64,000 bases of DNA from assembly GCA_965218095.1 (NCBI GenBank), contig OZ244587.1, positions 1,056,001 through 1,120,000 on the forward strand, read 5' to 3'. The DNA is from Candidatus Poribacteria bacterium (GTDB lineage Bacteria; Poribacteria; WGA-4E; PCPOR2b). The translations under genes and the position numbers were made by a program. Shown here piece after piece: positions 1 to 64,000 of the stretch. The notes below the pieces were generated by a model, which was not told the DNA's origin, searched no databases, and saw only the letters and a list, made by a program, of their open reading frames with translations. Position 1 is the stretch's first letter; each line of letters starts with the position of its first letter.

Positions 1-60
1 ATTTTAGGGCTGCAATTTTGCGGTCTAATCAGAGTTAGGCAGAATAAGGAGAAGAAAATC

Positions 61-723
61 ATGAGACCAGATTTCTATATCAAGGTGTTGTTTTCAATTA
101 CGCTTGGGATGATGGCAATTCCTTTCCTTGTTGCTGGGCTTCGGGGTCTCAAGACTCAGCGGACTTTCCTGATCTCATCGAGGTGGCCACTTTCAATGAT
201 GCTCGTTTTTTGCATTCCATTACCCTTACTGCCCTTCTTATTTTTGTTTTCGCAACCCATTACCCTCACGAGTTTATCCCCTCTTCTTCTATCCGCGTAT
301 GGCCTTCTGATGACGGTGTGTATCCTTCTGATAGTATGTTACACGATGAAGGGTTACATGGCACTCGGCGTGACATACACGCCACTTTGTGAGGGACTAC
401 TGGCAACGCTCGAAAAGCTACAGTTGCCCTACGAAGAGTCCCTTTCCTTAAGAAGGCTTAGACCTGTTCTCCCAAAACGGCTCATACGGCTGACATCTGT
501 TGAGGCCGACCTACAGGTGTCTATGTGGATGGGAACAGTCCATCTCAAGGTCAAACAGAACCAGCACTATCCCTTGCTCACAGAAATCGCCAACGCGATG
601 AACGGGTATTTCTGCACGTCGTCTGTGTGTACAAATATGATTCCCTTTGCTTTCTATCTGATCACAGGGGGCTTCATGGTTATCCTCGCAATTGGCGCGC
701 TATTCTTTTCAAGCATCCTCTAA
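61..723 (+). CDS. Hypothetical membrane protein carried as an integron-type gene cassette
   Basis: 220-aa ORF with RBS (AAGGAG) and several hydrophobic helices. Preceded by GTTAGGC (34-40); its stop codon lies inside CTCTAAC (718-724). Confidence 0.7.
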   Translation: MRPDFYIKVLFSITLGMMAIPFLVAGLRGLKTQRTFLISSRWPLSMMLVFCIPLPLLPFLFLFSQPITLTSLSPLLLSAYGLLMTVCILLIVCYTMKGYMALGVTYTPLCEGLLATLEKLQLPYEESLSLRRLRPVLPKRLIRLTSVEADLQVSMWMGTVHLKVKQNQHYPLLTEIANAMNGYFCTSSVCTNMIPFAFYLITGGFMVILAIGALFFSSIL

Positions 724-843
724 CCCGCTGTTGCAGCTGATGGCGGGGAACTGCGTTTTTTTGATCAGTTTTTGGAGGCAGGTTTTGGTTTGTCGGACGG
801 TTTTCGGCAAACCCCCGCCGCAACTGAACTTGGGTCGTTAGGT
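718..843 (+). mobile_element. attC recombination site (59-be type)
   Basis: CTCTAAC-CCGCTGTTGCAGCTGATGGCGGGG ... CCCCGCCGCAACTGAACTTGGGTC-GTTAGGT. Imperfect inverted repeat with R''/L'' and L'/R' boxes, overlapping the stop codon. Confidence 0.75.
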
Positions 844-844
844 C

Positions 845-1190
845 CTAATTTCGGCTTGCGGGTGCGTCTGGGTATCTATCAAACAAAACGGATAAGTCGA
901 TATAGTCGTCGTTCTCTAAGAAACTATCCACTACATCTAAGCCGGTCGGAAAATGTGCCACCTTTCCCAACAGTCTAGCTGATTGCTGCATGGGCGGGGT
1001 CTGTTCGTAAACCTGCCGAATCTCCGTGGCATTCTCATCTCATTGTGCCTGGTATTCGGCGTACCCCACCGTATGCATTGTGCTCGATCACCTCGAGCGC
1101 CGGGGCAAGGTCGTCGGGGGAAAAGACGTTGGGCACGACCAGACTGCTGTCGCGCCTCCAGGTTGACAGTTGTTCGTCGGTTAATTGCAT
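845..1190 (-). pseudogene. Phytanoyl-CoA dioxygenase (PhyH)-like N-terminal fragment
   Basis: MQLTDEQLSTWRRDSSLVVPNVFS is a typical PhyH start, with RBS GGAGG. Continues after a frameshift (HFPTGLDVVDSFLENDDY) and ends at the attC boundary. Confidence 0.5.
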
Positions 1191-1311
1191 AGTATCCTCC
1201 TCTGAAGTCGGATGGTGATTTTGCTGCGCCATCGCTAAATGCTTGAGGAAACCCCTTCGTTATCCCGAATGAGCTAATTGCGCGTTGCGTGCTGCGTATT
1301 CCGTAGATTTT

Positions 1312-3297
1312 TCACGCCTCACGCTTCACATACTTCTTGTACCACGCCAACTGACATTTGAGCATATCTAACTTGTGGCGGGGCTCCCCAATGCTGTGAC
1401 CTTCGCGAGGATATTTGACAAATACCGTCTCGACGCCAACGGCTTTGAGACTAGCATAGAATTCCTCCGATTGCGGCAGAGGGACGCGGATGTCTTCCTC
1501 ACCGTGCAGGATAAGAGTCGGAGTTTTGGCAAAGTGCACATAATTTATCGGGGACCGCTCGCGGTAAAGTTCCAATTGCTGTGACGGTGCACCAGCAAAG
1601 TAAAGCCGCATAAAGCTGGGAATATCGGTTTGCGCGTAAAAGCTGACCAGATTGATGACACCGCAGACATCACAAGCAGCTTTGAACCGATCCGTGTGGG
1701 TGACCATCCAGGCCGTCATATAGCCGCCGTAACTTGAGCCACCGACAACCAGACGATCCGGATCGGCGATCCCCTGTTCAATCAGAAAATCAACGCCTGT
1801 CATAATATCCTGATAGTCACTGCCGCCCCAGTCGTTAAGGTTTGCCGTGGCGAAATTGCGTCCATATCCATCGCCGCCGCGGAAGTTCGGCGCGAAGTAG
1901 GCAAAGCCCTCGCCGCTGAAATAGTGCCACGCCGGCTTGAACCCTAAATCGCGTGTACTGCGTGGCCCACCGTGCGGTTCGACAATGAGCGGGTAGCTTT
2001 TCCCCTCCTCATAGCCAGCGGGTAAACAGAGCAAGCCTTCAATCTTAAGCCCGTCGCTGCTCTGCCACTGAATCACTTGCACTTCACCGAGCGCGAAGTT
2101 CTCAAGCTGCGAATTCAGTTTCGTAAGCTGTTTTAGCTTTTCTGTGCGAATAGACCCGACCCACACGTCCCCCGGCGCATCTGACGCACTCCGGGTACAC
2201 AGGAACGTGTCGCCATCATCAGCGAGGGAAACCCCGGCGACGACATAATCGCCGTGGGTGATCTGCCGAATCTCGCTACTCGCTTTCGAGACGGAATAAA
2301 AATGCCAGCGAACCTCATCCATTGCGATGAAGTAGATGGTCTCTCCATCCGGCGACCAGATCGGTGTATCTGCGTTGCGATCAAAATCGGCGGCGGTGAG
2401 GTTTGTTGAGATACCGCCGTCCGCTGAGATGATGTGGAGGTCTTTCTGACCATAACCCTCTGGGCTATGCAGAAATGCGATTTGCGCCCCATCCGATGAC
2501 CAATGCGGCGCACTCTCACCACCATCGTGCGGCGTCAACTTTCGGATCGCCTTCGTCTCAACATTGACGACGTGAACCGTTGCGTTGAACATCGTGTCAT
2601 CCGCTTTCGGCGAAGGCGCAGAGACAAAGACAAACTGTTTTCCATCCGGCGACCATTGCGGCTCGCTGACATGGAAATCCCCTTCCGTCAATCGCTGAGA
2701 TTTGTCCTTCCTGGCATTTTCGCCTGTTTCTTTCTCCGGTAAAGTAAAGAGCAGTTCGGGTTCCTCGTCCGTCGTTTCGAGGTCAATAACCCACAGATGT
2801 GTCTGCTTGAAATCATCCACCCCGATGACCACCGGGTCATCTCTGGCTTTCTTCCGTTTCGCCTCTGTCTTGCTGTCCTTCTCCTCCATCAGAAATGCAA
2901 TCCGCTTTCCGTCAGGCGACCAACTCGGATTTGACGCGCTGTTTTTCGCATAGGTCAGTTGTTTCGCCTCACCGCCAGCAATCGGGATGATCCAGATCTG
3001 ATTTTCGTCGCCCTCCCGTTTTGAGACGAAGGCAAGTTGCGTACTATCAGGCGACCATTGCGGATAGCTGTCTCCGCTGGGGCTGTTCGTCAACTGGAAC
3101 GGATCGCCACCATCAGTTGAAACAAGCCAGATATGGCCCCGGTGTTCGCTCTTTTCCGCTTCGAGAACAGGGATGGTTCGGACAAACACCGCCCATTTGC
3201 TATCCGGCGAGATGACTATCCGGCCGAGGACTTTCATCGCGACGATATTTTCTGGCTGAAGCGTTTTCAGTTTTTGACGTTCTTGATTGTCACCCAT
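1312..3297 (-). CDS. S9 family peptidase (acylaminoacyl/dipeptidyl peptidase) with PD40 propeller
   Basis: WSPD repeats, HGGP, GSSYGG nucleophile, D-I-R-V and EGH triad residues. Start chosen at MGDNQ after RBS GGAGG. Confidence 0.9.
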   Translation of the reverse strand: MGDNQERQKLKTLQPENIVAMKVLGRIVISPDSKWAVFVRTIPVLEAEKSEHRGHIWLVSTDGGDPFQLTNSPSGDSYPQWSPDSTQLAFVSKREGDENQIWIIPIAGGEAKQLTYAKNSASNPSWSPDGKRIAFLMEEKDSKTEAKRKKARDDPVVIGVDDFKQTHLWVIDLETTDEEPELLFTLPEKETGENARKDKSQRLTEGDFHVSEPQWSPDGKQFVFVSAPSPKADDTMFNATVHVVNVETKAIRKLTPHDGGESAPHWSSDGAQIAFLHSPEGYGQKDLHIISADGGISTNLTAADFDRNADTPIWSPDGETIYFIAMDEVRWHFYSVSKASSEIRQITHGDYVVAGVSLADDGDTFLCTRSASDAPGDVWVGSIRTEKLKQLTKLNSQLENFALGEVQVIQWQSSDGLKIEGLLCLPAGYEEGKSYPLIVEPHGGPRSTRDLGFKPAWHYFSGEGFAYFAPNFRGGDGYGRNFATANLNDWGGSDYQDIMTGVDFLIEQGIADPDRLVVGGSSYGGYMTAWMVTHTDRFKAACDVCGVINLVSFYAQTDIPSFMRLYFAGAPSQQLELYRERSPINYVHFAKTPTLILHGEEDIRVPLPQSEEFYASLKAVGVETVFVKYPREGHSIGEPRHKLDMLKCQLAWYKKYVKREA

Positions 3298-3502
3298 AAT
3301 GTTCCTCCAATTCCGTGAAATTCCAAGATTGCTCCCATTGACCGTGCAAATATCATAACACAATTTGGTCATGATGTCGATGACTGATGAACGAAGTTTG
3401 CGAATCTTTTCATCTTGATCCCCACTCTGTTTTCTGCTACAATATCTTTCATCAGATCCCACACAACATCAAAATCCTAGGATTGATTGAAGGAGCGGAT
3501 AT

Positions 3503-5434
3503 ATGACTCAACCTCAAGTGGCGCCTTACGGCTCATGGAAATCGCCCATCACCTCGGACCTGATCGGGACTGAAACGCTCAGGTTGGGAGAAATCGCATC
3601 CGATGGAGTGGACATCTACTGGACCGAGATGCGGCCGGCAGAAGGGGGGCGGAACGTCATCGTTAGACGGGCACCGGACGGGAATACCATCGATATGACG
3701 CCAGCCGCTTTCAATGTTCGCACCCGCGTTCACGAGTATGGCGGCGGGGCTTTCGTGGTTGGCGATGGCACCACCTACTTTTCAAACTTCACGGATCAAC
3801 GCCTCTATCGTCAGCTTTCCGGCGCCGAACCACAGCCGATTACCGCTGAATCAGATCTACGCTATGCCGATGGCGTGATTGACCGTCACCGAAAGCGGCT
3901 TATCTGCGTGCGCGAAGACCATACCGCCGCCGCAGGCGAAGCTGTCAATACGCTGGTCAACCTTGGGCTTGAAGGAAACGACGGCGGACAGGTTCTTGTC
4001 AGCGGAAACGATTTTTACGCATCGCCGCGCCTCAGCCCCGATGGCGCGCGTCTGGCGTGGATTACCTGGAACCATCCGAATATGCCGTGGGACGGCACCG
4101 AGCTTTGGGTCGGTGAGTTCAAAGCGGACAGCTTGCTTCATAACACCGAGCGAGTGGCGGGCGGGGTTGATGAATCGATCTTCCAGCCGGAGTGGTCGCC
4201 AGATGGTACGCTGTATTTTGTCTCCGATCGGACGGGCTGGTGGAATCTCTACCGGTTTCGCGATGGGATGGTCGAGCCGCTATGCAGGATGGCGGGGGAG
4301 TTCGGAAGCCCACAATGGAGATTTGGAATGTCCACCTACGCATTTGAGTCCGCCAATCGCATCATCTGCACCTACACCCAAAACGGAACCGGGCATCTGG
4401 CAAGTCTGGACACTGTGACGCGGAAGCTGGAGCGGATTGAGACCCCTTACTCATCAATTACAAGTCTCCAAGCTGTTCCCAGCGGTATCGTTTTCAGCGG
4501 CGACTCCCCGACAGAACCGTCGTCAATTGTCCGTCTTGATCTTGCCAAAGGGCAATTCGACATCTTGCACCGCTCAAGCGAAATAGTGATTGATGCAGGA
4601 TACTTCTCTATCCCGCAAGCGGTTGAGTTCCCAACTGAGGGTAGACTGACAGCCCACGCCTTCTTCTATCCACCATGCAATCGTGATTACATCGCGCCTG
4701 CTGGCGAGCGGCCGTCACTGCTCGTGACTAGTCACGGTGGCCCAACCGGAGCAACTTCGACCACGCTCGACTTGTCGATTCAATATTGGACGAGCCGCGG
4801 CATTGCAGTCCTCGATGTGAATTATGGCGGTAGCACCGGCTATGGTCGCACCTATCGACAGCGGCTCAATGGTCAGTGGGGTATCGTTGACGTCAATGAT
4901 TGTGTGAACGGTGCTCGCTATCTTGTCGAGCGTGGGGAGGTGGACGGCAATCAGTTGGCAATTCGGGGAGGAAGCGCAGGCGGCTACACGACACTCTCGG
5001 CGCTGACTTTTCGTGACGTTTTCAAAGCGGGTGCTAGCTACTACGGGATCAGTGACCTTGAGGCACTGGCAAAGGAGACGCACAAGTTTGAATCCCGCTA
5101 TCTGGATAGCATGATCGGCCCCTATCCTGAACAACGCGATCGCTACCGAGAACGCTCACCGATTCATTCTACCGATCGCCTTTCCTGTCCGCTGATTCTC
5201 TTTCAGGGGCTTGAGGATAAAGTCGTTCCCCCCAATCAGGCGGAGTCGATGGTCGAAGCGTTGCGAGCGAAGGGGCTGCCAGTCGCTTATATCCCGTTTG
5301 AAGGCGAACAGCACGGATTCCGTCGCAGCGAGAATATCCGGCGATCGCTCGAAGCGGAATTGTATTTTTACGCGAGGGTCTTTGGCTTTGAGATTGCAGA
5401 TTCCGTGGAGCCAGTGACCATAGAGAACCTCTAA
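3503..5434 (+). CDS. S9 family peptidase (DAP2/acylaminoacyl peptidase)
   Basis: [11 protein letters not shown]-terminus, HGGP, GGSAGG, DKVV and EQHGF motifs. Confidence 0.92.
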
Positions 5435-5482
5435 ACAACAGCACTGTTTGACTTCTTCAGATTCAGGTAGGAAGAATATGAT

Positions 5483-6331
5483 ATGAGCAAAATACTGATT
5501 ACCGGAACCAGCGGATTCATCGGTCGCGTACTCGCCCAATCAATGGCTCAAAACCACGAAGTTGTCTGTCTATCCAGGCGGAAAACGGAAGTGGAGAGCG
5601 TGACGGCAATCCGGGGGGATTTTACGTCACCTGATGACCTGCAAAAACTGAAACCTCACAAAATCGACGTCGTGATTCATCTTGCGGCAGTAACGGGTCG
5701 GGGCAGCGAAGCGGAACAATTGCGGGTCAATGTCCTGGGCACGTACCAACTCTTGCGACATTTTATTAATCGGGGCTGTAAAAAGTTTGTTTTGGCGAGT
5801 TCGATTGCGGCTGTCGGATTTCAGTCACCAAGGTTCAGACCGTTGCACTTGCCGATGCCCGACGAACATCCCTGTCTGGATCGGATGGGGTATGGCTTTT
5901 CCAAGTACATGATGGAAGAGTTGACGCGTTACCTGTCGCGGCAGAATGAAGGCCTGAATTTCATCAACATACGCCTTGCGAGCATCGCCCGGGATGATCG
6001 CAAGCTGACGCCCAGAAAGGCGGGGCCCGTCGGGGAATAGTCAATGGGGTCTCTTTCATACATGTACCTCAGCGATACTGTTCGCTGTTTGACGATGGCT
6101 GCCGAAGTCCCCCACAAACCGGGTGTGCGCATCATGAACGCGGTGGGGACGCAAGCTTGTGCTGAAGATACCGTCCCCGAAATTATCCACGCCTGGTATG
6201 GGGAAGACGCCGATAAGATTGATCTAACCCACTACGAGCGCCCCGGCCATGAAAGAGATTCTGTGTACGAGATTAGCCAAATCGAGCAAGAATTGGGCTT
6301 TGTGCCTGAACGGAGTGTGCTGGCGAAATGA
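5483..6331 (+). pseudogene. NAD-dependent epimerase/dehydratase with one internal TAG
   Basis: GTSGFIG and YGFSK motifs. In-frame TAG at 6038-6040; the same frame continues to 6331. Confidence 0.8.
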
Positions 6332-6479
6332 TGGATGCCGAACCCTAAATTGTTTCTGGTACTCCGAGGGTAACTGTTCAGGTCCCATGTTTGTTCGGCC
6401 GCATATAACAGCGAATCTTAGGATTAAACGAATCGGCGCACGATTTTGAGTCCAAATTCGATGAATCCTTTCATGCGTT

Positions 6480-7942
6480 GTCATACCCACAAAGGGTAAG
6501 TGAACAGTTACCATCACACCCTTGATTTGCCGCTCATTGAGACCGCGCTCACGAAGATATTCTTGGGCAATCAACTTATTGTGCGGCTTTGAGGAATGGT
6601 TACTGTTTGCGGGTCATCGGTTGATGGAATCTTCCTTCTCCCCGTCGCATTCGCCTTTTCGATATAACGGCGAACGCTTTCCCAATCCATATCATCAAGC
6701 GTCGCTCTTGTAAACAGGAAGACGTCGAGACTCATGCCTGTTGATGCCAGATGGACTTGTGCGATCTCCTGTGGCGTCATGACTCGGTTGCTTTCGGAAC
6801 GCGCCGAAAACACCGTCCCCGAACGGAGACCGGTTTCATCGGAAATTCCTTAATCCGTATCACCGCGACCTGTTTTTCGTCGGGCGCCACAGATTCTATC
6901 TCCGGAATGACACGCGGTTTGGTCGTTTGGGAGATCTGATTTTACTAGGTTCTGTTGACATTTGAGTATAAGGTTGTGGCATAATAGAAGAATGACGCCA
7001 ATAACCTTACCCGATGAACAATGGAATAAGATATACCGGTTTCTTCTTAGCTGTCCCACCATCTATGTTGGCGACGAAGCTGCTACACGCCGCTTCGTCG
7101 AAGCCGTCCTGTGGGTGACTCGTAGCGGGGCTCAATGGAGACTTCTACCAGACACCTATGGCAAATGGAACACCCGCTACAAGCGGTTTGCTCGATGGTG
7201 CGACAAAGGTATCTTCACACAGATCCACCACCACTTCGCCTCTGACCCCGATATCGAGTCGCTTATTGTGGACAGTACAATCTGCCGCGCTCACCCGTCT
7301 GCGGCGGGCGCCTTAAAAAAAACGGTGGAACTGAAAACCAAGCATTAGGTCGGTCTCGGGGCGGTTTCAGTACAAAAAATCACATCACAGTTGACGGACT
7401 AGGCAATCCCCTAAGAATTCATCTGACCCCCGGTCAGAGACATGACATAACTGAGGCGGAAGGGTTGATAATCGGATATAATAGTGAATATGTGATTGGA
7501 GACAAGGGGTACGATTCGGACGCTTTTATCGCGGTTATTGAGGCGAATGGAGCAATTGCGGTGATACCACCAAAAAGTCATCGTGTTGACCAAAGAACGT
7601 ATGACAAACGCTTATACAAAGAGAGACATCGGGTTGAATGTTTCATCAACAAGATAAAATGGTATCGTCGTATCTTCTCTCGGTTTGAGAAGCTAGCTGT
7701 CCGTTATTTTGGATTTCTCAGCTTTGTCGCCACTCTTATATGGCTCCCTTGAAATGTCAACAGAACCTAGTTGACAAGCGTCTCTTTACTGACAGAGATA
7801 CCTTTGACCTGTCCCGCGTCATCGACGCTGATGAGGATGACACCGCCATTGGTATCGGCAAAAGCAACCGCCATCTCGACAGCTTCTCTGTCGTGCTTTC
7901 CCCTTGGGTGATGAGTTGTGTGATTTCAGAAGCCACAGTCAA
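6480..7942 (-). pseudogene. Schlafen/AlbA_2-RecG-like ATP-binding protein, fragmented and interrupted by IS5
   Basis: Fragments ITQLITQGESTTE, RSESNRVMTPQEI...ATLDDMDWESVRRY and ERGLNERQIKGV on both sides of the IS, with frameshifts. Confidence 0.6.
6948..7767 (+). mobile_element. IS5-family element, copy 1 (split transposase, -1 frameshift)
   Basis: Perfect IR GGTTCTGTTGACATTT in a CTAG context. orfA (GAQWRLLP, YGKWNT) overlaps orfB (GDKGYDSD, YKERHRVE) at an A8 run near 7315-7322. Confidence 0.93.
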
Positions 7943-8026
7943 ACTTCCTTACGCTTTTTCAGTATGCTGATAGCCCCGCTTGGCACAATAAATCGGGCAG
8001 TGTTTTATCTGGTCATAGCACATCAT

Positions 8027-8058
8027 AAAAAAGCACCGGGACATCCCGATGCTTTTTT
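8027..8058. terminator. Bidirectional intrinsic terminator
   Basis: AAAAAAGCACCGGG-ACAT-CCCGATGCTTTTTT downstream of the NIPSNAP gene. Confidence 0.75.
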
Positions 8059-8092
8059 GCTTCCACTCGACGAATCATAGTTGAGTATGTCT

Positions 8093-8413
8093 CTACTGGA
8101 TGACCGACCGGGGGGTAGCTTCGAGGCGGGTGACTTTAATCTGTGAACGATCCATCATGTCGGGAATGTGGGGAGCGATTTCGTCCTTCCAGTAGTCACT
8201 TTCGTAGACCGCTTGATACAGTTGTTCCCGCTGCTCCTCGTTCTCAAAGCGGCGAATCCAGATGTACAAATCTTCTTCTTCCTCACCGACAAAGCTTCCC
8301 AAGACCGCCATCCCTTTCGAGATCTGAAAGGGGATAATCTGCTCCTCCATAAACTTTACCCAATTTTCTTCCTGCCCCGGTTTCATCCGGTACTGACGAA
8401 GCTCAAAAAACAT
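8093..8413 (-). CDS. NIPSNAP family protein
   Basis: FFELRQY...YIWIRRF...L.ATPRS pattern; RBS AAGGAG. Confidence 0.85.
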   Translation of the reverse strand: MFFELRQYRMKPGQEENWVKFMEEQIIPFQISKGMAVLGSFVGEEEEDLYIWIRRFENEEQREQLYQAVYESDYWKDEIAPHIPDMMDRSQIKVTRLEATPRSVIQ

Positions 8414-8691
8414 ATCAATCTATCTCCTTTACTTTTGTCTGTTGGTCACACTGGGGTTTGACGAATCCACGCTACAACTGATGGATTTGGCAATCCATCT
8501 GGAGCAGCGGGGGTCTACTATCTTTTTGATCACTACACATTATACCAAAATCTCATCAAGAAGAAAATTAAAAAGCGCCGAGGTCTGCTTCTGGCGGATG
8601 GAATTTTTCCAGGGGATAGGGGCTTCGGTTCATTTGGTGTACAGCGAAAAATTTCCACAGATTCAGAACGGAGGGGGCTAACAAAATCACG

Positions 8692-9255
8692 CTATTGGCA
8701 GATCTGCTGATCAATTAAATCGAAGACCACTTGTATCTTCTCTTCAGTCATCTGTCTGAGTGGCTGCACCAATCGAATTCGTCCCGATCGACCAATCAGC
8801 ACAAGAGTAAGCTGTTTCGCAGCCATTCCATACTGTCTGGAGACTTTGCCATCCCAATCCAGCAGGATGCTCGACGAATTTGACTTATCCCTATCATTGC
8901 GGAGTTCGGCTTTAATTCTCTCTTTTAGAAACAGGCGTGCAAAGAAAGGGAGACCCGATCCGTTGGCGATAGGGAGAATCTGCAGGCTGTCGGTATACCG
9001 GTCAAGGAATGGATCAAGCCACGTCTCTCCTTGACTAATGTTATCCTTATCAAACCCCAACAGCAATACATTTTCCCCTCGAAATTGAAGCAACCGGAAT
9101 TCGGTATCGTACTGATCTTTGAGGGTGAAATCGGTTGCTATTGTCCCGGGATCGGAGACGATAAGGAAAGGTGTTCCACACGCGAAGAAAACAAACAGGA
9201 AACACCAAATCCACAGATGTATTGCGTATTGGGTATCGCGTGAGAATATTTGCAC
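8692..9255 (-). CDS. Redoxin/thioredoxin-fold exported protein without a CxxC motif
   Basis: N-terminal hydrophobic segment, ATDFTLKDQY and ILLDWDG...YG motifs. Confidence 0.6.
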   Translation of the reverse strand: MQIFSRDTQYAIHLWIWCFLFVFFACGTPFLIVSDPGTIATDFTLKDQYDTEFRLLQFRGENVLLLGFDKDNISQGETWLDPFLDRYTDSLQILPIANGSGLPFFARLFLKERIKAELRNDRDKSNSSSILLDWDGKVSRQYGMAAKQLTLVLIGRSGRIRLVQPLRQMTEEKIQVVFDLIDQQICQ

Positions 9256-10410
9256 TTAATCAGACCAAATGGGTGTTAACACTTTCATCAGTTGAAGTAA
9301 ACTGTCCAGGTTGTGAGCCGGCAAAAAATAGTCGACATACGGCAGCGCCGTGCGTATGCCGCGACAAATCGGCTGATACCCTTCACTGCCGAGCAGAGGG
9401 TTCAACCAGATTAGCTTATATGCTTGGCGATGCAGCACCTCCATCCCCTTCTGGAGAACATCCGCTTCGCCCCGGTCCCAACCGTCACTGATTAAAATGA
9501 CCACAGATCTGTACGCCGAGAAAGACCGTCCAAACTCGCGGTTGAAGGCGACGATGCTTTCACCGATTCTCGTTCCTCCTGACCAATCGGGTACAACTTG
9601 AGCGACTTCGCGGAGCCCCTCTTCGATTCCCTTTCGGCGGAGGAGTCCGGTAATGTTCGTGAGCTGTGTACTAAAGACCGCGATTTCGACTTCCTCAATC
9701 GCCTGTTGCATCCCGTAGATAAACTGAATCAGGAAGGTGGAATAGTAATCCATCGATCCACTGACATCGCAGAGCAACAGGATCTTGTTTTTCTTGACCT
9801 TTTGACGCTTCCGGATCAATTTCAGCAGCTCCCCGCCGTAGGCGATGTTTTTACGCCAACTCCGTCGAAAATCGATTGTCTTCCCTTTGGTACTGGTCTT
9901 CTTCCGACAGCTCAGTTTTGTTGCCAACAATGGAACAAGTTTAGCGATAACCTCTCGCGCTTTTTGCATCTCCTCCGCTGTGAACTGGCCGAAATCCTTT
10001 TGGGTCAAAACCCTCTCGGCACTATAGGCAATTGTATCCTCTTCCCCTTCCTCTTTATCGTCCTCCATTTCTGTCCACTGGTCTAGGTTTACCACTGTTT
10101 CTTCGGCATTGATCAGATCTTCGAGAGACATCATTTGCTCGTCGTCCGTCTCAAGCCCCAACTCCTGTAAGTCAGGACGCGGATATCGCCAGAACCAGTC
10201 AAAAGCGGTATCAAATAACGCCCGATCCGATTCATTGGCAATCAGGTTCATTTTGGCGGCGTCGTAGAAATCTTTTTGTTGTCCAATATCGATTAATTCA
10301 ACACTTCGGCAGAAACTGATCTGATTCGTTGTGGTAACATTCACGCCCATCTGCTTGAGCAACCGGCAGAAGGCGGTAATTTCTTGAAGGAGCGGTTGTT
10401 GATTGGTCAT
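9256..10410 (-). CDS. VWA-domain CoxE-like protein
   Basis: DVSGSM, WSGGTRIG, ISDGWD and LIWLNPLL motifs. Confidence 0.88.
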   Translation of the reverse strand: MTNQQPLLQEITAFCRLLKQMGVNVTTTNQISFCRSVELIDIGQQKDFYDAAKMNLIANESDRALFDTAFDWFWRYPRPDLQELGLETDDEQMMSLEDLINAEETVVNLDQWTEMEDDKEEGEEDTIAYSAERVLTQKDFGQFTAEEMQKAREVIAKLVPLLATKLSCRKKTSTKGKTIDFRRSWRKNIAYGGELLKLIRKRQKVKKNKILLLCDVSGSMDYYSTFLIQFIYGMQQAIEEVEIAVFSTQLTNITGLLRRKGIEEGLREVAQVVPDWSGGTRIGESIVAFNREFGRSFSAYRSVVILISDGWDRGEADVLQKGMEVLHRQAYKLIWLNPLLGSEGYQPICRGIRTALPYVDYFLPAHNLDSLLQLMKVLTPIWSD

Positions 10411-10480
10411 AGGTCAAATCCGAACAGAATTTACTAGATTTTTAGGATAAAAGAAATCGAGAGTGCGCGTCAATATTTTT

Positions 10481-10675
10481 TTATTGCTCGTGATGCGTTA
10501 AGTGGTTTATATGATTCTGATTGAGTTTGCTGATTTCCGATCGAACCTCACTGATTTCCTCTCGGACACCTGTGATTTGTTGATTCATTTCAGATCGGAT
10601 GCCAGCGATTTCGGTGCGGACTTCCGTGATTTGCTGATTCACTTGTGAGATGACTTCGGCAAACCGCTTGTCCAT
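10481..10675 (-). CDS. Short coiled-coil protein, possibly a fragment
   Basis: Repeated NQQIT.VR.EI heptads. Confidence 0.5.
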   Translation of the reverse strand: MDKRFAEVISQVNQQITEVRTEIAGIRSEMNQQITGVREEISEVRSEISKLNQNHINHLTHHEQ

Positions 10676-10715
10676 CTGATTCTGATGAATCCGCCCGTAA
10701 CAACTTATTAAAGTA

Positions 10716-11354
10716 TTAGAGAATCACCGTTCTAAATGTTAGCGATACCCTACGCTGCCTCTCATGCGTTTGGCCTGCCCACTAATCTAATTTTCTGGGA
10801 GCAATACCGTGCAACCACTCATATCTAGCTTTATCACTCAATACAATAATACTCCTTGGCGCAAGCCAGACAGGAATCTTTTTTGTCTTGTCAAATTTGT
10901 TTGTGAAATCCATAATACAATCTGAACCTAAACTCAAAGAGACAATCCTATCCCCAAAACAAGGTTCACAATCAACATGACTTGAAATCCCTTGCCCTGG
11001 TTTGTATTCATTGACAATAACTTAATCCGCATCTGCTAGCATGTAACCATCTTCATGTAATCTTCGACCAAGTGTTTGCAGCCACTTTGGCAAATGACCA
11101 ATGCGCATATCAAGGTTCACCTTCCGCGCTCTGTAGTCGTACTTGAAACCGTAATGCTGAACACGCCGCCTTAGATCTTTGAGCCACTGTTCTTTGTCAA
11201 TCTGAGCTAACAACCAACGATGCTCACTTTCACTGATGTAGTCTTCTATATACTTGAACCCTTTGATTGCATCAATAGCTTCCTCATTTCTTGGGGGAGG
11301 TTGGGGTTGAGGAGATTGCTGCTCATTTAAGGAAAAGAGGTATAGTTGTTGCAT
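10716..11354 (-). pseudogene. AlkB-like 2OG-Fe(II) dioxygenase
   Basis: RRVQHYGFKY, then after a TAA: IVNEYKPGQGISSHVD, RYEWLHGI and RVSLTFR. Two stops and a frameshift. Confidence 0.85.
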
Positions 11355-11466
11355 TGGTCGGTCCTCCTTGAGTCGAATTTACTCGTTGCAAAGCAGATCA
11401 TAGTAGACATTGGCATCGCGAAGGGAGCCATCTGTTAGCGTACGATAACAAAACCACTGGACATTT

Positions 11467-13960
11467 TGTACTGCCATCGGAAATTTAGCCCATTGTCTAA
11501 ACCAAGATTGTGATACAATGACAGTCAGATTGAAAGGAGAATCCGATGGCAAAACGAAGAAGATTCACACCCCAATTTAAGGCGGAAGTCGTTATTGAGG
11601 CACTTACCAACCAAAGTTCACAAGCGCAACTCTGTCGACAGCATAACCTCAGCGAAGAACAACTATCAAAGTGGAAACACCAACTCCTTGACAACGCAGC
11701 GATTCTCTTTGAATCCACTGATAAGCAATCCAACGACTCTAAAGAGCGGATTGCTCAACTGGAGCAACTCCTCGGTCGATTGACCCTGGCATTAGACATC
11801 CAAAAAAAGCCTCGACTTGGCTGACTTGAATCGGTTTCAAAAGTGACAGATGGTTGAGGCTTTACAGACCGATTACTCGGTTCGACACATTTGTGAGGTT
11901 CTCGGCTTCAATCAGTATAATGGTCCCCAATATTCGGGCCAGGAGTTAAGTAAGAAATAACGTCTAACTCCCGTCCACCAATGGAGGTCTGAATATGTCA
12001 ACCAAACGGATTCGGCATACTGCCAAATTCAAGTTTCAAATAGCCGTTGAAGCCATCAAGCCCGATAAAACTATCAACCAATTGGCAAGCGAGCATCAGT
12101 TGCACCCAAGCCAAATCAGCCAATGGAAGAAACAGTTGCTTGAACAAGGTAGCGATATTTTCGCTACCAACCCGACCCAGCGACAGCGTGAGCAAAATGA
12201 CAGGGAGTCGAGCCTGTATGAGCAAATGGGGCGGTTGAATATGGAACTCGACTGGTTGAAAAAAAAAGCTGCCTCAAGCCGCTGAACAGAGACGGGCACT
12301 CGTTGAACCCGACCACCTGAAACTGAGTATCCGTCGTCAGTGTGAATTACTCGGTTTTTCCCGGTCAACCCTCTACTGTCAACCGGCTACAGAGTCAGCA
12401 GACAATCTGCATCTGATGAGATAAATAGATGAGCAGTATCTGCAAACCCCTTTCTATGGGAGTCGTCGAATGACACAACATCTTAAGCGGCTTGGCTACC
12501 GTGTGAACCGCAAACGCATCCAGCGACTGATGCGTTTGATGGGTATAGAAGCGATTTATCCCAAACCCTCAGCCATCAACAGCGAGCATCGGATTTACCC
12601 ATACCTATTACGGGACTATGAGGTGACCGCTGCCAATGAGGTCTGGTCGGCTGACATTACCTATATCCCGATGGATAAAGGGTTTATGTATCTGGTGGCG
12701 ATACTCGACTGGTATAGTCGTTACGTCATCACTTGGGAGTTATCCAATAGTCTATCAGGGCAGTTCTGTCTCGACGCTTTGCATCACGCATTATCTGGGG
12801 CAACCCCCATCATCTTCAATACTGACCAAGGTGTCCAGTTTACAGCCAATGCTTTCACCGATACGGTCGAAGCCGCTAGTATTGCTATGAGTATGGACAG
12901 CGTGGGGAGAGCCATTGACAACATTTACATTGAGCGGTTTTGGCGAAGCGTCAAGTATGAAGATGTTTATCACAAACTTTACCAAACAGGGCAAGCCCTG
13001 TTTGATGGATTAACTCAATATATCCGTTTCTATAATCAACAGCGACCTCACCAGAGTCTAAATTATGCTACCCCGGCTGAGGTCTATCTGAGCTAAAGCA
13101 GTGTCAGTTTATCTCAAATATCTTACTTATTTTTCCTGTATTTTGGCCTCGACAATGGGTCCACTTTACAGAGCAGTCTCTATTATCAATCTAAAAGCGA
13201 CCCCTTAGAGCCAGTGCTACGAGATGAAATCGAAAAACTATCTGCCCGTTATCCGAAATATGGCTATAGGCGTATCACGCAGTTGCTGTTGCGTATGGGA
13301 TACACGGTCGGTTACCGACGCATCGCCCGATTGATGAAAGCGGATAATCTGTGGGTCGCCGTAAAATGTGGCAGTCAAACCACCCAATCGTTTGACTGTG
13401 TTGGTCAATCGGTCAATCGGGTTGAGAATCTTGACATCTGTCGAAGCAATCAAGTTTGGGTCGGTGATATCACCTATGTCCGACTCAAAGGACAATTCGT
13501 CTATGTTTCGGTGTTAATCGATGTCTTGACCCGAATGATAAGAGGTTGGCAGATGAGTCGGCACTTGACACAACCTCTCACATTAAGACCGTTGCAACAG
13601 GCATTAAGCCAAAGCATTCCAGAAATTCATCATAGCGACCAGGGAGTTGAGTATCTTCCGACAGCCTATATTTCCACGCTTATTGGTCATGGGGTTGAGA
13701 TTTCCTTAGCGCATTGGGGGCGTCCGTGGGAGAACGGCTATGCTGAGAGGCTGATAAGAACCCTCAAGGAGGAAGAGGTCCATCTCAATGACTACGATGA
13801 TATAATGGATGCCAGAGCGCGAATCGGTCATTTTATTGGACAGGTTTATAACCAGAAACGACCTCACTCGGCGTTAGGGTATTTGACGCCAGTTGAATTT
13901 GAGCAAAAACACTTGTCTTAACTTTGATGATTTCTGGTCTAAATTAACGTTGGCACTTCA
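11467..13960 (+). mobile_element. IS3-family element (outer), interrupted by a second IS3
   Basis: IRs TGTACTGCCATCGGAAATTTAGCCCA / TGGTCTAAATTAACGTTGGCACTTCA. orfA 11546-11824; orfB remainder 13172-13921 (WVGDITY, HSDQG, ENGYAE). Confidence 0.88.
11916..13168 (+). mobile_element. IS3-family element (inner), orfB with in-frame stop
   Basis: Imperfect IRs TATAATGGTCCC / GGGTCCACTTTA and 3-bp duplication CAG. orfA 11995-12285 ends at an A9G slippery site; orfB to 13096 has TAA at 12422. Confidence 0.88.
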
Positions 13961-14170
13961 CTCGGTTGCCGACGCCTTTGAGTGCAAAGAGTAAGGCGAT
14001 GGTAACCCCTTCAGAAGGATAGAGATTGGCTTGGGTATGCTTTTGGTTTTTCTGGTGTTATGTGAGTTTATCATCTACACAACAGAACAATTGTGTGATA
14101 AAATCTATAATGGTCATGAGTTTGGATTTCCTCCCGTTAATCAAGAATTGTCTAACACTTAGATTAACGG
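13961..14170 (-). pseudogene. IS982-like transposase 5' end truncated by IS3
   Basis: Translates MTIIDFITQLFCCVDD...ANLYPSEGVTIALLFALKG with one stop; probable terminus ACCGTTAATC. Confidence 0.6.
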
Positions 14171-14267
14171 TAGAATCGAGGAAACCGTCTCATGACCCTA
14201 ATCCAACAAGAACCAAAGCAAAGCCAAGGTGTTCTGTTATGTCCATTGACTTCCAAATTCCAAACTA

Positions 14268-15086
14268 GGTTCTGTTGACATTTCAAGGGAGCCATATAAG
14301 AGTGGAGACAAAGCTGAGAAATCCAAAATAACGGATAGATAACTTCTCAAACCGAGAGAAGATGCGGCGATACCATTTTATCTTGTTAATGAAACATTCA
14401 ACCCGATGTCTCTCTTTGTACAGATGTTTGTCGTAATCTCTTTGATCCACACGATGACTTTTGGGCGGTATCACCGCAATCGCTCCATTCGCCTCAATAA
14501 CCGCGATAAAATTGTCGGAGTCATATCCCTTGTCTCCAATCACATACTCGCTTTTATATCCAAGTATCAACGCTTCTGCTTCCGCTATGTCGTTTCTTTG
14601 ACCGGGCATCAGATGTATTCTTAGTGGATTACCCAGGCCGTCAACGGTGATGTGAATTTTTGTACTGAATCCCCCGCGAGAGCAGCCTAACGCTTGGTTT
14701 TCAGTGCCACCCTTTTTTTTCGGCACCCGCCGCAGACGGGTGCGCTCGAATGATTGTACTGTCCACAATAAGCGACTCGATATCGGGGTCAGAGGCGAAG
14801 TGGTGGTGCATCTGTGTGAAGCCCCCTTTGTCGCACCACCGAGCAAAACGCTTATAGCGGGTGTTCCATTTACCATAGGTGTCTGGCAGAAGTCTCCATT
14901 GAGCACCGCTACGGGTCGCCCAGAGAACAGCTTCGATAAAGCGGCGTGTTGTCGCTTCGTTGCCAACATAGATGGTGGGACAAGTTAGAAGAAACGAGTA
15001 TATCTTTTTCCATTGGTCATCGGGTAAGGTTATTGGCATCATTCTTCTATTATGCCACAACCTTATACTCAAATGTCAACAGAACC
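14268..15086 (-). mobile_element. IS5-family element, copy 2
   Basis: Same IRs as copy 1. 1 bp shorter at the frameshift window (GCC-G-A8 instead of GCC-TT-A8). Confidence 0.93.
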
Positions 15087-15118
15087 TAGCACCATTGGTT
15101 AATATGTTCTAAGTAATT

Positions 15119-16223
15119 GAGGGGTGCTCATAAGTAGACTTGAGTCAGGATAACGGTTATAATCTAATCTAACGTGCAAGAAAGAGAGGATTATAACATG
15201 GGTTATCCTGACAGTACGTATTATATCACATTTTTGTTTGAACAACTTGACCATTTCAACGCTTCCAGCCATGCACCGCCACCTGAGAGCCATGGACGTC
15301 CGAAATCGTATACAGACGACTGCTTGATTGTCCTTTTTGCCATCTTAACGCTCAAAGGCCTCCATCGCTTTAAGGCACAACACAGATGGCTCAAGCTACA
15401 CCCGCAGTGGCTGTGTCGTCTTAAACTGGCATGTGTTCCGTCTCGGGCAACCCTTTGCCGACGCTACAAACAACTCGCTTACCAGCTAGAGGCGTTCATC
15501 GGGTATCTCGGTGATGTGGGAATGACTTTGATACCTGACTCACCTCCAGAGGTGGTTTACCAAGACAAAAGTCTGTTTAAGGCAAAAGGAAGCGTCTGGC
15601 ATCAGAAGGATAGAAATGCCAATCGCATCCCAACTGGCATCCGTGCCATTGACACAGACGCCAGTTGGTCAAAGAGTCACTATCACGGTTGGGTTTACGG
15701 CTATGGGCTTCATCTGACCGTCTCTATAGAGGGATTGCCTCGTATGAGTGCCATTGACACCGCGTGTGTGAGTGAAAAAGCCGTCCTTGACCGACAACTC
15801 GACACACTGCTTGAACAGAACATCGGGTATTTAGTCGCTGATGCCGGCTATACCGACTTGAAACGTACCCAACACTTGGCGAACCAGGGACTGTTGCTAA
15901 TCACTCCCGTCAGAGGCGCAAAGAGTCAGCGGGCACGGCGTTATGTTGAAGCGGTGAATCAATCGGCGCAGTTGCAGACCTATCAACACAAGCGCAAGGT
16001 TGCTATTGAACCTATCTTTGGATTGTTGAGCCAATTACTATCGACCCATACCAATCATAAGCAATTGCCGGTGAGTCGAAAAGCGAATGTCTCTACCTTT
16101 TTGATGCTGGGGGTGGTTTTACTGCAACTGGCTATGTTAGTCAATTCTATTTGGGGAAGACCCCTGAGAAATGTAACACATCTGATTACACTCTTTCGAT
16201 AAGGGGACTTATGAGCACCCCTC
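15119..16223 (+). mobile_element. Intact IS with DDE_Tnp_1-type transposase (CDS 15198-16202)
   Basis: Perfect 17-bp IR GAGGGGTGCTCATAAGT and 8-bp target duplication AAGTAATT. YGYGLHL, ADAGY and R..IE..F motifs. Confidence 0.9.
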
Positions 16224-16392
16224 AAGTAATTATGAATGCTCAATTATAAATTGGAAAAACCCGATCGGCATGCGGATTCTTGCCATTCATAATTTACTTA
16301 CGCTGGCATCGTCCCAGTCAATCTCTATTACGGGCATTATCTTCTCTCGCTTGTCGCACGCTTGCGTGGCGGAAGTCAATCTATTTCCTGCT

Positions 16393-17289
16393 TTAGATTA
16401 ATCCATGTTCAAGCAAGAGATCCCGCAATTCACTTTTTGCGGCACCGCTGACCGGCAGGAGGGGGCTCGTCATGTGCTCGCGGCAAACGCCCAGAATTTC
16501 CATGCAGGCTTTCAAGCAAGTCGGCGCGGCACCAAAACTGTAGAGTTTACTCAGTCCAAGTATCTGTTTCTGCAAACGATGGACTTCATCAATTTTTCGA
16601 TCTTTCGCCGCATTGTACAACTGAACCGCCGTTTTCGGATCGACATTTGAGATCGAGATGACGCCGCCTTCCGCCCCAAACGTGATCGCTGCGCCCGCCA
16701 TCGTGTAGGAACCAAGCAAGATTGAGAAGTCCTCGTCATCGCCAAGATAGGTCAACATTTTGAGGAAATTCGTCCAATCCCCGGAGCTATCCTTGATCCC
16801 CACGATATTTTCTTGCCCTTCCGCCAAATCGCGGACAACTTCCGGTGGGATTGCGGTCTTTACCATCACCGGAATATTGTAGATAATCACCGGTAGATCG
16901 GTGCTTTCAGCAATACTCTTGTAAAAAGCGATGATGTCAGCGTCGCTGTTTGATGGGTAGTAGTAGGGCGGCGTTGCCGCAACGGCATCAATCTTGAACT
17001 CCTGCGCCATTTCAATATTTTGGATGACCCGCTGGGTACTTGAATCCATCACGCCGCAGATAATCGGGACGCGCCCGCCAACCACGTTGACTGCGATCTC
17101 CATGGCACGTTGACGCTCCGCATTTGTCAGCGTCGTGAACTCGCCTGAAGTGCCTAACAGGTAGATACCGTGTATCCCGTTATCGATTAAACGGTTGAGA
17201 TGCTTCACAAACCCCAATTCATCAACGCGCTCTTTCTCGTCCAGGGGAGTTATCGTCGGTGTCAAAATGCCTTCAAATCTTATGTTCAT
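16393..17289 (-). CDS. Dihydrodipicolinate synthase/N-acetylneuraminate lyase family protein
   Basis: GTSGE, YNIP and GIKDSSGD motifs. Confidence 0.88.
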   Translation of the reverse strand: MNIRFEGILTPTITPLDEKERVDELGFVKHLNRLIDNGIHGIYLLGTSGEFTTLTNAERQRAMEIAVNVVGGRVPIICGVMDSSTQRVIQNIEMAQEFKIDAVAATPPYYYPSNSDADIIAFYKSIAESTDLPVIIYNIPVMVKTAIPPEVVRDLAEGQENIVGIKDSSGDWTNFLKMLTYLGDDEDFSILLGSYTMAGAAITFGAEGGVISISNVDPKTAVQLYNAAKDRKIDEVHRLQKQILGLSKLYSFGAAPTCLKACMEILGVCREHMTSPLLPVSGAAKSELRDLLLEHGLI

Positions 17290-17451
17290 GGTGTTGTCCT
17301 CCTTATTTTATCGAAAACGTGATTTGTTGATTTCCAGTAAATGTCAATAGCGTTCCAGAGAAAATAAGACTTAAACTTCCCTTTTTTAGGGTATTCACAA
17401 CGTTCTCCTTTCCTGGAAACTTTATCGGCAAGTCCACTCACATCAAGGGGT

Positions 17452-17768
17452 TCAAGGGCCTCTCCCTTCTCGCATGGCAATAATGCCGCGACTAAATTCG
17501 TTATCTTCAGGATTAATTCCTTGGTCGATCATGAGTTGCTGCAGCTTTCTAGCACCGATCAGTTTTCGCGGCTCGATTCCCATCTCTCTCATCACTCTAG
17601 CGAAGATTTTACGCTGCATGTCTTTGTTCCGCCGACCGAGTTCTATGAGGTCCAATGGTTTTTCGGATGCACCGGGCAGATGATGTTTAGACAGCGCGCG
17701 AATTTCCTCCCCGATCTGCCCGACGCGGTTTTCTTGTTGTATCGATCCAGAACTTTTTCAATTTCCAT
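17452..17768 (-). pseudogene. Small hypothetical (antitoxin-like) gene, frameshifted and separated from its RBS by an insertion
   Basis: MEIEKVLDRY... shifts into ...GINPEDNEFSRGIIAMRE. The original RBS (GGGAGG) now lies at about 19847-19852. Confidence 0.5.
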
Positions 17769-17896
17769 AAAACTTACGCACTTCAAACTGAAAAAGTCTC
17801 GTCCTGACTGTATCTTGAATCCTGAATCCAGATCAAGCTGTAAGATACAAGATGCAGGCAGACCTTGAACCCGAGAAATCAACTGCGTAAGTCCTA
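17768..17896. mobile_element. MITE with IS701-type ends
   Basis: TAAAACTTACGCA ... TGCGTAAGTCCTA; interior resembles 36153-36292 in reverse orientation. Confidence 0.75.
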
Positions 17897-19321
17897 AGAA
17901 AGTTGAGAAGAAAGGTTTAGAGGATTTCGAGGATCTATCACTACTTCTCCATCAAAGATTCCTTGCCATCTCTGGAATAGCTTTTTGAAAAATGCGTTTT
18001 CTTCCAACGCAGCATCTATCAATGCACAAGTCTGAGGGACATCCTCCAAACTACCGCCAACCTTTGTATGAAATAACCACGGCTGTGCATGATAAAAGAG
18101 GGACATAGCAACGTAATGCGTTGCTTCTACCACCAAGCGTAGTACGAAGCGGCGCATAAAAGCATCAGATGTAATTTTATCTCCACATCTTGACTTTCGT
18201 ATTGCGAGGTAACGATTAGTCACTGAGACAACATCCGACCAACACATCCTAGGCATTCTAATAATTAAATGTACCAGATCCATTTCTGGTCCTCCGATAT
18301 TGATCCCAGGTAGGTCTATGAATTTGATTTTTCCATCATGGAGAAACAAATTCTGACCATGGAGGTCTCCATGGATCAAACCTTCTATGCCTATATCAAT
18401 CTCAGATTCAAGTTCCTCAATTTGCTGATACCATATATTGATGAAAGCATCGCTCTCTGGTCTTTTTGGAAGTTTGCCGAAGGCCTGAAGTAAAGTTCCA
18501 ATTGGTGCAATCCATCGTATGTGATTGATTTCAACCACTCCAACCCGACGTATCAGATTCTCTGGGATGTAGGTGAGATCGGTTAAATGAAATTCAACTA
18601 GGGCTTCCAAAATCAAATCGAGATAAGTTGAGACATTTGTACCAGTTTTTGTCAGATTTGTTTCAAAAGATTCGCCTAAATCTTCCAAGTACAACGTTTC
18701 AGATTTATCATCTGCGTAATATTTGGGGAAATGTAAACTTTGACTAGACAAGTATTTATAGGGTGCACAATCACGAAGGTATGTTCCAGATGGGGCTCCG
18801 TGGTAGACCTTCGCCACAAGGCTTGTCTCCTCTGAATTCGATTGGATGGTTAGCCGAAAAACACGACCAGCATACAAATTGCATATCCGATAATATTTTA
18901 TTGCGTGTTGCGGGTGTCCTTGAATATGTGCTATGGCAGACTCAACGGACTCAAGTTTGAAGTCTGGCAACTTAGGTTGCACTTCCACTTTCACCTCGCG
19001 ACTTAAAACAATAACATTCCAGCTTCCCGGATTTGCAATTTTAATGGTGTCAACAATAAATGTTTGTGTTTCATTTGGCATCAACTCCAACAAGGTTCTT
19101 GCTGCAAGTGACGGCATGTCCATCAAATCGCGGCAAATCATGAAAACTGGCACAACTTCAGATGCTCGTTGGTTCGTGGGATTATGGATGTCTATTTCTA
19201 TACGAACCGTCTCCTTTGGCCTCACTCTAGCAGGGATGATACGAACATTCTTTACTATTAATGGTATTCCAATCTCCCTGCTGCTCTGAGTTCGGGAAGG
19301 TACCTCAGTGTAATTTTTCAT
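17894..19321 (-). CDS. Ig-like (CARDB-like) domain fused to aminoglycoside-phosphotransferase/choline-kinase family domain
   Basis: N-terminal VRIEIDIHNP...LELMPNETQT...PGSWNV beta-sandwich pattern; VAKVY, LYLEDLG, HGDLHGQN and FIDL motifs. AT-rich relative to flanks. Confidence 0.7.
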   Translation of the reverse strand: MKNYTEVPSRTQSSREIGIPLIVKNVRIIPARVRPKETVRIEIDIHNPTNQRASEVVPVFMICRDLMDMPSLAARTLLELMPNETQTFIVDTIKIANPGSWNVIVLSREVKVEVQPKLPDFKLESVESAIAHIQGHPQHAIKYYRICNLYAGRVFRLTIQSNSEETSLVAKVYHGAPSGTYLRDCAPYKYLSSQSLHFPKYYADDKSETLYLEDLGESFETNLTKTGTNVSTYLDLILEALVEFHLTDLTYIPENLIRRVGVVEINHIRWIAPIGTLLQAFGKLPKRPESDAFINIWYQQIEELESEIDIGIEGLIHGDLHGQNLFLHDGKIKFIDLPGINIGGPEMDLVHLIIRMPRMCWSDVVSVTNRYLAIRKSRCGDKITSDAFMRRFVLRLVVEATHYVAMSLFYHAQPWLFHTKVGGSLEDVPQTCALIDAALEENAFFKKLFQRWQGIFDGEVVIDPRNPLNLSSQLS

Positions 19322-19335
19322 CTTAATAATACAAA

Positions 19336-19831
19336 TAGAAGTTACGCACTTGGCTAGAAAATAGGTTATAATAACGCAAGTTGCTAGTTGAATATCCATG
19401 GGATTTTCTTTAGAGTATTTGCCACCCAACAAAACTCTTAAACAGGAGAATCCCATGGATCTAATTATTGTTCATCTGATGAAGGGATACGGATGGATTA
19501 AAGTTTTCAAGATAGTTTCCCCAAACGGCGACATTGAATACTGGGCAACCAGCGACCTATCAATGAACGAACTGTATCGACTCAAGTATGCCGAACTGTC
19601 TTGGGCAATTGAAGCATATCACCGAGGCGTCAAGCAATTGAAAGGTGCATGGATCGCAAGGCAGTTGCACAACGGAATCATATTGAGCTAGCATTGCAAG
19701 CGCTTCTACGTATAGAGCAACACTGTTTTTCGACAGGCATCAGTTGGTTTGAAGCAAAATTTTCGATTATCAGAAAAGCGGTGAGTGCCTATTTGGCTCA
19801 ACCACTTTACACTTTAACTGCGTAACTCCTA
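19336..19831 (+). mobile_element. Internally deleted IS701-family element
   Basis: Ends TAGAAGTTACGCA / TGCGTAACTCCTA; residual transposase GYGWIKVF...EYWATSD...WAIEAYHRGVKQ. Confidence 0.8.
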
Positions 19832-19928
19832 TTCCATTGTTTCGGGCCTCCCTATTTTTATGGTGAGGATCATGTGAAACGTAAAACCTCATGCGTAAAA
19901 TCTTCGCATTTACGTTTCATGTCTCACG

Positions 19929-20867
19929 TCAATGGTACTTCTTGAGCTCCTTGATTGCTTCCTGCACTTGCGCCGAAATTTCTGGCGGAACACGGGGATT
20001 AAATGGGCCTCCTGTGCCGCCCTCAATATCACTAAAGCCGCTGAGATTCATCGCTTCGACTACAGCTGAATAGTTATAAATCCGTTCGTTCATGAAACGA
20101 ATCTCTTCGAGCGCCGAGACATCTCCTTCGATCTGGCGCGACGTTTTGTAGTCGCTGCAACGTTGAGCATTGTTAATCTCGTCGGAGGCGCGAGCGCATA
20201 GCACGGCGAGCCCTGACGTATGCCCCTTGGCACCGAGCTCCGCCGGGCGCGTGCATCGATCGCCGATGCCCCAGATTACGATGCCGCTATTCCCCACGCC
20301 GTTGACCATTGGCTTGACATCCGCCACTTCCGTACCAATCTTCACGCCGACGAAGTGCGGCGAATCATTGAGCAGGCGGATTACAGCATCAATATTGCGT
20401 TTCTGGCGCAAGTAGTAGAGGAATCGCGCATTACAGGATTCACCATACTTTTCGCCAAACTTCATGTACTGTTCGTATACGCCCTCAGGGTTTGAGATCC
20501 CCGTCAAAGGCATCAATAAATACACATCTGGCGGACGCGGAAGATTGGATTGTGATTCAACGAGTTTTCCTGCTGTGGCAATCGGATTCGGTACAATACC
20601 GGACATCAGGATGCCATCTTGACCCATCTGGCGTCCAGTCACATCAAGTACACGAATCTGCTCTTTCTCGCTGATGTGATAGACGAGGCTCGTTCCCGCA
20701 ATCGCAATCACGCGCTCCCGATCGCCCTCCAGATAGTTGTTCTGCATCAGGTAGTTGATATTTTTCGCATGCCCCGCGTAGTCGATCTCGCCACCATCAA
20801 AGGGGAGGATTGGAATGGCTGTCACGCAATCCAAAGCGTCTAAAAGGGTTGGGATGCCAATAGACAT
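19929..20867 (-). CDS. DHDPS-like (class I aldolase) family protein
   Basis: TAIPILPF...IDY, AGTS and GVKIG motifs; RBS AGGAG before MSIGIP. Confidence 0.7.
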   Translation of the reverse strand: MSIGIPTLLDALDCVTAIPILPFDGGEIDYAGHAKNINYLMQNNYLEGDRERVIAIAGTSLVYHISEKEQIRVLDVTGRQMGQDGILMSGIVPNPIATAGKLVESQSNLPRPPDVYLLMPLTGISNPEGVYEQYMKFGEKYGESCNARFLYYLRQKRNIDAVIRLLNDSPHFVGVKIGTEVADVKPMVNGVGNSGIVIWGIGDRCTRPAELGAKGHTSGLAVLCARASDEINNAQRCSDYKTSRQIEGDVSALEEIRFMNERIYNYSAVVEAMNLSGFSDIEGGTGGPFNPRVPPEISAQVQEAIKELKKYH

Positions 20868-21079
20868 AGGGTTTCTCCTATTGGTTTGAATCAAAGTGGC
20901 ATTTTTTGGTCTGCAAACAATTTTATGGATGGACTAAGTTTAGCAGAATTTTCGCGCGATGTCAATGGGAGAAGTTTGAGGAATTTGGTTTTCTTTCGCA
21001 GCATAAAAAAATCCTTGCGTAATAGGCAGGGCTGAACAGCGGGGGTTCAATCTTGTAGATGTAACGAGAATCATCTGCG

Positions 21080-22115
21080 TCACGGCACGATCCAATCGCT
21101 AACAACCTCTACCCCATTTTTAGCTTCATCCGAGAATGTGACGATGTAACACCCCTTCAATGCAAACCGTTGACCAGGACCAAGACTCAAATGTGGAAAG
21201 ACGCCAGGATTGAGCACGTTCTCCGTTTCATGTTCGATGCTCTCGATGAAATAGTCTCTGGAGAAGTTGTCCACAAGGTAAACAAGCGAGTGATCAGCGA
21301 TTGAGAGTGCAAAATGGGTATTGATGGGTATTGAACTGTATACGTTCATGGGTTCGCTTGCCCCCTCTGGAACGCAGCCAGGCTCTGACCCGATAACGCC
21401 GGGGTATCTCCTGTTCGGGAGCAGCAAAGGGGTAGGTGAAGTAGACCTTGTCGTGAAATTCCTTTGGTAACGCCGGGGGCATCTCCTGTAGCAAGTTATA
21501 TGAGAGATAGATCTGTTGAATTCCCCCTGTGGCGTCCAGTGCAAACGCTAGCCCTTCCAAATCCACATCTTCGAGCCACAGAACGAGCACGGAGGGCTGT
21601 GCGTCTTTGAGCAGATTTTCCCAGAGGACAGATGCAAGTCTCTGGGGGCCTTTGATCATCCGGTCCTGCAGATGTGTAATCCCGTGGTCTCGAAGTGCTC
21701 GCCGAAACGCTTGGGCAAGCACACTTGTATACGCCGGGCGCATTCGCAGCGCCCTTACTTTCGCCGAGACGTGTTTTGGCTGGACATCCTGATATAGCTT
21801 TCCGAATAGATCGGCCCGCCGCAACTACCCGTCTTGGTACAGCTACGGATCTATCACGGGCAGTACAAATGCTGCGCCCTTACCCGAGCCAAAGCCACTC
21901 CTCCGATAGCAACTTGCGCAATTGAACTGGGTTCCTTCAATCGTTATACCCCCAAGCAGCGTAGCGCGAATCGGTTTGCCGGAGGGCAGGATACCTTCAC
22001 GATAAATTCGCTTTCCCAATTCGGCGTCTGAAGCAGACGCGGCGCTCAGGGGAATGTAACTGAGCGTTAGGAGTATCAGGAGCGTCAGGAGTGTCAGGAT
22101 TGGAAGGGAGGAAGA
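21080..22115 (-). pseudogene. Cytochrome c / periplasmic binding protein fusion, degraded
   Basis: GKRIYREG..PSG, CASCY (degenerate CxxCH) and FPHLSLGPGQRFA.KGCYIV across three frames. Confidence 0.6.
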
Positions 22116-22495
22116 ATAGAAGATTGGGCGCCAAGCCTTCCATTCTTCCATTTTTCTGACCCTTTGCTTTCCTCGATGGATCAGAATACAACCATATCTA
22201 CCATCGCTTGATTGCTCATTTGCCCATTTTTACCTCGGCATCAAGATAGGACCTTCATGGTCCAGCACTGAGACCAGAGGAGCTTCAGCACCCTAGCATT
22301 ACAAGGGGATCGTAGGCTGCAACCAAACGGACGTAACGTACATGCGTTGGCGCCTGTTGGTGGTAGGTGTGTTCGTTGTCGGACTGCTGCTTTGTGTCTG
22401 TGTGTGTTGCTTTACAGGCGGGAAATAAGATAAGTGCAAAAAAAAGGAGAGTGATGCCAAAGTGTAACACAATGTTAGAATGCCACACATTAGAT

Positions 22496-23586
22496 TAGGA
22501 CTTACGCAACCCAGCCAATTATGGCATAATATGACCTCATAATATGACCTTATGATAACATTCACTGGAAACCAGCCTAACCTTCAATTGGATTATTGCC
22601 AGTTCTTGTTGGTCAGCCACATCAATTACACACAGACTTACTTTGCTAACCACACCCAAAAGTGGAGTCATGACCAAATCAACCGCTACCTGAGAAACGA
22701 GAGAATTACCCCCAGAGAAGTCTGGGAAAACGTCAAAGACGACATCCGCTTTTCGGATAACGGTTATCTGTTGTTTGACGATACCGCCGCTGATAAGAAC
22801 TATTCGTCGAAAATCGAACCTTCTCGTCGGCAAGGGAGTGGTAATGCCAAGCGAGTTATCCGGGGTATCGGCAGAGTCACGATGATATATGTTAACCTAG
22901 ATGTGAATGCGTTCTGGATTGTTGATTATCGTATCTATGACCCCGACCGCGATAGCAAAAGTAAAATTGACCATCTACCCCGATAAGATCGGGATTCAAA
23001 GCAACTTGAGATGTTGCGCAATGCGAGTTTTGACAAAAACCTTCCCTTTACAACCGTTTTAGTTGACAGTTGGTATGCCTCCCGTCAAGTGCTTGTTTAC
23101 ATTCAACGGCTTGAAAAGGTCTACTATTGTCCGCTAAAGAGCAACCGTCGTGTTGACGATTCGGATGGCAAACACCCACACCAAAGAATTGACCAACTCA
23201 ACTGGAGTGAAACCCAACAGACCCATGGAAAATCCATCCACCTGAAGAATTTCCCCAAAGGTCATCGAGTGAAGTTTGTGCGCTCCACCGAGCGCACGGA
23301 ATATGTCGTGACCAACAACCTCACTCAAGATTCGACGACTCGTTGGAAGATTGAGCAATTTCACCGACAAGCCAAACAGGTCACCGGTCTTCAACGCTGC
23401 CAGTGTCGCAAACAGAGGGGGGTGAGAAATCATATTGGGTGTTCGATGTGAGTCCGGGTCAAACTCAATCGTCTCGCCCGTCAGACCGGCAAGATGATTT
23501 ACCAACTCAAGGAGTCACTGCTTGACGATTATCTGCGTCAGCAACTGCTTTCACCTTCTATTCCAATGACTCTTGCGTAAGTCCTA
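22496..23586 (+). mobile_element. IS701-family element, transposase pseudogene
   Basis: Perfect IR TAGGACTTACGCA and 4-bp duplication AGAT. SHDQINRYL, FDDT, DSWYA and RWKIEQFHR motifs with internal stops. Confidence 0.88.
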
Positions 23587-23833
23587 AGATGTAGATATAA
23601 TGTCCATGATTTACCTTACAAAAAGGAGCAAATTTGCAGATTTTAGTGAATTGAGTAGATTGCAACATCGTGGTGTATGGGATCGTATTGATAGAACCTC
23701 AACTGCCGAGATAGTTCATTACATCACAGAACAAAGGATTTGTAAATACGGTATGATACAAACCTCAAGCAAGTTGAGTTGGCCGCAGATTGCCGCCATC
23801 AAAGTCAAGCGCAAATTTTAAGCACATATTTCC

Positions 23834-23862
23834 TTGCAGAAATGGGTCAATTATGTTATACT
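23834..23862 (+). promoter_or_regulatory. Sigma70-type promoter of the pyr operon
   Basis: TTGCAG-N17-TATACT with extended TG. Confidence 0.6.
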
Positions 23863-23898
23863 TAGGTGATTTTAGTGTGAGTGAATACGAGACACTTT

Positions 23899-23933
23899 CC
23901 CTTTTAATCTGATCCCGTGAGGTTAGGAAAGGG
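23899..23933 (+). promoter_or_regulatory. PyrR binding loop (attenuator anti-antiterminator)
   Basis: CCCTTTTAATCTGATCCCGTGAGGTTAGGAAAGGG fits the UUUAA...RUCCNGNGAGGYU...GAAAGG hairpin; pyrR is downstream. Confidence 0.85.
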
Positions 23934-24004
23934 CGTTGAACATGATTTACGACGACACTCATTTTTTTGAGATCTTTTATTTCTTTGGCTATCAGTTTAT
24001 ACGC

Positions 24005-24036
24005 GCCTCCCTATTTTCATAGGAGAGGCTTTTTTT
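24005..24036 (+). terminator. Attenuator terminator of the pyr leader
   Basis: GCCTCCCTAT-TTTC-ATAGGAGAGGC-T7. Confidence 0.8.
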
Positions 24037-24091
24037 ATGCCTAGATTTAGCTTGACGCCCAATTTAACATTGTCAAGTTAGCTGCTCGATT

Positions 24092-24670
24092 ATGAATGCA
24101 CAAACTGTATTGGATTTTATTGAAGAAATCGGCGTTCTGAAAAATCTGCCGCGCACCGGTTGGCGTTTTCGCGGCATTAAGGACGCCGAGAGCATCGCGG
24201 ATCATTGCTATCGTGTATCACTTTTGTCGATGATTCTGGCGGATGTGTTGACGGAGCAGGGGGTTACGCTGAACGTAGAAAAGGTGATGCGGCTCGCATT
24301 GTTGCACGAAGTTGCGGAAGCACGAATTGGGGATGTGCCGTTCCCAGCCCTTGAATATATCCCCGAAGATGTCAAGGAAGCGGGGGAAAGAACTGCCGTG
24401 GAATCAATGTTTGAAAACTTTGGCGCATTCCAACAAAAGTATGTCGAACTTTGGGATGAATTTGAGCGTGGCACATCTCTCGAAGGAAAATTGGTGCGGG
24501 CCACCGATAAACTTGAATTAATGATTCAAGTGTTGGAATATGAAAAGATTGGCTATCGATCGCTAGATAAATTCTGGGTTAATCCCTGGAATCATCAAAA
24601 CTTTGACGATTATCCCCTGATCCGGGAAATCATGAACCTCCTAATCGAAAGAAGGGAATGTTTGAACTGA
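24092..24670 (+). CDS. HD-domain hydrolase (HDDC2/YfbR-like 5'-deoxynucleotidase)
   Basis: LK..PRTGW, ESIADH, LLHE and DKLE motifs. Confidence 0.85.
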   Translation: MNAQTVLDFIEEIGVLKNLPRTGWRFRGIKDAESIADHCYRVSLLSMILADVLTEQGVTLNVEKVMRLALLHEVAEARIGDVPFPALEYIPEDVKEAGERTAVESMFENFGAFQQKYVELWDEFERGTSLEGKLVRATDKLELMIQVLEYEKIGYRSLDKFWVNPWNHQNFDDYPLIREIMNLLIERRECLN

Positions 24671-26514
<1,844 letters not shown>

Positions 26515-26580
26515 AACGTGAAGCGTGATAGGTAATGCGTAAGAAAAAACAGAATAAGTCATTTCCAAGTGAGGTAGGAT

Positions 26581-26718
26581 ATGGCTCAGGATGAACGCTT
26601 CAGCGATTTGCCTATGATAGAGACCGAAAGGTTGCTTTTAAGAACGCTGAAGATGGAGGATGCTGAAGATATATTTGAATGGATTTCAGATCCGGAGGTG
26701 ACATCTCGAGTTTTATAG
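26581..26718 (+). pseudogene. RimJ/RimL GNAT acetyltransferase N-terminal fragment
   Basis: MAQDERFSDLPMIETERLLLRTLKMEDAEDIFEWISDPEV then a stop; RBS GAGG. Confidence 0.65.
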
Positions 26719-26963
26719 AGAAAACTGAGAGACTAACCAAATACAAGTTACTCTTAGAGATCGAAGATCGGGGGTTTGAGTTCTCTGTCTTTGGCTACGG
26801 ATTTTGGAAGTCCTCAATTGTGACCGGTACAATATTCGATAGAGTTGTATTGACGCTAGAAGATGCATGTGAATATAATTCCATCCCCGAAGACGAGTAC
26901 GAAAAAGCAAGACAATATTTTGGTGGGCTTCACGAACAGCGGATACAAGAATTTCCGAATTAA
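26679..26963 (+). CDS. Hypothetical protein, probably a C-terminal fragment
   Basis: 94-aa AT-rich ORF overlapping the GNAT fragment; no recognisable motif. Confidence 0.3.
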   Translation: MDFRSGGDISSFIEKTERLTKYKLLLEIEDRGFEFSVFGYGFWKSSIVTGTIFDRVVLTLEDACEYNSIPEDEYEKARQYFGGLHEQRIQEFPN

Positions 26964-26982
26964 ACAGATAAAAAGGTAGCCG

Positions 26983-28605
26983 ATGAATATGAATCAACTC
27001 TACTATGGTGACAATCTAGACATTTTGCGAGCCCACATCCCGGATGAAAGCGTCGATCTCATTTACATCGATCCGCCGTTCAACTCGAACCAAGCGTACA
27101 ACGTGATTTTCAGCGAGGCAGATGGCTCATCATCGCAGGCGCAGATTCAAGCCTTTGAGGATACATGGCATTGGGTCGAAACCACTGAGCAGGCATATTA
27201 TGAGCTGGTCGAGACCGCGCCACCCCTTCTGGTTGAGACAATCAAGAGTTTTCGCGGAATCCTCGGTGAAAACAATCTGATGGCGTACCTCGTGATGATG
27301 GGGTTGCGATTGGTGGAACTCCACCGCGTCCTGAAACCGACAGGGAGCTTTTATCTCCATTGTGACCCGACAGCATCGCACTATCTGAAGATTATCTTAG
27401 ATCAGGTTTTTGGCGTTGAGAATTTCAGAAACGAGGTAATTTGGAAACGTTTTAACTTTCACGCAGATGCAAAGCGTTACGGACGTATAACAGACAGATT
27501 GTTGTTTTATACACGGAGTGGTGATTTTTGCTGGAATCAACCTCGTATGCCCTTTTCAGAGGACTATGTTCGCTCGAAATTTACTCATAAAGATGAGCGA
27601 GGTGTTTTCCGATTAAGTGATTTGAACCCGCCCGGTGGTCGTGGTCCAGTCTATGAGTTTCGTGGCGTTACTCGTCCATGGCGTTATACTGAAGAAAAAA
27701 TGAAGGAGCTCGATAAGCAGGGACGCATATATTGTGCAAGGAGTGGCGATATTCCGCAGCTTAAAAGATATTTAGATGAACTTGATGGGCAAGCCGTTCC
27801 GGAATTATGGCAGGATATACCACCAATAAACCCGATGGCTAAAGAGCGTCTCGGCTATCCGACCCAAAAACCTGAAGCATTGCTTGAGCGAATTATCAAA
27901 GCGAGTAGCAACGAAGGCGATGTTGTATTGGACGCCTTCTGTGGTTGTGGGACAGCTGTCGCTGTTGCGCAACGGCTTAACCGCCGGTGGATTGGGGTTG
28001 ACATCACACATCTTGCCATTGCCTTATTGAAATATCGTCTTGCTGATGCCTTCGGTGATGATGTGAAATATGAAGTTATCGGTGAGCCGAAAGATGCGGA
28101 GAGCGCGAAGGCTTTAGCGGTTCAGGATCGGTATCAATTCCAGTGGTGGGCGTTAAGTCTGATTCGGGCGAGACCTTATCAGGAGAAAAAGAAGGGCGCA
28201 GACGAAGGTGTGGACGGGATGATCTATTATCAGGATGTTGACCCGGACAACCCAAAAAAGATGTTGACTCGGAAGATTGTCGTTCAGGTCAAAAGTGGGA
28301 AGGTCTCTGTCAAGGACATACGAGAACTGAAATCGGTTGTCGACAGCCAAGACGCTGTAATCGGTGTCTTTATCACGCTGAACCCGCCGACCCAACCGAT
28401 GGTTAAAGAAGCGGCTACGGCGGGTCGTTTTCAATGGCTTCACGTCAACCACACGATATATCCAAAAATTCAGATTCGGACGATTGAGGAACTGCTTGCG
28501 GGACACGGTATTGAATATCCACAGACGCCTATTGATATCACGTTCCGCAGGGCAGAGCGAGCAGCCCTCCAAAGCCAGCAACTTGAAATAGAGGTTAACC
28601 AATGA
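26983..28605 (+). CDS. Beta-class N6/N4 DNA methyltransferase with C-terminal Mrr-like endonuclease domain
   Basis: DPPF, YPTQKP and FCGCGT motifs; C-terminal D.GVDG...VQVKSG. Confidence 0.88.
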
Positions 28606-29786
28606 AAGCAATTCTCGCATTAGCAGATGGAACAATCTTTGAAGGCGAACACTTTGGTGCAACCGGCGAAACTTCAGGTGAGGTAGTCTTCAACACCAGC
28701 ATGACAGGCTACCAAGAAATCCTCACCGATCCCTCCTACAAGGGGCAGATCGTCACGATGACCTACCCGCTAATCGGAAACTACGGCTGCAACGAGATCG
28801 ATGTCGAATCAATTCGACCGCAAGCGGAAGGGTTTGTTGTGCGTGAATATAGTGCGTACGAGAGTAATTGGCGTTCACAATTGAACCTCGGTAGCTACCT
28901 TGAGGAAAATGGGATTATCGGCATCCACGGTATTGACACGCGCGCATTGACCAAGCGGCTCAGGGTGCATGGCGTTATGGATGGTGTACTTTCGACGGAA
29001 GACCTTGACCCTCAAAGCTTAGTTGCCAAAGCGCAGGCATGGCATGGGTTGGTTGGTGTGGATATGGTTCAGTACGTGACGTGCCCCAATCCTTACTTAT
29101 GGGAGACACGCGACTCCGAATCAAGCGCTCTTCCTGACTTGACCTCTGCCGCCGATGATAAAAACTCCCAACTCACCATTGACTTTGGCACCGCGGAGAT
29201 TGAGGCACCGTCAACTCCTCAATTCCGCGTCATTGCGATGGATTTCGGAGTCAAATATAACATCCTACGCCAACTTGCCCAACACGGTTGTCAGGTGCAA
29301 ATTGTTCCAGCACACACTTCCGCAGAGGATATTCTCGCCGCGGATGCAGATGGTATCTTCTTGTCAAACGGTCCCGGCGATCCGGAGCCGATTGAATATG
29401 GAATCAAGACGATTCAGCGCCTCATCGGCAAAAAGCCAATCTTCGGTATCTGTTTGGGGCATCAGTTGTTAGGACTTGCGTTTGGCGGAAAGACCTTCAA
29501 ACTCAAATTCGGACATCGCGGCGCGAATCAGCCGGTTAAGCGGTTCGACACGGAACAGGTAGAGATCACCGCGCAAAATCACGGTTTCTGTGTGGACATC
29601 GATTCACTACCAGGCGCTGTAAAGATTACGCATCTTAATCTAAACGATCAGACCCTTGAAGGCATGGAGCACACCAAATATCCCATCTTCTCTGTGCAGT
29701 ACCATCCGGAAGCCTCTCCCGGACCTCATGATGCGAGCTATCTTTTTAGAAAATTCGCCGACCTTATGAAAGGGAGAAATGTGTGA
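28602..29786 (+). CDS. carA: Carbamoyl-phosphate synthase small subunit
   Basis: [28 protein letters not shown] and QYHPEA motifs. Confidence 0.97.
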
Positions 29787-29884
29787 TACGTAATGCGTAA
29801 TCAGTAATGAGTAAAACTGATTATACCTTGCCCCTTACTTGTTACTCGCTGCTATACGTTTCACGCAATTCGCAATAGATAATC

Positions 29885-32800
29885 ATGCCAAAACGAACGG
29901 ACATCGAAAAAATCTTGATTATCGGCTCTGGGCCGATTATTATCGGTCAAGCCTGTGAATTTGACTATTCTGGAACTCAGGCGTGTAAAGCCTTGAAGGA
30001 GGAAGGCTATGAAATTGTTCTCATCAACAGTAATCCGGCAACGATTATGACAGACCCGGAGTTCGCAGATCGGACTTATATCGAACCGATTGGTGCGGAT
30101 GTCGCCGAAAGAATTATTGCGGCGGAACGTCCACAAGCCTTGCTCCCGACGTTGGGCGGACAGACGGGGCTGAATGTTTCTGTTGAACTTGCTGAGTCGG
30201 GCGTGCTGGACAAATACGATGTCGAACTGATTGGTGCGAAACTCCATGCCATCCAAAAAGCGGAAGACCGGGAGCTATTCAAAAAGGCGATGGAGGGGAT
30301 CGGCTTGGCGGTGCCTAAAAGCGGCATTGCCCGTTCGTTTGTTGACGCCATTGCTGTCATCGCCATGATCAGCTACCCTGCGATTATCCGACCGGCGTTT
30401 ACACTCGGCGGCACAGGTGGGGGGATCGCCTACAATATCGAAGAGTTTCGGGAGATGGTTGAACACGGCCTGGCGTTAAGCCCGGTCAACGAAGTGTTAA
30501 TCGAGGAGTCGGTGATTGGCTGGAAAGAGTTTGAGCTTGAAGTAATGCGCGATCAAGCCGATAATGTCGTGATCATTTGCTCAATCGAGAATTTCGATCC
30601 AATGGGCGTTCACACCGGCGATAGCATTACCATCGCGCCCGCTCAGACCTTGACAGACAAAGAATATCAGCAGATGCGAGACGCCGCGATAAAGATCATC
30701 CGTGAAATCGGTGTGGACACAGGGGGTTCAAATATTCAATTTGCCGTTCACCCGGACACAGGGAAACAGGTCGTTATTGAAATGAACCCGCGGGTCTCTC
30801 GGAGTTCTGCACTTGCCTCGAAAGCAACTGGGTTTCCGATAGCGAAGATCGCAGCGAAGTTGGCTGTCGGATATACGCTTGATGAGCTTCCCAATGATAT
30901 TACGCGCAAAACCCCTGCGTCGTTTGAACCGACGATTGATTACGTTGTGACAAAGATTCCACGTTGGGCGTTTGAGAAATTCGCTGGCACCGATGAAACG
31001 CTGACCACGATGATGAAATCGGTCGGTGAGGCAATGGCAATTGGAAGGACGTTCAAAGAATCCCTGCAGAAGGGCTTACGGTCTTTGGAAAACGGTTGGG
31101 CCGGACTTGACAACCATCCCATCCATGAATTGCCGTTCTCGGAACTTCCCCGGAAATTGACGATACCCAATGTGGAGCGAATCTTTTACATAAAACAAGC
31201 CCTGCAGCGCGGGATGAGTATCGATCAGATTCACGGATATACACAAATCGACCCATTTTTCCTGTATAATATGAAGGAGATTGTCGATCTTGAGGAGGAA
31301 ATTCGGAAAGTCGGAAGCGACAGCAAACTAGACGCTCTGGATATGTCTCAGCTTCCTGATTCATCCATTTTCCTGCTCCGAAAAGCAAAGCAGTACGGGT
31401 TTTCGGACCGTCAGATAGGGGAACTTTGGAACGCCTCCGAGGCGAGTATCCGAGGGCTAAGGAAGGGGCACGGGATTGAAGCCACGTTTAAGACGGTGGA
31501 TACATGTGCTGCGGAGTTTGAAGCGGAGACGCCTTACTACTATTCTACCTACGGGATGGAGGATGAAGTCCGACCTAGCCAGAAGAAGAAGATTCTGATT
31601 TTGGGCAGCGGTCCGAATCGGATTGGTCAAGGAATTGAATTCGATTACTGTTGTGTTCACGCGGCACTCGCGCTTAAAGAGGATAACTATGAGACTATTA
31701 TGGTCAACAGCAATCCCGAAACCGTGAGCACGGATTACGATACGTCGGATCGGCTCTACTTTGAACCACTCACGCACGAAAATGTGTTGAACATCGTTGA
31801 TCGGGAAAAGCCGGAGGGGGTTATCGTGCAGCTTGGCGGGCAAACGCCACTGAATCTTGCGCTCGGACTCCAGAAGGCGGGCGTTCCAATTATCGGAACA
31901 AGCCCAGAGGACATTGCGAGATCGGAGGATCGGAAGCAGTTTACAGAGTTGCTTGACGGGCTCGGCTTGATGCAGCCTCCAAATGGCACGGCAACTTCGG
32001 TCAAAGAAGCCACGCCAATTGCCGCTGCACTTGGATACCCGGTTATAGTACGTCCTTCGTACGTTTTGGGGGGACGGGCGATGCAGATTGTCTATGACCA
32101 AGATGCTCTGGAAGCGTATATGGATTCGGCGGTCGCAGCCTCCCCCGAACATCCCGTATTAATTGACAAGTATTTAGAGGATGCCATTGAAGTTGACGTT
32201 GATGCGATTTCCGACGGGAACCGCACCATCATTGGCGGGATCATGGAACATATCGAGGAGGCAGGAATCCACTCTGGAGACAGCGACTGTGTGCTGCCGC
32301 CTTACACGCTTGTTGAGGAGCAGATCGATACGCTCAAGGAGTATACTGACGCGCTTGCAAAGGCACTCAACGTGCGCGGGTTGATGAATATACAGTATGC
32401 GATAAAAAACGATGAGATTTATGTGTTGGAAGTCAACCCACGGGCGTCGCGTACCGTACCGTTTGTGAGTAAGACCATTGGGGTGCCGTTGGCAAAGCTC
32501 GCCGCCCGCATCATGACGGGGCGTACCCTTGATGAACTTGGATTTACGAAGGAGATTGAGCCAGATTATTTTTCGGTGAAGGCTCCCGTGTTTCCGTTCA
32601 ACCGCTTTCCGGGGGCAAATTCTCAGCTTGGACCTGAGATGAAATCGACAGGCGAGGTGATGGGGATCGATACGGACCTGAGTATCGCCTTTGCCAAAGC
32701 GCAACAGGCGGTAGGGTATCAATTGCCCCTTAACGGTCGAGCCTTCATCAGCGTAAAAAATAAGGATAAGCGTGCGATTATTTTCATCGCCAAAAAGCTG

Positions 32801-33139
32801 ATTGATATGGGCTTTCAACTGATCGCCACGCACGGCACAGCGAAGGTGCTTCGTCGTAACGGCATTGAAGTAACACTGGTCCATAGTATAGGCAAGGGGC
32901 GTCCAACAATCCACGATTATGTAAAAAACCACGCTGTCAATCTGATTATCAATACACCGACCGGATATGCACATCGTCCGAATGAGGAATTAATTCGGCA
33001 AATGGCAATTGATTATGGGATTACCCTATTTTCTACAATCGCAGGTGCGTCAGCCGCAATCAATGGCATTGATGCGCTCCGCCGTGGAGAAATCACTGTG
33101 ACCCCATTACAGGATTATTACGTGAAACGTGAAACGTGA
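29885..33139 (+). CDS. carB: Carbamoyl-phosphate synthase large subunit
   Basis: [17 protein letters not shown], duplicated ATP-grasp domains and an MGS domain. Confidence 0.98.
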
Positions 33140-33324
33140 GGCGTGAGGAAATGAGAGGGACTCAGGAGATAGAAAAAAAGGAGGAGAAAGGGAAGGATTC
33201 GTTGCACAACCCTCATGAGTTCGAAATCGCTTAAAGAAACCTTTTGGGAATTCGTAAAACAGAATGTACCAGACAAAAACTGGTATAACATGACACATTA
33301 CATATTTATGGAAAGGAGATAAAA

Positions 33325-34113
33325 ATGGCAAGAAATCAAGTTGAAAGAAACACACGCCTGGTTCGTGCGCTTGATGAGATTTTGGATAGTTTGGTGTTTG
33401 ACGCCGCCCACCCGGTGAAGGTTGTGAGGTTGGCGGAGGGGAAAGAAGTGGTTATTGTGCAGTCAAATGCGTTCACAATATCACGCATCTACACCTCGGG
33501 GCGTCCCGATGGCAAGAAACCACATGGGCGAGATTCCTACTATGAGTACTTTCGTGAACAGCTTGAAGACTATAAACAGCAGCACGAAAGCGACGAAGGG
33601 TTTGGGCTAACGCCAGAAGATTGGCGTGTCTTATTTCAGGAATCTTACGACAGGTATACTCGGTACCTGTTGTTTGCGGGGATTAAACGGTGGGCTGATG
33701 TCAAACGGGACACCGAAACGAATCTCGCAGTCACGAATATGGCACGCAAATATGCACCTCCCAACATCGCATGGGAAAGCTACCAATACAAAGGCTATAT
33801 GCTCATGATGAATAGTATGGCGAATGCAGAACTTTGCCTTAGGGAGAACGACCATCAAGGCGCATTGCAGCAAGTAGATTCGGGAATCCAACGCATCGGG
33901 CAATTCTGCGGTGAATGTTTACGGGAGGGCTACGGCGATGCGGAAAACGTCACACGTGAACGCTATCTGAGCAACTTGATTGAGTTTCGATCCGATCTTG
34001 AGTCGGTGGAAGAGGGATTAGAAAGACAGCGGGCGCGTCACGAAGGTGATGAAGATGAAGCGGATTTCCTGGAGGAGTTAGAGGAACTTTTGGATGAGGA
34101 AAGCGATAATTAA
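33325..34113 (+). CDS. Conserved hypothetical protein (resembles planctomycete UvrB/UvrC-motif-associated proteins)
   Basis: GRPDGKKPHG..SY.EY, Y.RY..F and V.RDT..NL; acidic tail; RBS AAGGAG. Confidence 0.5.
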   Translation: MARNQVERNTRLVRALDEILDSLVFDAAHPVKVVRLAEGKEVVIVQSNAFTISRIYTSGRPDGKKPHGRDSYYEYFREQLEDYKQQHESDEGFGLTPEDWRVLFQESYDRYTRYLLFAGIKRWADVKRDTETNLAVTNMARKYAPPNIAWESYQYKGYMLMMNSMANAELCLRENDHQGALQQVDSGIQRIGQFCGECLREGYGDAENVTRERYLSNLIEFRSDLESVEEGLERQRARHEGDEDEADFLEELEELLDEESDN

Positions 34114-34156
34114 AAGGATTGACGCAAGATTTTTGCCTCGTAACTTCAACTGAAAG

Positions 34157-34606
34157 ATGAAGACGCATACCTTGAAAACCAAACAGTGGCTTCCTCGCCC
34201 GCTAGATGAGGTATTCTTATTCTTCGCAAACGCGCATAATTTGGAAGCCATCACTCCACCATGGCTGCACTTTAAGTTACTCACCCTTCCACCAATTGAG
34301 ATGAAACAGGGGACGTTAATCAACTATCGCCTGCGGCCGCATGGTGTGCCGATGCGCTGGCAAAGTGAGATAACGTCCTGGAATCCGCCTCACGACTTCG
34401 TGGACGAGCAGCGCCGTGGCCCTTATCGGCTTTGGATTCATAAGCACACTTTTGTTCAGTGCAATGGCGGTACGCTCATCGAAGACAAGGCCAGATATGC
34501 CGTATATGGCGGCGCCCTCATCCAAAATTTTCTCGTTGCCCCTGATCTGAAAAAGATCTTTGATTATCGGCGCCATAAACTCCAGCAGATCTTTGGCGAG
34601 GGGTGA
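34157..34606 (+). CDS. SRPBCC family protein
   Basis: NL.AITPPWL.F, FVDEQ..GPY..W.H.H.F and IFDYR motifs. Confidence 0.88.
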   Translation: MKTHTLKTKQWLPRPLDEVFLFFANAHNLEAITPPWLHFKLLTLPPIEMKQGTLINYRLRPHGVPMRWQSEITSWNPPHDFVDEQRRGPYRLWIHKHTFVQCNGGTLIEDKARYAVYGGALIQNFLVAPDLKKIFDYRRHKLQQIFGEG

Positions 34607-34664
34607 ATCTCCGAATGGGAGCGTCGACGAATCATCTTACGAATGACGCTATTCGTTTCACACA

Positions 34665-36116
34665 TTACGCATGACTTCTGGCAAGATACGCCTTCAGGTG
34701 CGACACGGCACGACCACTGTCAATCGCTTCTCTTGTTCGTTCAATCGCTTCGCGTGGATCGGGGCAAAGTCCCAACAGATAGTCGGTCACCGCTGTGTTG
34801 AGCACGAGTCGATCGTATATCTGTCCTTTCTGACCGGATAACGCCCCCATCCCTACCTCCGCAAACGCTTCAGGATTCACCGTTTTCAGACGCGGATTTT
34901 TCTCATAGTTGAATCCGAAGGCTTTCGGATCTAGATCTAAAGCAAAATTGTCTTGCTGTTCGCCGACCCGCCGAAACCCCTGGGAATAATTCACCGCTTG
35001 TCGAACTACTGTCGAGGGATTTCCCAAACGCAAGGCGTAATGGCTTGTTCCTTCCTCCCCTTTTACCACGAGTCCAGCTTGAAAGCCACGCTCCCGTATC
35101 AAACGAAGCAGCGGTTCTTCGTAGCCAGGGTGGTAATACCCGATGACCATGTAATTTGCTCTGGAAGCGGAAAAGAGTTGCTGCGCTTTTTCCGTCGCAG
35201 CCCAGGGCGGACGCTTTTTGATATGAACGCGCAGTTCTCGGATACCGTAGCTGCCGGGAGAATATTCCCGTTGGCTCACATAGGCGAATCCAACTTCCGG
35301 ATCTTCGATTAAAGCTGCAGCTTCCTCAAGCGAGAGATCCGTGCGGGCGCCAAGCGACCGCAGGACCTTCTCCTCTGTGACCCCATTTTTCGGCGGCATC
35401 TCATCGACGCCATGCAGCACCGAAGCCTCTCCTAGAGCCGCTCGCACGGCTGCGATAAACAGCGTCGGTCTAAAGTATCGCGTCGAACCGTCGAACGGTT
35501 CGCCAAAATGTGTCAGCGAATCGACGGAAACCGGTCGCACCTGCTCTGGGCTGAAAACAGCGTCTAAATATCCACGCACTTCGTCGTAGGTTTCAAGGTT
35601 CATACGCTGCCCGATGAGGGCTGCCCCCTTCAGTGCCTCCTTCACGTGTCCATTCAGGATAGCTTTCCCCATTCGCAACGTTTCATCATAGGTCAAGTGC
35701 CCCCCCTGCAAAATCTTTTCGAGGGCTTTAAGGACAACCTCTTCCTCGATATTTGCGGGTTTATACTCCAAATCTGGCTGCATGATGAACTTTATCTCTG
35801 GGGGCATAAATCTTTCTAAATCCGCGCCGTACTTGTCGAAAGCCGCAATCTCCGCTTCGCTCCACTGTGTTTCTTTCGGAAAGTCCTTCCGAATCGTCAT
35901 CGCAGCGAAAAACGCCCCCATTTGAGCTCCCGAAACAGTCTGATCATCGGGCGCCTCTCCCCTGACCGATCTCAGGATGGTCTCAAGAATCGCTGCTGGC
36001 TGGATTGCATCCGCTGCTTTTACGCCCAATGGTCTTGTCTGGTGTGGCCCAGTGCAAACTCTCGCCTGGGCTTCTAGGACATCTTCATTGGGATCTGGAT
36101 ATTGTTTTTTGTACAT
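34665..36116 (-). CDS. Anthranilate phosphoribosyltransferase-like (glycosyltransferase family 3, YbiB-like) protein
   Basis: QMGAFF, HFGEPFDG, LHGV..MPPK.GVT and KGEEG motifs. Confidence 0.75.
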   Translation of the reverse strand: MYKKQYPDPNEDVLEAQARVCTGPHQTRPLGVKAADAIQPAAILETILRSVRGEAPDDQTVSGAQMGAFFAAMTIRKDFPKETQWSEAEIAAFDKYGADLERFMPPEIKFIMQPDLEYKPANIEEEVVLKALEKILQGGHLTYDETLRMGKAILNGHVKEALKGAALIGQRMNLETYDEVRGYLDAVFSPEQVRPVSVDSLTHFGEPFDGSTRYFRPTLFIAAVRAALGEASVLHGVDEMPPKNGVTEEKVLRSLGARTDLSLEEAAALIEDPEVGFAYVSQREYSPGSYGIRELRVHIKKRPPWAATEKAQQLFSASRANYMVIGYYHPGYEEPLLRLIRERGFQAGLVVKGEEGTSHYALRLGNPSTVVRQAVNYSQGFRRVGEQQDNFALDLDPKAFGFNYEKNPRLKTVNPEAFAEVGMGALSGQKGQIYDRLVLNTAVTDYLLGLCPDPREAIERTREAIDSGRAVSHLKAYLARSHA

Positions 36117-36152
36117 GGTTTTTCCCTCCTCTGGGTGGTTCTGAGAAGTATT

Positions 36153-36292
36153 TAGGACTTACGCAGTTACGATAAGAAACCAGCGTGTTTTCTGTATCTG
36201 GCATCATGTATCCTGTACTCGTGTTGGATTCAAGATTCAAGAAGCAGCAAGGATTTGAAGTGAACCTGCAATGTGCATATGCGTAAGTCCTG
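36153..36292. mobile_element. MITE with IS701-type ends
   Basis: TAGGACTTACGCA ... TGCGTAAGTCCTG flanked by a 5-bp duplication GTATT. Confidence 0.85.
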
Positions 36293-36343
36293 GTATTATA
36301 ACACAGTTCTATGTGATTGGTAAATGATGTAGAATTCCTTTCC

Positions 36344-36372
36344 TTGACAGGAGAAAAGCTGTATGCTATACT
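36344..36372 (+). promoter_or_regulatory. Sigma70-type promoter
   Basis: TTGACA-N17-TATACT. Confidence 0.7.
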
Positions 36373-36427
36373 CCTCCACATCGAGCATCTACCTTCTCGA
36401 AATTCCGCCTGAAAACAGGAACGCATT

Positions 36428-36852
36428 ATGCATCCTAAACACACGACCTTTTCACTCCTTTTTTCTCTACTGCCGCTCTCGGCGATTGCCTCTGCTCAGG
36501 AACCGGCAACAAAAGCCGATCTGCAAGCATTAGAATTGAAGCTGACTAATCAGATGACGGAGATGGGTAAACGCCTCACCGGTCAGATTGCAGCACTAGA
36601 CAAACGCCTGACCACCCGAATTGACGTGTTGTTTTGGGCAATGAGCGCGTTAATCGGAATCGTCTTAGCCGTAATTGCCTTCAAGTTTTAGGATATTTTC
36701 AAGGAAAGCGGGAGCGCGCCGATTTGCAAACGCAGATCGAAGAACAGCGTGTTGATATGCAGAAGATGGTTGAAGAATTGAACCAGCGTGTTGAACAACA
36801 GCAGCAGGAAATTGAGGAATTGAAATCCCGAAGAATTGTGACGCCCTCTTGA
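36428..36852 (+). pseudogene. Signal peptide/coiled-coil/TM/coiled-coil protein, frameshifted near 36680
   Basis: ORF 36428-36691 continues as QVLGYFQGKRERADLQ... in another frame. Confidence 0.6.
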
Positions 36853-37021
36853 TCGATGAAAACAGAAACGCCCCTATTACGCATTACGCAGCACATTGAG
36901 ATCAGATCTTTTTCTTGAAACTCCCCGACATCTGTGTTACAATCTGAATTTCCTGAAATCACAAGTTGTGCGAATTACTCAATGGATATTATCACCCAAC
37001 ACATTGATGAGCGACACTGTT

Positions 37022-38494
37022 ATGAGAAATTCGAGAAAAGCGTTACTGCGCTTCACAGCTTTGGGGCTTCTCCCGTTCTGCATAACAACTGCGGCATCTG
37101 CCCAGACTGCCGAGCAGATTGCGGAGCGAGCGTTAGCGGCTACAGCGTATTTAGAGATGACTGATAGGAACGGCAAAACTCTTGGATTTGGCAGCGGCTT
37201 CGTCGTTGACCAGAGCCAGATTGCAACCAACTTCCACGTTATCGAAGGAGCGGCAAAAGGAACTGCAAAGCTGGTTGGCAAAACCACGAAATATACTATC
37301 GAAGGCATATCCGCAATTGATGAGAAAAATGACCTCGCCATCCTAAAGGTCAAGGGATTTGGGGGTGAACCACTCCCCCTTGGCGACAGCGATACGGTTA
37401 AAATTGACCAAACGGTTTACGTCGCAGGCAATCCGAAAGGATTGGAAGGTACGTTTTCAGATGGCATCATCAGTGACCTCGTCGCCCCAAAGTTCTATAT
37501 GATTCCAGAACAATCCTACATAATAACTGCGCCCATTTCTCCGGGGGGTAATGGGGGGGCCGTGCTAAACGGAAGCGGCGAAGTCATAGGTGTTTCTTTG
37601 CGGTTCACTATATACATGCACACGTACACGTTGGCCATTCCTTCAAATTATCTCAAGGAGTTACTCGCTTGGTCAGGGGAGACAAAACCTTTGTCACAGG
37701 ACGAACAATCCATATCCACCAAAACCCATTTTATTAGAGGTTGTGTAAACAACGAGCTAGGTAACTATAATGAAGCCGTTGCAGCCTATACACAGGCAAT
37801 CTGTCTCGGCTTTGATTATGACTTTGTCTACACCGGGCGGGGAAAAGCGAAGGATAAATTAGGACAATACTTCACCGCTATCACCGATTATGATACTGCT
37901 ATACGACTCAGACCCAATTTTGGCTATGCTTATCTCAGGCGGGGTAGCGCGAAGGCTGCATTAAAACAATACTTCACCGCTATCACCGATTACGATACCG
38001 TTATACGACTTAACCCGGATTCTACCCTAGCTGTCACGGCTTACATCAAGCGGGGACAGGCGAAGGATAGCTTAGGACAATACTTCACCGCTATCACCGA
38101 TTATGATACTGCTATACGACTCAGACCCAATTCTGACTATGCTTATCTCAATCGGGGTAATGCGAAGGCTGCATTAAAACAACACGCCGCCGCCATCGAA
38201 GACTACGACAAGGCAATCCAGCTTGAACCCGATGATGCCTCTGCCTACATCAATCGGGGAAGATTGAAGGCTATTTTAGAACAATACCTCGCTGCCATCG
38301 CAGACTGTGACAAGGCAATCCAACTTGAACCGAATAATGCCAGAGCTTATTGCATTCGGGGAATTACAAAGGATCTACTGGGGCACACTTGGGAAGGGAA
38401 GCAAGATCTCCGAACTGCATTGCAGCTTGCGAAACAGGCCGGCGATGAGGGTCTCAAAGATGAAATCGAGAAAATGCTTAAGATGTTCGACTAG
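37022..38494 (+). CDS. Exported trypsin-like domain + TPR repeat protein (catalytic Ser apparently lost)
   Basis: Signal peptide, GSGF, TNFHV, NDLAIL, ISPGGNGG, then about six TPRs. Confidence 0.85.
   Translation: MRNSRKALLRFTALGLLPFCITTAASAQTAEQIAERALAATAYLEMTDRNGKTLGFGSGFVVDQSQIATNFHVIEGAAKGTAKLVGKTTKYTIEGISAIDEKNDLAILKVKGFGGEPLPLGDSDTVKIDQTVYVAGNPKGLEGTFSDGIISDLVAPKFYMIPEQSYIITAPISPGGNGGAVLNGSGEVIGVSLRFTIYMHTYTLAIPSNYLKELLAWSGETKPLSQDEQSISTKTHFIRGCVNNELGNYNEAVAAYTQAICLGFDYDFVYTGRGKAKDKLGQYFTAITDYDTAIRLRPNFGYAYLRRGSAKAALKQYFTAITDYDTVIRLNPDSTLAVTAYIKRGQAKDSLGQYFTAITDYDTAIRLRPNSDYAYLNRGNAKAALKQHAAAIEDYDKAIQLEPDDASAYINRGRLKAILEQYLAAIADCDKAIQLEPNNARAYCIRGITKDLLGHTWEGKQDLRTALQLAKQAGDEGLKDEIEKMLKMFD
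37860..38181 (+). repeat. Near-identical internal TPR duplication (213-bp offset)
   Basis: AGGACAATACTTCACCGCTATCACCGATTATGATACTGC...GCATTAAAACAA at 37861 and 38074. Confidence 0.85.
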
Positions 38495-38630
38495 ATTCTG
38501 TTGACATTTGACGAATTGAACCATTACTGATGCACCTTGCAGTGATTTCGGACAACTGCCCCGGTTTTTGGTGGGGCACCCGATGATTACAGCGTTTCCC
38601 GAATTCGTGACAGCAAATGTCAACACGCCC
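38494..38630. mobile_element. MITE with IS5-type ends
   Basis: CTA-GATTCTGTTGACATTTG ... CAAATGTCAACACGCCC-TAG; same end motif and CTAG context as the IS5 copies. Confidence 0.85.
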
Positions 38631-38735
38631 TAGCAAGATCTGAAACATAGGGAAGTTTCCCGGAGGTTCTGTGCTTAAAATTCAGTTGTTTTTCGGGGTG
38701 AAATTGGGATCGAGATTTGTTACAGAACAGGTAAT

Positions 38736-40259
38736 ATGAGTAATCAAGTTCCAGACAAAAATTATGTTTATAGTGCTTTATTGCGCTACAATTACCTACC
38801 TATCGGCAAAGTACGCCCGGACGAGATACCGTCCAAAATCTTTTCTACCGAAGATTTCACGCCCAAAGTAGCTGATGAAATGCTTAAACAATATGGAGGA
38901 AAGCTAAAAAAGAAAGGATATGATCAGATAGAATACCGTGCAACTCGTTTTAATAAAGTGACGCGGCTTATGCATATTCCGCATCCACTGCCCTATGCGC
39001 GCTTATGCAAATGCCTATCAGACAACTGGGATAAACTCTCACATATATGTGAAAATCCCAACAGCGGCTTGAAGCCTGCGCGACATGATAATGGCAAACT
39101 GATAATGAGGAATTATGAACATATAGAGGACGAACAATTCCCAGGACTAAGGTTACGATTAGAGATTTCGACGGGTAAATTTTACCGGGTTGAAGCGGAT
39201 ATTTCATCATTTTTTCCTTCCATTTATACGCATTCAATCCCATGGGCACTCGTTGGACAACAGAAAGCAAAATCAAATTGGAATCCCAACGAATGGTATA
39301 ATAAGCTTGATAAAGTACAGCAAAACTTAAAAAGAAAAGAAACACGAGGAATACCTATTGGGCCGGCTACTTCAAATATTATATCCGAACTTATCCTATA
39401 CGAAGTTGATAAAGTATTACGTAAAAAGAACTATCAGTTTACGCGATATATTGATGATTATGAATGCTATTGCGAAACCCGGGAACAAGCAGAAAACTTT
39501 ATCCCGGACCTTGAGCGGGAATTACGGAAGTATCTCTTAGATCTTAACGCGGGGAAAGTGCGGACTGAGGAGTTACCTCTCGGGTTTCAAGCACAATGGG
39601 TGATTGCTTTGAGAAATCCTTTACCCTCTAAAAAGAAGCCCTCCCTTTGGGATATTATGAGTTTTCTGGATTCTGCAGTTGATTTACAAAAGCGTTATCC
39701 TGAAGGAAGTGTCTTGAAATATGCTGCACGTACGCTTGCTAACTCCAAGAAAAAGGAATTTGATAAAAACAGTGCTAGTTTTTTTCTGGAATACCTCATC
39801 GCGATAGCGGTTCACACGCCTAGCGTACTTCCAATTCTTTGCCAAGTAGCAAAGGAACATAACGTGGGTTCAAAATTGACAATTGAACCTGTTCTGAAGC
39901 AATCTATTAAGTTCCGGCGTTCTGATGCTATTTGTTGGTGTTTGTACTTCATGGGAATCTGCGGCCTAGCAGTTAGTGACAAACTTGCTACAGCTATCAT
40001 TGAGACGGAAGATTGTATGTCAATGGGGATGCTCATCGCCTTAAACCAACATCAAGAAAAGGTCTTTGATTTTCTTGGATACAAATTTAACTCCGCATCA
40101 AAATCAAAATATGACTATGACTATGACCAGTACTGGATTCTGATTCATGAATTAGCTCCAGACTGTCCCCAATTCAACCGTTACCGTGGAGAATCTGGAT
40201 TAAAATTTCTCAGAAAAAAGAATGTCCATTTTATAAAGCCGATAAATACAGAGACCTAA
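38736..40259 (+). CDS. Defense-associated reverse transcriptase, DRT4 (UG15/AbiA-class)-like
   Basis: ALLRYNY.P, YDQIEY.ATR.N, ADIS.FF.SIYTHSIPWA, ET.GIPIGPATS, RYIDDY, GSVLKYA and SDA..W.LYF motifs, then a helical C-terminal domain. AT-rich. Confidence 0.85.
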   Translation: MSNQVPDKNYVYSALLRYNYLPIGKVRPDEIPSKIFSTEDFTPKVADEMLKQYGGKLKKKGYDQIEYRATRFNKVTRLMHIPHPLPYARLCKCLSDNWDKLSHICENPNSGLKPARHDNGKLIMRNYEHIEDEQFPGLRLRLEISTGKFYRVEADISSFFPSIYTHSIPWALVGQQKAKSNWNPNEWYNKLDKVQQNLKRKETRGIPIGPATSNIISELILYEVDKVLRKKNYQFTRYIDDYECYCETREQAENFIPDLERELRKYLLDLNAGKVRTEELPLGFQAQWVIALRNPLPSKKKPSLWDIMSFLDSAVDLQKRYPEGSVLKYAARTLANSKKKEFDKNSASFFLEYLIAIAVHTPSVLPILCQVAKEHNVGSKLTIEPVLKQSIKFRRSDAICWCLYFMGICGLAVSDKLATAIIETEDCMSMGMLIALNQHQEKVFDFLGYKFNSASKSKYDYDYDQYWILIHELAPDCPQFNRYRGESGLKFLRKKNVHFIKPINTET

Positions 40260-40315
40260 GGTCTGAAGTTCGCTTCATATGACGAGGATATAGAAATTCT
40301 GAGGATAACTACATA

Positions 40316-41578
40316 ATGAACAGATCACTGAGTGAAGTTGACCCACAGATTGTCCAGATTATGCTTCAAGATCTGGACCGGCTGCAAAATTGCCTGACAT
40401 TGATTCCTTCGGAAAATTATGTGAGTAAAGCGGTCATGCAGATGCAGGCGAGTGTTCTTACCAGTAAATACGCCGAAGGCACTCCTGGTGCTCGTTATTA
40501 CAACGGCTGTGCATTCGTAGACGGAGTGGAAAGCCTCGCAATCGATCGTGCGAAGCGGCTTTTCGGCGTTGAGCATGTCAACGTGCAGCCGCACGCCGGG
40601 AATTTAGCCAATATGGCAGCTTACCATGCGCTGCTTGAGCCGGGCGATACGATTCTGTCAATGAGACTCGATCACGGCGGTCATCTGAGTCATGGGCTTC
40701 CCCAGAATTTCTCAGGTAAATATTACAACGTCGTCCCTTACGGTGTTGACACGGAAACAGAGCGGATTAACATAAGTGCGATAGCCGAACTTGCGAAAGT
40801 GCACCAGCCCAAGCTAATTATCGTTGGCGGTAGTGCTTACCCACGCTGGTTCAATTTTTCGCAGTGGCGAGAAGTTGCAGATTCTGTTGGTGCATATCTC
40901 ATGGCGGACATCGCTCATATTGCGGGACTTATTGCCGCAGATGCGCATCCGGATCCGGCGGCTTACTGTGATGTAATCACCACAACGACTCACAAGACCC
41001 TGCGTGGTCCGCGTGGAGGGATCATCATGTCCAGAAATCAACTCGCTGAAGCAATTGATCGGGCGGTATTTCCGGGTATACAGGGCGGTCCCTTCATGCA
41101 CACCATTGCGGCGAAAGCGGTTGCCTTCAAAGAAGCCATGGAGCCAGCCTTCAGGGAATACCAAAGACAGGTCGTGAAAAACGCCAAGGCCCTTGCCAAA
41201 GCACTCTCCGAAAATGGATTTCGCCTAGTAAGCGGCGGCACGGACAACCACCTCATGCTGATCGATTTGACCGCGACATACAAGCAGTTGAGTGGGCGGC
41301 AAGCCGCAGACTACCTTGAGGGGGCAGGGATTATTGTCAACAAGAATACCATCCCGTTTGATAAACGGTCTGCGACCACAACGAGTGGGATTCGACTTGG
41401 CACGCCAATGGTGACAGCACGCGGAATGAAAGAGGCAGAGATGAAGTCGATTGCTGATTTCATTAGCGAAGTCCTCCAGGAACGAAGAAACAAAAAAGCC
41501 AAACAGCGCTTTAGAGAAAAAGTTCAGGAACTGTGTCAGCAATTTCCAATCTATGAAGATCTGAATCTGTGGACATGA
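40316..41578 (+). CDS. glyA: Serine hydroxymethyltransferase
   Basis: LIPSENY, GGHLSHG and [13 protein letters not shown] motifs. Confidence 0.97.
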
Positions 41579-41584
41579 ATCACG

Positions 41585-42916
41585 TTGAATTACGAATCCG
41601 CTCTCGCCTATATTAACACATTCATCAACTTTGAGAAAAGTCCCGATTTCTCCCGACAGGCACGCCTCTATAATCTCAATCGCATCTCTCTCCTTTTAGA
41701 GCGCCTTGGAAATCCACATCGCAATTTGACGGTTATCCATATCGCTGGCAGCAAGGGGAAGGGGTCAACAGCAGCACTTATCGCTTCGATACTCACCCAC
41801 GGAGGCTACAGGACCGGCTTGTTTTCACAGCCGCACCTGATTACTCCCCGTGAACGTTGTCGCATTGACTCGCGGCTGATTTCAGAGAAGGCCTTCGCGC
41901 ATTATATCGATCGGATGAAACCGTCGATCGAGACTGTGGCAGGGATGGAAGCGATTGGGCCCATCTCCTTCTTTGAGATTTATACAGCCCTTGCCTTCTA
42001 CTATTTTGCAGACAATGCGGTTGATTTTGCGGTTGTTGAAGTGGGACTTGGCGGGCGGCTGGATGCGACAAATGTTGTCCATCCGCTTGTGAGCGTTATC
42101 ACGCCGATTAGCCTGGAGCACACAGCGGTGCTTGGAAATACACGCGGAAAGATCGCGAAGGAAAAGGCCGAGATCATTAAAACCGGCCGCCCGCTTGTGT
42201 TAGCCCCACAAGCCCCTGGAGCGCAAGCCGTGCTTGAAAGGGTCGCCGCAGACCGGGACGCCCCGATCGATCAGGTCGGACGCGGCATCTACCTGAAACG
42301 TAAAATCTGGAATATCGGTGGGCAGACGTTTGACCTCAACACACAGCAAACGTCATATCCAGACCTTTTTTTACCGTTGCTCGGTGAACATCAGGCGATT
42401 AACGCAGCGACTGCGATTGCTTGCATTGAGCGCATTCGTAAGGAAGGATATTCGATTCCCAGGACGAGTATCTACAACGGGCTGAAGGAGATTCGTTGGC
42501 CCGGACGCATGCAAGTCGTGGGGCGCTTGCCGATTATGTTGCTGGATGGAGCCCACTCGCCGACTTCGGCGAAGGTGTTGTGCAAGGCCATCCGTGAAAC
42601 CTTTCGTTACCGACGTTTGATTTTTGTCGTGGCGCTGATGCGGGACAAAGCCCTGAAAGCCATCGGCCGGGTGTTCTGTCCATTTGCCGATGAAATCATT
42701 ACAACACAGGCGTTTGATAACCCTCGCGTTATCCCGGCTGAGGAGATCGCGCAGGCGTGGTTAGATTTCGGAGTAGCTCTTCATGTTTGCCCCACAGTCC
42801 CTGAGGCAATACAGTTCGCGCAATCCATTGCCACACCTGCGGATATGATCTGTATCGCGGGCTCCATCTATCTCGTCGGAGAAACGATGAAGGTACTTGG
42901 TATATGTGAAACGTAA
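41585..42916 (+). CDS. folC: Folylpolyglutamate synthase / dihydrofolate synthase
   Basis: HIAGSKGKGS, EVGLGGRLDATN, WPGR and DGAH motifs; TTG start. Confidence 0.93.
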   Translation: MNYESALAYINTFINFEKSPDFSRQARLYNLNRISLLLERLGNPHRNLTVIHIAGSKGKGSTAALIASILTHGGYRTGLFSQPHLITPRERCRIDSRLISEKAFAHYIDRMKPSIETVAGMEAIGPISFFEIYTALAFYYFADNAVDFAVVEVGLGGRLDATNVVHPLVSVITPISLEHTAVLGNTRGKIAKEKAEIIKTGRPLVLAPQAPGAQAVLERVAADRDAPIDQVGRGIYLKRKIWNIGGQTFDLNTQQTSYPDLFLPLLGEHQAINAATAIACIERIRKEGYSIPRTSIYNGLKEIRWPGRMQVVGRLPIMLLDGAHSPTSAKVLCKAIRETFRYRRLIFVVALMRDKALKAIGRVFCPFADEIITTQAFDNPRVIPAEEIAQAWLDFGVALHVCPTVPEAIQFAQSIATPADMICIAGSIYLVGETMKVLGICET

Positions 42917-42978
42917 AACGTAATGCGTAAAATGTAAAGAACGTACCTACTTATACTCACTTTTAGAGGAGGAGTTTT

Positions 42979-45336
42979 ATGATCGAAACAGTTGTCAACT
43001 GGCTCCATGGAAGGAGCCGTAAATGTTTAGTATTTCTCGCTTCATTGGTGGGAGTGGCAGCCACAAATTCTGCCTTCGCACAAACCGAATCTCTCCCTTC
43101 GGTGCCAGCCGCGTGGTGGCTTGCGCCAATTGGCTCATTGTTCGCCTTGGCGTTCGCATTTTTCTTCTACAAATCCGTCATGAAGCAGAGTGAAGGCACA
43201 GAGGTGATGCGTGAGATCGCCCAATCCGTCCGCGAAGGGGCGATGGCTTACCTGAGACAGCAGTATAAAGTGGTGGGGATTGTTTTCGTCGTGCTATGCG
43301 TTATCTTCCTCATCATGGCTTTCGGGTTAAATGCCCAAAACAAGGTTGTTCCTTTTGCGTTTTTGACGGGTGGTTTCTTTTCAGGGCTTTGTGGTTTTCT
43401 TGGCATGAAGACCGCAACCAACGCATCGGCTCGCACGACGAGTGCCGCGATGGAGGGCCTCAACTCCGGTTTGCGAGTTGCCTTTCGCGCCGGTGCTGTG
43501 ATGGGACTGGTAGTTGTTGGCTTCGCTCTTTTAGACATCGCCGGTTGGTTCTTGATCCTTTACTATCTTTTCCCCAAGATTTTCCCAGGCTTTTTGGGCA
43601 CAAACCCACTGCCCCAGATCACCGTGATCATGTTGAGTTTTGGTATGGGTGCCTCCACACAGGCACTCTTTGCGCGTGTCGGGGGTGGCATCTACACGAA
43701 GGCAGCCGATGTCGGTGCCGATCTGGTAGGAAAAGTGGAAGCCGGCATCCCTGAAGATGATCCACGCAACCCTGCCGTGATTGCGGATAATGTCGGCGAT
43801 AATGTTGGCGATGTGGCGGGGATGGGGGCAGACCTGTACGAGTCTTATGCAGGCTCAATTTTGGCGACCGCTGCACTCGGTGTTGCCGCTATCGCCGCCA
43901 AAGAGCATGATAACATTGCGCTACAGTTAAAGTATCTCTCTGCCCCTATGGTCATCGCAGGAATTGGTGTGGTTCTCTCTATTTTGGGAATTTATATGGT
44001 GCGGACTAAAGAAGGTGCCTCAATGAGGCAGTTGATGGGTTCACTCAACCTGGGCATCAACGGGAGTGCGATTGGCATTGCCATCCTGGCGATTCCGGTG
44101 CTACTGTATCTAGACCTCCCGAACAAGTGGCAAATTTGGGGCGCGATTGTGGCGGGTTTGTTAGCTGGGCTGATTATCGGCAAGGTGACCGAAGTGTTTA
44201 CATCCCACGATTATAGCCCAACACAGGGTATCGCCAAGCAGGCTGAAACGGGGCCGGCAACGGTTATCATTGAGGGCATTGCTGTGGGGATGCAGTCCAC
44301 CGCCATTCCTGTGATAACAGTTATTGCGGCTGTTGCAATTAGCTTCTATCTTCCGGGCGGTGCCAAAGATACGCTGATGGGGCTCTACGGGGTTGGCATT
44401 GCCGCCGTTGGAATGCTCGCCACACTCGGTATCACACTCGCCACTGATGCGTATGGGCCCATTGCGGACAACGCCGGCGGAAACGCAGAAATGTCTGAAC
44501 TGGATCCGAGTGTCCGTCAACGTACAGACCAACTCGATTCCCTCGGTAACACCACCGCCGCGACCGGCAAAGGATTCGCCATCGGTTCCGCTGCGCTCAC
44601 CGCGCTTGCACTCCTTGCCGCTTACCTTGAGGAGGTCCGGTATGGGTTAATTCACTTAGCAGACCAACATCAACTCGCCATCCCTGGTGAAGGGATGGTT
44701 GATACCGTCAAGGTCAGCATTGCCCAGTTCATGTCTTATTACAATGTGACCCTGATGAATCCTAAAGTGTTGATTGGTCTGTTTATCGGTGCGGTGATGG
44801 TGTTCTACTTCTGTGCCTTGACGATGAAAGCGGTTGGTCGTGCTGCCGGCGCGATGGTGTTGGAGGTCCGGCGTCAATTCCACGAGCGGCCGGGCATCAT
44901 GGAGCGGACAGAGAAGCCGGACTACGCCCGGTGTGTGGCGATTTCAACAGTCGGTGCGCAGAGAGAGATGATTCTTCCATCGCTGATTGCGATTATTGTC
45001 CCGGTGGTCGTTGGCTTGGTATTTAACGTTGCGGGTGTCCTCGGCTTGCTTGCCGGCGGTTTGGTGACCGGATTCGTGCTGGCGGTGATGATGGCGAATG
45101 CCGGCAGCGCGTGGGACAATGCAAAGAAGTACATTGAGGGCGGGGAATACGGCGGTAAGGGCTCTGACAATCATGCCGCAACGGTTGTCGGCGATACTGT
45201 CGGCGATCCGTTCAAGGATACCTCCGGGCCATCGCTCAACATTTTGATCAAACTGATGTCGATGGTGTCCGTGGTATTCGCAGGATTAATTGCGAAATAC
45301 GGTGCCGTGATCGGTGGCTTGTTGGGGATGGGCTGA
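42979..45336 (+). CDS. hppA: Membrane-bound K+-dependent Na+(/H+)-translocating pyrophosphatase
   Basis: KAADVGADLVGKVE, DNVGDNVGD, GNTTAA and GDTVGDPFKD motifs. Confidence 0.95.
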   Translation: MIETVVNWLHGRSRKCLVFLASLVGVAATNSAFAQTESLPSVPAAWWLAPIGSLFALAFAFFFYKSVMKQSEGTEVMREIAQSVREGAMAYLRQQYKVVGIVFVVLCVIFLIMAFGLNAQNKVVPFAFLTGGFFSGLCGFLGMKTATNASARTTSAAMEGLNSGLRVAFRAGAVMGLVVVGFALLDIAGWFLILYYLFPKIFPGFLGTNPLPQITVIMLSFGMGASTQALFARVGGGIYTKAADVGADLVGKVEAGIPEDDPRNPAVIADNVGDNVGDVAGMGADLYESYAGSILATAALGVAAIAAKEHDNIALQLKYLSAPMVIAGIGVVLSILGIYMVRTKEGASMRQLMGSLNLGINGSAIGIAILAIPVLLYLDLPNKWQIWGAIVAGLLAGLIIGKVTEVFTSHDYSPTQGIAKQAETGPATVIIEGIAVGMQSTAIPVITVIAAVAISFYLPGGAKDTLMGLYGVGIAAVGMLATLGITLATDAYGPIADNAGGNAEMSELDPSVRQRTDQLDSLGNTTAATGKGFAIGSAALTALALLAAYLEEVRYGLIHLADQHQLAIPGEGMVDTVKVSIAQFMSYYNVTLMNPKVLIGLFIGAVMVFYFCALTMKAVGRAAGAMVLEVRRQFHERPGIMERTEKPDYARCVAISTVGAQREMILPSLIAIIVPVVVGLVFNVAGVLGLLAGGLVTGFVLAVMMANAGSAWDNAKKYIEGGEYGGKGSDNHAATVVGDTVGDPFKDTSGPSLNILIKLMSMVSVVFAGLIAKYGAVIGGLLGMG

Positions 45337-45494
45337 TGAAATTGTTTCTCAGGACCTTGGCATCCGTTATGGTTTTATCCCCAAACGGTGGAGTTGATGC
45401 GGTGACAAATGTTGAAGGAACTGGGGCTTGATGAACCTCAAGGAATACTGAGGAAGGTGATTCACTGTGTGGAAATCCTGCGGTCGTCGGTGAT

Positions 45495-45552
45495 TCTCAA
45501 TCATCTTACTTATTTATCAATTATTTTGGCATGGACAATGGGGTCCACTTTA
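45495..45552 (+). mobile_element. Orphan IS3 right end
   Basis: TCTCAATCATCTTACTTATTT...TTTTGGCATGGACAATGGGGTCCACTTTA resembles 13112-13168. Confidence 0.65.
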
Positions 45553-45622
45553 GAACTAGATGGATACCTGGCAATCCACCTAATGGATTGTTTAGATATA
45601 ACTGACAGAAAAAGGAGATCCT

Positions 45623-46054
45623 ATGTCAAATCTGATGTGTTGTGTTAGGGTTGAATGGGAAGGCCCCTTCTCTGTTGATGACGTGATAGCAGAGCTGAAC
45701 AATAAGGACGACTATGGTTTATACCAAATCTATGGCAAGCACATCATCTTCGGGGAAAATTCCCTGCTCTACATTGGAATGACAGACCAGACCTTCAGCG
45801 AAAGACTCGAAGGTCACAGGAAGGATTGGTTATGGTATGATGAAGAGTGGGGGAAGGTTTCTATCCGAATTGCTCGCGTTCCGTCAAAGGTCCTCAAAGA
45901 TGCTGAGGCACTTGAAATCTACTGGCATTCACCGCCATATAATTCACAGAACATCTACGACTACAAGGGCAGTCAATTGCAAATCATGAACGAAGGAGAG
46001 CATGGTAGCTTGGTAAAGTGTCTGTCCACTGAGAGGCTTCCGTGGTACAGATGA
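45623..46054 (+). CDS. GIY-YIG nuclease-like protein
   Basis: GLYQIY...LYIGMT...F.ERL..H...E..EI...P.YN; RBS AGGAG. Confidence 0.7.
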   Translation: MSNLMCCVRVEWEGPFSVDDVIAELNNKDDYGLYQIYGKHIIFGENSLLYIGMTDQTFSERLEGHRKDWLWYDEEWGKVSIRIARVPSKVLKDAEALEIYWHSPPYNSQNIYDYKGSQLQIMNEGEHGSLVKCLSTERLPWYR

Positions 46055-46178
46055 AAACCGAATGACCAACACGAGAATCCTCTTTAGCGTAAAAGTTGAA
46101 TATGATCCCCTTAATGCTACAATTATCATCAAAAACCTCAAAGCGATGACGAACTGCTAACCTCCAAAGGTTCAAAAA

Positions 46179-47555
46179 ATGTTTAAGAAAATCTTAATTG
46201 CAAATCGTGGTGAAATTGCGCTCAGGATTATCCGTGCCTGCCAGGACATGGGTATCAAGACCGTTGCTGTCTATTCGACCGCCGACAAGGATTCTTTGCA
46301 TGTCAAGTATGCAGATGACGGTTGCTGTATCGGTCCACCCGCTTCAACGGAAAGTTACCTCAAACATCCCAATATCATTACGGTTGCTGAACTAACCAAT
46401 GCGGATGCTATTCACCCCGGCGCTGGGTTTTTAGCAGAAGATGCCCAATTTGCCGAGATCTGTCAAGCCCACAAGATTGCGTTCATCGGACCGACGGTCG
46501 ACAACTTGAGGACAATGGGGGACAAGGCACAGGCGCGGGAAACGATGTCGAAAGCAGGGCTTGATTTAGTACCGGGTAGTCGCAGCAGCCGCCACGGTCT
46601 TCGGCGAAGTCTTAAAAAAGGTGTGATTGAAAATGCTGAGGAAGCTGTCGAACTTTCGGAGAAGATCGGCTATCCGGTTGGCATCAAAGCGTCGGCCGGC
46701 GGCGGTGGACGTGGCATCCGGATCGCACACAACAGCATCAGTCTGAGGAATCTCTTCCACACCGCGAAAGCAGAAGCTGAGTCTGCATTTGGCAACGCTG
46801 ATGTGTACATTGAGAAGTGGATCGAGAATGCACGCCACATTGAGGTGCAGATTCTGGCAGATAATCACGGAAACGCCATCCATCTCGGTGAACGGGAATG
46901 CTCCATCCAGCGGAAACACCAAAAGTTAGTTGAGGAAGCCCCTGCTCCATCGCTACCCCCGAAGGTAAGGAGTGAGATTTGCAAGGCAGCCACTAAAGCG
47001 GCGAAAGCGATTGGCTTTACGAATGCCGGGACGATCGAGTTCGTCGTAGACTCCGAAGACAATTTCTACTTCCTTGAGATGAACACACGCATACAGGTCG
47101 AGCATACGATAACAGAGATGATCACGGGAATTGACCTAATCAAAGAACAGATTCGTCTCGCATGGGGCGAAGAACTCGGATACAGCCAATCAGGCGTTCA
47201 GATGAACGGGCATGCAATCGAGTGCCGGATTAACGCGGAAGATCCCGATAATGGTTTCACGCCTTCCCCCGGCAAGATTGAAGCGTACCTGCCGCCTGGT
47301 GGAATCGGCATACGGGTGGATGGCTACGTCTATCCCGGCTACGTTGTGCCGCCTTATTACGATTCGTTAGTTGCAAAACTAATTGCACACGGCAGAGACC
47401 GAGAGGAAGCAATCGCTCGCATGAAGCGGGCTTTGGGAGAATTTATATTTGAGGGGATTAAAACCTCTTTGCCGCTCCACGAAAAAACCATGAATGATGA
47501 ACGTTTTCTAAATGGACAGATCTCTACAAATTTTTTGGATTCACTCAGTCAGTAA
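46179..47555 (+). CDS. accC: Acetyl-CoA carboxylase biotin carboxylase subunit
   Basis: [21 protein letters not shown] and [10 protein letters not shown] motifs. Confidence 0.95.
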
Positions 47556-47563
47556 GTTTATCC

Positions 47564-48268
47564 ATGCCCCTTTCTATTGACGTTGTTTTTACACCCGATC
47601 TCCTTCCTTTTTCTGATCTCACCGGCAACATTGTTGTTGTCGCCGATATTTTGCGTGCCACAACCACCATCACCTTTGCAATGGCAAACGGCACGACGAG
47701 CATCACGCCTGTCCTGACTCCTGAGAACGCACTTCGTCTCGCGGCGAATCAACCGGATACCCTAATCGGCGGCGAGCGGGGTGGAAAAAAGGTGCGGGGT
47801 TTTGATCTCGGAAATTCGCCGCGTGAGTATACCCAGGCGATTGTTTCTCGCAAGCGGATCGTTTTAACCACGACAAACGGCACACGGACCTTACAGGCGT
47901 GTCGTTCTGCTGAACAAGTTCTCGTCGGATCTTTCCTCAATCTTCGAGCAATCATCAACCGGCTCGTTCAAGTTGAAGGGGAAGTGATCTTTGCCTGCTC
48001 TGGTCGAGAAGGTGGTTTCTGTATGGAGGACACCGTTTTTGCGGGCGCATGTGTAGACGTGCTGAAGGACGCCCAACTGACTGACTCCGCCGAAGCAGCC
48101 AAAACCCTCTATCAAAGGCATCGCTACAACCTGCTCGGTATGCTGAAGAATTGCTATCACGGTCGAAACCTCACCAGCATTGGGTTAGCTGGCGATCTTG
48201 AGTTTTGCGCCCAAACGGATTTCGTTGACGTCGTTCCCCGCCAAATTGATGGACGGATTATCGTTTAA
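47564..48268 (+). CDS. comB: 2-phosphosulfolactate phosphatase
   Basis: DILRATT, GGER.G, GFDLGNSP and TTNGT motifs. Confidence 0.88.
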   Translation: MPLSIDVVFTPDLLPFSDLTGNIVVVADILRATTTITFAMANGTTSITPVLTPENALRLAANQPDTLIGGERGGKKVRGFDLGNSPREYTQAIVSRKRIVLTTTNGTRTLQACRSAEQVLVGSFLNLRAIINRLVQVEGEVIFACSGREGGFCMEDTVFAGACVDVLKDAQLTDSAEAAKTLYQRHRYNLLGMLKNCYHGRNLTSIGLAGDLEFCAQTDFVDVVPRQIDGRIIV

Positions 48269-48582
48269 AACGTGAGGCGCGATTCGTGGAGATAGGCATC
48301 AGGACTCAGGTATCAGGCATTCGCACCCAATCCTCATACCTGACACCTGAACAAATTTGCAGATTTGCTTATTCCTCGCGCCACGGCGGCGCCATCCACG
48401 AATTGAACCAATTCCACTTCCAAAGCACCTTCTTTGCAGGCATTTCAAGTTCGTATTCAATACCAGCGGTGAAGGGCAGCACCTTGGTCTGGTCGCCGAC
48501 AGTCTCCCTTATTCACTCGATGAAAGCGGCGACATCGGTAACATGAGGAAATTGAAACCGGGGAAATAGGGAATAGACGGCC

Positions 48583-49035
48583 ATGAAAAAAATTGTCATT
48601 AGTGCTTGTCTTATCGGTGTGCAGTGCCGCTATAATGGCCTCAATAGCAAAAGTGAACAGGTCACGCAAGAATTTGGAGCGAATGAGTTGATTCCGATCT
48701 GTCCTGAACAACTGGGAGGGCTTCCGACCCCCCGCCCGCCTGCTGAGATTGTCGGTGAAGACGGGGATGATGTACTTGATGGGAAGGCTCGTGTGGTCAC
48801 GGCAGATGGTGAGGATAAAACCGAAGCATTCTTGTGTGGTGCGCATCGCGCCTTGGAAATCGCCCAGGCGCATGACGCCACGCATGCCATGCTCAAGTCG
48901 AAAAGCCCGTCCTGTGGATGTGGACAGATTTACGATGGTTCTTTTTCCGGCAACCTCACCAATGGCGTCGGTGTAACTGCGGCGCTATTTCGTAGACACG
49001 GGATACAAATCATAACGGAAAAGGATCTGGAATGA
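48583..49035 (+). CDS. DUF523 / 2-thiouracil desulfurase family protein
   Basis: SACL.G..CRY.G, CPEQLGGL.TPR and KSKSPSCG motifs. Confidence 0.88.
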   Translation: MKKIVISACLIGVQCRYNGLNSKSEQVTQEFGANELIPICPEQLGGLPTPRPPAEIVGEDGDDVLDGKARVVTADGEDKTEAFLCGAHRALEIAQAHDATHAMLKSKSPSCGCGQIYDGSFSGNLTNGVGVTAALFRRHGIQIITEKDLE

Positions 49036-49240
49036 CTCGAATCTGGAACTCCTATGCTAACGCCATGCTTCTGACCAACGTCGCGTATGATGATAACCAC
49101 TGCGGATGCGCCATTCTCGGAGGACATCGAGTCGTTCCTGTTTTTTCGCAGCCGCTGACGGTTCGCCCTACAGGTTCTGAACCTCGCCGGGATCTTTGAC
49201 TTTCCTCTAAATAAATTTTAAGGATTCATTGCAATCAGAC

Positions 49241-49269
49241 TTGACAAAGATTTCTAAACGGTGTACACT
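49241..49269 (+). promoter_or_regulatory. Sigma70-type nadA promoter
   Basis: TTGACA-N17-TACACT. Confidence 0.65.
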
Positions 49270-49272
49270 CTA

Positions 49273-49539
49273 CTAAAGTTTGGACAAGTGTGCTAAAGTG
49301 TCTAAAGTTATCTTGTCGCGTTGTACGTTTGCCCATTATCTCCCGAACCCACTGACGGGTATACCCTTTTCGGCGCGTCCGACACCGGTCCGACCATGAC
49401 CTGGTCAAAGGGGGGGCAATTGGCCGAGGGCAATCGCGTTGAATTTGGTGGGAGTGATCCCGATTGGCAAGACAGGCGCAAAATGGCAGCCACCCGACCA
49501 TTGTTCGCCCCGCGCCCTATGAAATTGTCCAAACTTTAG
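49273..49539. mobile_element. 267-bp MITE
   Basis: Perfect 15-bp IR CTAAAGTTTGGACAA and 9-bp duplication TACACTCTA (49264-49272, 49540-49548). Confidence 0.9.
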
Positions 49540-49681
49540 TACACTCTAAGGCAACTGAGAAAAATGACAAAAATTTTGCGTATTTATTGACTGAGTGTCA
49601 AGAACATCCTCAGAGGAACACACTTAAAAATCAGAGATTATGAGGTGAAATACACTCCGAAGGATTCAGGGGTGAAAAAAC

Positions 49682-50791
49682 ATGAATTCCCAACCGACAG
49701 CGTCCCAGGACAGTGCGGATACGGTAGATTTCAGTATTGAAGATGTGAAGAAAGAACTCTATGAACGGAACCATCCAAGTTTAACGCCTATCGACATAGA
49801 GGTACACGCAGAAATAGTATATAAGATCTTGAAGCTGAAGAAAAAACACGACGTGTTGATGCTCGGCCATAACTACATGGAACCCCTTGTGTTTGGTTTA
49901 TCAACGAAAAAGGAGCAAGGCGACTCGCTTGGATTGAGCATGCACGCCGCAAAGACAGATGCGCCATACATTCTTTTTAATGGCGTGCCATTCATGGCAG
50001 AAACAGCGAAAATCCTCAACCCTTCAAAAACCGTCCTCGTCGCTGATAAGACAGCAGGCTGCTCGCTGGCGGATAATTTTGGTGCGGAGGAGGTCAGGAA
50101 GCTGAAGGCGCTTTACCCCGGCGTCCCCGTCATGATTTACATCAACAGCTACGCCGACGCGAAAGCGGAATCGGACATCTGCTGTACATCAGCAAATGCC
50201 GCCCAAATTGCGCAAGACATGCCAGGTGACAAAATCCTTTTTGTTCCTGACATTTTCTTCGCAGAGAATTTAGAGGAGGAGCTCAAAGGAACAAAGACCG
50301 TTATCTATCCTGGCAAAGGCAACCAGGAGAAAGGCGCAGTATGTGAGGTTCATGAAAGATTCTTACTTTCAGACCTTCTAGCAATCAGAGAATCGTTTGA
50401 CATCCCCAAGGGCCACCCCAAGAGAATACTCTATGCACACTGGGAATGTCGGCTTGAGGTTCTCCAGGAAGCAGATTTTTATGGCAGCACCAGCCAGATA
50501 GGGAGGGACATCGCCAAAAGGGTAGCAGAAAATCGACTGGAGCGCGCTTTTGTGGCTTCGGAATGTGAGTTGACCTCCAACCTGGCGCAAGAGTTCCCAA
50601 CCGTCGAATTTTGGACAGCATGTTCTGTGCGATGCTCGCACATGGCAAAGGTGACGCTCAATAAAGTGCTGAGTCGCCTGGAAGCACTCGATCGGGGTGA
50701 CGATTTGAGTCGGTGTGAAATCACACTCAGTCCCGAGGTCATTGAGCAAGCAAGAATGCCCATTGAACGGATGCTTGAGATGAGTGCGTAA
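49682..50791 (+). CDS. nadA: Quinolinate synthase
   Basis: GHNY, GDSL.L, FMAETAK, AGCSLA, YINS, CEVH, GST and C.HM motifs. Confidence 0.92.
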   Translation: MNSQPTASQDSADTVDFSIEDVKKELYERNHPSLTPIDIEVHAEIVYKILKLKKKHDVLMLGHNYMEPLVFGLSTKKEQGDSLGLSMHAAKTDAPYILFNGVPFMAETAKILNPSKTVLVADKTAGCSLADNFGAEEVRKLKALYPGVPVMIYINSYADAKAESDICCTSANAAQIAQDMPGDKILFVPDIFFAENLEEELKGTKTVIYPGKGNQEKGAVCEVHERFLLSDLLAIRESFDIPKGHPKRILYAHWECRLEVLQEADFYGSTSQIGRDIAKRVAENRLERAFVASECELTSNLAQEFPTVEFWTACSVRCSHMAKVTLNKVLSRLEALDRGDDLSRCEITLSPEVIEQARMPIERMLEMSA

Positions 50792-50951
50792 AACGTGAAA
50801 CGTGATGAGTATAGCAGTTGTGTCAATGGAAAAGTGTTGAGGTTACAGATTCCCTACGCTCTCGTTGAAACAATCCAACGAGAGCGTAGGGAATTTCTAT
50901 GTTGACACGAGGTTTTTCGTTTATGAGTTGGAGATAGGCGGCGAATAAGGT

Positions 50952-51365
50952 ATGGCCGACGGATTCAATGCACCGGGCGTCGTCAAGCCCTTTGGGATTT
51001 TCTCCAGTGCAGCATGGCAGCCAGAGGGCAAAGTCCTCCACATTTCTGGCCAAGTTGCCCAGGATCCCGACGGCAACACGGTGGGCGTCGATGATATCAA
51101 AGTCCAGACTCAACAGGTGCTTACAAACATTCAGGACGTTCTTGCCAGTGTCGGCGGGAGAATGTCGGACATTGTCAAGGTCACGGTCTTCGTGACCGAT
51201 ATGTCGACGCTCGTGGATGTCCACACAGTGCGTGCGGAGTTCTTCGATCCGCCGTACCCCGCAAGCACACTGGTCAAGGTCAGTCAGTTGGTCAAGCCCG
51301 AGTGGATGATTGAGATCGAGGCGGTGGCGGTGATTCCATTTGACCGGGTCAAAGCACCCGCTTAG
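50952..51365 (+). CDS. RidA/YjgF family protein
   Basis: ISGQV, VKVTVFV, PAST.V.V and IEIEAVA motifs. Confidence 0.9.
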   Translation: MADGFNAPGVVKPFGIFSSAAWQPEGKVLHISGQVAQDPDGNTVGVDDIKVQTQQVLTNIQDVLASVGGRMSDIVKVTVFVTDMSTLVDVHTVRAEFFDPPYPASTLVKVSQLVKPEWMIEIEAVAVIPFDRVKAPA

Positions 51366-51770
51366 TGCGTGTGCCCAACATGATTCTGGAGATTGACCAA
51401 GACGACGCGCCGTGGGAGGATTATCGAAAATCTCTTATTGCGTGATGCTACGATAAGTTTTGTAAAAAAGGCTACAAACAGTGCCCGTAAGAAACAAAAA
51501 AAATCCCTAATGACCAGAACCATGTAAAGAAGTGACCTCATTTCTGTATTGCTGTTGTCGAATCTTTTGATTTCTTTTTATAGTGCGAGAGAGTTGAAGG
51601 TAAAGTTTGGACCGTAAAATTATCACAAAAACGATGGTTTATTTGACAAGAATCGTTATCGTGAAAACGGCAGACAAAACGATAAGAATCGTTATAAAAT
51701 GAATTGAGTCATTACCTCTTCACGTAATTTCGCTAAAAATCATATCCAAAACCATCAGATACTTGCGCGG

Positions 51771-52610
51771 TTATTCATTAACGCCCATCTTCCAATCTTT
51801 CTGTCCCCGATGGGGTCTCGCTAAAGATTTGAGTTTTGCCAACGCTTCCTGCGCCTCGATTTGCCAAGGCCGATAAGCCGGTTTATCGCGTTTTTGGGGT
51901 GGGGCGCTGAGTACAAGAATGTACGCGCGACGTGGCTGATCGGTTATATTGGGGGCGGAGTAATGCAAGGTTCGGCAGTGGTGGAATGTGGCGCCGCCGA
52001 CCGGAATTGGGCATGCAACCGCCTGCGACGGATCGACGTCATCGGTGACTAACCCATGAACTAGTGGGTCGTCGTTAATGTGGTGATGCCACCGGATGTT
52101 GCCTTTGTGCGAACTTGGAATGAATTGCAGGCAGCCACTCTCTAACGTCGCTGGATCCAAGGGCAACCATACGCTGAGGCTGTGCGGGATAATTTCTGGA
52201 TTCCAATAGGCTTCATCCTGATGCCAGGGGGTCTCGCTGCCGTATTGGGCAGGCTTCAAAATCATGTGTCCACCACCGCTGACTTTTCCTTTTTCAACCC
52301 CAAGCAGTCGAGCAGCCAGCTTTCGCGCATTTCGGAAATAGACGGTTTCCCGGAGTTCTGGAAACTTCGCGTCCGGACGGAGCACCTGTGGGAGCACCTC
52401 CCTCCCGTCATGCGCCCGTGGCCCCGCCAAGTCAAAATATTGCCCTTTCTCCTCGTCCACCCGCCGCTCAAAGAGCTGATCGTAGACGCCCTTGAGCCGC
52501 CCCACCTCCTCGTCAGTGGTGATACGCTCAATGCTCAAGAACCCATTTTCACCGAAGAAAGTGATCTGCTCCTCCGTAAAATCAACTTCAAAGTTAGCGT
52601 TTTGTCTCAT
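51771..52610 (-). CDS. Phytanoyl-CoA dioxygenase (PhyH) family protein
   Basis: TPWHQD, SGCL.FIP.SH and TLH.S..N....RR motifs. Confidence 0.9.
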   Translation of the reverse strand: MRQNANFEVDFTEEQITFFGENGFLSIERITTDEEVGRLKGVYDQLFERRVDEEKGQYFDLAGPRAHDGREVLPQVLRPDAKFPELRETVYFRNARKLAARLLGVEKGKVSGGGHMILKPAQYGSETPWHQDEAYWNPEIIPHSLSVWLPLDPATLESGCLQFIPSSHKGNIRWHHHINDDPLVHGLVTDDVDPSQAVACPIPVGGATFHHCRTLHYSAPNITDQPRRAYILVLSAPPQKRDKPAYRPWQIEAQEALAKLKSLARPHRGQKDWKMGVNE

Positions 52611-52757
52611 ATTTTCTCTCCTTCACTCAGATCTGCATCCATCATATTCTGCGGCTCAGTTATTATAACAACAGTGAGATCCGATAACAAGGCAATACGG
52701 GGCGATTTCAGGGAATTCAATTCTCCAACTCCTCCCACCAACTCGTTGCTACTCAAT

Positions 52758-52788
52758 AAAAAAGGCTCCCATAAATTTGGGAGCCTTT
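52758..52788 (-). terminator. Intrinsic terminator after the cold-shock gene
   Basis: AAAGGCTCCCA-AATT-TATGGGAGCC-T6 on the minus strand. Confidence 0.75.
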
Positions 52789-52834
52789 CCTGTTTGCATG
52801 GCCTGATACCGGGTCGATTTTGACTTTACCAACC

Positions 52835-53035
52835 TTAAACCTTCACAACTTCTTCTGCCTGATAGCCCTTGGGCCCTTTTACGATGTTAAGTTCGACCTC
52901 TTGTCCCTCATCAAGGGATTTGAATCCAACTCCGTCAATGGCGGAATAATGCACAAACACATCTTCCCCTTCATCGGTGGTTATGAACCCGTAACCTTTT
53001 TGGTCGCTGAACCATTTTACACGACCTCTTGCCAT
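52835..53035 (-). CDS. Cold-shock protein (CspA family)
   Basis: VKWF...KGYGFI and VFVHYSAI motifs; RBS AGGAGG. Confidence 0.95.
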
Positions 53036-53200
53036 CGTTTTGCACCTCCTTCCACTTCCAATGTTTAACTGCAAACGGCTCACTTATAGCTAAAGAAGCA
53101 TCGAGGTACAAAATGACAGCAAATCTGGGGAAGATACCTCAGTTTTGCCCCTCACACCACTTACAGAGCTTACTTGAATCCATTGTACAGTTACGCCTAT

Positions 53201-53229
53201 ATTATACTTCGCCCCCAATGGAAATGCAA
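53201..53229 (-). promoter_or_regulatory. Promoter of the csp gene, implying a 5' UTR of about 160 nt
   Basis: TTGCAT-N17-TATAAT on the minus strand. Confidence 0.7.
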
Positions 53230-53404
53230 GAATTAAGTCGATGTATCGCCAAAGCCTGAAATTTATCTCAGAGTTTGCGGAGACCGTTGCAAATCGAGTC
53301 GAGGGATACCGTTGGTTGGTGAAGGATACATTCACTTAAAACTTGCCAAACGGGGAAAATGCCAGAGACGTTCAAGTTGACAAAAGAGCTCTCTCAGAAA
53401 GTCT

Positions 53405-53631
53405 ATGGCGTTAGAAATTATCCGAAAGGATAACCGATTTTGGGTTATCGGGCAAGGAATTTCTCTCGGTTGGTTAGCCGATATCCCGGCAAATCGAAAG
53501 TTGGTACTCGTTTTTCTGCGTTGGGTTCGCAATTCAGCCGACAAACCGCGTTTCTGGTTGAGCGAGTCAAAAGAAGCATCATCTACATCAATGAAAAGTG
53601 GCTCAAGATAAAAGGCCAATGGCATTTTTAA
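53405..53631 (+). pseudogene. Possible internally deleted transposase remnant
   Basis: IYINEKWLKIKGQWHF resembles the D-E-K-W motif region of IS6/IS66-like DDE enzymes. Confidence 0.35.
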
Positions 53632-53758
53632 ATGCTTTCCGAACCTCTTCAATTGAGTCTGTCGAAGTCATGGTGAGTAGAAACCTGGAGTGTGAAACAT
53701 AAAACGAATCCTTCCCCTCCTTCCTTTCCTTCCCTGATTTCCCAATTTCCTTTATTCC

Positions 53759-54832
53759 TCAATTGTCAATCTGCACCTTCTCCTCCGTCTCCGCGCTCAA
53801 ATAGATCGCGTCCAGCAGTTTCATGAACGTCAGCGCCTCGGCAGGAGAAACATCGGGCAGATTCGTGCCACGAATTGCGCCGGCGAAATCTCGAATCTCC
53901 GCAGTGAAATCGCCGTCATCGTGTTCCACGAATTCGTCGATGAAATCATCGTCTTCGATGTAGATGGCACCAAGCAGGCGGCGCGTTCCCGAATGCTTCT
54001 TTCCCGCAGGTTGCGAAGTTGATTCCTGTTCGATTGTGCCTGCTGTCCCCAAGATGCGTAGCCGTAAATCCCATGCCCGGTCTGCCCAGGTGGCAATGAC
54101 GGCTGAGGTATCCATCTGAAGCGTGATTCCACCGCTGAATCCGACCAGAAAACTGAGATAGTCTTCGGAGTGAGATTCGACCTGCATTGTTGTCGGAAAC
54201 GCGCTATGACTCGCGGCAAACGCCCATTCGGGTTGTGGACAGCCCATCAAAAACCACGCTTAATCGAGGTAGTGCGAGCCGTGCTGTCCCAACGCCCCGC
54301 CTTTGAATCCCCATTCATATAGCCAGCGTCTGTGCTCGGGTGGATTATGGTTGACCCCGCGTTCCCGGTAGTGATAATGCACTCGCGCATGATAGACCTG
54401 CCCGATTTTACCGTCGGCAATCATCTGCCGGGTCTTTTTGTTCTCTCGCTCATGCCGCATAAAATAGGAGTACACGAGTCTTCTCCCGGTGGTTTCCGCG
54501 ACCGCGTTAATTTCTTGGACATCCGCCGCGTTACACCCGTGCGGCTTCTGAACTAACACATCCTTGCCTGCCTTTAGCGCATCAACGACCATCGGCTTCC
54601 GCACATCGGGAGGTGTGGCGACCCCAACCGCTTCCACCTCGTCATCCGCGAGCAATTCCCGATAGTCGCCATAAACTCTGGGGACATCGTTATCGTCGGC
54701 GACCTGTCGAGCGAGCTCCTGATTCAGATCGGCAACCGCCCAGGCGATTGTATCTTCGCCGTTTTTCGAGCCCGCCACCCAGGTACGACCAACTCTGCAA
54801 CCAACCACGCCAATTTTGATTTTTTCTGCCAT
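53759..54832 (-). pseudogene. Gfo/Idh/MocA oxidoreductase with one internal TAA
   Basis: IGVVGC, V.VQKP and GGAL..HGSHYLD motifs. In-frame TAA at 54260-54262; the frame continues to 53759. Confidence 0.85.
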
Positions 54833-54852
54833 TGTTACATCTCCTTTCACGT

Positions 54853-55617
54853 TCACTCATCACGCAGGAATTGATGAAGATGCGTTTTCATCAGATTATC
54901 TTGAGGTTGGTAACCGAGGATTTCAACAGCCGCGCTAATGTCAAGAAAACTTAACTGGTAATCTGTCGCATTGCCCGACCTGCCATACGTTATGAGGTAT
55001 TTCACAGGTCCCTCATAATCAACAGCGAGTCCAAAAAGTTGTGCACAGTCACGCGGCGTCAGGAGGGTACTACAAGCGCGTAAGCTATTCGCTTCGTATC
55101 CGCCGGAGAAGGTACCAATGCGGATGCTGATAAAACGCATGTCGTAAGCATCGACAAGGTAACGCCCCGCAATCTCCGTCATGCCTTTCATCGCCCCATA
55201 CCAACTATCTGGTCGAACTTGAGCACTTGTGGAGAATCGCGGCGGAGAATTCAAGTTTTCGTTCCAGCCGGTCACATGGTTTGTGGCTGCGAACACAATT
55301 TTTTGGACGCCGCCTTCGCGTGCAGCCTCAAACAACAACATTGACGCGCCAATATCCGTCACCTCACCCGGCACCTTGCCAAGGTGGACTTGAGGAACAA
55401 ACGCCAAGTGAACGAGGACATCCTGATTTTCACATAGCTCTCGCATACGCTGGTAGTCACGAACATCTCCCTGTTCGACGCGAGATTTTGCGCCATCGAC
55501 CACCTTGAGGTCTACCAATGTCAAAGTGTATTTATCTTCCTTTTCCCACGCACCCCACAATGCACTGCCGACTTTTCCTGCCGCACCTGTAATGAGAACA
55601 CGTTGTTTTTGAGCCAT
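54853..55617 (-). CDS. NAD-dependent epimerase/dehydratase (uronate dehydrogenase-like)
   Basis: ITGAAGKVG, RPDSWYGAMK and IRIG motifs. Confidence 0.85.
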   Translation of the reverse strand: MAQKQRVLITGAAGKVGSALWGAWEKEDKYTLTLVDLKVVDGAKSRVEQGDVRDYQRMRELCENQDVLVHLAFVPQVHLGKVPGEVTDIGASMLLFEAAREGGVQKIVFAATNHVTGWNENLNSPPRFSTSAQVRPDSWYGAMKGMTEIAGRYLVDAYDMRFISIRIGTFSGGYEANSLRACSTLLTPRDCAQLFGLAVDYEGPVKYLITYGRSGNATDYQLSFLDISAAVEILGYQPQDNLMKTHLHQFLRDE

Positions 55618-55736
55618 ATTTTGCTCCTTTCCTGTTATATATTGCAAAAGCATAGCACGGTTTCAAATGGTTTTCAAGCGGAATTTCGCAGAAATAGGTG
55701 AATCAGTAAATCACGCATCACGTATCCATTTCCCAA

Positions 55737-55765
55737 TTGACAAAAAAGGCGGAAACGGTTATAAT
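55737..55765 (+). promoter_or_regulatory. Perfect-consensus sigma70 promoter
   Basis: TTGACA-N17-TATAAT, 30 bp upstream of the helicase start. Confidence 0.85.
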
Positions 55766-55795
55766 CATCTTACTGTTATTTTTGAGGAGATTTGA

Positions 55796-58168
55796 ATGTT
55801 TTACAAAGGATTACAACTAGATCGGTTCCAAGAGGAGACGATTCATGCGATAGATCGAAATCATTCCGTGATTGTCACCGCACCGACAGGAGCAGGCAAA
55901 ACGGTGATTGCCGAGTATGCTGTCGAAAAGTGCATTGACACGGGGCGTCGCGTGATTTATACGGCGCCGATCAAGGCATTGAGCAACCAAAAGTACCGCG
56001 ATTTCTATCAGGAATACGGCGATCGCGTCGGCATTGTCACGGGTGACGTGGTGCTCAATCCGTTTGCACAAGTGCTGCTCATGACCACCGAGATCTTTCG
56101 GAATACGATCTTTGATGATATTACCCGTTTAGATGATGTCGAGTACGTCATCTTCGACGAAATCCACTACATCAACGATATTGAGCGCGGGACTGTTTGG
56201 GAAGAAAGCATCATTTTTGGGCCTCAGAACATCAAATTTGTCTGCTTGAGTGCGACAATCCCGAATATCAACCAATTTGCTGAATGGATGCAGACAGTCC
56301 GAGAGACTGAGATTGACGTTATCGAAGAGCTCGAACGGCCTGTTCCTCTGGAGCATCACCTTTACCTAGAGGGATACGGCATCGGTGATCTTGAGAGCCT
56401 GCAACGGATTCAAGCGTCCTTTATGGATGGGGACTTCTACGACCCCAATGACGATGAAACGATTCAGAAGGCACCGCCCAACCTCATTCGCACAGATCTC
56501 ATTCGCCACATTCAGAATCAAAACCAACTTCCCTGTCTTTACTTCTGCTTCAGTCGAAAAGGCTGTCAGCAAAATGCGGAGTATTACGCCAACCAGAATT
56601 TCCTGACGTCAGAACAACGAGAGAAAATCCGTCATCTTTTTGACGCACTCTGCACACGTTACAATATCCATGACGAACGCAACACCAAAGGCTTTCGCAG
56701 CCTTATTTCCAAAGGTGTTGCCTATCATCACGCGGGGATGCTGCCAACCTTAAAAGAGGTAGTTGAACGCCTGTTTACTTCCGGTCTGATTCAGTTACTC
56801 TTCACGACGGAGACCTTTGCGGTTGGCATCAATATGCCGGCGTGCACGGTCGTTTTCGAGAGCTTGGAGAAGTATGATGGCGTTAATTTCCGCTATTTGA
56901 AAGCCCGTGAGTACCATCAGATGTCGGGGCGTGCCGGGCGGCGTGGTATTGACCCGATTGGTTATGTATATGCGCGGGTCACTCCCCGATTTGCAGATGT
57001 TGAGCAGGTCCGCCGCATCGTCTCCGACAAAGTCGAGCCAATTGAAAGTCAGTTCAATCTCTCCTATTCGAGTATCCTGAATCTGTACGAAAAATATGGG
57101 GATAACATCTATGATGTGTGTACCCAGAGCTTGAACAATTTCCAAAATTATGAGCGGGTTAGGAAAACTAATGCAAAGATTAAACGCGCTTCTGCAACGC
57201 TAAAAGAACTCCCCCGACCCGTTTGTATCTATGACGGCGTTGATGGATCTGATCAGGTTGGCAGCTATAGCCGCCTTCTGGATCAGATTGCAGAGCAGAC
57301 CAAACGCTTAAAAGCAGAATGTCTTGCAACCAAATGGAAAGAACGTGGACGAAAAAAGCACAAGGTGCGCCGTCAGAAGTTTGCACAGATTGATCGGCAG
57401 CTTCGGCAGCTTCAATCTACCCAAAACAGGAATCTCTGTCATGGCTGTCAGCAATTCAAACGCTGCTATCAACGCTACCGCAAAATCGAACAAGCTGAAA
57501 ATCGGATTCGGGCGCTTAAAGATCAGAAAGCCTACTTTGAGGATTATCAGAGAGAGCAAATATCGTCCCGTCTGAAGGTGCTGGAAGAACTTGGCTATAT
57601 CGACGCATCCGGATTGCTGGCAAGAGGGCAGATTGCGTCACAGATCAACGGCTATGAAATGCAGGTGACTCAACTCCTTTTCAGAGGCTTTTATGAAGGA
57701 TTAAGTGAAGATGACCTCAATGCCCTCGCAATGGCGATTGTTTGCGAACCCAGAAAGGACTGGAGCCATTATAGAAAACTGCAAGATAAACGACTTAGAA
57801 GACTGCTACGAGCAGCGGACAGAGAGATTGAGTTCGTCCGAGCATTAGAAGAACAGTATCAGGTTGCTGAAACCACCCCAAAGCTAGAAATAAAGTTGAG
57901 TACAGCAATGCTTGCGTGGAGTCAAGGTTGCGAGTTTGAGGCGCTCCACCAATATGTCGATTTGGCTGATGGCGACTTTGTGCGTGCGTTTCGACTCGTT
58001 ATTGATCTCCTTCGGCAGATGCGTCGGGCAATGATCGAGCACGCTGCTTTATTAGATAAGATAGATCGGTGCCTTGATAAAATCAATCGGGATGTGGTGG
58101 ACGCCGAACGTCAATTACACGCTGGACAAGAAGAACCTGGCGCCGATGACACATCGATCAGCCAATAG
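55796..58168 (+). CDS. Ski2/HelY-like DEAD/DEAH RNA helicase with DSHCT domain
   Basis: APTGAGKT, PIKALSNQK, DEIH, LSAT, HHAGM, QMSGRAGRRG and C-terminal GDFVR motifs. Confidence 0.92.
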   Translation: MFYKGLQLDRFQEETIHAIDRNHSVIVTAPTGAGKTVIAEYAVEKCIDTGRRVIYTAPIKALSNQKYRDFYQEYGDRVGIVTGDVVLNPFAQVLLMTTEIFRNTIFDDITRLDDVEYVIFDEIHYINDIERGTVWEESIIFGPQNIKFVCLSATIPNINQFAEWMQTVRETEIDVIEELERPVPLEHHLYLEGYGIGDLESLQRIQASFMDGDFYDPNDDETIQKAPPNLIRTDLIRHIQNQNQLPCLYFCFSRKGCQQNAEYYANQNFLTSEQREKIRHLFDALCTRYNIHDERNTKGFRSLISKGVAYHHAGMLPTLKEVVERLFTSGLIQLLFTTETFAVGINMPACTVVFESLEKYDGVNFRYLKAREYHQMSGRAGRRGIDPIGYVYARVTPRFADVEQVRRIVSDKVEPIESQFNLSYSSILNLYEKYGDNIYDVCTQSLNNFQNYERVRKTNAKIKRASATLKELPRPVCIYDGVDGSDQVGSYSRLLDQIAEQTKRLKAECLATKWKERGRKKHKVRRQKFAQIDRQLRQLQSTQNRNLCHGCQQFKRCYQRYRKIEQAENRIRALKDQKAYFEDYQREQISSRLKVLEELGYIDASGLLARGQIASQINGYEMQVTQLLFRGFYEGLSEDDLNALAMAIVCEPRKDWSHYRKLQDKRLRRLLRAADREIEFVRALEEQYQVAETTPKLEIKLSTAMLAWSQGCEFEALHQYVDLADGDFVRAFRLVIDLLRQMRRAMIEHAALLDKIDRCLDKINRDVVDAERQLHAGQEEPGADDTSISQ

Positions 58169-58249
58169 TCGCGTGCAACCGATATGAGGGAAGTGATGAG
58201 GAAGACTCAATTCAATTTGGAAGAAATTCGCAGTGAAGCGAGAAAATTT

Positions 58250-58493
58250 TACCTCGCTAAACAATGCAGGTTATCTGCAAGCGTTTATGTGTTATGCCCA
58301 CCTCCAGGAGTTCGTGATACAAAATCACGGCGATCCATGGTTCACCAATCCGAAAGCGGGCGAGTTTTTGAAGGAAATTTGGGCGGTTGGACAAAAGTAT
58401 AAAGCATGGGAGCTTGTGCAACAGCTTAGGTATGGAGATCTGGATATCGTGCCACTGATTTATTATATGGAAGAGCTACTGGGAAACGACTAA
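58250..58493 (+). pseudogene. C-terminal fragment of a metallopeptidase-like protein
   Basis: A.YLQA...G..WF.NPKAGEFLKE.W..G pattern without a credible start. Confidence 0.4.
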
Positions 58494-58650
58494 AGAGCGC
58501 TAGAGAACTTTTCCCTTGCCCCCAGATTAAGGTTGTGTTACAATGGTTAATATTTGTTTATGGTTATGTGAAACAACGTGCTTTTCACGTTAGGATTTAC
58601 GTAGCTGAACCACGTAACTCCTAATAAAACTCTACCAATGGAGAGATAAC

Positions 58651-59196
58651 ATGGCAGATCAAGAGTTTGAACTGACCGCACAATTGCGAATTCGAGTAGC
58701 TGAGGCAAAGGACGCGAAAGATTTGCAGGCCTATTGCTTTACCGGTAGAACTGCAGAGGAAATCGACAAGGAATTAAAAGACGATCTCTCACGGAACAAG
58801 AAGGGAGAGATCTATCGAGTTGTCGCTGAAGCCAGCGGACATGCAATCGGAAACATCCGATTTGAACGCAACAAAGTCGATAATGAGATTGGAGAAATAA
58901 GCCAGTTGACGGTTTCTCCGCCTTTCCGTCAGTTTGACATCGCGGCTAAATTGATCGACGCTACTGAGCAGATCGCTCAGGAAAATGGCATCAAGACGCT
59001 TCAGATTGAATTACCCCGGTCTGAGAAGGCAATCATAAGCGCCTACACGGAGTGGGGATTTGCTGAACGTCCTGTCGTGACATTGCAAAAAACAGTCGAA
59101 TCACCTGACCAAGAAACGTCCACAGATAAAAATGCCCCATCAGAGGAATCCCCTGAGGATTCAGATAATGAGGGAGAACAGCAAGAACTGTTGTAA
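58651..59196 (+). CDS. GNAT family N-acetyltransferase
   Basis: L.V.P.FR..DIAAKL and A..AY..WGF motifs; acidic tail. Confidence 0.75.
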   Translation: MADQEFELTAQLRIRVAEAKDAKDLQAYCFTGRTAEEIDKELKDDLSRNKKGEIYRVVAEASGHAIGNIRFERNKVDNEIGEISQLTVSPPFRQFDIAAKLIDATEQIAQENGIKTLQIELPRSEKAIISAYTEWGFAERPVVTLQKTVESPDQETSTDKNAPSEESPEDSDNEGEQQELL

Positions 59197-59299
59197 GTAA
59201 GCCGTAAAACGTCTGAGGTTTTTAAAGATGTAAAGAAACCTTGACAGGGACAGCTATAAGCGTCTATCCTTGGATGAAAATGCTCGTAAGGAGGACGCG

Positions 59300-59587
59300 A
59301 TGTTCCAACAATTGACCGTTGGTTTGAAGTTCTTTCAACTTCTTTTATCCGAACAATTTCTGTTATCGGAGTTGGATGCGCTTTGGGACGCGGTGGAAGC
59401 GGCAGGATGGGCATGTGCAGGATCAATCATTGGTTGTGTAATGGCGATCGCGTCAGGTGGATGGGCAGTCTGGGCTTGTGCGCTTACAGTTGGTGCGTGC
59501 ATGAGACTAACACAGAAAGCGGCCGATAAATTGGTGGCGTATTGGAATTGCAAAGACAGGCACAATAACACGACAGCCTATAATTGA
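59300..59587 (+). CDS. Cys/Gly/Ala-rich small protein, candidate bacteriocin/RiPP precursor
   Basis: TTGACA (59241)-N18-TATCCT, RBS AAGGAGG; C-x6-C-x13-C-x6-C core. Confidence 0.55.
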   Translation: MFQQLTVGLKFFQLLLSEQFLLSELDALWDAVEAAGWACAGSIIGCVMAIASGGWAVWACALTVGACMRLTQKAADKLVAYWNCKDRHNNTTAYN

Positions 59588-59602
59588 CCTATCATGAACA
59601 CC

Positions 59603-59636
59603 AGTCGGTGGAGGCAGCCTGCTGTCTCCGCCGACT
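59603..59636 (+). other. Strong intercistronic hairpin without a U-tract
   Basis: AGTCGGTGGAGGCAG-CCTG-CTGTCTCCGCCGACT. Confidence 0.7.
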
Positions 59637-59664
59637 CAACGAAAGTGAAGGAGAAAATTCCGCC

Positions 59665-59796
59665 ATGATATTAAAAAGCAAAAGACTTTACCTGCTTATA
59701 CCAGTCATTCTTACTGTTAATTTGACTGCGTTATACCTTTGGACAAAAATCGGGTGGACTAAACCGACCATCATTTTCACATTGAATGGGTATTAG
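59665..59796 (+). pseudogene. Membrane protein N-terminus ending at the IS5 junction
   Basis: RBS AAGGAG; MILKSKRLYLLIPVILTVNLTALYLW; the stop codon TAG overlaps the IS end. Confidence 0.5.
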
Positions 59797-60615
59797 GTTC
59801 TGTTGACATTTCAAGGGAGCCATATAAGAGTGGAGACAAAGCTGAGAAATCCAAAATAACGGATAGCTAACTTCTCGAACCGAGAGAAGATGCGGCGATA
59901 CCATTTTATCTTGTTAATGAAACATTCAACCCGATGTCTCTCTTTGTACAGATGTTTGTCGTAATCTCTTTGATCCACACGATGACTTTTTGGCGGTATC
60001 ACCGCAATCGCTCCATTCGCCTCAATAACCGCGATAAAAGCGTCCGAATCGTACCCCTTGTCTCCAATCACATACTCGCTTTTATATCCAAGTATCAACG
60101 CTTCTGCTTCCGCTATGTCGTTTCTTTGACCGGGTGTCAGATGTATTCTTAGTGGATTACCCAGGCCGTCAACGGTGATGTGAATTTTTGTACTGAATCC
60201 CCCGCGAGAGCAGCCTAACGCTTGGTTTTCAGTGCCACCCTTTTTTTTAAGGCACCCGCCGCAGACGGGTGCGCTCGAATGATTGTACTGTCAACAATAA
60301 GCGACTCGATATCGGGGTCAGAGGCGAAGTGGGGGTGGATCTGTGTGAAGACCCCTTTGTCGCACCACCGAGCAAACCGCTTATAGAGGGTGTTCCATTT
60401 ACCATAGGTGTCTGGCAGAAGTCTCCATTGAGCACCGCTACGGGTCGCCCAGAGAACAGCTTCGATAAAGCGGCGTGTTGTCGCTTCGTTGCCAACATAG
60501 ATGGTGGGACAAGTTAGAAGAAACGAGTATATCTTTTTCCATTGGTCATCGGGTAAGGTTATTGGCATCATTCTTCTATTATGCCACAACCTTATACTCA
60601 AATGTCAACAGAACC
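59796..60615 (-). mobile_element. IS5-family element, copy 3
   Basis: Same IRs; orfA 60215-60601 and orfB to 59811 with an intact TT-A8 frameshift window. Confidence 0.93.
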
Positions 60616-60617
60616 TA

Positions 60618-61060
60618 GTTGAAGCGGATGCTGACATTGGCCGGCTGCCATTGTGCGTTGGAGCCCATTAGAGAGACACTGGCCAAGAGTGCCTCAACCC
60701 AATCGAGAAACCGAATTACCATTAGTGTCGATAACACCGTCTTAAAACGGTGTGGTCAATTTCTCAGCTATGTCTACTCCTGGTGGAGTGGACAATACAA
60801 TCGAACCCTTGATGGGCAGAACCTGTTGGCCATCACCATTCGCATCGGCCAAATCGTCATTTCGTTATCGATTCGGACGGTGAGTAAACAAGGACAAGCT
60901 AACACGTAAAAGCCGGATTTGCTCAAGGCAATGCTGACTGATGTCCTGGCCTTTTTTTCTGAGGCTGGGATCAATCTGCCCCAATTTCTCATCACCTTTG
61001 ACTCGTGGTATGGGTTGCAACTGTTACGTGAGGTGCTTGCCGAGAAGGAGTCTACAGCAG
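60618..61060 (+). pseudogene. IS4/IS701-superfamily transposase internal fragment
   Basis: ISVDNT...WWSG...GQNLL and LITFDSWYG, with a stop at 60907. Confidence 0.6.
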
Positions 61061-61321
61061 CATTGCCACAAAAGTGCTTTCATGCTTGATGGAACTCTTC
61101 CTTTGTCAGGAAACCGGCAAGACATTACACCAAATCCAAATCGCTCTGCGAAGAGAAGTTTATCCAGAAGTTTTCTTTCGGGAGCATTTTCATTCTGGTT
61201 GGTGGCTCAATCCTTTATCAGTAGCAGCATAAGTCTACATTTTAAAAATCTCAGAACGTAAAACGTGAACAGTTTTACGTTTTACGCCTGACGTTTCACA
61301 CTTCACGGATTGGAGTGAATA

Positions 61322-62215
61322 ATGAAGAAATATCTCAATTTATGTATTGCTGTGATTGGCATTGCTGCCTTTTTTATCGGCTGCGGCAGCCAAAATGAAT
61401 ACCTTTCTAAAGGTAAAGAACTGATTAAATCTGATAAACGTCGGAAAGAGGAACGTGCTGCCGAGCAGTTTCAGAAAGCGGTTAATCTTGAGCAGAATAA
61501 TGCGGAAGCGCACTACCTCCTCGGTTACTACGATTCTGAAACGTTCTACGAAGATGACGACTCCCGTAAGAAAGAAGCCTCGATCGAGGAACGAGGCAAG
61601 CACATGTTCCTCGCTTACCAGAATGATAAACGCAAATACCTCGAAGTTCTTGTTTTCGAGACATTAAGGAATCGCGAGCCCGACGTTCAAGAGGCGGCAT
61701 TGGACGCGCTTAAACGCATCTACAAACAGGGCGATCGGAAGAAATTACTGAAAGCATTGAAAAAAGCGATTAAATCCAAGGATAATCGAGATCGACACGA
61801 TTCACAGTGGGTACTGGCTGCGCTTGGTAGGGAGGATGCGAATACAATTGTACCCATCCTCGTGGATCTGCTAGAATACAAGCGCAGAGAAACTCGTTTG
61901 AATGCGATAAAAGCACTCGGTGGAATCGGCGATGAAAGCGCAATTCCCGTATTGGTCGAGGTGGTCAACTCGGGTTCGGCCAAACGCAAGAAAGATAGAG
62001 CAGACCCGGAGATACGGGGACTTGCAGTCGAAGCGTTGGGCAAAATTGGTGGGTCTGCTGTAAACGAATTGGTCAAGATCGTCCGAAACAAAGGGTCCTC
62101 AATGCGCGTTGACGCGATTCAGGCTTTAGAACAGCTCGGTGACGAAAGGGCGGTCAAACCGCTGCTGGAGGTTTTAAGCGAACAGGGAAGCCGGGAGGTC
62201 GTCGTCAAGTTCTGA
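61322..62215 (+). CDS. Lipoprotein with TPR and HEAT/PBS-lyase repeats
   Basis: Lipobox FFIGC, AEAHYLLG, repeated A..ALG.IGD..A...L. Confidence 0.8.
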   Translation: MKKYLNLCIAVIGIAAFFIGCGSQNEYLSKGKELIKSDKRRKEERAAEQFQKAVNLEQNNAEAHYLLGYYDSETFYEDDDSRKKEASIEERGKHMFLAYQNDKRKYLEVLVFETLRNREPDVQEAALDALKRIYKQGDRKKLLKALKKAIKSKDNRDRHDSQWVLAALGREDANTIVPILVDLLEYKRRETRLNAIKALGGIGDESAIPVLVEVVNSGSAKRKKDRADPEIRGLAVEALGKIGGSAVNELVKIVRNKGSSMRVDAIQALEQLGDERAVKPLLEVLSEQGSREVVVKF

Positions 62216-62244
62216 ACCCTAAAATCAGTCTGAAAGGAAATCTT

Positions 62245-63657
62245 ATGATTTGGAAAATGCAACTTAGTTTTCTCCTAATCTGTGTAATTTTATGTGCCAG
62301 CGGGTGCGGCGATAACCAATATCGCGATGATCGACTTCAAATGACAATCCAACAGTTGGATAGCGATCTCGACAACCGTTGGTCAACAACTGGCGTGGTG
62401 GTAATCGATGTGAATGCAAATAGTCCAGCAAGCCAGGCAGGACTTGAAGAGGGGGAACTGATTTCTTATGTGATTGGCGAACGAATAATCAACAGCAGCA
62501 GCGACTATAAACAAGCTGTCAAGCAGGCAATGAAGGACGACAACAATTTTATTCTCAAGCTGACAGATGGCCAAGAAATTCGACTGGCTGTCCGAAGGCG
62601 CGGCGATAAAGTCGGACTCGATGTTGACGGGGCCCGCATTAGCAAAGTAACCTCGGGCAGCCCGGCTGATACGAGCAACATCAAGGTAGACAACACGATT
62701 AAAAGCGTTATCGATGAACGGAATATCAAAACGATCAAAGACTATAAGAAAGCTATCCGTGAATTTGCGAAGCACGATTCTAAACTCACATTTCGCACAA
62801 CCGAATTGGTTGGTATTAAGATTGCCACTGTAAACGCACTCGGTAATCTGGGGGATGTACGAGCGGTAGATCCCTTAACGGCGATTGTAGAAAGCGAGGG
62901 GAGCACCCTGCGTCAGCCGGCTGCTGAAGCGCTGGAACGCCTCGTTGCATTGAGCCAATTGAACGATCTCTTCCAGCAATTCCAGGGTGCAAATGCGGAT
63001 GATTTACCTGCCGATCAGTTGCATCCGCAGAAACGTGAATCCGCAGAGATTCTAGGTCTGCTCACGGTCGATTTTGAAAACAACCGCGCGACGCTTAACC
63101 ATCCATTCGGCACCCAATTTCGGCACAGATCCGCAGCCTTATACCAAAGGATAACCGATGGACAAATGGTCGAACTGGCAAGAAAATATATCAGACGTGA
63201 AATTGAACCGGATCAAGAGATTCGGCGAGCTTGTATCTCCATGTTGGGAGACCTCAAACCGACATCCGCCATCGCGGATCTGATTCCCGTGATGGAGGAT
63301 AGCATGGAAGTTCCCGGCATCCGCTTCAAAGCTGGGCTTGCACTGAGTCAGATCGGCGGACCATCTGTCGATTCCCTCATTGCCACCTTTGATCGTGGTG
63401 ATGCGAGTGTTAAAGATATTGCCGCTTCTGCGCTCGGAAATATTGGTGGGAATAAAGCGCGAAATACCCTGATTAGAGCGCTGGAAACGATAGATGATCC
63501 AACAATTAAGCTGACTGTTGCAGACGCCGTTGCCAAAGTCGGCGATCCCCCTTCGATTGAGGCGCTTCGTCTCCAAAGGGAGCGGCTTCCAGAGGGAAGC
63601 GGCTTAAGGACATTCCTCAACGAGCTACTCAAACAGCTTGATACCCAATCGATGTAG
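62245..63657 (+). CDS. Lipoprotein with two PDZ-like domains and HEAT repeats
   Basis: Lipobox ASGC, V..NSPA.QAGL.EG, V..GSPA...IKV and HEAT repeats. Confidence 0.8.
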   Translation: MIWKMQLSFLLICVILCASGCGDNQYRDDRLQMTIQQLDSDLDNRWSTTGVVVIDVNANSPASQAGLEEGELISYVIGERIINSSSDYKQAVKQAMKDDNNFILKLTDGQEIRLAVRRRGDKVGLDVDGARISKVTSGSPADTSNIKVDNTIKSVIDERNIKTIKDYKKAIREFAKHDSKLTFRTTELVGIKIATVNALGNLGDVRAVDPLTAIVESEGSTLRQPAAEALERLVALSQLNDLFQQFQGANADDLPADQLHPQKRESAEILGLLTVDFENNRATLNHPFGTQFRHRSAALYQRITDGQMVELARKYIRREIEPDQEIRRACISMLGDLKPTSAIADLIPVMEDSMEVPGIRFKAGLALSQIGGPSVDSLIATFDRGDASVKDIAASALGNIGGNKARNTLIRALETIDDPTIKLTVADAVAKVGDPPSIEALRLQRERLPEGSGLRTFLNELLKQLDTQSM

Positions 63658-63749
63658 AGGTCGCCCCAGACAAGAATTCTGTTGTCCCAAAGAATATTCA
63701 CCAATCAGATAATAAAAAAGCCATAGATTCGACAAATCAAGCACCCGCC

Positions 63750-63968
63750 ATGCAATGCCAGTCGCAGCAATCTATCCGGAAAATCGTTGTCGAGATTGGG
63801 GCACGGATTCCTGATCAGGAGTGGGCAAAAGCACCCGATGACGCCTCAATCAACCTAAAGCGCTATCTTTACGGATCACCGAAAAGGAACGCATGAGCGC
63901 CATATTTGCGGAGGCTGGATGTTGGATTGCGCTGTTCAATCCCTACGATGACTGGATCCTTTATTGAG
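63750..63968 (+). pseudogene. VapBC-like toxin-antitoxin remnant
   Basis: IGARIPDQEWAKAPDDASINLKRYLYG overlaps (ATGA) with MSAIFAEAGCWIALFNP.DD, a truncated PIN start. Confidence 0.6.
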
Positions 63969-64000
63969 ACAACGGGAAAATTAGGGGAAGAGGGAACAGT

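Follow-up and report, generated by a model that had tools for sequence, protein, structure and literature searches.

The 64,000-nucleotide stretch of DNA analysed here (the window) carries on its + strand, at 38736..40259, a reverse transcriptase (RT) gene whose product, judged by sequence profiles and its predicted fold, is a full-length DRT4 (UG15) protein of class 1 of the UG/Abi RTs. It is an ordinary new example of a family that is already well studied. We put at roughly 87% the probability, based on sequence, a structural model and analogy with the Escherichia coli enzyme, that this is a working DRT4, which would make protein-primed, untemplated single-stranded DNA (ssDNA) and confer RNase-driven abortive infection, and that its position beside glyA is inherited and without function. 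The main value of this result is one of annotation, in that a gene recognised by Pfam as "RVT_1" becomes a DRT4 defence enzyme; the known working of DRT4 is unchanged by the present findings. The host lineage is uncultured and probably sponge-associated, and, to go by their titles and abstracts, none of the matches listed in our literature search on Poribacteria RTs and defence deals with DRT4 from this lineage. One relative is a Candidatus Poribacteria metagenome-assembled genome.

Identification of a full-length DRT4

The open reading frame listing and translation give a single ATG-to-TAA frame of 507 amino acids plus the stop, open over all 507 codons. Its GC content is 0.396 (GC3 0.368) versus 0.508 for glyA and 0.486 for the window, and the RT motifs ADIS, GIPIGP and YIDD are found at residues 154, 205 and 238 of the protein. 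A preliminary description of this DNA had reported just such an intact, AT-rich frame of 507 residues with these three motifs.

The protein exceeds the cut-off of the NCBIfam Drt4 equivalog model NF041749 (505.3 bits against 450, covering model positions 2–489 of 489), and PADLOC classification, which the preliminary description had proposed as a check, places its Drt4 model PDLC02180 at the top with 535.9 bits. A phmmer search matches the solved DRT4/UG15 chains in the PDB with E 2e-89, a profile of 39 homologs aligns with E. coli DRT4 residues 6–503 at E 1e-133, and Foldseek ranks UG15/DRT4 structures first (TM 0.86–0.89), followed by DRT6 (0.80) and AbiK (0.71–0.76). Pfam recognises only RVT_1, at residues 145–277. 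These results bear out the earlier view of the gene as a stand-alone antiviral RT of the DRT4/UG15 class.

The PADLOC models of neighbouring class-1 families also match over their full length (Drt6 323.7, UG30 213.3 and AbiK 154.8 bits), and DRT6 (UG12; PDB 9wy8) has a similar fold with the same combination of a class-1 RT lobe and an alpha-helical repeat (alpha-Rep) lobe, as would be expected if the protein belonged to DRT6/UG12, UG30 or AbiK instead of DRT4. However, the Drt4 models score 200 bits higher than Drt6, the Drt4 equivalog cut-off is exceeded, and identity in the Foldseek alignments is 34–35% to DRT4 as opposed to 22% to DRT6; we therefore give membership of a neighbouring family next to no probability. 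More distant likenesses are seen to AbiK, Abi-P2 and AbiA of lactococci and phage P2, in which an RT lobe is likewise fused to a helical lobe and which carry out protein-primed, untemplated DNA synthesis (bioRxiv 10.64898/2026.10.21.760695, 10.64898/2026.10.27.754916). These are only 16–17% identical to the window protein, and the fold match drops to TM 0.61 for Abi-P2 and a weak 0.37 for AbiA; DRT4 also differs from the Abi enzymes in a longer fingers-palm loop, which bears the priming tyrosine (bioRxiv 10.64898/2026.10.27.754916). Since AbiA is a separate class-1 family with this weak fold match, the "AbiA/UG15" class named in the preliminary description merges two families. Its phrase "divergent member" likewise goes too far: the protein scores above the equivalog cut-off, and of 8000 candidates scored 1517 are related to it at E<=1e-20, although its identity to the E. 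coli enzyme that has been studied is only about 35%. Four homologs (P0002–P0005), of 500–504 amino acids, are 82–88% identical to it with 100% query coverage.

Group II intron RTs, retron RTs and Cas-linked RTs were considered and rejected. None of the models for maturases, retron RTs or Cas-linked RTs comes near its cut-off (for instance, 56.9 against 300 for the group II RT/maturase model TIGR04416 and 42.5 against 235 for the retron St85 model), Rfam matches neither a group II nor a retron RNA in the window, the ORFs scanned with Pfam or PADLOC gave no Cas1, and the VTG tripeptide is absent from the 507-residue protein. There is also no same-strand ORF of at least 60 amino acids between the genes flanking DRT4, and an 83-residue GTG frame on the minus strand (38375–38626), which covers the last stretch of the upstream gene together with some of the spacer, is read as spurious. 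The earlier claim that the gene is accompanied by no maturase, Cas1, retron VTG motif or partner ORF is in agreement with these searches.

Conservation of catalytic and contact residues

The best-studied counterpart is the DRT4 of E. coli 21-C8-A (UG15; PDB 9vdo, 9vdv, 9l9s, 21ou), with which the window protein shares full-length homology and the positions of the priming tyrosine, the YIDD motif, the metal-ligand aspartates and the RNase histidine and aspartate. The candidate priming tyrosine, the metal ligands D155, D240 and D241 and the RNase pair are all identical to residues that have proved essential in the E. coli enzyme. Among the metal ligands, D155 (codon 39198..39200, +) aligns with the metal-B ligand D149, and D240 and D241 belong to the YIDD catalytic motif at residues 238–241 (39447..39458, +), where the numbering coincides with that of E. 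coli DRT4; all three are invariant in 39/39 homologs. By alignment, the RNase pair H160/D192 of the E. coli enzyme, described together with D149 in bioRxiv 10.64898/2026.10.21.760695 and 10.64898/2026.10.27.754916, corresponds to H166 (39231..39233, +; invariant in 39/39) and D192 (39309..39311, +; kept in at least 90% of the 39 homologs). The candidate priming tyrosine is Y127 (39114..39116, +), which aligns with Y125, the priming tyrosine of E. coli DRT4 (PMC12783706); with it begins the only low-confidence stretch of the predicted model (127–136), in a region to which DSSP assigns neither helix nor strand. All residues that are invariant across the 39 homologs are present in the window protein. 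A conservation analysis of 174 DRT4 proteins is included in the supplement of PMC12783706.

The positions reported to select purines in E. coli DRT4, namely Q23, N124, N285 and D286 (bioRxiv 10.64898/2026.10.21.760695, 10.64898/2026.10.27.754916), are less conserved: three of the four differ (Q23 to G24, N285 to Q285 and D286 to A286), N124 alone being kept as N126, beside Y127, and none of the 39 homologs has glutamine in the Q23 column. These substitutions bear on the composition of the product and not on family membership; with G24, Q285 and A286 at base-selecting positions, that composition could differ. E. coli DRT4 is a hexamer built as a dimer of trimers (PMC12783706; bioRxiv 10.64898/2026.10.27.754916), and of the residues through which the two trimers touch, E202 and K179 are retained in the window protein. 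D464 probably corresponds to a further contact residue, D466, by manual matching, and two interface residues are changed (F140 to T146 and H204 to R204).

Two-lobed fold and absence of the E. coli tail

The AlphaFold2 model of the protein (pLDDT 85.5, pTM 0.86) has the same two-lobe fold as E. coli DRT4, with the TM scores of 0.86–0.89 obtained against the solved structures 9l9s, 9vdv and 9vdo. Following the lobe limits of bioRxiv 10.64898/2026.10.27.754916, the RT fingers and palm occupy residues 1–286 (38736..39593, +), which include RVT_1 and align with E. coli DRT4 6–286, and the remainder (39594..40256, +) forms the alpha-Rep lobe that replaces the thumb. In the predicted model residues 287–494 are all helical, as the preliminary description had said of the C-terminal domain.

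The clearest difference from the E. coli protein lies at the C-terminus. Profile positions 7–500 align with E. coli 6–503 and the protein ends 7 residues on, near E. coli 510, so that the E. coli tail 508–540 (about 30 residues) has no counterpart in it. The same is the rule among its nearest homologs, since in 93/120 of them the last conserved motif is followed by fewer than 10 residues; in a long-tailed homolog, the alignment with E. coli DRT4 reached residue 486. Since the tail also falls outside the 489-position NCBIfam model, it is a trait of the E. coli protein and not of the family. In E. coli it is a flexible C-terminal subdomain that recognises the phage ssDNA-binding protein (SSB) gp44, and its deletion abolished both protection against Bas17 and SSB-triggered activation (bioRxiv 10.64898/2026.10.21.760695, 10.64898/2026.10.27.754916). 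Most members of the clade can thus be seen as natural "delta-CTD" forms, which offer a test of the generality of the SSB-tail recognition model derived from E. coli.

Predicted mode of action

Family membership, fold and residue conservation are observed here; from the three studies of E. coli DRT4 (PMC12783706; bioRxiv 10.64898/2026.10.21.760695; bioRxiv 10.64898/2026.10.27.754916) we infer by analogy the polymerase activity, oligomeric state, RNase activity, trigger and phage protection of the window protein. The enzyme would need no template and, by homology, would form a hexamer. Y127 would covalently receive the first nucleotide, from which the YIDD/D155 active site would extend short random ssDNA. 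A phage would act as trigger either by raising dNTP levels, which activates E. coli DRT4 (bioRxiv 10.64898/2026.10.21.760695, 10.64898/2026.10.27.754916), or by supplying an ssDNA-binding protein that captures the ssDNA product. The second site at H166/D192 would then switch on as an RNase, and the resulting RNA cleavage would halt the infected cell along with the phage in the manner of abortive infection. As an E. coli-type tail is lacking, sensing would probably proceed via the ssDNA product and the dNTP level, or via another surface of the protein.

Inheritance and loss of DRT4 before glyA

Unlike its E. coli counterpart, the window gene lies among housekeeping genes and in an uncultured lineage. 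Downstream of it are glyA (40316–41578, +; Pfam SHMT, 515 bits) and folC (41585–42916, +; Mur ligase M and C domains). The DRT4 stop codon ends at 40259, which leaves a spacer of 56 bp (40260..40315), the same gap to glyA as previously reported. In 5/29 genomes of the window's family DRT4 has glyA downstream and, upstream, the gene that also precedes it in the window, which encodes a trypsin-like peptidase with TPR repeats (peptidase-TPR; see below), three of the copies being intact, one frameshifted and one internally deleted, and the relatives with DRT4 at this site belong to three genera. The 56-bp spacer is identical at 40–46 of its 56 nucleotides in ten DRT4-less sites of genus g4 and at 40/49 aligned nucleotides in the DRT4-bearing genome G009; moreover, 6/10 aligned DRT4-less g4 sites keep 22–27 of the last 35 nucleotides of the ORF. 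The trees of DRT4 and of peptidase-TPR roughly track taxonomy. Outside the family glyA follows DRT4 at 0/13 sister-family loci and at 0/30 metagenome loci (for about 20 of these 30 the sequence extends 1 kb or more downstream). DRT4 and glyA adjoin in a single family of relatives only, an arrangement accounted for by descent, and the comparison of these sites indicates that the position before glyA is a matter of lineage history, inherited and not functional. With unusual clarity, the locus documents how a defence system of one gene has been passed on at a constant housekeeping position while undergoing repeated deletion, frameshifting or disruption by insertion sequences.

Two members of genus g5 show a more complex arrangement. 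G012 and G008 have a second copy of the peptidase-TPR gene and an upstream fragment of the glyA 5' end, and their glyA leader is nearer to those of g1 and g4 than to those of their own DRT4-less congeners; in the tree their two peptidase copies group together and not with another genus. A lateral gain in g5 by recombination may account for this pattern, and a local duplication would explain it equally well.

The frequency of loss and breakage in relatives implies that DRT4 is dispensable, and the window copy could itself be on its way out, its frame intact by chance and its use in defence already lost. DRT4 has been deleted in most relatives; among the family's five copies at this site, that of G008 is frameshifted and that of G042 internally deleted; a sister-family copy (L002) is split by two transposase insertions; and a contig from an RNA library carries a further deletion allele, in which 39039 is joined to 40273. 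Against this, the window gene keeps every catalytic and priming residue, every residue invariant in the 39 homologs and all 507 codons open, and the four closely similar homologs, P0002–P0005, cover the query in full. We consider it unlikely that the gene is such a relic, and favour a working enzyme.

Possible coupling to glyA and folC

The preliminary description had also suggested a functional link between DRT4 and glyA-folC. In its strongest form, this would mean that read-through from DRT4 into glyA-folC couples defence to the folate-dependent supply of nucleotides. DRT4, glyA and folC all lie on one strand, and the 56-bp gap has no convincing + strand terminator, the only candidate near the DRT4 stop codon being a 5-pair palindrome across the stop that is scored on the minus strand. 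The activation of E. coli DRT4 by raised dNTP (bioRxiv 10.64898/2026.10.21.760695, 10.64898/2026.10.27.754916) would fit such a coupling, as would a 155-nucleotide RNA-library contig of a relative that spans 40186–40340. However, glyA and folC are adjacent in at least 26/29 family genomes with or without DRT4, the conservation of the glyA leader in DRT4-less genomes implies that glyA is expressed from signals of its own, and an assembled contig cannot establish a single transcript. With the adjacency limited to one family of relatives, the proposed link finds no support from comparison. Co-transcription of DRT4 and glyA is possible on sequence grounds; a functional coupling is, in our judgement, improbable.

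The expression data consist of assembled contigs from four RNA-library runs of three studies, which establish no transcript, strand or level. The contigs are 85–99% alike to the window and come for the most part from relatives, as the identity of 85–95% in those that bear on DRT4 expression shows; they cover parts of DRT4, with one of them bridging the gap to glyA. They point weakly to expression of DRT4, DNA carry-over being a possible source of such contigs.

A broader scenario combines several of these features: a tail-less DRT4 that senses nothing but the ssDNA it makes and the dNTP pool, that has long been kept at a single housekeeping locus via run-on into glyA-folC, and whose product, through G24, Q285 and A286, differs in composition from the purine-rich product of E. 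coli. If true, it would represent an abortive-infection switch tied to the one-carbon and nucleotide supply of the cell; we regard it as a long shot.

The upstream spacer and the search for an RNA or protein partner

The spacer that separates DRT4 from its upstream neighbour (241 bp, 38495..38735) is longer than its equivalent in relatives, which is only about 66–119 bp. A copy of a dispersed repeat, found by inverted-repeat search and genome matches, is inserted in it (about 145 bp, 38491..38633); it has perfect 12-nucleotide terminal inverted repeats (38499–38510 and 38614–38625), is matched 25 times in the genome that contains the window, and marks with its edges the points at which the RNA-library contigs break. 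An upstream non-coding RNA in the manner of DRT2 or DRT9 was rejected as a component, the spacer having a fold z-score of -0.42 and no Rfam match at the gathering score or at E<=1.

A search for a protein partner conserved across DRT4 loci found none, the neighbours differing between the relative families and the metagenome loci. By this comparison the window DRT4 is a putative single-gene system, like E. coli DRT4, which is a single gene without an RNA partner and acts alone, without a protein partner (PMC12783706).

Defence context and the upstream peptidase gene

We scanned 41/49 of the other non-overlapping ORFs of at least 110 amino acids in the window with PADLOC. One clear defence-type protein, a methylase-Mrr fusion, lies about 10 kb upstream of DRT4, and the remaining scanned ORFs have only generic helicase, protease or repeat matches, in line with the earlier placement of the gene outside a defence island. 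The site before glyA was rejected as a defence hotspot, since what else is inserted there comprises a DDE transposase, an RDD-family protein and several ORFs to which neither Pfam nor PADLOC has a match.

The neighbour directly upstream is the peptidase-TPR gene (36896..38494, +; Pfam Trypsin_2 and TPR). It raises the alternative of a two-gene system of DRT4 and protease, in the style of the RT-protease retrons: the gene directly precedes DRT4 at 5/5 loci in the window's family and 6/13 sister-family loci, and its protease domain matches the PADLOC model RT-Protease_XI with 53 bits, a trypsin-like protease adjoining the RT in retron type XI as well. The window protease is nevertheless a separate and probably exported protein, present with or without the RT, and the RT itself, at 42.5 bits against 235, is no retron RT. 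The peptidase-TPR gene occupies the same place in at least 16/24 DRT4-less family genomes and is thus independent of DRT4; it is found at 0/30 metagenome DRT4 loci; its N-terminus, signal-peptide-like by eye, would place it outside the cytoplasm; and E. coli DRT4 works without a partner (PMC12783706). A two-gene system is accordingly very unlikely, and we retain the reading of DRT4 as a single-gene system. The true start of the peptidase-TPR gene is probably near 37007, the matches of its relatives beginning at residue 37.

Identification of a DRT4 reverse transcriptase

The ORF at 38736-40259 (+ strand) runs uninterrupted from ATG to TAA over 507 codons and encodes a protein with the reverse transcriptase motifs ADIS (residue 154), GIPIGP (205) and YIDD (238); no VTG was found in it. 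The gene is AT-rich; its GC fraction of 0.396 (GC3 0.368) is lower than that of glyA (0.508) or of the window as a whole (0.486). On the same strand, glyA (40316-41578; Pfam SHMT, 515 bits) begins 56 bp past its stop codon and is followed by folC (start 41585) and a proton pyrophosphatase gene (H+-PPase; start 42979). The ORF, the motifs, the AT-richness and the 56-bp gap thus stand as the preliminary description had them.

Sequence-profile searches of this protein recovered RVT_1 as the sole Pfam domain (residues 145-277) and the NCBIfam Drt4 equivalog at 505.3 bits (cut-off 450), covering positions 2-489 of the 489 in the model. The other NCBIfam reverse transcriptase models fell far under their cut-offs, namely Drt3b (110.9/350), group II RT/maturase (56.9/300) and retron St85 (42.5/235), the last two scores ruling out a retron or group II intron enzyme. 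PADLOC classification, a check proposed in the preliminary description, likewise placed Drt4 first (535.9 bits), ahead of Drt6 (323.7), UG30 (213.3) and AbiK (154.8). The sequence matches the solved E. coli DRT4/UG15 chains over residues 7-472 (E 2e-89), and a profile of 39 homologs lengthens the match to E. coli DRT4 residues 6-503 (E 1e-133). An AlphaFold2 model built on the 39-homolog alignment (mean pLDDT 85.5, pTM 0.86) retrieved UG15/DRT4 structures as the top Foldseek hits (9l9s, 9vdv, 9vdo; TM 0.86-0.89, 34-35% identity), whereas DRT6 (TM 0.80), AbiK (0.71-0.76), Abi-P2 (0.61) and AbiA (0.37) were progressively less similar. The window protein is therefore a true member of DRT4, beyond mere resemblance, and its earlier identification as a stand-alone DRT4 was right. 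The structure and mechanism of the DRT4 family have by now been described, and this protein adds to it a new, natural short-tailed member from an uncultured lineage.

Conserved residues and predicted mechanism

The E. coli enzyme is described as a single-gene system that forms a hexamer arranged as a dimer of trimers, synthesizes untemplated, purine-rich ssDNA of ~50-100 nt via YIDD and D149, has an additional active site (H160 and D192) with RNase function, is switched on by SSB-type proteins of phages and by elevated dNTP levels, and defends by abortive infection (PMC12783706; bioRxiv 10.64898/2026.10.21.760695, 10.64898/2026.10.27.754916). Its priming residue is reported to be Tyr125 (PMC12783706). 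Alignment and translation give Y127, D155, H166, D192 and Y238-I-D-D241 as the window counterparts of E. coli Y125, D149, H160, D192 and YIDD. In the 39-sequence DRT4 alignment (A1), D155, H166, D240 and D241 are invariant in 39/39 homologs, and D192 is retained in at least 90% of them. Rong et al., Science 2026, is cited in the DRT4 papers for the RNase. Also retained are E202 and K179, at the trimer-trimer contact, and probably D464, manually matched to E. coli D466; the window protein differs from the E. coli enzyme in having R204 for H204 and T146 for F140. The spacer upstream of the gene showed no stable fold (z -0.42) and no Rfam match, consistent with an RNA-independent system.

From the conserved residues and the lack of an upstream RNA, we infer the E. 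coli mechanism for the window protein. By homology, it would form a hexamer (a dimer of trimers) in which Y127 primes and the YIDD/D155 site extends untemplated ssDNA; the H166/D192 site would act as an RNase, and a phage SSB-type protein or raised dNTP would trigger the system, leading to abortive infection and hence protection.

Some homologs vary at these positions. The column of the priming Tyr, reported as absolutely conserved in 174 DRT4 proteins (PMC12783706), holds W, S or K in 4/39 rows of A1 (P0017, P0022, P0072, P0088), in a loop that is hard to align. Eight of the 39 rows (e.g., P0078, P0094, P0073) have LGDD, FGDD or FADD instead of YIDD/YVDD and are without the Tyr that, in E. 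coli DRT4, stacks on the primer end.

Differences from the E. coli enzyme

The C-terminus of the window protein lies ~7 residues past the last conserved motif, at a point near residue 510 of the E. coli enzyme, whose flexible tail (508-540) hence has no equivalent here. This short C-terminus is the rule in its clade, with fewer than 10 residues past the last conserved motif in 93 of the 120 nearest homologs, and the NCBIfam Drt4 model likewise stops in the region of that motif. Removal of the E. coli tail is reported to abolish Bas17 protection and activation by gp44 but not to impair DNA synthesis (bioRxiv 10.64898/2026.10.21.760695, 10.64898/2026.10.27.754916). Among the residues reported to select purines in E. 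coli, N124 is retained as N126, whereas Q23, N285 and D286 are replaced by G24, Q285 and A286; Q is found at the Q23 column in 0/39 homologs of A1. These differences leave membership in DRT4 unaffected and furnish testable predictions on trigger sensing and product composition.

A few DRT4 homologs have long C-terminal extensions ending in IPF (P0077, P0115; A1 columns 660-707); IPF ends 2/120 and F ends 5/120 of the nearest homologs. The tails of bacterial and phage SSBs carry IPF as their tip motif. Among the reported DRT4 activators are SSB-like phage proteins whose tip reads DDIPF (bioRxiv 10.64898/2026.10.21.760695, 10.64898/2026.10.27.754916). A possible mimic of the SSB tip, borne by the enzyme, would thus merit a look.

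Evolutionary history of the locus

Drt4 matches at E<=1e-40 occur in 17 of the 176 genomes of the phylum, 12 of them with scores above the cut-off. The window's own genome (6.35 Mb, one contig) has a single match. All 29 genomes of the window's family have glyA, and in five of these, spanning three genera, DRT4 lies between glyA and the gene for a trypsin-like peptidase with TPR repeats (36896-38494, + strand, in the window). At this site DRT4 is intact in G000, G009 and G012, frameshifted in G008 and internally deleted with an extra adjacent ORF in G042. The peptidase-TPR gene abuts glyA in 12 further genomes; four have a short unrelated insert or gap and five a different upstream region; the last three offered insufficient sequence or, in a single instance, a glyA match of far greater divergence (45% identity).

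Six of the 10 aligned DRT4-less sites of the genus g4 retain the final 35 nt of the DRT4 frame, which match the window ungapped at 22-27/35 nt (28-31/35 in intact or frameshifted copies) and run into the conserved spacer and then glyA. This 3' remnant argues that DRT4 was deleted from these g4 genomes and that their "empty" sites are not virgin. We derived trees of DRT4 (14 intact copies, excluding the broken G008, G042, G107 and G152 and the stop-bearing G060) and, from 21 rows, of the peptidase-TPR protein. In each of them the genera g1 and g4 group together and g5 and the sister family lie farther out, which fits a mostly vertical descent accompanied by repeated loss.

In the sister family, the peptidase-TPR gene precedes DRT4 in 6/13 loci, where a DUF4377 protein gene follows downstream, and glyA is found at 0/13. 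The flanks available for 30 metagenome DRT4 loci (~20 with at least 1 kb downstream), whose products are 32-65% identical to the window protein, contained no glyA, folC or peptidase-TPR gene. This confinement of the DRT4-glyA pairing to the window's family argues that the pairing reflects one family's history and offers no evidence for a functional link; the position of DRT4 reads as descent and decay, not function.

Several relatives show further rearrangements or lesions. The phylum's best Drt4 score (536.7 bits) belongs to locus L053 (G060:C103:12538-14007), which has two in-frame TAG codons that could be a sign of a pseudogene, sequencing errors or a reassigned stop. In L002 (4322-7965, a Candidatus Poribacteria MAG), DRT4 is cut into three pieces by two insertion sequences, one with a DDE transposase, the other with an IS1595-type zinc-ribbon transposase fragment. 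Stray copies of the first 65-91 glyA codons in three relatives (L013 6350-6631, L014 6907-7188, L049 6944-7138) lie either flanked by tandem peptidase-TPR genes or ahead of an ORF of 318 aa that has no Pfam or PADLOC match; these are duplication or recombination scars. In every genome checked, DRT4 lies 4-10 GC points under its flanks despite seemingly long vertical residence (GC 0.35-0.42, GC3 0.29-0.41 in L012, L013, L056, L058, L059 and L066), which may reflect a composition shared across the family, weak expression or exchange between relatives.

Neighboring genes and transcription

The 56-bp gap yielded no + strand terminator, and read-through into glyA is therefore possible. The glyA leader is conserved with or without DRT4; glyA therefore probably has expression signals of its own. 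Parts of DRT4 are covered by contigs, 85-99% alike, from four RNA-library runs of three studies; one of 155 nt spans 40186-40340, and another joins 39039 to 40273, representing a deletion allele in a relative. These contigs, which show no strand or transcript and might come from DNA in the libraries, are a weak hint of read-through.

The peptidase-TPR gene was rejected as a partner of DRT4, because at least 16 of the 24 DRT4-less genomes of the family carry it at this very site. Its protease domain matches PADLOC RT-Protease_XI at 53 bits, a generic trypsin-fold resemblance, and by eye its N-terminus resembles a secretion signal.

The wider neighborhood is one of housekeeping genes: carA, carB, a family-3 glycosyltransferase-like gene, glyA, folC, H+-PPase, accC, comB and nadA. 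A PADLOC scan of 41 of the 49 other non-overlapping window ORFs of at least 110 aa recovered one clear defence-type protein (26983-28605), the remainder giving only generic helicase, protease-domain or repeat matches; the gene was thus correctly placed outside a defence island. That one protein (540 aa) is a fusion of two domains, an N6/N4 DNA methylase and a restriction nuclease of the Mrr type, and may be a single-chain restriction-modification enzyme; the stop of its ORF overlaps the carA start, adjoining pyrimidine synthesis genes.

The spacer before DRT4 measures 241 bp, versus 66-119 bp in relatives, because a copy of a ~145-bp repeat is inserted in it (38491-38633). Its terminal inverted repeats are 12 nt long and perfect (38499-38510 and 38614-38625), and it looks like a miniature inverted-repeat element; it has 25 matches in the window's genome at 72-92% identity (316 candidates on first look), and RNA-library contigs accumulate on it and end at its edges.
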